Part shown: positions 1 to 32,000 of the stretch, piece after piece
How positions within the stretch are numbered: the stretch's first letter is position 1
Layout: each line of letters begins with the position of its first letter
DNA from: Trichodesmium erythraeum IMS101
GTDB lineage: Bacteria > Cyanobacteriota > Cyanobacteriia > Cyanobacteriales > Microcoleaceae
Assembly: GCF_000014265.1 (NCBI RefSeq)
Contig: NC_008312.1
Coordinates: 1,200,001 to 1,232,000 of the forward strand
Direction of reading: 5' to 3'
Length of the DNA: 32,000 nucleotides
Translations under genes and position numbers: made by a program
Notes under the pieces: model-generated
Databases searched by the model: none
What the model was told of the DNA's origin: nothing
The model's input: only the letters and a program-made list of their open reading frames with translations

Positions 1-468
1 CACTGAAAGATTAGGAGAAAGAGTCGGCTTATTAACTTTTGCTGCCAATACTTCCTCTGGTGTACGGGCAATAACTGGCATCGGTTGAAAGCGGTCTTCT
101 TTGGTATTTTGTACACAGACTACACCTTCAACAATACCTTGGTTGAGCATTTCACAGGCGATCGTGCTCACAATACCAGTCCATTGTGCCCCTTCAATAG
201 GTTGTTTTTTGCGAGATGCTATCATATCTTGATAGACACCAAAATAGGTTTCATTTTCATCCTCCAGGTTACGAATACGTCCATGAGTTTGCATCTCCAG
301 GTTTTCAAATTGTTGATTAAGAAATGCACAAGCTTCCTTGACATAATGAATATAATATGTATCGCACAGACCGCATTCGCTACAGAGTTCTTTAGCAGGG
401 CGACGGGCACCTGGTCTAAGAGCTTTAGCTTTTTTGTGTTTAGGTGTATTTGGAGTTGATATAGTCAT
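1..468 (-). CDS. bciB: FrhB-family Fe-S flavoprotein, N-terminal 156 codons (BciB divinyl reductase / 7-hydroxymethyl-chlorophyll a reductase-like); 3' part lies beyond the window edge
   Basis: My own minus-strand translation from the ATG (complement of 466-468), open to base 1: MTISTPNTPKHKKAKALRPGARRPAKELCSECGLCDTYYIHYVKEACAFLNQQFENLEMQTHGRIRNLEDENETYFGVYQDMIASRKKQPIEGAQWTGIVSTIACEMLNQGIVEGVVCVQNTKEDRFQPMPVIARTPEEVLAAKVNKPTLSPNLSV. The blocks C-x2-CGLCDTYY..VKEACAF, EGAQWTGIV and VVCVQ...ARTPEEVLAA match what I recall of BciB/HCAR proteins. It is absent from the ORF track because it is truncated by the edge. Confidence 0.7.
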   Translation of the reverse strand, partial: MTISTPNTPKHKKAKALRPGARRPAKELCSECGLCDTYYIHYVKEACAFLNQQFENLEMQTHGRIRNLEDENETYFGVYQDMIASRKKQPIEGAQWTGIVSTIACEMLNQGIVEGVVCVQNTKEDRFQPMPVIARTPEEVLAAKVNKPTLSPNLSV

Positions 469-508
469 TTCAGTTAATAGTTATCAGTTATCAATTATTA
501 GTTATCTC
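469..508 (-). repeat. Heptamer tandem block (GATAAYT family) ending in GAAATGA, which contains the bciB-like start codon
   Basis: The reverse complement reads GATAACT AATAATT GATAACT GATAACT ATTAACT GAAATGA in strict 7-nt register. The ATG of the last unit is the start codon at 466-468. Confidence 0.8.
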
Positions 509-1145
509 AATAATAGAGAGGCAAAATTAGCAACTTTTATCTAAGATACCGCATTAGACTGAATATAATATAAACTCGGTTTTATATTTTTGTATCTAAT
601 ATAAAGAAAGGAAAAAGTATAAACCAGGAGAGAAAAAACCTGTTAACTCCTTCCCTACAAAAACAATTTATTACTCAAGCTAAAAAACTGAAGAGGTGAG
701 AGCCGCTGTCATAAGTTTCCGCTATACTATACAGCGATCTTTAAATGTTCTATTATCCAAGCTCATCAAAATTTCTTGATCATGAAAAAAAGTCGCGCGA
801 GTTTCTGGTAAAAGTAGAGGAAAAGTTAGAATACACATAAAAATTACAGGGTTTTTATTACCAGTGAGAAATTGTTCTTTGGCAAGAGGTTCAGAGATTA
901 AATAAAGTACTCAGTTTTGTCTCTAATTAAATTGGCAAACTGGTAAGATTATATTTGCTTGCTTTCCCAAAAAAATTAGAGAGGCAAAGGGTTAGAAGGT
1001 TTGTGCGCAAATTGTTGACTTCAGGGGTTACGGTATGCGCTCGCTTCAACAAGCTTAAAAAAATTAAAAATAGTGGTTTAGTTGCTAAATTTGTTGCTTG
1101 ATATTTTGTGAAATGTCTAACAGATGAAAATTAAAAAATGGATTT

Positions 1146-1392
1146 CACTGCTATAAGGTTTTAGGTAACTTAGGTAATGCTTCTGAAACTGTGGTAAAAA
1201 CTATTTTAGGTTTGCTTGAAAATAACGAGCACAATTTGGTAGTGCATCATAATGTTGTAAAAGCTTTGAGTAAATTAGGCAATGCTTCCGAAGCTTTGGT
1301 ATAAGTACTGTTAAACTTAGTTGAAGATAATAATTCGGCTGTATCTCTGTTTTCAAGGTGTTAGAAAAGCTAGACAATAATTTAGAAACTGA
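1146..1392 (+). pseudogene. Relic of a HEAT-repeat (PBS-lyase-type) protein gene
   Basis: By-eye translation gives KVLGNLGNASETVVKTILGLLENNEHNLVVHHNVVKALSKLGNASEALV*VLLNLVEDNNSAV..., i.e. two to three 'ALG.LGNAS..VV..LL.LL.D' HEAT-like units interrupted by stops and frame changes. No intact ORF is present. Confidence 0.45.
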
Positions 1393-1989
1393 ATAAGAGT
1401 TACGGAAAAACTCTGTATGTTAGGGGTGTTTTTCTGCACGATGTAAGTCAAAGATACTGATAATGGAAGACAATTATGGCAGAAATTCAGGAGTTAAGCG
1501 ACAAGGAACAAATGAGTTGATGAATTATTGGTTAAACAGCTCCTGTTATAGCGCCGAATTTTATTAAAAGTAGATGGTTATTCAAAGATGAGTCAAGAGA
1601 CTCAAGAAAAAATTAATCCTGACCCAAAATAGTTTCTAGTAAATGCTTTAATTATGACTTCTAGAATAGAAGAAAAATCTCGGGGTATTGATATCAAAAT
1701 TATAACTTTATAGCCATTAAAGAAAAGGAGTCAAGGTTAAGTTTCTCACAGTAATTTCAGGTTACCAAAATCCCAAAATAATTTTCCTTGATAATTAATT
1801 AAAAAATCTATCTTTTTGCCAATATATTAGACATTAAATCTAGTATTTTTTTTTACAAAGATTAAAAATGATTGACTATTTGCCTTATAAATTAGTTCAT
1901 AAAAATTTTATTAATAAATGATTATTACCCCGGTTTAATTGAAGAGATAAAATCCTGAATAATCAAATTAGCTTGTTTTTAGAAATAGA

Positions 1990-2250
1990 ATTTAATGTGG
2001 ATATTTTGGATTAAATGGTATTTGTAAATTTCTGATTAGTCTAGACCCAGAAAAACTATTTCTTAAATATCCAGTTTTTGCTATTGTAGAAGCTAAAAAA
2101 GAAAACTTAAACGGTGGTTCAGGAAAATATCTAGCAGAAATGATTGCAGGGAAAATATTTGAACGACAACAAGAAAATTATATTTTCCTAATTTACTAGG
2201 TCGTAAAAACTAGAAATATTTATAAATTTTTAAACTTAAAAAATGCATGA
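1990..2250 (+). pseudogene. Relic of a PD-(D/E)XK (type I restriction enzyme HsdR N-terminal domain-like) small protein gene
   Basis: Translation gives [66 protein letters not shown]. It carries an 'hhVEAKK' E-x-K nuclease motif followed by the G.G(Q/K).LAEM and IYG.VT.G..W.FLKL-like blocks of this family, broken by a stop. Upstream, [10 protein letters not shown] resembles the preceding strand of the fold. Confidence 0.45.
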
Positions 2251-3287
2251 TTTTAAATTAATTTAACTGAAGATTTTATTGACATTTAGATATAAATAAA
2301 ATTTTAGATATTTTATTACTGGAAATTAGTAGTAATTTGCCAAAGCAATTGACTTCTGAGTAAAATAATTCTGTTGAAAATCATACAATGGTTAGGAGTT
2401 AATGGCCATTTTGCTTCCCAACATATTTGCGAAGCATTCCGAAGGAAAGTGCCCCGACAATATGGACTTTTATCTTTAATACTGAATAATACCGATGGGA
2501 TAGGATATAATATTGGGTACTTCCGTAGTATTGGCGATCGCTCTAGCCCAGAAAATAATATCACCACTTTTTCGACACAAGATTCTTCTTTTGTCCAATC
2601 AACAAAAATTGTTAACTAGGAACTCTTTCAAAATCTCTTATATTCCGAATTAGACCAATTATCATGCATTGATGCTATGGTTCAATGCTGTTTAGTTAAA
2701 ATTTTTTTTGCAGTTCTGTAACCTCACAAGTTTATCTAATGGTTCCATACTTTGTGAGTTTTAGTCTTATATAAACTGTATTATGCTATACTTATGCAAC
2801 ACTTCAGTTATTAAATAATTAATATAAATAGAATATAAATAGCATAACTTTTTTTGTATAATTAATGCTCTCGAATTGTGTTAATTTTATAAATGTTATA
2901 CGGAGGTTGTATGAAATATCTCTACTTTACCGATGTTCCATGTAATGTCTCTACTACTCCAACCTTGGAGTTGTATATAATCAGATTATATAGTATATGT
3001 TTATCATTCTATAATTACTTAAATATCCCTTACTTTTCTGCTCGTAATTTCCAACTATATAATAATTATTTAACGGAATTTTATATGAGGAGTAGATATC
3101 TTACTAAAGGTGCTAAGTAGATTTTTTTTTGATAAATGATTAGAGTATAATTATAATTTTAATCATAATAATTATAGTGATAGATATAGTTTATCACTAA
3201 ATTTATAAAGTTAAATAATGGCTCTAAATCATGTTATTATTTTTGTTAAAATTTTAAAACAATCTAGAATTTTAAAAATTAATTCCA

Positions 3288-4619
3288 GTGAATAATAATC
3301 CTCGTCAACTAGCTTTTATTATCCTCCAAGAAATATATCGAAAACAAGTTTTTACTGATGTTGCTCTAGATAGACATCTGAAAAAAAATGACTTAATAGA
3401 TGCTAACCGCAGATTAGTTACAGAATTAGTTTATGGTTGTGTGAGAAGGCAGCGATCGCTTGATGCTATTATCGACCAATTAGCAAAAAAGAAATCTCCC
3501 CAACAACACCCATATTTACGGATAATTCTCCATATTGGTTTATATCAATTATCTTATTTAGAACAAATTCCAGAATCAGCAGCAGTTGATACAACAGTTG
3601 AGCTAGCTAAACAAAATAAATTTGCTAAATTAGCTGGTTTTGTTAATGGTTTACTCCGAGAATATATTCGGCAGAACTTAACTATAAATCTCCCAGAAAA
3701 TCCTGTTCAAAAATTAGGAATATCTTATAGTTTTCCTAACTGGATAGTTAAATATTGGATAGAAGAATTAGGTTTAACTGAAGCTGAAAAATTATGCTAT
3801 TGGTTCAATCTATCCCCTAGTATTGATTTAAGAATTAATCCACTCAAAACTTCTGTTGAAGAAGTAGAAATAGCTATGAAAAATATAGGTATTTCTGTTA
3901 GTAGAATTTTGCAAGTTCCCCAAGCTTTAAGATTAAATGGGGCAGTGGGGCAAATTCAAAAATTACCTGGTTATAATGAAGGTTGGTGGTCAATTCAAGA
4001 TAGTAGCGCTCAGTTAGTTTGTTATTTATTAAATCCTCAACCAGGAGAAATAATAATTGATGCTTGTGCTGCACCTGGAGGTAAGACAACTCATATAGGG
4101 GAATTAATGGGAGATAATGGTAAAATTTTTGCTATTGATATGACTGCTTCTAGGTTGAAAAAATTAGAATCAAATACTGAAAGGCTACAGTTAAAATCTA
4201 TCTCTATTTCTAGAGGTGATAGTCGAAATTTAACTGAGTTTATTAATCAAGCTGACCGGGTTTTATTAGATGTACCTTGTTCTGGTTTAGGTACTTTACA
4301 TCGTAGGGCAGATGCACGGTGGAGAAAAACTTTAGAGAATATTGGAGAATTGGCTAAACTTCAGGGTGAGTTGCTAGAAAATGCTGCTAAATGGGTGAAG
4401 CCTGGGGGTGTCTTAGTATATGCTACTTGCACAATTTATCCCTTAGAAAATGAGGGAGTTATTGAGAAATTTTTAACTAATAATTATGAGTGGGAAATTG
4501 AAGCACCAACTGTAGATTTTATGGTTTCACCTTGTAGGGAAGGATGGATAAAAATTTGGCCTCATAGAGAACAAATGGATGGATTTTTTATGGTTAAATT
4601 AAGACGCAAGGTTATTTAG
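3288..4619 (+). CDS. rsmB: 16S rRNA (cytosine967-C5)-methyltransferase RsmB/Sun
   Basis: 443-aa ORF with a GTG start. It has a NusB-like N-terminus, the SAM-binding motif DACAAPGGKT, and the catalytic cysteine motifs DVPCSGLGT and YATCT typical of RsmB/NOP2 m5C methyltransferases. Confidence 0.9.
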   Translation: MNNNPRQLAFIILQEIYRKQVFTDVALDRHLKKNDLIDANRRLVTELVYGCVRRQRSLDAIIDQLAKKKSPQQHPYLRIILHIGLYQLSYLEQIPESAAVDTTVELAKQNKFAKLAGFVNGLLREYIRQNLTINLPENPVQKLGISYSFPNWIVKYWIEELGLTEAEKLCYWFNLSPSIDLRINPLKTSVEEVEIAMKNIGISVSRILQVPQALRLNGAVGQIQKLPGYNEGWWSIQDSSAQLVCYLLNPQPGEIIIDACAAPGGKTTHIGELMGDNGKIFAIDMTASRLKKLESNTERLQLKSISISRGDSRNLTEFINQADRVLLDVPCSGLGTLHRRADARWRKTLENIGELAKLQGELLENAAKWVKPGGVLVYATCTIYPLENEGVIEKFLTNNYEWEIEAPTVDFMVSPCREGWIKIWPHREQMDGFFMVKLRRKVI

Positions 4620-4779
4620 CATTTCTCTGTTTAACTAGCTAAATTTACGATTCATCTAAATATTTCTCAAAATCTATGGTTTATAAATATATTTATTAAT
4701 ATTAAAATAAAAAGTGAATATATTTAGTCAAAAAATTTTTTTATGGTTTACCTCCCTAGTTAGAAAAAAATCCCAGAAC

Positions 4780-5440
4780 AAGATTGATATGGGATAAAAT
4801 AACCTAGCTATATTAACGTTAAATCAAGTAGGTATGAAACCATTATTAATAAATGGTATATCTTTGAAATCTATCAATCAGTACTAGAACAAAGTTAGAG
4901 GCATTTTTTAAGCTCTTCTCAAAGAAAAGAAATCAGGTCAAAGGCTGAAAAAAAATTCTAATAAAAGAGAATTTCAAGTCAATAATTATCTCAGATATTG
5001 AATCTAGTTTGATTCTTAATAATCAAATCACTAACTTTTAGAGGATATTCTGATAATTGGCAAAAATTAGGAGTGTAAACAGGATATTAATTTAGGAAAA
5101 AAGAAGAATCAAAATATTTTTTAGATAGTCTATGCTAAGTTAATATAAATCTTATATTGTCTAGTAAAAATGGTAATAATTAAGGTAATTTTTAGCGGAT
5201 AATCTTATACCTAAAAATTAATTTTTATGGATATTGATGCAATTATTGTAAACAAAAATTGTGAGAAAAATTAGTCAACTTTTAGTGAAAAAAGGGTGAA
5301 ATGGGGTTGGTATCAGATAGGATGTGGAAGATTGATTAATGCTGATGTTAATGGTTCTTTTCTCCTGGTGATGATAGCAACAATCCTAAATACCTTTTAC
5401 TATAGGAGTTAGGGTGTTGTAATTAACCTATCTACGGGTA
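4780..5440 (+). pseudogene. tnpB: Decayed IS200/IS605-family tnpB (RNA-guided nuclease) relic, 5'-truncated
   Basis: By-eye translation across several frames and stops gives:
- KIDMG*NNLAILTLNQVGMKPLLINGISLKSINQY*NKVRG (the RuvC-I 'IDLG.NNLA ... NG..LKSINQYYNK' block)
- KREFQVNNYLRY (KR.NKI.DYLHK)
- ILIIGKN / NWQK / FRKKEESKYF (IVIGKN.GWKQ..NLGKK.NQNF)
- RIILYLKINFYGY (EESYTSK.SFLD)
- GCGRLINADVNGSF (C-terminal NADVNGS.NI)
No intact ORF remains. Confidence 0.55.
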
Positions 5441-5758
5441 ACGCCAACAAAATAAAACTATGGCATGTTTGACTATATTTTTATAACTATAAGGTGACAA
5501 GAAATAGAGAATAAGTCACAGAATAATGTCCTAGTATATTTGTATAGTCTTATAAATTAGGAACAATAAACCCCGGGGGCAAGAAGCTGCTATTGCCATG
5601 CCTCATAACAACAATAATGGATCATCGGTACTGTGTAAGTCTTAATATTTTTTTGCTACAAAATTGATGTTTTTTGTATAAATAAAGACTTTTTTAAATT
5701 TATTTTTTGGTAAAATATTTTAGTGAGCTTATTAAATATCTTAAAGACTCTATAAATA

Positions 5759-6085
5759 ATGCAGCTATCACCCCAAGAAAAAGACAAATTAATGATTTTT
5801 ACTGCTGCTCTACTTGCAGAAAAACGAAAGGAAAAAGGGATTAAATTAAACTATCCTGAAGCAGTAGCGTATATTTCTGCGGCTATATTAGAAGGTGCTA
5901 GAGAAGGAAAAACAGTAGCTGAATTGATGAGTTACGGCAGAACGGTTTTAAACCAGAATGAAGTAATGGAAGGGATATCAGAAATGATTGAAGAAGTGCA
6001 GGTAGAAGCTACCTTCCCAGATGGTACTAAATTAGTGACAGTGCACAATCCTATTATAATAAAAGAAAATGATTTGGCTGAATAA
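5759..6085 (+). CDS. ureA: Urease subunit gamma
   Basis: 108 aa. [40 protein letters not shown]... is the canonical UreA N-terminus. Confidence 0.95.
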
Positions 6086-6565
6086 ATATATGATACCCTA
6101 ATATAGGAGTCAGGTAGAGGAGCGATCGCTCAAGAGAAGTAAAAAGTTCAGAATTTAGCAGGCAGAAAAGGAACAGAAAAGATATTTTTTTCCTAATTTA
6201 AGTAGGGATATAAATTCTATCTAATTCGTAAAGTAAATGGGCTACTTGAAGGCATGATAAAGGAGTTGGAGATCAGAAAAAAAAGGAGGTGGAGCTATCT
6301 TTTTAAGAAGCCTAGTGATTTGAGAAATAATTGATAATTGCTAGAGAAATAGCTATAATTTAGAATCCTATTTGAGCTTAAAACCTAGATTTGCAGGAAT
6401 TTTTAACCTAAAATCACAAACATAATTGACATCCTCCCGACATTAAATCAGGATTTTTTAGTTAGTGATAAAAAATGAAAATGAGGTCTCGGGTATACCC
6501 TCGGATAGGGAATGAAAAAAAATCAACTTCGGTCTTTTAAGCATGGAGCTTCAACGGTCGGTACA

Positions 6566-6593
6566 GATAATTAATAACTGATAATTGAAATTA
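6566..6593 (+). repeat. Heptamer tandem block (GATAAYT family) immediately 5' of the ureB start
   Basis: GATAATT AATAACT GATAATT GAAATTA in 7-nt register, followed by caATG (ureB start at 6596). Confidence 0.75.
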
Positions 6594-6595
6594 CA

Positions 6596-6904
6596 ATGAT
6601 CCCAGGAGAAATAATTACTCAAATAGGTGAAATTGAATTGAATTCCGGGCGTTCAACAATTCAGGTAATAGTAGCTAATACAGGCGATCGCCCGATTCAA
6701 ATTGGTTCTCATTTTCATTTTTATGAAGTCAACTCGGCCTTAGAGTTTGAGCGTGAACCTACTAAAGGAATGCGTTTAAATATTCCAGCGGGTACAGCAG
6801 TTAGGTTTGAACCAGGAGATGAAAAAGAAGTCGAGTTAGTGGCGATCGCAGGTAGTCGAGAAATATACGGTTTTAACTCTTTAGTTAATCAAAAATTAGA
6901 ATAA
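6596..6904 (+). CDS. ureB: Urease subunit beta
   Basis: 102 aa. MIPGEI...[20 protein letters not shown] is the canonical UreB sequence. Confidence 0.95.
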
Positions 6905-6973
6905 AAAAAAGAAGATTTTTAGGGTCAAAAAATAAGGTCTCAAGCCTTCCGTCTAAAAGGAATAAAAAAAAGA

Positions 6974-7001
6974 AAATACTGATAATTGATAACTGAAATG
7001 A
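6974..7001 (+). repeat. Heptamer tandem block (GATAAYT family) whose last unit contains the probable ureG start codon
   Basis: AAATACT GATAATT GATAACT GAAATGA, with the ATG at 6998-7000. The 20-mer ATAATTGATAACTGAAATGA (6982-7001) is repeated exactly at 27145-27164. Confidence 0.8.
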
Positions 7002-7636
7002 CAACAGCAGCTAGGTTAGGAATTGGTGGTCCTGTAGGTAGTGGCAAAACTGCCTTGCTAGAATGCATTGTTCCCCTTTTAACCAACCAAGGTATTGAAG
7101 TAGCCATAGTAACTAACGACCTACTTACTACTGAAGACGCAGAGCGACTCAAAAGTGGAGGCATCTTACCTCGGGATCGAATTATTGGAGTGGAAACAGG
7201 TAGTTGTCCTCATACAGCTATCAGAGAAGACCCAACCATGAATATTTTAGCAGTACAAGACTTGGAACAATTATTTCCTAATCTGAATCTGATAATGATA
7301 GAAAGTGGGGGAGATAATCTTGCTTCTACCTTTAGTTACGACTTAGTAGATGCCTATATTTTTGTGATAGATGTAGGGGCAGGAGATGATATTCCTCGTA
7401 AAAAAGGACCTGGTTTTATGCAAGCTGACTTAGTAGTAATTAACAAAATTGATCTAGCTCCTTATGTCAATGCTAATTTAAATTTAATTCGTAAAGAAGC
7501 ATCAGTATATCGTCAAAGTAAACCGATTGCTTATACCAATTGTAAAACCGGAGTTGGATTGAATGAGGTAGTTAATTTTATTCTAGAGAGAGTTTTATTT
7601 CGCACTGCTTTGTCAGTAAAGAATTTGGAAAAGTGA
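6998..7636 (+). CDS. ureG: Urease accessory GTPase UreG
   Basis: P-loop GGPVGSGKTAL, plus ETGSCPHTAIRED and ESGGDNL motifs. The ORF track starts at a TTG (6986). The first ATG in frame is 6998 (MTTAARLGIGG...), which I prefer. Confidence 0.92.
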   Translation: MTTAARLGIGGPVGSGKTALLECIVPLLTNQGIEVAIVTNDLLTTEDAERLKSGGILPRDRIIGVETGSCPHTAIREDPTMNILAVQDLEQLFPNLNLIMIESGGDNLASTFSYDLVDAYIFVIDVGAGDDIPRKKGPGFMQADLVVINKIDLAPYVNANLNLIRKEASVYRQSKPIAYTNCKTGVGLNEVVNFILERVLFRTALSVKNLEK

Positions 7637-8475
7637 TGAGCACAAACAATTTGGATATCAAACTAAATTGCAATAGTTCTGGTCAAACTATAGTAACTCA
7701 TCAGTATACGACTCATCCTTTGCGTTTATCTGGTGTATTTCGTTTGGATACTACTGATCCGCGTACTGCTTACTTGTACCTTATTAATACATCACCCGGG
7801 TTATTAGCTGGAGATAACTTGAGTTTATCTTTACAGCTAGAAAAGGGAACGAGTGTTTATCTTACTGACCAAGCTGCTATTAAAGTTCATGCTATGCCAA
7901 TGACAACTACTAAAGCAAATACAAATATAAAAATTAAAGTCGAAGCAGGAGCAAGATTAGAATTAGTAGCAGAACCTATAATCTTATTTGCAGATGCAGC
8001 ATTAGAACAAACTACTTATATTCAACTTCATTCTAGGGCAGAACTTTTTTGGAGCGAGATTATTCTTCCTGGGAGACTAGCTAGAGGAGAGTGGTACGAA
8101 TTTCGCTACTATTTGAGTCAGTTAGAGATAACCTCGATGACAGAAGAAATATGTTTTAGGGATGCTATTCACTTAGAAGGAAAGCAGAATATATTCAAGC
8201 ACAGGGATCTATTTGCTGCAAAACCTGTACTTGCTAATTTAATTGTAGTTCAACCACATAGCGATCTTGAAGTACTTAGTCAAAAGCTTGAAAATCTTGA
8301 AGCAGCTAATTGTCCTGATCTGCTTTTAGGTAGCTCTATATTACCAAACAATAAAGGTTTATTGCTTCGTGCTTTAGCCAGTAAAACTCCACAAATAAAA
8401 AAGTATATTAAATATGCTTTAAATTGTGTTCGTAATTTAACGAACCGCTCTAGTTTGCCCTATATTTCTAAATGA
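7636..8475 (+). CDS. ureD: Urease accessory protein UreD/UreH
   Basis: About 279 aa, with position and size typical of UreD. Its ATG (7636) overlaps the ureG TGA (7634-7636) by one base; the track's GTG at 7633 is an alternative start. The call rests on operon context plus general UreD-like sequence character (HPLRL..., PGLLAGD). Confidence 0.8.
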   Translation: MSTNNLDIKLNCNSSGQTIVTHQYTTHPLRLSGVFRLDTTDPRTAYLYLINTSPGLLAGDNLSLSLQLEKGTSVYLTDQAAIKVHAMPMTTTKANTNIKIKVEAGARLELVAEPIILFADAALEQTTYIQLHSRAELFWSEIILPGRLARGEWYEFRYYLSQLEITSMTEEICFRDAIHLEGKQNIFKHRDLFAAKPVLANLIVVQPHSDLEVLSQKLENLEAANCPDLLLGSSILPNNKGLLLRALASKTPQIKKYIKYALNCVRNLTNRSSLPYISK

Positions 8476-8480
8476 ATTGA

Positions 8481-9008
8481 ATGCTCGATCAAACCAGAGA
8501 AATAGCACAAACTTATTTAGGTAATTTGACAAAAGATGCAAACCTAGCCCAAAGGGTAAAAACAGCCCACACACTCTCTAATTGTTTAGAGACATATCTG
8601 AGTCAAACCGATAGTTCCAAAGGAAGAATTCTCGCTGAATCAACTTCTGGAATAATTGTAGGTATTATTAAAAGTAGAGATTGGTCGATATGCGAAGGAG
8701 ATGTATTTATTACCAAATCTGGTAAGCTATTATTAATTCATCTACAGGAGCAAAAATTGATGGTATTGAGTTTCACCGCACCTGTAGAAAACCACGCCAT
8801 ACAACTGGTTCATCTAGGTCATGTTTTGGGTAATCATCACTGGCCAATAATTATTAAAAAAAATAGAATCTATATTCAGTTAATAGTAGACCCAGGAATA
8901 ATTGAAGCTACTATTGCTAAATTTCAAATTCCTGGTTTGAAAATAGATTATGAATTGCGATCTCCCCAAGAACATTTCCAATTTTCCCAGCATAGTCATC
9001 ATAGCTAA
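8481..9008 (+). CDS. ureE: Urease accessory metallochaperone UreE (short His-containing tail)
   Basis: 175 aa, located between ureD and ureF. It has a conserved HLGN-HH-like block (LVHLGHVLGNHHWP) and a C-terminal QHSHHS. Confidence 0.8.
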   Translation: MLDQTREIAQTYLGNLTKDANLAQRVKTAHTLSNCLETYLSQTDSSKGRILAESTSGIIVGIIKSRDWSICEGDVFITKSGKLLLIHLQEQKLMVLSFTAPVENHAIQLVHLGHVLGNHHWPIIIKKNRIYIQLIVDPGIIEATIAKFQIPGLKIDYELRSPQEHFQFSQHSHHS

Positions 9009-9706
9009 TGATTAATTCTGACATATCCGAACAACTTGCCTTAATGCAGTTATCTGATTCTTTTTTTCCAACTGGTTCTTTTACTTTTTCTCACGGACTA
9101 GAGACCTTGGTTCAAACTGGAAAAATTCAGTCGCAGCCAGAAATTTTGTATTTCTTGCAGATATTATTACGGAACAAAGTTGGAGTTAGTGATGTGGTAG
9201 CATTAATTCACAGTTATCGTGGTTGTAAGAACGGAGATATAGAAGCAGTGAGAGTTGCAGATAGGATGTTATTTGTTCAAACAGCGATCGCTAAAAATAG
9301 AGAAACTCAGCGTCAAAGTGGACGAGCTTTACTAATGGTAGCTAGTTCTACTTGGCAAGATGAACGATTAAAAACTCTTAATATAGATGCTGTTAGCGGG
9401 AATATACACTGTTTACACCCAGTTATTTTTGGTGCAGTTACTTCGGTAGTAGGTTTAGACGAACGAAACGCAGTGTTAGCTTTTTTGCATGGTTTAGTGA
9501 CTAATATATTGGGGGCAGCTATTCGTTTAGGTATTTTAGGACATATACAAGCACAGCAAATTTTACTCCAATTAGTACCAGACATTGAAGCGGTTTGGTC
9601 AACTGCTGTATCAATGAATCTAGAGCAAATGTGGTCTTGTACTCCTTTTATTGATATTGCTCAAATGCAACATCCTAAATTGGCTCATAAATTATTTGCT
9701 AATTAA
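9008..9706 (+). CDS. ureF: Urease accessory protein UreF
   Basis: 232 aa. LALMQLSDSFFPTGSFTFSHGLE is the canonical UreF N-terminal motif. Its ATG overlaps the ureE TAA by one base (TAATG). Confidence 0.88.
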   Translation: MINSDISEQLALMQLSDSFFPTGSFTFSHGLETLVQTGKIQSQPEILYFLQILLRNKVGVSDVVALIHSYRGCKNGDIEAVRVADRMLFVQTAIAKNRETQRQSGRALLMVASSTWQDERLKTLNIDAVSGNIHCLHPVIFGAVTSVVGLDERNAVLAFLHGLVTNILGAAIRLGILGHIQAQQILLQLVPDIEAVWSTAVSMNLEQMWSCTPFIDIAQMQHPKLAHKLFAN

Positions 9707-10323
9707 GGCATGAAAATTAAATAAGATCCAAAAATAAACATAGTAATGATAGGCTAATTGTTATAAATTCCTTTAAGCAAACTAATTCTCCTTTAGCTTG
9801 AGTTATAAATTGCGTATATTTTATCTATAGAAATAGGTTTCTTTTGACCGCCAACATATAGTTGATTGCAATATACTAAACTTTAATTCCAAATATATCT
9901 GCAACAACCAAATAGCTAATTGAATTTAGTTATTTGAATATGACTAGGATATACACCATATTTATATCTAGCTTTTAATTTAGTGTCTTTGCATAAGCCC
10001 TCAAAAATTATTAGGACAAAAACATTGACACCCATAGTAAAATAGTGTACTTAAATTAGGCATCGTTTATAAATAGTCTACTTCCTTTAATGTCCCTGTT
10101 TTAATAAATGTTAACTTTTCACCAAATGCCTTGGCGTCGTAAGTCCTGATCATCAAGATTTATAATTGTACAGCTAATTGAAACTTCCATTTTTAACAAA
10201 AAGTACTTTTTTTCAACCAAATTCAACAATAAATATCTTTATTGAACAAGCATTTAATAGTAATCTTTGATCATGGAAACATTTTTTATTTAATTAAAAC
10301 TTTATCAAGTAGGAATTCAAGTT

Positions 10324-12036
10324 ATGAGTTATCGTATGAATAGACGGACCTATGCCGAGACCTTTGGTCCAACAGTAGGCGATCGCGTTCGTTTGGCAGA
10401 TACAGAATTATTTATTCAAGTTGAAAAAGATTACACGACCTATGGTGATGAAGTCAAGTTTGGTGGTGGTAAAGTAATTCGTGATGGCATGGGACAATCT
10501 CCCATATCCCGTGAAGGTGGTGCGGTAGATTTAGTAATTACCAATGCCCTAATTTTAGATTGGTGGGGTGTGGTCAAAGCGGATATTGGAATTAAAGACG
10601 GCAAAATTCATAAAATAGGTAAAGCAGGTAATCCTTATATTCAAGATCGGGTAGATATTATCATTGGTCCATCTACTGAAATAATTGCCGGAGAAGGACA
10701 TATTATCACGGCCGGGGGAATAGATAGTCATATTCACTTTATTTGCCCTCAACAAATAGAAATAGCGATCGCTTCTGGGATAACAACAATGATAGGAGGT
10801 GGCACAGGTCCGGCCACGGGTACTAATGCTACAACCTGTACTCCTGGTCAGTGGAATATTTGGATGATGCTGCAAGCTGCCGATGCTTTTCCAATGAATT
10901 TGGGTTTTTTGGGAAAGGGAAATAGTGCCAAACCAGAAGGGTTAATAGAACAAATTAAAGCTGGAGCCATGGGTTTAAAACTTCATGAAGACTGGGGAAC
11001 AACTCCTGCCGCCATAGATACTTGTTTAAGTGTTGCCGATGAATATGACGTACAAGTAGCTATCCATACAGATACCCTTAATGAAGCAGGTTTTGTTGAA
11101 AATACGATCGCTGCCTTTAAAGATCGAGTAATTCATACCTATCATACTGAAGGTGCGGGAGGTGGACATGCACCAGACATTATTAAAGTTTGTGCCCTCA
11201 AAAACGTATTACCTTCTTCAACTAATCCGACTCGTCCTTTTACAGTCAATACTTTAGAAGAACATCTTGATATGTTAATGGTGTGTCACCACCTTGATAA
11301 AAACATTCCTGAAGATGTAGCTTTTGCTGAATCTAGAATACGTAAAGAAACTATTGCTGCAGAAGATATTCTGCATGATTTAGGAGCATTTAGCGCTATT
11401 GCGTCTGATTCTCAAGCAATGGGTAGAGTGGGAGAAGTTATTATTCGTACTTGGCAAACTGCTCACAAAATGAAAGTACAAAGAGGTATTTTAGCTTCTG
11501 AGAAAAAGGAAGTAGCAGATAATTTTCGTGCTAAACGCTACATTGCTAAATATACTATAAATCCGGCAATTATGCACGGTATTGCTGATTATGTTGGTTC
11601 TATTGAAGCCGGTAAACTAGCGGATATTTGCCTTTGGAAACCTGCTATGTTTGGGGTCAAGCCCGAAATAGTTATTAAAGGTGGTGCGATCGCTTGGGCA
11701 CAAATGGGGGACCCCAATGCTAGTATTCCGACACCCCAACCTGTATATATGCGTCCCATGTTTGGTAGCTTTGGTGGTGCAACTTCCAGTACTTCTTTAA
11801 CTTTCGTCTCTCAAGAGGCATTAGACGCTGAGATACCTAAAAAAATCAATTTAAAAACCCCTGCTGTAGCTGTGAGTAATACACGAAATATTAGCAAGGC
11901 AGACATGAAACTAAATGAAGCTACACCTAAAATAGAAGTAAACCCTGAAACTTATGAAGTGAGAGCAGATGGTGAACTATTAACTTGTGAACCTGCCTAT
12001 GTTTTACCAATGACCCAACGTTATTTTTTATTTTAA
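10324..12036 (+). CDS. ureC: Urease subunit alpha (catalytic)
   Basis: 570 aa. Motifs seen: [77 protein letters not shown]-like ([12 protein letters not shown]). Confidence 0.97.
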
Positions 12037-12924
12037 ACAAAACTAATCTTTCTATGATTCAGTAAGTATTTATATTTAAGATCTCCCTGAAAATTTGACT
12101 CCTGAGCAGATAGACTTACCCAAACTCCTAGATAATACCCTATTTTTAGGGACAAATCGCGAATTGACCCTACTAGATATAGCGTTGGTGCCTAAGTCCT
12201 CATACTAACATTTTGGTAGTTTTTCAATATTTTTGGTGGTTTGCTCAATTACTTATACTCCCACTCCATCGTAGTTTTTGGGGAACTTGATATCCTCAGT
12301 AATATAATATTGATATCATTAATATCAGTGGCACAGAAGAAAAATTTTTAGCATTCATAAGGACAGCTATAGTTTTCAGCAAACACATCTTAGATAGTTC
12401 TACTTCTAATGTAGCTATCCCAACAACTGTTGCATTTTTTGTACATATTTGAACTAAGTTCAAAGCTTTTGGGGAGATACACTCAGCGATCGCTAATCTA
12501 ATCTAACCTAATTTTCTCTTTAATATTATCCTATTTTTTGATGATAAATTTTTCATTTTTATCCACCCTTCCTATATAAGTTAAATTTTTTTTCTATAGT
12601 TGATTAAAGATAGATATATTATTACCATATCCCAAATCAATTAACACCAAAAAAAGTATTTAATAATTAGAACAAATAATTAGAACAACTTGTTTATTAC
12701 AGGAGATAATCAAAATATTAAATTCGGTAATTTTGAGAGGACTAAGCCAAAGTCTTGATTAATAACTCAAACTTATTTATGTTGTTAAACAACTTAAACC
12801 ATTAAACCAGAACCTAAAGTTTGATAAGTTCCTATAAACCTATTCTTAGATAAGAGATAGACCCATGGAAACAAATAGAACAGAACCTAAGTTTTAGCAA
12901 ATTACTGAAAGCTAATTTTAAAAA

Positions 12925-13011
12925 CGGAGAGGGGGGGATTCGAACCCCCGTATGAGTCACCCCATAACAGCATTTCCAGTGCTGCGCCTTAAACCACTCG
13001 GCCACCTCTCC
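12925..13011 (-). tRNA. tRNA-Ser (anticodon GGA), class II with long variable arm, CCA not encoded
   Basis: The reverse complement is GGAGAGGTGGCCGAGTGGTTTAAGGCGCAGCACTGGAAATGCTGTTATGGGGTGACTCATACGGGGGTTCGAATCCCCCCCTCTCCG. The acceptor stem GGAGAGG/CCTCTCC pairs, the anticodon loop is CTGGAAA, the T-loop is GGTTCGAATCC, and the length is 87 nt. The track ORF 12832..13020 overlaps it and is spurious. Confidence 0.9.
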
Positions 13012-13313
13012 AGAAAACAATATTATATAATCTTTAATTTAACCGCAATTACACTATAATAGCAGAAACAACTTAAATTTAGCAACCCCCTGAAAGAAAA
13101 AAATTTTCTCTAGGATTTTGGACCAATATCAAATAAGATTAACAGTAGCAATATGCACTAATACCAATTAACCTTAAAGATGTCACAAATAGTTTCAAAC
13201 ATAAGATGTGAAAGAATTTCCTAAAATTACTGAGTGGGTCAAAGTTTTGAATATTGAAAATCTTAATCCATAAATACATGAATTTCACCCTTGGGGAAGG
13301 TAAGGGGGGAGGC

Positions 13314-13327
13314 GACTTTTGACTTCT
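13314..13327 (+). repeat. GACTTCT-family heptamer pair
   Basis: GACTTTT GACTTCT, preceded by a G-rich tract (ggtaaggggggaggc). Confidence 0.6.
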
Positions 13328-13484
13328 GTAAAACAGTTAATTGTCTTTGAAATTGGAATAAGCTAAAAAACTTTTTTAATAAACTTTTGCCTTCCGAGTA
13401 TAAGTATATAAGCTACCTTTTAGTCATATCATCAATAACTAAAGTCAAGCATCCTGAGAAATAACCATAAAATCTAAAAACGTT

Positions 13485-13853
13485 ATGTCCTCTTATCACC
13501 AGATTCACATACACGATCGCCAAAATAATAACAATTATAGACTCCAAGTTCCCGAAGATCGCTACATTCTTCACAGCGCTGAGAACCAAGGAGTAGAATT
13601 ACCATTTTCCTGCCGTAATGGCGCTTGTACTACTTGTGCAGTTAGAGTCATCTCGGGCCTTGTCTATCAACCTGAAGCAATGGGGCTATCCCTAGAGCTA
13701 CAAAAACAAGGTTATGCCCTTTTATGTGTTAGTTATGCTCGTTCTGACCTATTCGTAGAAACACAGGATGAAGATGAAGTGTATGAACTACAATTTGGTC
13801 GCTACTTTGGTAAAGGAAAGATGCGAATTGGACTGCCATTGGATGAAGACTAG
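13485..13853 (+). CDS. Plant-type [2Fe-2S] ferredoxin with C-terminal extension (Fed2/FdC2-like)
   Basis: 122 aa. The cluster ligand pattern is SCRNGACTTCA...LLCVSY (C-x4-C-x2-C...C). An extended tail, DEDEVYELQFGRYFGKGKMRIGLPLDED, follows the ferredoxin fold. Confidence 0.85.
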   Translation: MSSYHQIHIHDRQNNNNYRLQVPEDRYILHSAENQGVELPFSCRNGACTTCAVRVISGLVYQPEAMGLSLELQKQGYALLCVSYARSDLFVETQDEDEVYELQFGRYFGKGKMRIGLPLDED

Positions 13854-14370
13854 AATAATTTATCTACTTATGGCCTCCATATTTTTAGTTAGTTGTCAAA
13901 ACCATTACTTTAACTCAGACAAAATGACTAGAGTAGAAAGGGTGGTTAGTGGCCAAACTATAGAAATAGCTGACCGTTCCGTGGCTGTACCTGTACTAGA
14001 ACCAATTCGCCTAATTGGTATTCAAGCGCCAGATATTAGACAAAAACCTTGGGGACAAGAAGCAAAAATTCAACTAGAAAAATTAACTTTGGGGCAAGAA
14101 GTATTCTTAGAATTTGATGTTGAGGAGAAAGATAGATTCGATAACCTACTAGCTTATGTTTGGCTAGAAAAAAAACTAATCAATGAATTTTTGGTAAAAG
14201 AAGGTTGGGCTTTAGCAAAGCCAGATTTTCCTAATACTAAGTACATGGAACGTCTAATTCATGCTCAAGAAAGAGCTAGAATTATGGGACTAGGTATTTG
14301 GAACCCAGACCAACCAATGCGTCAAACTCCTGCACAATTTCGTAGACAAAATCTTGATAAAAAAAGATAG
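13843..14370 (+). CDS. Staphylococcal-nuclease (SNase/thermonuclease)-like lipoprotein
   Basis: The track ORF begins at 13768, inside the ferredoxin gene. The in-frame ATG at 13843 gives MKTRIIYLLMASIFLVSCQ, a signal peptide with lipobox L-V-S-C. The SNase-like core is RVVSGQTIEI...IRLIGIQAPD...WGQEAK..LE.L..GQEV.LEFD.E.KDRF.NLLAYVW....INE.LVKEGWA. With this start the overlap with the ferredoxin gene is 11 nt. Confidence 0.8.
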   Translation: MKTRIIYLLMASIFLVSCQNHYFNSDKMTRVERVVSGQTIEIADRSVAVPVLEPIRLIGIQAPDIRQKPWGQEAKIQLEKLTLGQEVFLEFDVEEKDRFDNLLAYVWLEKKLINEFLVKEGWALAKPDFPNTKYMERLIHAQERARIMGLGIWNPDQPMRQTPAQFRRQNLDKKR

Positions 14371-14727
14371 TAGATTTTAGTTAGAATTCTCCAGTCGTTT
14401 TTAGGCGCGGTGAGAATTCTATTAAGCTCAAACTCAGGGAAGTTTAAAACTGCAAAAGCAACTCTTTTCAGACGGTGAGCGTGAAACCTTGACCCTAGTC
14501 AAATCCCTTGTCTACCTATCATATCAGTTTTTTTGTCTCGGACTAAATATAGGTGGTTAACTAATTAAAATAACATATGTATCCAAAAAAAACAACTAAA
14601 AAGTTGCGGCCTTGTGGAAAAGGCTTTAAAACTAACTTTTAGATCAGCTTATCTGATATAAAATACTACAGGTTATAGGTAAATTATTAGTTTTTCGTCT
14701 TAATATTAATCAAGTTAATTATTTTTT

Positions 14728-15552
14728 ATGAGTATAGAGGAATTAGAATTTTTCTTGGATATTGCGACTGAAGCTGCTCTTGCTGGTGGTGCAGAGTTAA
14801 TATCTTACTGGGGTAATCTCCAAAATATTCAAGAAAAAGGTAGTCCAGGAAATTTGGTAACTGAAGCAGACAAAGCAGCAGAAGAGGTGATCATTAAAGT
14901 TTTACAACGACATTTGCCAGAGCATGGCATTTTGAGCGAAGAAGCAGGAGAGTTGGGAAGTAGAAAAAGTAGATATCTATGGGCAATAGACCCTTTGGAC
15001 GGTACTACTAATTTTGCTCACCAATATCCTTTTTCAGCTTCTTCGGTAGGATTATTAATTGATGGAGTCCCACAGGTGGGAGTAGTATTTAATCCAATTC
15101 TAGAAGAATTGTTTCGTGCTGCTAAAGGGTTGGGGGCAACTCGCAACCGAAAGCCAATTTCTGTTTCTAAAACTACTACTTTACAAAAAAGTTTAGTAAT
15201 TACCGGTTTTGCTTATGACCGTCGGGAAACAACAGATAATAACTATAAAGAGTTTTGCCAAATGTGTCATTTAACTCAAGGAGTAAGACGTTCCGGATGT
15301 GCTTCTTATGATTTATCTTCTATTGCTTGTGGTCGTGCAGATGGTTATTGGGAAAGAGGTTTGTCTCCTTGGGATATAGCTGCTGGTATAGTGGTTTTAG
15401 AAGAAGCAGGAGGAAAAGTGACGGCTTACAATAGTAGTCCTTTCGATATCAAGTCGGGCAAAATTTTAGCTACTAATGGCAAAATTCACGATTTGATGAG
15501 TAAAGCTTTGATTGAAACTCCACCTTTAGCTCATTGGAATACGGAATACTAG
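14728..15552 (+). CDS. Inositol monophosphatase family protein (SuhB-like)
   Basis: 274 aa. The IMPase signatures are WAIDPLDGTTNF and WDIAAG, plus the EEAG metal-binding region. Confidence 0.85.
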   Translation: MSIEELEFFLDIATEAALAGGAELISYWGNLQNIQEKGSPGNLVTEADKAAEEVIIKVLQRHLPEHGILSEEAGELGSRKSRYLWAIDPLDGTTNFAHQYPFSASSVGLLIDGVPQVGVVFNPILEELFRAAKGLGATRNRKPISVSKTTTLQKSLVITGFAYDRRETTDNNYKEFCQMCHLTQGVRRSGCASYDLSSIACGRADGYWERGLSPWDIAAGIVVLEEAGGKVTAYNSSPFDIKSGKILATNGKIHDLMSKALIETPPLAHWNTEY

Positions 15553-15667
15553 TGGTTGTAAATTATAATGGTAATCTATTTTCATGATTTGGGTCTAACT
15601 AACAATTCATTTCACAGAAAATTTGCATACCAGCAGGAAAATAGGGCTTGTACATTCAGTCATGGAT

Positions 15668-15684
15668 GACTTCTGACTTCTGAG
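15668..15684 (+). repeat. GACTTCT-family heptamer repeat
   Basis: GACTTCT GACTTCT GAG, followed by a G-rich tract (gtagggaatggcagtggg). Confidence 0.7.
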
Positions 15685-16099
15685 GTAGGGAATGGCAGTG
15701 GGAGCGTCTTACTTCTATAGACATCTAAAAAAAATACTGATTGATTTGGGAATGGCGGCGCAAGGGTTTCATCACCGTTTTTGGATGTGTTTCATGTTTG
15801 GTATTGTTGATTCACATCTATACATTACACAAGTATAATTACCGTATACTACAGCTATTTTCAGAAATATAGAACATATCCTTAATATCAAATCCGGTTG
15901 AAGAGTTATTCTCTAGTTGGAGGTAGGGGGTAGGGTAAATTGAAGTAATTATAGAATTCTAAATATATACTATATAACTAGATTCTATATAAGAAGAAAA
16001 ATCCTTGTAGGAATGTTTCATAGAACTTCTGTATTTTTGTCTACTAATTATGAACAATACTATAAATTACATTTAATAGAAATTTGAGGAGTATTTATA

Positions 16100-17077
16100 A
16101 TGTTTATTTTTTCACAGGGATTATTTAAATTTGATTTTACAGACCATCATGCAATTTTAGGAGTTTCTCTGGATGCGGAGTTTGATGAGATTCGGAAAAG
16201 ATATATGTGGCTGGCACGTCGTTTACACCCTGATACCTGTCCTTTTGAAAAGGATATAGATAAGGAATTGGCTAATGAGTTATTATCTAAATTTGTGAGT
16301 CCAGCTTATAATAAATTTTCTAAGAAAAAGGAGCGCGCTGAACTTTTTGTCGTCCTTAAGGAATTAAGGAATAATATTACTTATAACCGTAGTCAGATTG
16401 AACTGAAAACTGATATAGCTAAACAAATTGCTCACGGGGGAAATTACAAAAAAACATATAAATTAGCTATTCAAGAATTGAGCGATCGCCAGTATCAATA
16501 TTTAGATAAAACTTTAGAAATTACAGGAGAAATTAGTGAGCTAAACTTAGCTTATCTTCTACGTAAACAAACTCAAAATCAAGATTATGTAATGCCACAG
16601 CGACCACCAACACAACCACCTAAAGATAACAATAAATCTACAACTATAAAACCAAAGGCTCAAAATTCTTTGGTAGATCAAGCTTGCCGTCGTGCAGAAA
16701 CTTTCATTTCTACGAAAAATTATGCTCAAGCAATTTTGGAGTTGAAAGGTACTCTAAAAACAGATCCAAATGATAGTCGTTATCATGCTTTATTAGGATT
16801 TTGCTATTTACACCAAAATCAAAATACAATGGCAAAAATTGAAATTAAAAAAGCTCTATCATTAAACCCTAAAGATCCAAAAGCATTAGAGGTACAAAAA
16901 ATATTGGAACAAGCTAAATCTAGTAATAATGATAGGAAAAAAACAGGTAAAGTAGCAAGTAAAACTAAACAGAAAGTAAATAAAACTGAGGTAGCAAGTA
17001 AAACTAAACAGAAAGTAAATAAAACTGAGCAAGCGGGTGGTTTATTTGGAGCTCTTTTTGGCAGGAATAAAAAGTAA
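16100..17077 (+). CDS. J-domain protein with C-terminal TPR region and Lys-rich tail
   Basis: 325 aa, with a GAGGAG Shine-Dalgarno sequence 8 nt upstream. The J-domain is DHHAILGVSLDAEFDEIRKRYMWLARRLHPD. TPR-like units are YAQAILELKGTLKTDPNDSRYHALLGFCYLHQNQNTMAKIEIKKALSLNPKDPKA. Confidence 0.8.
   Translation: MFIFSQGLFKFDFTDHHAILGVSLDAEFDEIRKRYMWLARRLHPDTCPFEKDIDKELANELLSKFVSPAYNKFSKKKERAELFVVLKELRNNITYNRSQIELKTDIAKQIAHGGNYKKTYKLAIQELSDRQYQYLDKTLEITGEISELNLAYLLRKQTQNQDYVMPQRPPTQPPKDNNKSTTIKPKAQNSLVDQACRRAETFISTKNYAQAILELKGTLKTDPNDSRYHALLGFCYLHQNQNTMAKIEIKKALSLNPKDPKALEVQKILEQAKSSNNDRKKTGKVASKTKQKVNKTEVASKTKQKVNKTEQAGGLFGALFGRNKK
16952..17029 (+). repeat. Perfect 39-bp in-frame tandem duplication inside the J-domain/TPR gene
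   Basis: GTAGCAAGTAAAACTAAACAGAAAGTAAATAAAACTGAG occurs twice back to back (16952-16990 and 16991-17029), encoding VASKTKQKVNKTE x2. Confidence 0.9.
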
Positions 17078-17232
17078 GGAATAAAAATGTTTTTAAAGGT
17101 TATAGGCTAAGAGCACAGATACCTCATTCCTACCTAATAACTCTAGCTCTTAATTCCTATGACCAGGGGACGACTTTATGCAAAATCCCTACTTACTCTC
17201 TGCTCTAAAGAAAAAAATATCTGAGGTTAAAA

Positions 17233-18636
17233 ATGGCAAAAGCAGATAAAATTAATTATAGTTGTCCGAGTGGTTTTCCCGAATTTCTACCTGGTGAAAA
17301 ACGATTGGAAAGTTATTTAATGGATACAATTCGTCAGGTGTTTGAACGCTACGGATTTACACCTATTGAAACTCCAGCAGTAGAACGTTTAGAAGTACTA
17401 CAAGCTAAAGGAAATCAAGGGGATAATATTGTTTATGGTTTATCTCCAATTTTACCTCCAAATCGTCAGGCAGAAAAAGACCAAGCAGGAGATAGTGGTT
17501 CAGAAGAAAGGGGGTTAAAATTTGACCAAACTGTTCCTTTAGCTGCTTATATTGCTCGGCATTTAAATGCTTTAAATTTTCCTTTTGCTCGTTATCAAAT
17601 GGATGTGGTTTTTCGAGGTGAGCGGGCAAAAGATGGTCGTTTTCGACAGTTCAGACAATGCGATATTGATGTTGTAGGTAGAGGAAAATTAAGTTTATTA
17701 TATGATGCACAAATTCCAGCTATTATTGCTGAAATATTTGAAGCTATTAAAATTGGAGATTTTCTAATAAGGATTAATAATCGTAAGGTTTTGACTGGTT
17801 TTTTTGCATCTGTGGGTGTGTTAGTAGAGAATATTGTTTCCTGTATTCGGATTGTTGATACTGTGGAAAAAGTGGGAGAAGTCAAGGTAAAAAAAGCTTT
17901 GAAAGAAATTGGTTTATCTGAAGATCAAGTAGAAAAAGTTTGGGATTTTACTAATATTAAGGGTACCGTTGATGATGTTTTAGATAAGTTGAAAAGTATG
18001 ACAAAAACTGTGGAAAATTCTGAGGTTTTAAGTCAGGGAATTTATGAGTTAGAAACAGTAATTTCTGGGGTCAGAAATTTGGGAGTTTCAGACCAACGTT
18101 TTTGTATTGATCTATCAATAGCTAGGGGATTAGATTATTATACAGGTACAGTTTATGAAACGACTTTAATAGGGCATGAAGCTTTAGGAAGTATTTGTTC
18201 TGGGGGTAGATATGAAGAATTAGTTGGAACGTTTATTGGGGAAAAAATGCCTGGGGTTGGTATTTCTATTGGTTTAACTAGATTAATGAGTCGTTTATTA
18301 AAGGCGGGTATTCTGGAATCTTTTGCTCCTACTCCAGCAACAGTTATGGTTGTGAATATGCAGGAAAGTTTGATGGCTACTTATTTGGATGTTTCCCAAA
18401 AATTGCGTCGTAGTGGGATGAATGTTATAACAAGTTTTGATGGTCGTGGAGTTGGAAAACAATTACAACAAGCTGATAAGCAGAAAATTCCTTTTTGCAT
18501 TATTATTGGCTCTGAGGAAGCAGCAGCTAATATGTGTAGTTTAAAAGATTTAAGAACTGGAGAACAAATGAAAGTGCCTATAGGGAGTTTAGCAGATGTA
18601 TTAAAACAAAGACTGAGTAATATCATCTCTGGTTGA
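17233..18636 (+). CDS. hisS: Histidine--tRNA ligase
   Basis: 467 aa. Class II aaRS motifs: FRGERAKDGRFRQFRQCDIDVVG (motif 2 region), GGRYEELV and GISIGLTRL (motif 3). The C-terminal anticodon-binding domain is VMVVNM...QQADKQKIPFCIIIGSEE. Confidence 0.9.
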   Translation: MAKADKINYSCPSGFPEFLPGEKRLESYLMDTIRQVFERYGFTPIETPAVERLEVLQAKGNQGDNIVYGLSPILPPNRQAEKDQAGDSGSEERGLKFDQTVPLAAYIARHLNALNFPFARYQMDVVFRGERAKDGRFRQFRQCDIDVVGRGKLSLLYDAQIPAIIAEIFEAIKIGDFLIRINNRKVLTGFFASVGVLVENIVSCIRIVDTVEKVGEVKVKKALKEIGLSEDQVEKVWDFTNIKGTVDDVLDKLKSMTKTVENSEVLSQGIYELETVISGVRNLGVSDQRFCIDLSIARGLDYYTGTVYETTLIGHEALGSICSGGRYEELVGTFIGEKMPGVGISIGLTRLMSRLLKAGILESFAPTPATVMVVNMQESLMATYLDVSQKLRRSGMNVITSFDGRGVGKQLQQADKQKIPFCIIIGSEEAAANMCSLKDLRTGEQMKVPIGSLADVLKQRLSNIISG

Positions 18637-18734
18637 ATATTTATAATTAAGTTTTGTAGTAGGGCTTTAGCTTTATTTTTCTTAGGGCTAAGACTCTACT
18701 ATAAACAATTTTTTTTTGACCACTTACTATTTGG

Positions 18735-19425
<691 letters not shown>

Positions 19426-19543
19426 TGTAGGGCTAGCTCTGGTGGATGTAGTAACATTCTGTAAGGGTAACCCAGGGACAATAAGGCTTTCTTGGGTTTC
19501 ATTTTGTTCTACAAAGGCCTACATATTTAGGCATATCAGTCGA

Positions 19544-19571
19544 GTCGGGATATTCTATTGAATATCCCGAC
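19544..19571. other. Perfect 12-bp stem / 4-nt loop hairpin in the convergent intergenic region
   Basis: GTCGGGATATTC tatt GAATATCCCGAC is a perfect inverted repeat. It has no flanking T/A run on either strand. Confidence 0.8.
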
Positions 19572-19600
19572 AAAGGTTAGCAAGTAAGCATGAATTGTCA

Positions 19601-20023
19601 TTAATTTTTATCAATTTTCTCTGGTGGAAATGTAAGAAAGTTTCCCACCCCACCAATAGTATGATATCTATTACCATGAAATTCAGTTGTATAAGTACTA
19701 AATAATATTAAGTTTTGACGTCTGGTGGCATTATCCATTAATTCTTTAATAGTAGTTCTTTGACTTTTAATTAACTTTTCACAACTCTTAATTAAACTTT
19801 CTGTATAATCATTCAAAAAGTCTGGCACTTTAGATTCTTTACAAACAGATTCTTTAATCTGAGTTGCCAGTTTATTAGAAGCATAATTAACATATTCATC
19901 TCTAGGAGGATTAGTAAATCCCAATACTGTAGCTCCTACTGTTAAAGCGATCGCTCCTGCTTTGCTTATACCCCAAAATAGGGGTGGTTTGGTATAGCCA
20001 TTGGATTTCTTATCTTGTAACAT
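19601..20023 (-). CDS. Small N-terminally membrane-anchored conserved cyanobacterial protein (DUF4359-like)
   Basis: 140 aa. A TM segment (GAIALTVGATVLGF) is followed by TNPPRDEYVNYASNKL...C...C...RRQNLILFSTYTTEF. This pattern matches my recollection of the DUF4359 family; the assignment is from memory only. Confidence 0.55.
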   Translation of the reverse strand: MLQDKKSNGYTKPPLFWGISKAGAIALTVGATVLGFTNPPRDEYVNYASNKLATQIKESVCKESKVPDFLNDYTESLIKSCEKLIKSQRTTIKELMDNATRRQNLILFSTYTTEFHGNRYHTIGGVGNFLTFPPEKIDKN

Positions 20024-20526
20024 AATTAGAAACTCCTGATTGTTTTGTATAGCTGATTGTTTTTTATAGTCTGCATAGAAAAAATTATAGGCTAGTTGTC
20101 AGCATTCGGCCATAAACTTTTGAAAGAATCAAGCAATTACTAATAAATAGATTAAATACATTTCTACAATAGTTATATTTTTAACTACATCTTAATATAA
20201 TCTAATTTCCGGAAAAATTTTTAATTGCTAGTATCGCTCTAGGCAAATATCATAGGATATCTATCTTTTCCCTGACAACAGATTTTTTTTGTTGAGGACA
20301 AAAAATTTAGTGCTATGGTACTAGTCCTTTATGGTAACGATATACGGGAAAAAGGAATACCACTGCACAGGAGCAAAATGATCCCATTTGTCTGTTGAAG
20401 AAACATGGCGGACAATGCATGACTATGGCAATGGACCACTATCTATAATTCTATTAATTACCTCAATTTCTCCGAGTCCCAGGCTTGCTGACCTGCCGAC
20501 TTGCTGAGTCCCCTACCCCCCCACTT

Positions 20527-20564
20527 CCCTATTGCCCTATTGCCCTATTGCCCTGTTGCCCTAG
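20527..20564. repeat. Octamer tandem repeat (CCCTATTG)x3 plus two degenerate units
   Basis: CCCTATTG CCCTATTG CCCTATTG CCCTGTTG CCCTAG lies directly 3' of the M48 protease stop codon. It is preceded by a GC-rich tract with CTTGCTGA repeated (20484-20510). Confidence 0.85.
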
Positions 20565-20570
20565 TCCATG

Positions 20571-21530
20571 TTATCTTGACTTTATCCGGTTAATTTCTTG
20601 TTTTAAGTCTTGAATTTCACGACGCAAAGCATCTGCTTCATTTTCTGGAGAGTTTACTTCGACCTCAACAGCACCCTCACTAGTAGCACATTTATAGTTA
20701 CCAGCATGAATTTGACGATATTCAGCAGAATTTGCCCAGTTTTGCAAGTAGCGCAGTCGTTCTACTGGGAAAGGATGGCTCAACATTAGACCCTGACCAC
20801 CATTGTAAAGCAAAAATTTATAAACTTGATTTAGGCCATCTTGGTCTAGGCTTTGATAATCATCAGACTGACGAATGAACTCTTCTAGGCTACACTCATT
20901 TGCATACTTATTACTGACTCCAGCTACTTTCATCATAGTTTGCATAACTAAATTTAGGTCGTCCATGACTAAAAGAGCAGCTCGATCTGCTGATAATTCA
21001 GCTTTGCGTCGCCACTCGTAAAAGGCAAAAATTAACCCACTGCTAACTAAATTACCTAAACCAAAAGTTACGTCTGTGATCGCTGAAGCAATACCCATTG
21101 CCCAAGTTGCCATCTGATTTAAGATTGGGTGGCCACACTTAATATGTCCTAGTTCGTGAGCTAGTACGGTTTTTAATTCTGCTTGATTTAATAAGTCTAA
21201 GAGACCAGTATTTAAAACGATAATGGGTTGATCTTTGCCTAGGGAATAACTATTTACTTGGGGATCTTGAGAGACGAATAGGGTCGGTTCAGGTGATATG
21301 TCTAAATCTATAACACATCCTCGAAATATTTGATAGATACTGGCATATTGACGAGGCCCAACTTTAATTCCATTGCCCATTAAATAAACATATTGTGGGC
21401 GTTTATAAATAAATTCTACAAATTTACTGGCAATTAAGTCAAATCCAGGTACGTTGCGTAATGCATCTTCAGCTTGTCGATCTAGGGGATGGCGAAATGC
21501 TTCGCTAGAAATTCCGGTATAGGTAGGCAT
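20571..21530 (-). CDS. M48-family zinc metalloprotease with C-terminal coiled-coil tail
   Basis: 319 aa. It has the HELGHIKCGH (HExxH) motif, the downstream E in ELSADRAA, and a terminal heptad-like segment ENEADALRREIQDLKQEINRIKSR. Confidence 0.85.
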   Translation of the reverse strand: MPTYTGISSEAFRHPLDRQAEDALRNVPGFDLIASKFVEFIYKRPQYVYLMGNGIKVGPRQYASIYQIFRGCVIDLDISPEPTLFVSQDPQVNSYSLGKDQPIIVLNTGLLDLLNQAELKTVLAHELGHIKCGHPILNQMATWAMGIASAITDVTFGLGNLVSSGLIFAFYEWRRKAELSADRAALLVMDDLNLVMQTMMKVAGVSNKYANECSLEEFIRQSDDYQSLDQDGLNQVYKFLLYNGGQGLMLSHPFPVERLRYLQNWANSAEYRQIHAGNYKCATSEGAVEVEVNSPENEADALRREIQDLKQEINRIKSR

Positions 21531-21649
21531 GGTTAAGTTTTGATGACTTAGTAAGAATAAGCCAGTTTTGATTCTGGCATTTAAAGGTTTATATTAATTA
21601 TGTTGGCAAATAAAATAAAGCAACTGCAGTTTAAGGTTCAGATTTAAAT

Positions 21650-22027
21650 ATGGCTCACCTAAAAAAATACGATTCATTAGATCGTTCTTTAGAAAAAGCT
21701 TTGACAAATCAACTGATAGATAAGTATTTTGACCATACGGAAAGTTGGCTGAGGGCTATTCTACGAAAGTGCATTTTTTCTCTTGCTTATGTGCATGAAG
21801 AAACTATTTTAACTATTGAATGTCCAAATTTGGCTATTGCTAAAAGGTTGAGTCGTAAAACTCATCCTTTTTTATGTTTTGCAGAGTATTTTTCTGACTA
21901 TCAAAATGATCGGGTTTTGATTTGTTATTTGGATGAGGGTAAAAGTTGGCAGTGTTTTGACTCAACTGAAAAGTTGTGGATGCCTTTGGCTAATTTTGTT
22001 TCTTATTCTGCTCAAACTGATTATTAA
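21650..22027 (+). CDS. Hypothetical protein (125 aa), divergent from the M48 gene
   Basis: An open frame of 125 codons in AT-rich DNA with an ATG start. I recognise no motif. Confidence 0.5.
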   Translation: MAHLKKYDSLDRSLEKALTNQLIDKYFDHTESWLRAILRKCIFSLAYVHEETILTIECPNLAIAKRLSRKTHPFLCFAEYFSDYQNDRVLICYLDEGKSWQCFDSTEKLWMPLANFVSYSAQTDY

Positions 22028-22136
22028 TTTCAGACTTAATTCAAAACTAAAAAGTTGAGAAGTTTTATCTAGTTATAAGTTCTGAGTAATATCAAATCTA
22101 AAAAACTTTTCGATGTTTTCCTAAGTAGGGATGTGT

Positions 22137-22205
22137 GGAAGTTGAGGAGCCGGGAAGTTTAGGAGCTGCGGAGTCCGGGAGCCAGGAAGTTGAAGAGTCG
22201 GGGAC
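22137..22205. repeat. GC-rich degenerate repeat of about 16 nt (GGAAGTTGAGGAGCCG-like, 4 units)
   Basis: ggaagttgaggagccg ggaagtttaggagctgc ggagtccgggagcca ggaagttgaagagtcgggga lies about 110 nt 3' of the 125-aa ORF. Confidence 0.7.
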
Positions 22206-22757
22206 AAATAAATATCAGAATTATATACAATTATTGGCTAGTAGTAATTCCTCTTAATGTTATTGAATCTTACTAATTGTTTGATGATAAAAGTTTTGCA
22301 TTAAGTATAGCATTGTTTGGGAGAAATACATCAATTTTTGAAATTTTATTTAATATTATTTAGGTTTTTGAAGTTTCTTAATGGTTGGTGTATTTCCTCG
22401 TGTTTTGTTAAGTGATCAACCATTTATCTACATAATAAAATTTAGATCTTTTGCCTGATTAAATTAACCTATTTACTACAAAATTGGGTTTAAGTTCGGG
22501 CTCAAGTTCATAAAAGTTTACAAAAATTATATAAAATTTACACAATGAAAATAAAATTAATAGGGACAGAGGAGGATATAGTTTTCTCTTTGCTAGTTTA
22601 AGCGATCGCTCTCCAAGAAAGGTCAAAAGTTACCTATTCAAAAGTCAAATGGAAACTATCTAAATTTAACGGTTTGAAAATGTCTTATAATGATGGGGGT
22701 TACTATATTTTAATAAACTGCTATATTTCAATAAATTTTATTTTAGGATAAACATTT

Positions 22758-23264
22758 ATGGTTTATATTCATCAACGGTTAGCTGATTTAGAGAAAACGA
22801 TTAAAATACTTTACGAAAAACTGGGGTCTTTTGAAAAAGAGCTAGCTATTATCTCTCCCGGTAGTGATAAAAAGTTTGAAATACAGCAACGCATTAAGAC
22901 AGAAGTCTTACCGGATATTTTTCGTTATGAAAAGGAATACTGGGAGCTTTATCCCATGCAGGAGGTTGTTATTCCTGAAGATCAGGCGGCCAGTCAGTTG
23001 GTACAAGTTGAGCAAGCAGTTACTTCTCTTGAAGGTTCTTTTGCTGAGTACCCTCCGGAAATGTTGGCTTTGTTGGCAGAAATTCGAGCTAGGTTGGATG
23101 GTTTGGAGAGATCAGCTTCTGCTAAATTGAAAGTTGCTATACCTTTAATTCCGGCGATCGCTTCCTATGAATTGGAGATGGATACCGAAGGTGTGATGTC
23201 TAAAACCTGGAAACCTCTCAGAGGATTGATCATGAGGTTACATCCTACCTTTTTTCGGAAATGA
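22758..23264 (+). CDS. Hypothetical all-helical protein (168 aa) immediately upstream of the NB-ARC gene, or a frame-shifted N-terminal module of it
   Basis: The ATG has AGGA about 10 nt upstream. The N-terminal heptad-like region is RLADLEKTIKILYEKLGSFEKELAIISPGSDKKFEIQQRIKTEVLPDIFRYEKEYWELY. An acidic linker follows, then LALLAEIRARLDGLERSASAKLKVAIPLIPAIASYELEMDTEGVMSKTWKPLRGLIMRL, which contains a hydrophobic Pro-containing segment. The stop TGA (23262-23264) overlaps ATGATG (23261-23266). Confidence 0.65.
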   Translation: MVYIHQRLADLEKTIKILYEKLGSFEKELAIISPGSDKKFEIQQRIKTEVLPDIFRYEKEYWELYPMQEVVIPEDQAASQLVQVEQAVTSLEGSFAEYPPEMLALLAEIRARLDGLERSASAKLKVAIPLIPAIASYELEMDTEGVMSKTWKPLRGLIMRLHPTFFRK

Positions 23265-23331
23265 TGGCCAGTCAAAAAGCAATCCACCTGTCAATAATCA
23301 TCTTTTTAAGCTCCCACTGTCAGATATTTCG

Positions 23332-24285
23332 ACGTTTACTGGGCGCAGGGATGAGCTGAAACAGTTGGAAAATTTACTGCTGTTTCAGGAGGGTGAGAAA
23401 GTATGCAGTATTGTGGGGTTGACGGGAGGAGGCGGAGTTGGTAAATCTGCTTTAGCTTATCATTTTGCTACTGTCCATCGGTATGAGTTTCCTGACGGAG
23501 TGATAGGTTTGCGAGTGGATAAAAAGGATGTCAATAGTATTGCCCGTCAGTTGGCGAGAATCATTGGCCATCCTATTGATGAGGATGATGATATAGAAGC
23601 TAGGGAGATTATGCAAAGGTTCTTTGCTCCCAGGCGGATGTTGCTGATTTTTGATAATGCGGAAGAGGCGAAAATTAAGGTACTACGTCCGGGGGGAAAC
23701 CGTTGTGCTATAATTGTTACTACTAGAAAGCAGAATTTGCCTGTTTCTTTGGATTTGTCTGAAACTGCTACAATTAGGTTAAGATCGCTCCCGGAAAATG
23801 ATGCTCTGGACTTACTGAGGAATATTGTGGGTCAAAGTGAGATTGATAATGCCTTAGCTGCAGCAAAACGGATAGCTGAAGTTGTTGGTAGGTTACCTTT
23901 GGCCCTACAGGTTGCAGGTGGTACTCTGCGGGGAAAAAGGCGATCGCTGGCTACTTATGCTGATTCTCTACAAAGGCAAAAGGAGCAATTGAGACTTTTA
24001 CCACGACTACGCTTGGGGGAAGATCCAGATTTTAATGTGGTAGCTTGTTTGAATTTGAGTTTGGAGTTTTTGCAGGAGGAGGAAATTGATTTTTTTGCTT
24101 GTCTGGGGGTTTGTGGGGAGGATGGGTTTGCTCTGAGAACGGCAATGGCAGCAGGGGGTTGTGAGGATGAGTTTGATGCTGAGGATTTTTTAAATAAGTT
24201 GTATGAGGTATCGTTGTTGAATTCTGAGGAAGTTCAACAGGACCGTTTTGTATTACATCCTTTGGTGCGGGAGTATGCTAGGTCT
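23332..24285 (+). other. NB-ARC (AP-ATPase) nucleotide-binding module of the STAND protein
   Basis: Runs from TFTGRRDEL through the P-loop, Walker B, TTR, GLPL-like and LHP (MHD-like) motifs, in the canonical order and spacing. Confidence 0.85.
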
Positions 24286-26955
24286 GTTGCTCAAGATAGG
24301 AATTTGCTGAGTTTGGCTCAGGAACGTCATGCTCAGTTTTTTGTGGAGCGGTTACAGTTTGATGATTTGGAGGATGAGACGGTTATTGCGGAAGTTGCTA
24401 CAGATTTGAGTGATGTGTTCTTAGCTGCTGAGTGGTTGCAGAGTTATTGGGGTCAGACGACGGAGAGTAGAAAGGAAGCTTATGAATTTGTTTTAAAGTT
24501 GCAGCCGTTATTTGAACATTATGGCTATTGGGAACAGGGAATTAGTCTGATGGAAAGACTTCAAACTTGGGCAGAACAATTTGATGATTGGTATACAATA
24601 GTTAGATGTCAAATGCACCAAGGTCGGTATTGGTCTTTTGTAGAAGAATTTGAACGAGCAGAAGAAATCTTAATTTCTGCAAAAGATATTTCATCTGATG
24701 ATCAAAAAATTGAAGATATAGATACGCGGGGGAAGCGCCATTCTAAAGTACTAAATGTACTAGGTGGTGTTTATAAGAAACAAGGTAAGACGGAAAAAGC
24801 TATTGAAACTTTTAAAGCACAAATAGCAATTGATGAAAGTCTTGATGATAAAAAGTCTCTTACTATTGCTTGGAACCGTTTAGGAGGAGTGTTAGAAAAA
24901 CAAGGTAAATTCAAGGAAGCACAGCAGGCTTTTGAAACCGAAATAGACCTCGCTAAAAGTATTGATGACAAACATGGACTTGCTATTGGCTGGAATTGTT
25001 TAGGAGGAGTGTTAGAAAAACAAGGTCAATTCAAGGAAGCACAGCAGGCTTTTGAAAAGGGAATAGAGCTGGCTAAAAGTCTTGATGACAAACGTGAACT
25101 TGCTATTGCCTGGAATTGTTTAGGAGGAGTGTTAGAAAAACAAGGTAAATTCAAGGAAGCACAGCACGCTTTTGAAAAGGGAATAGAGCTGGCTAAAAGT
25201 CTTGATGACAAACATCAACTTGCTATTGGCTGGAATTGTTTAGGAGGAGTGTTAGAAAAACAAGGTAAATTCAAGGAAGCACAGGAGGCTTTTGAAAAGG
25301 AAATAGAGCTGGCTAAAAGTCTTGATGACAAACATGGACTTGCTATTGGCTGGAACCGTTTAGGAGGAGTGTTAGAAAAACAAGGTCAATTCAAGGAAGC
25401 ACAGCAGGCTTTTGAAAAGGGAATAGAGCTGGCTAAAAGTCTTGATGACAAACATGGACTTGCTATTGGCTGGAACCGTTTAGGAGGAGTGTTAGAAAAA
25501 CAAGGTCAATTCAAGGAAGCACAGCAGGCTTTTGAAAAGGGAATAGAGCTGGCTAAAAGTCTTGATGACAAACATCAACTTGCTATTGGCTGGAATTGTT
25601 TAGGAGGAGTGTTAGAAAAACAAGGTCAATTCAAGGAAGCACAGCACGCTTTTGAAACCGAAATAGACCTCGCTAAAAGTCTTGATGACAAACATGGACT
25701 TGCTATTGGCTGGAATTGTTTAGGAGGAGTGTTAGAAAAACAAGAGAAACTCAAGGAAGCAGAGCACGCTTTTGAAAAAACAATCAAGAATACAGACTTC
25801 AATCATAAACAGTCTCTTACTCTTGGCTGGAAGCGTTTAGAAAGAGTGCAAAAAAAGAGGAAATTAAAGGAAGCACAACAAGCTTTGAAAGAACAAATAG
25901 AGAACGCTAAAAGTCTGGATGACCAAAAATCTCTTGCTATTAGCTGGAATTCTCTAGGAGAGTTGCTAAAAAAAGAGAGGAAACTAGATGAAGCACAGCA
26001 GGCTTTTGAAATAGTAATTAATATCAGCCAAAATTTCAAAGATCAATATTTTTTAACTGCGTGGGCATTACATAATTTAGGCATAATTTATAAATCAAAA
26101 AAAGAATTTGAAACAGCCGAAAAATTCCTCAAGGAAAGCGTCGAAATTTTTAAAGATAACAATTATTTACCAGGTTTAACAAAAGTGATGAGTACCCTAG
26201 GCAGTGTTCTAGAAAAACAACAGAAATGGAAAGAAGCAAAGAAAGTCTTAGAAGAAAGTTACAGTTTTGCCGAAAAACTTGGGGATGAATTAGGACAAGC
26301 TATTATAGCCAATAGCTTAGGACAAGTTATGGCTCATCTGGAAGAAGACGAAGCTCATGAGCGTTCCTTTATGTACTTTAACCAAAGCATTAAACTAGGA
26401 AAAAAACTAAATAATGAACCTCACCTAGCAAAAGTATATACAGCAAGAGGAAAAATATTTTGCAACCGCGGACAGAACGAACGCGCTGTTGAAGAATTGT
26501 CTCAAGGGTTTGAAATTGATGTCAAATTAGGCAACATCCGAGGTTTAAGGATAATTATTCCCAGTATAACCCGTATTTTATCTACATTAGGAAAACAAGA
26601 AGAAGCATTAGCATATTGTGAGCGGGCACTAAAAGTTGCTCCTAATAATACCAGTTTCCAAGAATTATATCACAAAATTCAGAGAGCGATCGCCACAGGT
26701 ACTCAGCCAACCTTCTTTATAACAGGTTCAGTGCAATACATTCGGTATGATAAAAAAGAAAAGTTATACAGGGGTAGAATTAGTCCAGATGATGGAACCT
26801 TAGACATTTTCTTTAACGACAAATACATGAATACTGAGTCTATATCTCAATTAACCGAAGGAGAGTTAGTAGAAGTTGAGGTCAAAGAAAAAAATGGAAA
26901 ACGCTATGCAAAACAAATTAGTGTAATTGAGGAAGAAGAAGATGATGATTGGTAA
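23365..26955 (+). CDS. STAND NTPase (NLR-like): NB-ARC domain + about 20 TPR-like repeats + C-terminal cold-shock-like OB fold; true 5' end unresolved (frame open from 23236)
   Basis: Coordinates are from the ORF track (TTG start).
- NB-ARC motifs read from the translation: P-loop GLTGGGGVGKS (23416-23448), Walker B LLIFDNAEE (D at 23653), IIVTTR (RNBS-B/sensor I), GRLPLALQVAG (GLPL motif, 23887-), LHPLVREYA (MHD-like, H at 24256).
- The same frame continues upstream without a stop as GYILPFFGNDGQSKSNPPVNNHLFKLPLSDISTFTGRRDELKQL. This includes the 'F.GR..EL..L' element that normally precedes the P-loop, so the TTG is probably not the real N-terminus. Confidence 0.9.
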   Translation: MENLLLFQEGEKVCSIVGLTGGGGVGKSALAYHFATVHRYEFPDGVIGLRVDKKDVNSIARQLARIIGHPIDEDDDIEAREIMQRFFAPRRMLLIFDNAEEAKIKVLRPGGNRCAIIVTTRKQNLPVSLDLSETATIRLRSLPENDALDLLRNIVGQSEIDNALAAAKRIAEVVGRLPLALQVAGGTLRGKRRSLATYADSLQRQKEQLRLLPRLRLGEDPDFNVVACLNLSLEFLQEEEIDFFACLGVCGEDGFALRTAMAAGGCEDEFDAEDFLNKLYEVSLLNSEEVQQDRFVLHPLVREYARSVAQDRNLLSLAQERHAQFFVERLQFDDLEDETVIAEVATDLSDVFLAAEWLQSYWGQTTESRKEAYEFVLKLQPLFEHYGYWEQGISLMERLQTWAEQFDDWYTIVRCQMHQGRYWSFVEEFERAEEILISAKDISSDDQKIEDIDTRGKRHSKVLNVLGGVYKKQGKTEKAIETFKAQIAIDESLDDKKSLTIAWNRLGGVLEKQGKFKEAQQAFETEIDLAKSIDDKHGLAIGWNCLGGVLEKQGQFKEAQQAFEKGIELAKSLDDKRELAIAWNCLGGVLEKQGKFKEAQHAFEKGIELAKSLDDKHQLAIGWNCLGGVLEKQGKFKEAQEAFEKEIELAKSLDDKHGLAIGWNRLGGVLEKQGQFKEAQQAFEKGIELAKSLDDKHGLAIGWNRLGGVLEKQGQFKEAQQAFEKGIELAKSLDDKHQLAIGWNCLGGVLEKQGQFKEAQHAFETEIDLAKSLDDKHGLAIGWNCLGGVLEKQEKLKEAEHAFEKTIKNTDFNHKQSLTLGWKRLERVQKKRKLKEAQQALKEQIENAKSLDDQKSLAISWNSLGELLKKERKLDEAQQAFEIVINISQNFKDQYFLTAWALHNLGIIYKSKKEFETAEKFLKESVEIFKDNNYLPGLTKVMSTLGSVLEKQQKWKEAKKVLEESYSFAEKLGDELGQAIIANSLGQVMAHLEEDEAHERSFMYFNQSIKLGKKLNNEPHLAKVYTARGKIFCNRGQNERAVEELSQGFEIDVKLGNIRGLRIIIPSITRILSTLGKQEEALAYCERALKVAPNNTSFQELYHKIQRAIATGTQPTFFITGSVQYIRYDKKEKLYRGRISPDDGTLDIFFNDKYMNTESISQLTEGELVEVEVKEKNGKRYAKQISVIEEEEDDDW
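24721..26034 (+). repeat. In-frame tandem array of 120-nt (40-codon) TPR-like cassettes: 8 near-identical core units (24841-25800) plus 3 diverged flanking units
   Basis: Unit starts lie at 24721, 24841, 24961, 25081, 25201, 25321, 25441, 25561, 25681, 25801 (38 codons) and 25915. The consensus is LDDKHGLAIGWNCLGGVLEKQGQFKEAQQAFEKGIELAKS. The units 25321-25440 and 25441-25560 are identical. Confidence 0.95.
26710..26925 (+). other. Cold-shock-domain-like OB fold at the C-terminus of the STAND protein, followed by the acidic tail EEEEDDDW
   Basis: The sequence is TFFITGSVQYIRYDKKEKLYRGRISPDDGTLDIFFNDKYMNTESISQLTEGELVEVEVKEKNGKRYAKQISVI. It follows the CSD pattern G.V.(W/Y)....(K)GYG(F)I..DDG..D(I/V)F(V/F)H.S.I......L.EG..VEF.V....GK..A..V. 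The RNP1/RNP2 positions are only partly aromatic (LYRGRI, DIFFN). Confidence 0.55.
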
Positions 26956-27143
26956 TTCTGATAATTGTAGTCAATTCTCAAGTTTTATGAATAGATATAT
27001 TCCCAACAAAAAAGATATTTACAAACTATTTTTATGATTCTCTAACTGCAATAAAAAATCCTGAAATAAATAATTTATGACAGATAGAGAAACCTAACTT
27101 ATTATCAATAAAATCAGGTTTTAATTCTCCCTACCATTGTACT

Positions 27144-27164
27144 AATAATTGATAACTGAAATGA
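27144..27164 (+). repeat. Heptamer block (GATAAYT family) in the convergent spacer between the STAND gene and the Rpn-like gene
   Basis: AATAATT GATAACT GAAATGA. The stretch 27141-27166 matches 6978-7003 at 24 of 26 positions, with 20 consecutive identities. Here the ATG opens only a 9-codon ORF. Confidence 0.8.
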
Positions 27165-27167
27165 TAC

Positions 27168-28079
27168 CTACCTATTTGCCAACCAATTAGATAAATCATC
27201 AAGATTATTAAACCTTAAAACTGCCTTAGTTAAACTCTCCAAATATGCCAAAGATAGACCATCAAGCTGAGTAGCAATTTCATCTTCTGGAACTTTGTCA
27301 AAACGCTCCTTGAGTAAAAGTATTATCATAGCAATTGTCCCTTTAATTCGACCCTTTTTCTCTCCTTTTTCCTCAGCAAAAAGTATACGCCCACTCTCAT
27401 CTTGTGCCATAATTGCCCGTTGTTCTAGCAACTCTAATTCCTTAACACTTAGATTAATTTCATTAGCAATATTGAGAGCTTTTTCTATCACCGAAACCTC
27501 CCCCAAAATTTCTGGAATAACCTCCAAACTGTCCGCCTCTTTAATAAAATAAATCCACTTATCCACTAAACTTTCCAACTCATCCAATGACTTATTAAAC
27601 TTCGGCAACTCCACAAAAACTAACCGCATTTCTGCCGCTGTATATTTAAAGAACTTTTTCTCATTTAAAAACGCAAAAGAATTAACAACATCCTCTATTT
27701 CTGGAAACATTTCAAAATCCGTAATTGTCACCCCAATAACTGGTTTTAAATGCCTGTAACCTTGGCGCGGACCTAATTGAGTAGAATAGGTTTTTGCCAA
27801 ATTATAAACCACCCGCTTATCAAAAGCAGTAACACTAGCTACCTGCATTTCAATAATCACCTGAGAATCATCATCCAATACTGCTCTAACATCCAAATAA
27901 CTATCCTTTAAAGTTTGTACCTGAGCGGGATTATAAGGATTAATTATTATTAGAGATTTAATCTGGTTTTTTCCATCATAAATAACCGCATTGAGAAAGC
28001 TAATTAATATGTCTTGACTTTGGTCAGAACCAAATATTTTCTTAAAAGCATAATCAGTTTTCGGACTAATAAATGCCAT
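27168..28079 (-). CDS. Rpn/YhgA-like PD-(D/E)XK nuclease family protein (putative domesticated transposase) with DUF4351-like C-terminal helical domain
   Basis: 303 aa. The N-terminus MAFISPKTDYAFKKIFGSDQSQDILISFLNAVI and the YLDVRAVLDDDSQVIIEMQV (D...E-x-Q) core are typical of the PDDEXK_2/Rpn family. The C-terminal part, KGTIAMIILLLKERFDKVPEDEIATQLDGLSLAYLESLTKAVLRFNNLDDLSNWL, resembles DUF4351. I could find no terminal inverted repeats. Confidence 0.8.
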   Translation of the reverse strand: MAFISPKTDYAFKKIFGSDQSQDILISFLNAVIYDGKNQIKSLIIINPYNPAQVQTLKDSYLDVRAVLDDDSQVIIEMQVASVTAFDKRVVYNLAKTYSTQLGPRQGYRHLKPVIGVTITDFEMFPEIEDVVNSFAFLNEKKFFKYTAAEMRLVFVELPKFNKSLDELESLVDKWIYFIKEADSLEVIPEILGEVSVIEKALNIANEINLSVKELELLEQRAIMAQDESGRILFAEEKGEKKGRIKGTIAMIILLLKERFDKVPEDEIATQLDGLSLAYLESLTKAVLRFNNLDDLSNWLANR

Positions 28080-28241
28080 AGTAATTTCATCCCCTAGTTA
28101 ATTATTAAACCTCTTGTTTTATTATATAATAAACTCAAAAGACACGTATTTAACCGGAGATGATATTACAGTACTACATAAACAAGACGCGCACAATTAT
28201 AAATCCTCAAACCTATTCAAGAATTACTTTTGAATTCGCGC

Positions 28242-28258
28242 CTTCTGACTTCTGAGTT
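28242..28258 (+). repeat. GACTTCT-family heptamer repeat
   Basis: CTTCTGA CTTCTGA GTT lies in the Rpn-like/moeA intergenic region. Confidence 0.7.
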
Positions 28259-28280
28259 CCACCTAGGAGTATAATAACCA

Positions 28281-29516
28281 TTAATTAATTTTCAATACTC
28301 GCACAGACTCACCCGCCGGAATAAAATTTTCATTCAACGGTACAACAGCTAAACCTGTCGCTCCTGCTAAATTAATTAAATTTCCCGAATAATGACTACC
28401 AACTGCAAGCTTAAATTCATAACCATCATTTCCTAAATTTAACTGACCCCAGAGATAAGTCTCCCGTTTATTCTTAGAATTTAAATCTTGAAGCAGCCGC
28501 GCCCTCACAAACTCCGGTCCCCATTCTGCCTCATTCGCTCCAGCTAACTTTTTCAGCGCAGGTTGCACAAACCGCCAAAAACTCACTAAAGCCGAAACAG
28601 GATTTCCTGGTAAACCAAAATATAAACATTTAGTATTAGGAAAACTTGCTACTGTTAATGGTTTTCCTGGTTTAACCGCTACAGAATGAACATGAATTTC
28701 CGCTCCTAACTCTGTAATAATTTCCTCAATATAATCATAGTCTCCCACTGATACTCCACCAGTAGAAAGTAAAAAATCTGTATTTAAAATAGCTTCAGCA
28801 ATAGTCTTTTGCAAAATTTCTGGTTCATCTGGCAGAATACCAAATTTTATTACTTCCACCCCCATTTTCTCTAGAGCTATAGTTAAAGCATATTCATTTG
28901 AGTCTACTATCTGACCATATTTTAGAGGTTGATCTGGTTTAACCAATTCATTACCAGTAGAAAAAATTCCTACTTTTACTCGCCGATATACGTTAATTTG
29001 AGTACATTGGAGTGCTGCTAAAACAGCAATTTCAGCAGCACCTAAGTAAATTCTCGGGTTGAGTACAGGAGTACCTGCCTTGTAGAATGATCCACGATAT
29101 CGCACAAATGCTTGGGGTTCTGGAGCTTCTAGGATAAGTACCCTATTACCTTCTCGCTGGGTCACCTCCTGTATAACAATAGTATCTGCTCCTATGGGCA
29201 TACAAGCACCTGTAAAAATACGAGCTGTTTGCCCTGGTTGAATTTGCTTTTGAGGCTTAGACCCTGCAAGAATTTCTTCTACAATTTCCAAAGATATGGA
29301 ATTTTCTGGGCTACAGTCTTTAACATCTGCAAATTTGAGGGCATAGCCATCCATTGCTGAATTATCCCAGTGAGGAAAATCAAGTTTACTGACAACTGGG
29401 TTAGCTAATATCCGTCCTGATGAATTTAATAGGTCTATTGTCTCTACATCCTTGTCAGCATCTAGGGGTTGTACAAGGCTTAAAATGATTGACTCTGCTT
29501 GGTTTACTTCTAGCAT
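28281..29516 (-). CDS. moeA: Molybdopterin molybdenumtransferase MoeA
   Basis: 411 aa. Motifs seen: NSAMDGYA, IFTGACMP.GADTIV, TGGVSVGDYD, VAVKPGKP, GLPGNPVSA. Confidence 0.9.
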   Translation of the reverse strand: MLEVNQAESIILSLVQPLDADKDVETIDLLNSSGRILANPVVSKLDFPHWDNSAMDGYALKFADVKDCSPENSISLEIVEEILAGSKPQKQIQPGQTARIFTGACMPIGADTIVIQEVTQREGNRVLILEAPEPQAFVRYRGSFYKAGTPVLNPRIYLGAAEIAVLAALQCTQINVYRRVKVGIFSTGNELVKPDQPLKYGQIVDSNEYALTIALEKMGVEVIKFGILPDEPEILQKTIAEAILNTDFLLSTGGVSVGDYDYIEEIITELGAEIHVHSVAVKPGKPLTVASFPNTKCLYFGLPGNPVSALVSFWRFVQPALKKLAGANEAEWGPEFVRARLLQDLNSKNKRETYLWGQLNLGNDGYEFKLAVGSHYSGNLINLAGATGLAVVPLNENFIPAGESVRVLKIN

Positions 29517-29903
29517 TTCTAGTTTGCTTACTAGGATTTTGGTTGTTGATAATTATAAGTCTGATTTGACTATTTTGACTATAAAATAAGATGGGAAATT
29601 TATTTTTTTAAAGAGATGAAAAAAATTAACTATTTAGCAGACTCCAGTGGGAGGAAATTGCTGTTTTACTTAGCAATATGTTTGGGCGGCATTCTGATAT
29701 CAAATCCCCTTATAGCAGTTTTCATATCGGTATACTACAGTAGGGAGGTTGCTTTTAGAGAGGTTGTATGCAAGGTATCTACAAAATTTTGGTTATGGCG
29801 ATGTAGTTGATCAACCTGAAAAACTCTGTAATTCAATATCAAAAAAAGTTTCATCTTCAGGTAAGCCGGAAATTTTTCCTAAGTCAATTTTCTCTTAAGT
29901 TTT

Positions 29904-29924
29904 GACTTCTGAGTTCTAAGTTCT
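29904..29924 (+). repeat. GACTTCT-family heptamer repeat (3 units)
   Basis: GACTTCT GAGTTCT AAGTTCT in 7-nt register. Confidence 0.75.
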
Positions 29925-30055
29925 AATCAATTATTTAATTGTACCAATACTCCCGGATTTAATATTAAGGACAATTACCTGATATTCTGTCTCTTTGACT
30001 ATCCATAATAAAAGTCTTAGGGAATTAGGATCAATGTTCTGGTTTCAGAGGTACT

Positions 30056-30090
30056 GTTAACTGATAACTCTTCACCGTTAATTGAAATGA
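30056..30090 (+). repeat. Heptamer block (GATAAYT family) overlapping the 3' end of cobI
   Basis: GTTAACT GATAACT CTTCACC GTTAATT GAAATGA in register. The last two units are the complement of the final cobI codons (..SHFN*). Confidence 0.6.
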
Positions 30091-30776
30091 CTAGGAATTA
30101 AAATTAAAGACCAGTAGGGAACTTCAGTTGGTTCAACCTCAGTAATACTAATAATTTTTTGCTCGGTTTGGGTTGCCCTTTCAATATAAAGTGCCCGCTG
30201 CAACAGCCCTAACTCATCCAGAATATTGCGAACTTTAGCAAAATGCCTGCCTAATTTGATAATTACTACCGCATCGGCAACAGCTAGGCGATCGCGTAAT
30301 TTAACCTCATCTAAAGTAGCAGGTATAATGGTCAAGACATCATTGCGGTAAGTCATTGGCACACTGAGCATAGCAGCGCTTGCCGTTATGGAGGAAATTC
30401 CGGGCACAACTTCAGTGGAAAACTTTCCTGAAAGTCGCTGAAAAATATACATAAATGAGCCATACAGCATCGGTTCTCCCTCACATAAAACTGCTACATC
30501 TTGTTTCAATTCCAGGTATTGACTAATCTGTTGGGCAGCTTGGTCATAATAGGGTTGGGATGACTCGTGAATATTAAAGGGCAAGTACATCGGAATTTCT
30601 GTCTGGTCAGAACGAATAACATTAGCTACGATCGCTCGTGCCAAAGATTTGCTGTTTTCTGAAGTAGGGTAAGCAATTACTGGAACAGTAGTTAAAATTC
30701 GGTGTGCTTTGAGAGTCAGTAACTCTGGGTCTCCAGGCCCAATACCTAATCCATATAGTTTTCCTAGTTTTGTCAT
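30078..30776 (-). CDS. cobI: Precorrin-2 C(20)-methyltransferase (CobI/CbiL)
   Basis: 232 aa. The tetrapyrrole methylase N-terminus is LYGLGIGPGDPELLTLKA. VPGISS and the overall length are typical of CobI/CbiL. Confidence 0.85.
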   Translation of the reverse strand: MTKLGKLYGLGIGPGDPELLTLKAHRILTTVPVIAYPTSENSKSLARAIVANVIRSDQTEIPMYLPFNIHESSQPYYDQAAQQISQYLELKQDVAVLCEGEPMLYGSFMYIFQRLSGKFSTEVVPGISSITASAAMLSVPMTYRNDVLTIIPATLDEVKLRDRLAVADAVVIIKLGRHFAKVRNILDELGLLQRALYIERATQTEQKIISITEVEPTEVPYWSLILIPSHFN

Positions 30777-31812
30777 TTCTTAATTATACCAGTTTGAAAA
30801 AAGTTTTTTCATAGTTTTATTCTAGTCCCAATTTATTTATTTTTGGGGATAGTCTCAAAGCAAACTAGAGTTAGGATGTACTTAAATATATAAAATTATA
30901 CACTAAAAGAAGTTTGGAAAATGTACAGAAAAAAAAATTAATTCTACTGTAGCTAAAAAAAAGAGTGCTTTACCTATACGATAGAAAATTTTACCTATAT
31001 ATTAGAACGATTAATATAACAGAACGAAAACTAGTCATTATTCGGGTTTTAAAATCATTAAAAACACATAAAATAATTATAACTGTATATAGAAAATTCC
31101 ATAGTATTTTCCTATCCCATTAGCTGAAAAAATATCAAAAAAAAGATATATATTTTATTTTAAAATCAAAAAAATTAGCTATGATTAAACGAGGTATAAA
31201 ATATGAAATACTAGCATAATTAAAATCAAGATCGGTGAAGCTAAATTATTATTAAATCAAAAGATTACCAATATGCAAGAGAGAAATAATTTACTAAATT
31301 ATAAAAACTAGAAAAATTGTCAAAAATATGTTTCCAAAAAAAGTATATTTTGAGCAATTTATCATCCCCAGAAAAAGCTCAAAAATCTATATCTAGAGAA
31401 CGGTAATAGAAGCAATATTTAAAAATTATAAAAGCAGTGTTTATAATCTAGAAGTATATCAAGCTAATTAAACGAGACTGAATAATTTAATTTTATTAAT
31501 AGCTCTTTCATTCACAATTAGTTATTTTTAAGAACAAAAAATTAAAAATAAAATGGTTAAATAATATATATCAATAACTAAAAAAAAGTAGAAGCTAAAG
31601 AAAGCAAAGTAGCTTTTTTATTTGATTATCTTGTATTTATTCCCAAATAAATAATAACTTTACCTAGAAATTATCAGGAAATTTAATACTGCTTAATCCT
31701 CATAAATAAAGGAAAAAAATTAATTCTGGAACCATGACAATAAAAGTGGTAATTTAGAAGTTATTTTTAGTTAACTAATCTCCCAAATATTCAGGTTTTA
31801 TGGATATTATGG

Positions 31813-32000
31813 TTGAAATTCCATGAAGCCTTTTCCTATTCTATAAGTCAAGCTTTTTGTCCTGTACTTAGACTTTTATGTCCCTGGTGGACACTGCTCT
31901 TAAGTTGGGTATCAGCTTTTTTGAGTATATCTAAAGATCGCATCTGTGAAGCGGGAATCATTCTTCCTCTGGCAACTATTATCAGTGTTCAAGCTTCTGT
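31813..32000 (+). CDS. Possible 5' end of a hydrophobic (membrane?) protein gene running off the right edge
   Basis: This frame is open for 76 codons (31771-32000), in a region where the other frames close every few codons, and GC content rises from about 31860. The translation is ..KFHEAFSYSISQAFCPVLRLLCPWWTLLLSWVSAFLSISKDRICEAGIILPLATIISVQAS. There is no in-frame ATG or GTG, and TTG at 31813 is the only candidate start, so this is tentative. Confidence 0.3.
   Translation, partial: MKFHEAFSYSISQAFCPVLRLLCPWWTLLLSWVSAFLSISKDRICEAGIILPLATIISVQAS

Follow-up and report, generated by a model that had tools for sequence, protein, structure and literature searches.

A conserved frame break between an adaptor gene and an NB-ARC-TPR gene in Trichodesmium and Okeania: a candidate +1 ribosomal frameshift in an NLR-like cassette

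Fungal NWD2/HET-S pairs and bacterial amyloid signalling join an NLR to an adjacent effector having matching N-terminal motifs, and in E. coli infC and pcnB are cases of non-AUG (AUU) initiation. Multicellular bacteria possess EAD-coupled conflict systems of the STAND, vWA-MoxR and iSTAND types (Kaur, Burroughs, Iyer and Aravind 2020, PMC7159879). [quoted passage not shown] 2016, PMC5009743).

The window analysed here, a stretch of 32,000 nucleotides of Trichodesmium erythraeum IMS101 (NC_008312.1, positions 1,200,001 to 1,232,000), contains two overlapping ORFs on the + strand, to which all coordinates given below refer. The first, hereafter gene A, extends from 22758 to 23264, encodes 168 amino acids and ends with ACC TTT TTT CGG AAA TGA, its stop codon (23262–23264) overlapping an ATG at 23261 as ATGA; the second is an NB-ARC-TPR frame of 1239 codons plus stop (23236–26955), annotated from a TTG (23365–23367) as a protein of 1196 amino acids. 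The latter frame, open after a TGA at 23233–35, reads GYILPFFGNDGQSKSNPPVNNHLFKLPLSDISTFTGRRDELKQLE and is in phase +1 with respect to the upstream ORF and −1 with respect to a third frame, in which an ATGATG (23261–23266) opens a 32-codon ORF (MMASQKAIHLSIIIFLSSHCQIFRRLLGAGMS, 23261–23359) that contains an A5 run (23274–23278) and terminates 5 nt ahead of TTG 23365, an equivalent ORF being present in Okeania. No ATG, GTG or TTG occurs in the NB-ARC frame 5′ of TTG 23365 within the open stretch of either genus, and the alternative starts of translation table 11 in this frame are ATC 23242, CTG 23317, ATT 23326 and CTG 23356. Matches to a promoter or terminator consensus were not found on the + strand between the two ORFs. 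A preliminary description of this DNA had listed the ORFs, the T6 tract, the ATGATG, the A5 tract and their frame relations, all of which are present as described.

The arrangement recalls Yersinia YopN-TyeA and msi172/msi171 (FseA) of ICEMlSymR7A (PMC5009743) in that, of two adjacent ORFs, the second lies in the +1 frame and overlaps the first at its 3′ end, that a UUU followed by a pyrimidine is found a few codons before the upstream stop and that the products predicted are the upstream protein for the most part and a trans-frame fusion in small amount. Those systems have either a downstream start of their own (tyeA) or an experimentally demonstrated shift, whereas here the shift is proposed from sequence; furthermore, the downstream ORF is here a 1200-codon STAND NTPase and no stimulatory element was found. 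A resemblance to known +1 sites was pointed out in the preliminary description; the UUU_Ynn motif is a type described for bacteria (PMC5009743). As in influenza A PA-X, a P-site UUU would re-pair as UUC with an Arg CGN codon in the A site, here within ACC_UUU_UUU_CGG or CGA, in a low-efficiency shift that does not need RNA structure; the differences from PA-X are that its ribosome is eukaryotic, that its CGU is a codon seldom used by the host, while CGG and CGA are only moderately infrequent in the present genome, and that the E-site codon is not the same. Indeed CGG, initially thought to be rare, is used 5.8 times per 1000 codons in the long ORFs of the window (CGA 6.0, CGC 5.0 and AGG 6.9) and is not especially rare.

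The similarity with the NWD2/HET-S pairs consists in the small effector gene located immediately 5′ of an NLR-like NTPase whose N-terminus bears a short module with homology to a portion of the effector, which presumably serves templated activation; the differences are that the shared module is a helical hairpin and not an amyloid, and that it is missing from the NLR ORF of the window. Similarly, as in the EAD-coupled systems, the canonical relatives of this locus share a small helical adaptor between a constant small protein and a highly variable neighbour whose core or effector is NB-ARC, NACHT, iSTAND plus MoxR plus vWA, trypsin, PNP or TIR, but the sensor of the window has no adaptor and the hairpin of the relatives scores below the EAD9 gathering threshold.

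The product of gene A is an all-helical protein with an EAD9-like hairpin at its N-terminus and, towards the C-terminus, a module that is conserved (..ASAKLKVAIPLIPAIASYELEMDTEG..). Its AlphaFold2 model (pLDDT 84) is all-α with a disordered, linker-like tail, and a fold search of this model against the PDB yielded nothing at E ≤ 0.001. The 256 homologs are mostly 158–169 amino acids long, with 298 representative clusters, and gene A is, to judge from them, a conserved and usually standalone cyanobacterial family. Its partners, either adjacent or fused, are NB-ARC, NACHT, nSTAND1, iSTAND-MoxR-vWA, trypsin/TRADD-N/EAD7, PNP, TIR, SEFIR, Roc-COR and Peripla_BP_6, so that the family displays the constant module and variable partners of the EAD-coupled systems. 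A widespread cyanobacterial adaptor family is defined in this way together with the logic of its cassettes; the copies of Pfam, PADLOC and NCBIfam that were searched gave no match to gene A, and no model in the Pfam copy matched its 100-aa C-terminal module. In the alignment, the tail LHPTFFRK represents an unusual extension of 8 residues past the canonical ..RR end of the family. The likeness between RLHPTFFRK and the RLFPTFSRLL of divergent gene-A-like proteins (P0355, L039) was judged coincidental, since the latter motif aligns to an earlier helix, and a protein in which gene A is followed by LKSTNSF...SNQTVDKR (P0123) was discarded as an in-frame relative, its BLAST similarity being weak outside the gene A domain.

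In the canonical cassettes gene B begins 3 nt past the stop of gene A, whose Arg-Arg codons are located about 6 nt before the gene B ATG, and carries a hairpin homologous to the N-terminus of gene A (hhalign probability 96.5%, E = 8e-10); EAD9 (PF19962) matches 9 of 18 gene-B hairpins, at best with E = 6e-4 and always under the gathering score. Tight stop-start coupling is the norm in this family and the adaptor is present on both proteins in 18 canonical relatives, whereas the NB-ARC frame of the window is devoid of the hairpin. An intact allele endowed with the hairpin and a GTG start was found in marine metagenomes (L009) at the same locus as a broken one (L004), the two differing by the replacement of about 180 nt with 45 nt and not by a single base. 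As these alignments show, the sensor of the window has lost the hairpin together with its canonical start. The B hairpin core is likewise deleted in two natural in-frame A–B fusions (P0059 and P0061), and in a third protein (P0261) gene A (residues 1–160), a linker of about 20 aa and nSTAND1 (E = 4e-123) follow one another in frame, which is the architecture that a shift would create in the window; an in-frame fusion of gene A with NB-ARC specifically was not found among 5.8 billion protein clusters. The existence of such STAND NTPase fusions lends some substance to the earlier idea of a single interrupted CC-NB-ARC gene, but the upstream ORF belongs to a mostly standalone family, and an ancestral single gene split by an indel was rejected, gene A being standalone in most genomes. 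At another locus (L039) a hairpin-less NB-ARC gene, called from a TTG 26 nt past the stop, lies beside a distant gene-A-like gene, which indicates that an unfused, adaptor-less sensor is viable.

The downstream frame has the hallmarks of an NLR-like protein. Pfam NB-ARC (PF00931) matches residues 40–248 of the 23236 frame with E = 1.3e-19, both the P-loop GLTGGGGVGKS and the preceding F.GR..EL element FTGRRDELKQLE are present, and the sensor repeats are recognized as TPR_12 (E = 7.6e-80) and TPR_MalT (E = 9e-38), with a tandem array of 120-nt (40-codon) TPR units (24836–26011, 9.9 copies, 86% matches) in the sensor region and a cold-shock-like domain at the C-terminus. Apart from a generic TPR model and a homing-endonuclease (HEase) hit that is weak and spurious, PADLOC-DB v2 gave no defence-system match. 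Compared with Okeania, the downstream ORF has a dS of 0.42 and a dN of 0.16, corresponding to a dN/dS of 0.38 (0.35 over the first 500 codons), a ratio that is higher within Trichodesmium (0.45–0.76), and 1239 codons in the window and at least 1005 in Okeania are open past the break without stops. The NB-ARC-TPR frame is under purifying selection despite the break.

Selection also extends 5′ of the annotated start. The pre-P-loop segment 23302–23364 (LFKLPLSDISTFTGRRDELKQ) encodes the motif PF.LP..D...FTGR..EL found in the N-termini of the homologs, and in the 14 codons up to and including the TTG (ISTFTGRKDELKQL) Trichodesmium and Okeania differ by 6 changes, all synonymous and none non-synonymous, where 9.7 sites are synonymous and 32.3 non-synonymous (p about 1.5e-4). 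Read in the other frames, these changes are non-synonymous. These counts, and the fact that TTG 23365 is TTA in Okeania, show that the NB-ARC frame is translated from a point upstream of this TTG. Further upstream, between T6 and about 23290, synonymous and non-synonymous counts of the 4–6 changes fit all three frames about equally; past about 23290 the changes in the ATGATG frame are almost all non-synonymous, and this frame is probably not the coding one there.

The junction from T6 through A5 recurs in 10 other Trichodesmium contigs drawn from independent assemblies, base for base in 9 of them and with one base changed between ATGATG and A5 in the tenth (L036). The comparison of orthologues, which had been proposed as a check, revealed that the two ORFs are separate and frame-broken also in Okeania, where the homologous junction is 83% identical over 174 nt. 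In all 11 Trichodesmium copies the codon after T6 is CGG, and in Okeania it is CGA, the flanks of T6-CGR differing between the genera at about 17% of the positions. Being common to Okeania, with a junction diverged about as much as the gene, the break must be old; the conservation of T6-CGR itself is statistically weak, the junction being known in two genera only. A scan of genome contigs added no more than a single Trichodesmium locus and a single one of Okeania, two scans of JGI metagenome contigs produced no further taxa and the protein databases contained no Okeania-like copy. Of the 13 downstream gene calls examined, which come from metagenome contigs, MAGs and genomes of Trichodesmium, none is fused and none begins before the TTG, nor was an MMASQKS-initiated call found among the gene calls. 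The persistence of the break in both genera while the protein stays under selection makes an unusual route of production of the sensor likely.

A +1 shift at UUU_UUU_CGR yielding a gene A–NB-ARC fusion is, from the sequence comparisons, the best explanation of these data, even if a tentative one whose chances are put at a little short of even. Among the possibilities originally listed, programmed frameshifting stands as the best supported, with its site at T6-CGR, while we infer the joining of the frames by ribosomal slippage, at this site in particular. The locus would be a two-gene NLR-like conflict cassette in which gene A is a small helical adaptor/effector and gene B an NB-ARC-TPR sensor; in the ancestor from which both the Trichodesmium and the Okeania copies descend, gene B would have lost its own N-terminal EAD9-like hairpin and canonical start, and the stop of gene A would have been displaced 8 codons downstream. 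Most ribosomes translating gene A would terminate at TGA 23262, releasing free A (19 kDa), and a minority would slip by +1 at UUU_UUU_CGG (23250–23258, with T6 at 23250–23255), the P-site tRNA-Phe re-pairing from UUU to UUC and the next codon being GGA 23257; a −2 slip on T6, also permitted by the sequence (UUU to UUU), would reach the same frame. The slipped ribosomes would produce a 1398-aa A–NB-ARC-TPR fusion (..RLHPTFF|GNDGQSKSNPP.., about 159 kDa), with LHPTFFGNDGQSK (or LHPTFFFGNDGQSK) as the predicted junction peptide. This fusion would give back to the sensor, in cis, the adaptor module that it has lost and would fix a low sensor-to-adaptor ratio.

The stronger proposition, that the sensor is made only as a trans-frame fusion through a conserved +1 (or −2) shift replacing the EAD-type coupling hairpin, is possible but doubtful. 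A single mRNA would in that case supply an excess of free adaptor and a small, fixed adaptor-sensor fraction. As regards the shift itself, the arrangement is common to 11 Trichodesmium copies and Okeania, i.e., two genera, with a selected downstream frame that has no ATG, GTG or TTG ahead of its conserved motif. Stimulatory RNA structure was not found at the junction (z = +1.6, no covarying pairs), and AGGAGG sits 12 nt upstream of T6; in prfB, +1 shifting is stimulated by a Shine-Dalgarno sequence at a 3-nt spacing. At UUU_Y sites a stimulatory element is not obligatory. If slippage does occur, a chromosomal, evolutionarily maintained +1 recoding site would be added to the very short bacterial list, and an NLR-like sensor would be wired to its adaptor in a new way, by a stoichiometry set by the efficiency of frameshifting and not by a shared docking domain; if the sensor is made only as this fusion, the case would be the first of programmed frameshifting to be described for a prokaryotic NLR-like system and would belong to a very small number of +1 recoding events in chromosomal genes of bacteria.

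The main rival, unlikely though to be taken seriously, is that the sensor is a separate cistron initiated at ATC 23242–23244 (Ile; ATT in Okeania), located in the NB-ARC frame 4 nt past a Shine-Dalgarno-like ATGAGG (23232–23237). The latter, identified from the junction alignment and from the canonical cassettes, is formed by the canonical C-terminal Arg-Arg codons of gene A and is AGGAGG in most other strains and in Okeania. The product would consist of 1237 amino acids, (M)LPFFGNDGQSK.., and its gene would overlap the tail of gene A by 23 nt. ATC and ATT, allowed as starts under translation table 11, share one position in the NB-ARC frame of the two genera, right after a strong AGGAGG/GAGG, and since in canonical cassettes the Arg-Arg codons lie about 6 nt before the gene B ATG, this position is near the ancestral initiation site; moreover, the region shows less structure than shuffled controls do, which is usual for start regions, and L039 provides a precedent for a hairpin-less sensor. 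On the other hand, the 4-nt spacing is below the optimum, IMS101, L001 and L036 have as Shine-Dalgarno sequence the weaker ATGAGG or AAGAGG, and both the movement of the gene A stop and the conservation of T6-CGR are left unexplained. The sensor would also be without a module matching gene A, against the pairing seen in the 18 canonical cassettes, and ATC and ATT are weak initiators by the E. coli measure, AUC and AUU initiating there at about 1%, at most, of the level of AUG, so that only low expression is to be expected. The situation resembles that of infC and pcnB, where a near-cognate Ile codon lies behind a Shine-Dalgarno sequence in genes expected to be lowly expressed, but the codon is here AUC instead of AUU and is a candidate start for which an autoregulatory logic is not known. 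If real, it would be a conserved non-AUG start on a large immune-type gene. With a near-cognate ATC/ATT behind AGGAGG, at a distance plausible for initiation, the data are accounted for and no recoding is needed; neither this codon with its Shine-Dalgarno sequence nor the origin of the junction by loss of hairpin and start had been recognized in the preliminary description.

It is improbable, by comparison, that translation starts at ATGATG 23261, coupled to the stop of gene A, and enters the NB-ARC frame through a −1 slip of tRNA-Lys on the A-run, giving MMASQK|SNPPVNN.. and the predicted peptide MMASQKSNPPVNNHLFK. The ATG adjoins the gene A stop in both genera, like the canonical gene B starts, the first 11 codons show 2 synonymous changes and one K-to-R between genera, and all copies but L036 have a run of at least 5 A's in the ORF before conservation of the NB-ARC frame becomes clear. 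Yet the slip site changes position, A5 being CAAAGAG in Okeania and a second run (A5 or A6) being deleted in IMS101, L001 and L036, and L036 has a stop (AGT TAA) at codon 5, before A5. In addition, CAA_AAA_G is not a tandem X_XXY_YYZ slippery heptamer, a downstream structure is absent, and the ATG is also explained by a conserved Asn-Gly (AAT GGC) in the NB-ARC frame. Hence, of the coupled genes with a break in the A-run envisaged at first, the tight coupling agrees with the norm of the family and the A-run slip is weak in view of Okeania and L036.

Quite improbable is also the view that the gene is silent or decaying, the junction being a pseudogenising lesion and the ORF remaining intact by recent origin or by repeated gene conversion from intact paralogs or alleles of the L009 type. 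Pseudogenes and non-coding DNA are known to abound in Trichodesmium, intact alleles occur together with broken ones and have flanks that are 96% identical to theirs, mosaicism is clear between the window and L004 (dS 0.39 in gene A and 0.087 in NB-ARC) and dN/dS is raised within Trichodesmium (0.45–0.76). Nevertheless, the break is shared with Okeania and is hence old, neutral decay at a dS of about 0.35–0.4 over >3 kb should have brought many stops, whereas the 1005 to 1239 codons contain none, and gene conversion would tend to restore the intact junction as well. With more than 1000 open codons, no accumulation of stops and a dN/dS of 0.35–0.38 against Okeania, the pseudogenisation suggested earlier is unlikely.

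That translation begins at TTG 23365 or a GTG close to it, perhaps through re-initiation once the 32-codon ORF has been read, appears very improbable. The protein would start with MENLLLFQEGEK and be deprived of the F.LP..D...FTGR..EL element. This TTG is the first in-frame ATG/GTG/TTG and is used by every Trichodesmium gene call reaching it, the small ORF bridges the distance from the gene A stop to within 5 nt of it, and Okeania has a GTG three codons further downstream; but the TTG is TTA in Okeania, the position of the Okeania GTG is TTA or GTA in most Trichodesmium copies, and the 14 codons that end with it keep the family motif with 6 synonymous and 0 non-synonymous changes, which would be unexpected, at a dS of about 0.35, if they were untranslated. 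The same two facts, the 6 versus 0 changes and the TTA of Okeania, contradict the proposal that the TTG marks the functional N-terminus. Whether slippage joins the frames or the ATC start is used, the 1196-aa model (P0212) and its counterparts in other Trichodesmium genomes and MAGs are probably too short, leaving out a selected part of the NTPase domain.

That the break, which does adjoin homopolymers, is due to an assembly or sequencing error or to phase variation at T6 or A5, as also suggested at the outset, has a negligible probability: error is excluded by the recurrence of the junction, with the T6 and A5 lengths of the finished IMS101 chromosome, in 10 further contigs whose MAG and metagenome assemblies are independent, and by its homolog in Okeania, and phase variation is argued against by the constancy of the T- and A-runs in every DNA copy and the lack of any fused gene call, runs of 5–6 nt being, furthermore, short for such switching.

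The competing start models predict distinct peptides that can be searched for in existing Trichodesmium proteomes. Upstream of the TTG, the NB-ARC frame encodes the peptides SNPPVNNHLFK and LPLSDISTFTGR.

The upstream gene (gene A) is, as the preliminary description had it, an ORF of 168 codons (22758-23264) ending with ACC TTT TTT CGG AAA TGA, and the frame encoding the NB-ARC-TPR protein, an NLR-like STAND NTPase, is indeed open from 23236, after the TGA at 23233-35, and codes for GYILPFFGNDGQSKSNPPVNNHLFKLPLSDISTFTGRRDELKQLE. The claim that this frame has no canonical start stands insofar as no ATG, GTG or TTG precedes the TTG at 23365, but table-11 alternative starts are present in frame, namely ATC 23242, CTG 23317, ATT 23326 and CTG 23356. 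The ATGATG at 23261 does overlap the gene A stop and opens, in the third frame, a 32-codon ORF (23261-23359) that includes the A5 tract (23274-23278); the supposed rarity of CGG was not borne out, this codon occurring 5.8 times per 1000 codons and being not particularly rare. In the 23236 frame, matches to NCBIfam STAND models begin at residues 23-32 and the Pfam NB-ARC match at residue 40, so that homology reaches upstream of TTG 23365.

In 18 canonical loci the partner gene (gene B) starts with ATG or GTG 3 nt after the stop of gene A, which itself follows two Arg codons (AGGAG[A/G]), and in all the loci compared gene A lies 3 nt upstream of a variable partner bearing a helical hairpin. This N-terminal hairpin of gene B (~55 aa) is homologous to the N-terminal hairpin of gene A (hhalign probability 96.5%, E = 8e-10) and yields EAD9 matches, all sub-threshold, in 9 of the 18 members, whereas the gene B bodies vary and may be NB-ARC-TPR, NACHT-TPR, iSTAND + MoxR + vWA, trypsin/TRADD-N/EAD7, PNP or Peripla_BP_6. 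This layout is the "EAD-coupling" that has been described for conflict systems of multicellular bacteria (PMC7159879).

An intact version of the locus is carried by four marine-metagenome contigs (L009-L012), in which gene A has 161 aa and ends with ..GRQ TAA, a GTG follows directly after this stop and the first 57 residues of the NB-ARC protein constitute the hairpin, followed by ..DQTVKNNHLFKLPLPDISTFTGRKDEL. The intact allele L009 and the broken allele L004 occupy one and the same locus, both lying downstream of an aldehyde dehydrogenase gene and between flanks that are 96% identical. They differ at the junction only: once the homologous ..RR codons are taken into account, L004 has the 45 nt TTACATCCTACCTTTTTTCGGAAATGATGGCCAGTCAAAAAGCAAT in place of ~180 nt comprising stop, GTG and hairpin. 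Judging from this comparison, the broken form has lost the gene B start together with the adaptor and has gained 8 codons on gene A; by the same token, presence of the adaptor hairpin is polymorphic in ocean metagenomes, with intact (L009-L012) and broken (L004-L006) alleles. Between the window and L004 dS amounts to 0.39 for gene A (window 22758-23264 vs L004 5001-5507) and to only 0.087 for NB-ARC, a contrast that shows recombination among copies and a mosaic locus; the N-terminal half of the L004 gene A resembles the intact-allele type while its C-terminus and junction resemble those of the window.

The same break is found in Okeania sp. SIO3I5 (L014), whose homologous junction reads ..AGG AGG TTA AAT TCC ACC TTT TTT CGA TAA TA ATG GCA AGT CAA AGA GCT .., thereby retaining T6 (23250-23255 in the window) and CGR, with the stop one codon after, as well as the 32-codon third-frame ORF from ATG and the NB-ARC frame in +1. 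No ATG, GTG or TTG occurs in the Okeania NB-ARC frame before the end of the FTGR motif.

Ribosomes could enter the NB-ARC frame by three routes; over the 35 nt from T6 to about 23290, the substitutions fit each of the three frames about equally. We tentatively favor a +1 slip at UUU_UUU_CGR (or a -2 slip on T6), which would deliver them to this frame and generate an A-NB-ARC fusion of 1398 aa and 159 kDa. The T6-CGR site is invariant in all Trichodesmium copies and in Okeania, and bacterial UUU_Ynn motifs are known to be prone to +1 shifts, such a motif being the proposed YopN-TyeA fusion site; PA-X uses UCC_UUU_CGU, and FseA likewise arises in bacteria by +1 fusion of two neighbouring ORFs (PMC5009743). 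The window locus is like these cases in site and layout, but its fusion product is a prediction and no stimulator, RNA structure included, was found at the junction. This predicted product shares the natural architecture of protein P0261, in which gene A (1-160) is followed by a ~20-aa linker and by nSTAND1 (E = 4e-123) and is thus N-terminal to a STAND NTPase; two natural in-frame A-B fusions (P0059 and P0061) likewise do without the core of the B hairpin. Slippage would account for both the moved gene A stop and a sensor managing without an adaptor of its own. The junction peptide would be LHPTFFGNDGQSK after a +1 and LHPTFFFGNDGQSK after a -2 shift, and LPLSDISTFTGR or SNPPVNNHLFK would mark translation from upstream of the TTG. 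No promoter or terminator consensus match was found on the + strand between the ORFs.

A less probable, albeit serious, alternative is initiation at ATC 23242 (ATT in Okeania), a triplet located 4 nt after an AGGAGG Shine-Dalgarno sequence and near the canonical position of the gene B start; the predicted N-terminus would be (f)M/I-LPFFGNDGQSK. A start at ATGATG with a subsequent -1 slip on the A-run, predicting the peptide MMASQKSNPPVNNHLFK, is improbable, because the position of this run is not conserved, the first A-run being interrupted in Okeania (CAAAGAG), where a second run (A6), absent from IMS101 via a 3-nt deletion, is present. Furthermore, in the Trichodesmium variant L036 (1281-1382, = window 23272) a single C-to-T stops the ATGATG frame at codon 5 by turning CAA into TAA, whereas in the NB-ARC frame it replaces Ser by Leu; this difference, seen in a single contig, is the only variant found that would tell the candidate routes apart.

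That the NB-ARC gene is a pseudogene is quite improbable. Nei-Gojobori analysis of its frame between the window and Okeania gives dS 0.42, dN 0.16 and dN/dS 0.38 (0.35 for the first 500 codons), with more than 1000 open codons in both (1239 and at least 1005, respectively), values incompatible with a pseudogene bearing a lesion since the Trichodesmium/Okeania split. Very unlikely is also the use of TTG 23365, which is TTA in Okeania, as the only start, since the codons ahead of it are under selection in the NB-ARC frame. Indeed, the 14-codon stretch ISTFTGRKDELKQL, of which the TTG is the last codon, displays 6 synonymous and 0 non-synonymous changes between Trichodesmium (L004) and Okeania (9.7 synonymous and 32.3 non-synonymous sites, p about 1.5e-4), whereas almost all of these substitutions are non-synonymous when read in either other frame, and the segment preceding the TTG retains the family motif PF.LP..D...FTGR..EL present in homologs, those of Microcystis, Nostoc and Fischerella among them. 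It is therefore probable that the TTG-initiated model is truncated, and these comparisons place the beginning of NB-ARC frame decoding somewhere from 23236 to about 23300.

An assembly or sequencing artefact is a practically negligible explanation of the frame break. The junction from T6 through A5 is base-for-base identical in nine of ten other Trichodesmium contigs (from MAGs ALOHA_ZT_67, St19_bin1 and MAG_R02, a Logan assembly and ENA marine-metagenome assemblies including Tara), the tenth, L036, having one different base between ATGATG and A5. All 13 downstream gene calls examined (Trichodesmium genomes, MAGs and metagenome contigs) begin at the TTG or later, the 1196-aa TTG-initiated product being on record as P0212, and none is fused or starts with MMASQKS; identical junctions in independent copies, without fused gene calls, rule out both sequencing error and phase variation.

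In its operation the locus resembles EAD-coupled NLR cassettes, yet its sensor would have the "same adaptor on both partners" that defines them only if fused to gene A. We know of no previous description of a prokaryotic NLR-like gene whose start is frame-broken yet conserved and under selection, and the literature search returned nothing relevant on Trichodesmium NB-ARC genes or on frameshifting in EAD-type conflict systems. At another locus (L039 3483-6286), a protein distantly similar to gene A (163 aa, ..AYEGQIDTENFCRKYFPTFTRLLKGAKKP) is encoded 26 nt ahead of an NB-ARC-TPR gene that lacks the hairpin and is called from TTG. The NB-ARC frame of this locus extends without a stop well back into the gene-A-like ORF, and the locus may represent another lineage whose sensor starts unconventionally.

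Gene A is a member of a large and widespread family of helical cyanobacterial proteins (256 close homologs; 298 representative clusters among 1.84 billion proteins) matched by no family model in the Pfam, NCBIfam and PADLOC copies searched. Its members, typically about 159 aa long (P0090-P0377; loci L007, L008, L015-L032), share the motif ASAKLKVxLPLIPAIASYELEMDTEG, most of them being standalone proteins of 158-175 aa ending with ..LVRR. The AlphaFold2 model of gene A (pLDDT 84) consists of helices only, those at the N-terminus forming a long hairpin, and a fold search found no solved fold matching it. In some fusions the module is C-terminal to TIR/SEFIR, NACHT or Roc-COR, in others it is N-terminal to TIR, TM-TPR or TM-Peripla_BP, and it is also seen fused to a TRADD-N-like domain; given these many contexts and its variable partners, gene A behaves as a constant module, either adaptor or effector. 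Two HIP1 palindromes (GCGATCGC), a typical feature of cyanobacterial genomes, occur at 22602-22609 and 23154-23161, the second lying within the most conserved segment of gene A (IPAIAS) and being kept in every copy, that of Okeania included. The intergenic region between a 125-aa ORF (21650-22027) and gene A contains, at 22137-22202, 4.1 copies of a 16-nt tandem repeat (GGAAGTTGAGGAGCCG).

The sensor region contains a tandem array (24836-26011) of 9.9 copies, 86% identical, of a 120-nt (40-codon) unit encoding near-identical TPRs (..LAIGWNCLGGVLEKQGKFKEAQQAFEKGIELAKSLDDKHG..). Copy number and content of this array vary among Trichodesmium strains, being shorter in P0004 and P0225 for example, which suggests rapid diversification of the sensor. 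At the C-terminus, a weak NCBIfam CspE match (residues 1175-1230, about 26758-26925) corresponds to a cold-shock/S1-like domain, annotated as PF00313 in homologs P0035, P0038 and P0040 and deleted in P0004; the resulting NB-ARC-TPR-CSD architecture is unusual and hints at nucleic-acid sensing or output.

What the first reader, a model, noticed from the sequence alone, without database searches (positions are those of the whole stretch)
24721..26034. Sensor region of an NB-ARC protein is a strictly phased array of 120-nt cassettes built from reassorted, partly identical half-units
Seen directly:
- The unit start cttgatgacaaaca recurs at exactly 120-nt spacing at 25081, 25201, 25321, 25441, 25561 and 25681. 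Variant starts occur at 24841 (cttgatgataaaaag) and 24961 (attgatgac).
- Diverged units lie at 24721, 25801 and 25915.
- 25321-25440 and 25441-25560 are identical base for base.
- First halves 25201-25260 and 25561-25620 are identical. Second halves 25021-25080, 25381-25440 and 25501-25560 are identical. These halves are paired with different partners, so the array is a mosaic.
- The linked variant aaccgt (N-R) occurs in the units at 24841, 25321 and 25441. The linked variant gaaaccgaaatagacctcgct (ETEIDLA) occurs only in the units at 24841 and 25561.
- Differences among core units are restricted to a few codons: unit residues 5-6 HG/HQ/RE/KS; 10 G/A; 13 C/R; 23 Q/K; 29 Q/H/E; 33-36 KGIE/KEIE/TEID. 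Almost all are non-synonymous.

Established knowledge: in STAND/NLR proteins the C-terminal repeat domain is the ligand sensor. Highly internally conserved repeats with a handful of hypervariable positions are the signature of recombination-driven diversification described for fungal NLR repeat domains.

Inference: this is a fast-evolving recognition surface, probably variable in copy number, maintained by unequal crossing-over or gene conversion on invariant tracts of up to about 60 nt.
Basis: partly seen in the sequence, partly recalled or inferred. Interest (0 to 1): 0.72.

Follow-up and report, generated by a model that had tools for sequence, protein, structure and literature searches.

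The report
Near-identical TPR cassettes in cyanobacterial NLR
A Trichodesmium gene for an NLR-like ATPase switch has a sensor domain built from eight almost identical 40-residue TPR repeats that have been reshuffled by recombination; this is a real bacterial example of a repeat architecture already well described in fungal immune receptors.

Summary
A 120-nt, in-frame tandem array (TRF 24836-26011, 9.9 copies) lies inside a 1196-codon ORF (23365-26955, +). The ORF encodes NB-ARC, TPR repeats and a C-terminal cold-shock-like domain. All identity claims were verified apart from three small errors. The mosaic claim is supported: multi-nucleotide variants occur in all four pairwise combinations, which implies recombination between units. 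Orthologous first units in three Trichodesmium lineages change 3-5 times faster at non-synonymous sites than the NB-ARC module. Positive selection is not shown, because dN/dS among units is 0.83. "Almost all non-synonymous" is roughly what neutrality gives. Copy-number variation cannot be tested, because every public short-read contig stops inside the array. The middle of the array (24938-25527) rests on this assembly alone. Variable residues lie on helix A, helix B and loops. The canonical concave TPR positions 2, 5, 9, 12 and 13 are invariant. The same 40-residue cassette, with the same variable positions, occurs in homologues from other cyanobacteria. Highly internally conserved TPR and WD repeats in bacterial NLRs are already noted in the literature, so this is a new member of a known kind. 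Separately, this lineage has lost the NLR's N-terminal adaptor motif and start codon, yet the gene remains under purifying selection.

The parts
22758..23264 (+). 168-aa partner ORF. It belongs to a conserved, stand-alone, all-helical cyanobacterial family of about 159 aa that normally sits 3 nt upstream of a variable partner gene.
   Evidence: There are 252 homologues, almost all 158-169 aa, with no Pfam domain. Gene pairs were seen in Microcystis and in a JGI metagenome. The AF2 model has pLDDT 85.6 and seven helices, with no PDB fold match (best E = 0.44). dN/dS against L021 is 0.30, p = 1.6e-5.
23222..23364 (+). Stretch of the NLR reading frame that is open upstream of the first start codon. 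It encodes the conserved ...PLSDISTFTGRRDELKQ start of the NB-ARC module but contains no ATG, GTG or TTG.
   Evidence: Three-frame translation. The homologues P0004-P0006 have the same motif inside their ORFs. Alignment with MAG_R03 shows an out-of-frame deletion of about 135 nt that removed the coiled-coil N-terminus and the GTG start. There is a 3-nt in-frame indel relative to L021.
23365..26955 (+). 1196-codon ORF (TTG start as listed) encoding NB-ARC, a helical linker, TPR repeats and a cold-shock-like domain.
   Evidence: the ORF listing, Pfam. The NB-ARC motifs GGGGVGKS, LLIFDNAE, TTR, GRLPLAL and LHPL can be read in the translation. dN/dS is 0.36 against L021, p = 4e-4.
23392..23979 (+). 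NB-ARC nucleotide-binding domain (residues 10-205).
   Evidence: Pfam PF00931, 69.4 bits, cut-off 23.5.
24721..24840 (+). Unit 0: a diverged 40-residue TPR that precedes the array. It is orthologous across lineages but fast-evolving.
   Evidence: It differs from the core units at 59-63 of 120 nt, and from its MAG_R02 orthologue at 11 nt. dN/dS data are.
24841..25800 (+). Eight near-identical 120-nt / 40-residue TPR cassettes. The unit at 24841 is an edge variant, and the unit at 25681 diverges in its second half.
   Evidence: In the AF2 model, helix A is unit residues 4-20 and helix B is 24-40, with pLDDT above 90 across the array. The best fold matches are the 40-residue LGN/GPSM2 TPRs, with TM up to 0.86.
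25801..26034 (+). Two diverged cassettes: a 38-codon unit at 25801 and a 40-codon unit at 25915.
   Evidence: These are the 3' end of the TRF array.
26035..26772 (+). Diverged, non-repetitive TPR region conserved with distant homologues (for example P0036).
   Evidence: Pfam TPR hits up to about residue 1102. Comparison with the P0036 sequence.
26773..26925 (+). C-terminal cold-shock-like OB domain.
   Evidence: Pfam CSD, E = 1.2e-5, 25.5 bits, just under the 27-bit cut-off. The homologues P0019 and P0025 carry PF00313, and P0036 has the same C-terminus.

Best explanation
The region is the repetitive front part of the TPR sensor domain of an NLR-like STAND ATPase (NB-ARC, TPR, cold-shock-like domain) in Trichodesmium.

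Shown: eight 40-residue helix-turn-helix cassettes arose by tandem duplication of a 120-nt unit. They share exact tracts of 60-154 nt, and the units have exchanged segments. The same few variant states (HG/HQ/RE/KS, G/A, C/R, K/Q, Q/H/E, KGIE/KEIE/TEID) appear in different combinations within the gene. Most of these states recur in the MAG_R02 orthologue, again recombined and joined by further variants.

Inferred: the exact tracts are long enough for RecA-type recombination or replication slippage. The variable positions tune what the solenoid binds. As in other STAND proteins, ligand binding to the repeats would release the NB-ARC switch and allow oligomerisation. The ligand and the output are unknown.
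For: - Domain content.
- Array anatomy.
- Four-gamete evidence from multi-nucleotide variants.
- MAG_R02 has HQ, HG, NR/NC, K/Q, Q/H/E and TEID-type states in other combinations, and the flanks differ by only 1.6-3.5%.
- The first array positions differ in all four lineages.
- Non-synonymous change in orthologous units 0-1 is 3-5 times that in NB-ARC.
- The same cassette occurs in Fischerella, Argonema, Laspinema, Trichormus, Moorea and a metagenomic homologue (P0007), and a cassette start is visible in Microcystis P0004. Within-protein variation recurs at unit positions 5, 6, 13, 23, 29, 34 and 36.
- Relatives of the NB-ARC module carry caspase, PNP_UDP, TIR, trypsin and CHAT N-termini, as expected for a conflict or cell-death family.
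- NB-ARC is under purifying selection.
- STAND TPR sensors binding ligands and releasing autoinhibition is established (Nature 2026 paper). High internal repeat conservation linked to repeat shuffling is established for fungal NLRs.
Against: - dN/dS among units is 0.83, so diversifying selection is not demonstrated.
- With about 12 cassettes at the DNA level, no site test is possible.
- The canonical concave ligand positions are invariant, and four variable positions lie on helix B.
- No strain-level polymorphism could be shown, and the middle of the array is unverified.
- The gene lacks its ancestral N-terminal adaptor and a canonical start codon.
- The neighbourhood is housekeeping (urease, HisS, MoeA), not a defence island.
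- PADLOC gives only a generic TPR hit.
Confidence: 0.65

Rival explanations
1. The array is a neutral repeat expansion. It is a recently duplicated structural spacer whose surface positions simply tolerate change. Recombination between units is a by-product of sequence identity, not a diversification mechanism.
For: - dN/dS among units is 0.83, and it is 0.63-1.5 in orthologous units, which fits relaxed constraint.
- The variable residues are mostly polar positions.
- The canonical concave positions are invariant.
- Two units are identical, which suggests a very recent duplication.
Against: - The same positions vary within proteins of eight lineages, while 26 of 40 codons do not vary even synonymously in the window.
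- The C/R alternative at unit position 13 is kept in 7 of 8 lineages.
- The architecture is conserved in a family whose relatives carry cell-death effectors.
Confidence: 0.25
2. The order and number of the central cassettes is an assembly product. The array is real, but 24938-25527 could be collapsed, expanded or mis-ordered in the source assembly.
For: - All 14 other contigs examined stop inside or just before the array, and one scaffold has a 100-N gap there.
- That scaffold threads the units differently, using only 31-mers shared with the window.
- The exact full-length product is not on record in the public collection.
- Fungal arrays of this kind are known to need long reads (paper title and abstract).
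Against: - Contig ends fall at the branch points that the window's array predicts.
- L002 reproduces 25528-25800 exactly, and L010 reproduces up to 24937.
- The reading frame and the 120-nt phase are kept throughout.
Confidence: 0.25
3. The NLR gene is a decaying pseudogene, so the repeat variation is no longer functionally relevant.
For: - An out-of-frame deletion removed the N-terminal adaptor motif and the start codon.
- In MAG_R03 the partner gene is instead truncated at its 5' end.
- W versus R02 dN/dS of 0.48 is not significantly below 1.
- An intact ORF is only weak evidence for function: P(no nonsense) is about 0.19.
Against: Lineages that share the deletion still show dN/dS of 0.36 (W-L021, p = 4e-4) and 0.34 (R02-L021, p = 5e-4) over 452 codons, with no stop codons. 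The post-deletion junction is kept in 17 protein clusters.
Confidence: 0.1

Closest known systems
Highly internally conserved TPR, ANK and WD repeats of fungal NLRs (Podospora HET-E/NWD family; Dyrka et al. 2014, PMC4986451)
   Same: - A NOD-type ATPase is followed by superstructure-forming repeats that are 85% or more alike.
- Variation is confined to a few positions per repeat.
- There is evidence of repeat shuffling.
- NB-ARC is preferentially paired with TPR.
   Different: - This protein is bacterial.
- The unit is 40 residues, whereas the Podospora TPR domain was modelled on kinesin light chain 2, whose repeat I recall as about 42 residues.
- In Podospora all variable sites map to the concave helices, and repeat-number polymorphism and positive selection were measured. 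Here four variable sites are on helix B, selection is not shown and polymorphism is untested.
Bacterial NLR-like NB-ARC/TPR proteins of filamentous cyanobacteria and actinobacteria (Dyrka et al. [quoted passage not shown]
   Same: The architecture and the host type (a multicellular cyanobacterium) match. [quoted passage not shown]
   Different: The papers I read give no cassette-level analysis of a bacterial TPR array. This protein has a C-terminal cold-shock-like domain. It has no Bell/BASS amyloid partner; instead it has a different helical partner gene.
Avs / antiviral STAND pattern-recognition receptors (PMC13581612)
   Same: A STAND ATPase with a TPR-like sensor that binds a protein ligand. 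Binding relieves autoinhibition and drives oligomerisation.
   Different: Avs sensors are not described as near-identical tandem cassettes in the passages I read. There was no Avs model hit in PADLOC. There is no fused nuclease or protease effector, and the gene is not in a defence island.
LGN/GPSM2/Pins 40-residue TPR solenoid
   Same: It is the best structural match to the predicted array, with TM 0.84-0.86 normalised to the target, and it has the same 40-residue period.
   Different: Sequence identity is only 22-23%. It is a eukaryotic polarity scaffold, its repeats are not near-identical, and it has no ATPase.
EAD-coupled conflict systems (Kaur, Burroughs, Iyer, Aravind 2020, PMC7159879)
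   Same: Relatives carry EAD8 at the N-terminus. The ancestral N-terminal coiled coil gives weak EAD9 hits. A small constant 5' gene paired with a variable 3' gene recalls the EACC1 two-gene layout.
   Different: The EAD9 hits are below threshold (about 18 bits against 25). The small protein is not EACC1: there was no Pfam hit, no clear transmembrane helix, and it is cyanobacterial rather than actinobacterial.

Membership tests
STAND / NLR-like NB-ARC-TPR protein | NB-ARC (AP-ATPase) nucleotide-binding domain with Walker A and B, TTR, GLPL and MHD-like motifs | tested here: met
   PF00931 scores 69.4 bits against a cut-off of 23.5. GGGGVGKS, LLIFDNAE, IIVTTR, GRLPLAL and VLHPL can be read in the translation.
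STAND / NLR-like NB-ARC-TPR protein | C-terminal superstructure-forming repeats | tested here: met
   TPR_12 E = 5e-80, and TPR_1, TPR_2 and TPR_8 are all above their cut-offs. AF2 predicts a helical solenoid with pLDDT 87.
STAND / NLR-like NB-ARC-TPR protein | N-terminal effector or adaptor domain | tested here: not met
   In the window the P-loop is at residue 18 of the ORF and no start codon lies upstream. The adaptor-like coiled coil is present in the MAG_R03 orthologue and in P0013 but is deleted here.
Highly internally conserved (HIC) repeat NLR, as defined for fungi | Repeats 85% or more identical over at least 100 residues | tested here: met
   Six units (240 aa) have mean amino-acid identity 88.2% and nucleotide identity 94.6%. 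Seven units have mean amino-acid identity 85.7%. The criterion is quoted from Dyrka 2014.
Highly internally conserved (HIC) repeat NLR, as defined for fungi | Repeat shuffling or concerted evolution | tested here: met
   Four-gamete combinations of multi-nucleotide variants. Variant states are shared with MAG_R02 but reassorted.
Highly internally conserved (HIC) repeat NLR, as defined for fungi | Repeat-number polymorphism between isolates | not testable with these tools
   No other assembly spans the array.
Highly internally conserved (HIC) repeat NLR, as defined for fungi | Positive diversifying selection at specific repeat positions | tested here: inconclusive
   Pooled dN/dS among units is 0.83. 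In orthologous units 0-1 it is 0.63-1.53, with dN 3-5 times that of NB-ARC. There are too few cassettes for site models.
Highly internally conserved (HIC) repeat NLR, as defined for fungi | Variable sites on the ligand-binding (concave) surface | tested here: inconclusive
   By alignment to consensus TPR and the canonical concave set 2, 5, 9, 12, 13, 33, 34 plus 6, only position 6 and the residues at about position 34 vary. Positions 22, 26, 27 and 29 on helix B also vary. No coordinates were available.
Avs antiviral STAND families | Match to a defence-system Avs model, or demonstrated phage-protein sensing | tested here: not met
   PADLOC returns only the generic 'TPR' model and a spurious HEase hit. 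Phage sensing cannot be tested here.
Diversity-generating retroelement target | Nearby reverse transcriptase with a template repeat and adenine-specific differences | tested here: not met
   All ORFs of 300 aa or more in the window are accounted for: RsmB, UreC, DnaJ-TPR, HisS, M48, the NLR, PDDEXK_2 and MoeA. Differences are of all types: C/G 6, A/C 4, C/T 4, A/G 3.

The most novel reading that the evidence does not exclude
This cyanobacterial NB-ARC/TPR/CSD family may diversify its sensor combinatorially. It would draw on a small, ancient alphabet of cassette alleles (C or R at TPR position 6, K/Q, Q/H/E, KGIE/TEID and others) that is kept across genera and reshuffled by intragenic recombination. 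Colonies or strains of Trichodesmium would then carry different arrays. That would be a bacterial counterpart of fungal HIC-NLR or cassette-assembled receptors. In Trichodesmium the receptor may be expressed without its own start codon, for example by a +1 shift at TTT TTT C (23247-23253) that fuses it to the upstream partner protein.
Probability: 0.15. Interest if true: 0.65.

Novelty: new member of a known kind. Interest (0 to 1): 0.38.

Why it matters
If long reads confirm that the array differs between strains, it would show that the repeat-shuffling strategy of fungal NLRs also operates in bacteria. That would support a shared, ancient way of diversifying intracellular receptors in multicellular microbes. 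It would also point to a self/non-self or anti-phage sensor in Trichodesmium, a globally important nitrogen fixer in which programmed cell death is ecologically relevant (the ecological point rests on my own knowledge, not on a tool result). In practical terms, the result flags a locus that short-read genomes and MAGs systematically truncate.

Tried and rejected
- Strain polymorphism from scaffold L001. Its 17 differences from the window over 8444 nt all fall in the array. However, every 31-mer of its array exists in the window's array, so I treat it as assembler mis-threading, not variation.
- Exact look-up of the full product, as 1196 aa from the TTG start and as 1180 aa from the GTG start. 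Neither is on record.
- Metagenome scan for the invariant 23-mer. No hits.
- Protein search with the array itself. Only 3 hits, so it was uninformative for finding paralogous cassette donors.
- Frameshifted N-terminal domain. I first read the upstream 168-aa ORF as a domain split off by a frameshift. I rejected this because the ORF belongs to a stand-alone family of about 159 aa. The real lesion is a deletion in the NLR's own 5' end.
- 'Hungry codon' support for a +1 shift at TTT CGG. CGG is not rare here, at 5.9 per 1000 codons, similar to CGA and AGG.
- DGR mutagenesis. No reverse transcriptase is present, and there is no adenine bias.
- Fold of the small partner protein. No PDB match.
- Concave versus convex mapping from coordinates.
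- Marold et al. 2015 (the 42-residue TPR-like class) could not be read. My recollection of it is a lead only.
Full report
**What is there.** The window comes from Trichodesmium. Flanking genes are 100% identical to several Trichodesmium-derived contigs. The closest named homologues are Trichodesmium MAG proteins. Positions 23365-26955 (+) hold a 1196-codon ORF. Pfam finds NB-ARC at residues 10-205 (69.4 bits, cut-off 23.5) and a long run of TPR families (TPR_12 E = 5e-80). A cold-shock-like domain lies at the extreme C-terminus (25.5 bits, just under the 27-bit cut-off). The same domain is present in the homologues P0019, P0025 and P0036. No ORF of 80 aa or more overlaps the array on the other strand.

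**Check of the observation.** TRF finds one array at 24836-26011, with period 120, 9.9 copies and score 1572.
- The units are in frame with the ORF.
- Three details need correcting. The unit at 25081 begins cttgatgacaaacG. Exact repeats reach 154, 99 and 96 nt rather than about 60. The list of variable codons omits codons 1 and 8 and the purely synonymous changes at codons 3, 12 and 37.
- The six central units are 94.6% identical in DNA and 88.2% in protein.

**Is the array real?** I examined 14 other public contigs from the same or near-identical genomes. All of them stop inside or just before the array, and one scaffold has 100 Ns there. Several of the ends coincide with branch points predicted by the window's own repeat structure:
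- 24906 and 24937 on the left.
- 25528 and 25672 on the right.

L010 confirms the sequence up to 24937 and L002 confirms it from 25528 onward, with no mismatch. The 590 nt between them have no independent support. Scaffold L001 threads the first units differently, and its 17 mismatches all lie in the array. All of its 31-mers occur in the window's array, so this is best read as assembler mis-threading, not polymorphism. The exact order and copy number therefore remain a property of this one assembly.

**Mosaic structure.** Among the seven units 24841-25680, 21 columns and 14 codons vary. Three variants were compared:
- AACCGT versus AATTGT (2 nt).
- AAA versus CAA.
- ACCGAAATAGACCTC versus AAGGGAATAGAGCTG (5 nt).

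They occur in all four pairwise combinations. Two of the three are multi-nucleotide haplotypes, so recurrent mutation is an unlikely cause. Exchange between units is the simplest explanation. The synonymous differences are all linked to adjacent non-synonymous ones. This suggests old, diverged cassette alleles being recombined rather than fresh point mutations.

**Selection.** Pooled dN/dS among the seven units is 0.83 (Sd 44, Nd 147). About 80% of sites are non-synonymous, so 'almost all non-synonymous' is close to the neutral expectation and proves nothing. A better signal comes from orthologues.
- In three Trichodesmium lineages (window, MAG_R02, environmental contig L021), the first two TPR units have non-synonymous densities of 0.069-0.093.
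- The NB-ARC part of the same gene has 0.013-0.027 (Fisher p = 4e-5, 4e-5 and 3e-4).
- dN/dS is 0.63-1.53 in those units, against 0.34-0.48 in NB-ARC.

The sensor start is clearly fast-evolving. Whether that reflects positive selection, relaxed constraint or imported conversion tracts cannot be separated with about a dozen cassettes.

**Orthologues and the wider family.**
- MAG_R02 carries cassettes with the same variant states (HQ, HG, NR/NC, K/Q, Q/H/E, TEID-like) in other combinations, plus new ones (II, TRID, TEIG). Its flanks differ by only 1.6-3.5%.
- P0001 and L021 again differ at the first array positions.
- Homologues from Fischerella, Argonema, Laspinema, Trichormus, Moorea and a metagenomic homologue (P0007) have the same 40-residue cassette (consensus LNDQxxLAIGLN[CR]LGGxLQQQGxxxEAxxxFQRxIxIxEx). 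A cassette start is also visible in the partial Microcystis protein P0004. Most of these are truncated at contig ends.
- Within-protein variability recurs at unit positions 5, 6, 13, 23, 29, 34 and 36 in five to eight of eight lineages. Positions 9, 11, 12, 14, 15, 19, 26, 31, 32 and 37 never vary.
- The C/R alternative at position 13 is present in seven of the eight lineages.
- Relatives of the NB-ARC module carry caspase, PNP_UDP, TIR, trypsin or CHAT N-termini, as expected for a conflict or cell-death STAND clade.

**Where the variable residues sit.** AF2 predicts the array confidently: pLDDT is above 90 across it, with 17-residue helices and 3-residue turns. Helix A is unit residues 4-20 and helix B is 24-40. 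The best PDB fold matches are the 40-residue LGN/GPSM2 TPRs, with TM 0.84-0.86. HMMER alignment to consensus TPR puts unit residue 8 at TPR position 1. Magliery and Regan give the concave ligand face as positions 2, 5, 9, 12, 13, 33 and 34, with 6 also used.
- In the window's units, TPR positions 2 (I), 5 (N), 9 (G), 12 (E) and 13 (K) are invariant.
- The variable positions are 3, 6, 16, 22, 26, 27 and 29, plus the two residues at the start of helix A.
- From the antiparallel topology I infer that most of these cluster at the edge of the solenoid that carries the inter-repeat loop: unit residues 5, 6 and 10 on helix A, and 33, 34 and 36 on helix B.

This pattern differs from the all-concave pattern reported for a Podospora TPR NLR.

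The NLR frame is open from 23222. It encodes the conserved PLSDISTFTGRRDEL start of the NB-ARC module, but it has no ATG, GTG or TTG before the TTG at 23365.

The upstream 168-aa ORF (22758-23264) is not a split-off domain.
- It belongs to a stand-alone, all-helical cyanobacterial family of about 159 aa, with 252 hits. The AF2 model has pLDDT 85.6 and no PDB fold match.
- Family members normally end 3 nt before a variable partner gene. That partner's N-terminus carries a coiled-coil motif of about 55 aa with weak EAD9 similarity.
- MAG_R03 keeps that layout with this NLR as the partner.
- In the window, MAG_R02, L021 and 17 protein clusters, an out-of-frame deletion of about 135 nt removed the motif and the start codon.

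Lineages that share the deletion still show dN/dS of 0.36 and 0.34 over 452 codons (p = 4e-4 and 5e-4). The gene therefore appears to remain functional. How it is translated is unknown. A +1 shift at TTT TTT C is conceivable, but CGG is not a rare codon here.

**Comparison with what is known.** High internal conservation with a few variable positions, repeat shuffling and repeat-number polymorphism are well documented for fungal NLR WD, ANK and TPR domains. The Dyrka et al. 2020 preprint states explicitly that bacterial NLRs also include WD and TPR repeats with 80-90% internal identity that may diversify in the same way. The mechanism by which STAND TPR sensors bind ligands and release autoinhibition is established for Avs proteins. 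This locus is therefore a new, well-resolved member of a known kind.

The parts that are less expected:
- The 40-residue period.
- The variable sites on helix B.
- The cassette alleles shared across genera.
- The C-terminal cold-shock-like domain.
- The loss of the N-terminal adaptor while purifying selection continues.

**Verdict.** The NLR sensor, the mosaic structure and the fast evolution are supported. Positive selection, copy-number variation and a concave recognition face are not shown. Interest is moderate.

Noticed in passing
window 23222-23364, junction at 23247-23264; also L007, L008, L021: The NLR has no canonical start codon upstream of its conserved FTGRRDEL motif. An out-of-frame deletion of about 135 nt, shared by many Trichodesmium lineages, removed its coiled-coil N-terminus and GTG start. 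The upstream ORF now ends ...HPTFFRK* at TTT TTT CGG AAA TGA. The gene is still under purifying selection (dN/dS 0.36). A +1 frameshift fusion with the upstream protein is possible but untested.
   Followed up: partly
window 22758-23264; L019 6001-8259; L020 6001-7899: The 168-aa ORF belongs to an unannotated, conserved, all-helical cyanobacterial family of about 159 aa. Its last codons contain the GGAGG ribosome-binding site of a tightly coupled downstream gene. That downstream gene varies: TM plus periplasmic-binding domain, PPC/CarboxypepD_reg, or NB-ARC/TPR. It always starts with a similar coiled-coil motif (weak EAD9). The layout looks like an undescribed 'constant small gene plus variable partner' module, analogous to EACC1.
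   Followed up: partly
L008 (Trichodesmium MAG_R03), about 5300-5700: In this lineage the NLR keeps its N-terminal motif and GTG start. The small partner ORF has instead lost its 5' half to unrelated sequence. The two-gene module therefore carries different lesions in different Trichodesmium lineages.
   Followed up: partly
window 10477-10763 (-): There is an Rfam hit to 5_ureB_sRNA (103.9 bits), antisense within the urease alpha-subunit gene (10324-12036). It probably reflects conservation of the urease coding sequence rather than a real Helicobacter-type antisense RNA.
   Followed up: no
window 22137-22202 and 22028-22757: There is a 16-nt tandem repeat (GGAAGTTGAGGAGCCG, 4.1 copies, 66% matches) inside a 730-nt AT-rich intergenic region upstream of the partner ORF. 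Its function is unknown.
   Followed up: no
window 16952-17029: A perfect 39-nt tandem duplication (2.0 copies) lies at the 3' end of the DnaJ-TPR gene (16100-17077).
   Followed up: no
window 27168-28079 (-): A PD-(D/E)XK family transposase-like gene (PDDEXK_2 plus DUF4351) is convergent with the NLR and lies immediately downstream of it.
   Followed up: no
L021 3325-4815: In an environmental Trichodesmium-like contig, the same partner-plus-NLR pair sits in a different neighbourhood (aldehyde dehydrogenase upstream). A gene with EAD4 and TRADD-like N domains lies nearby, so the module has moved or is paralogous.
   Followed up: no
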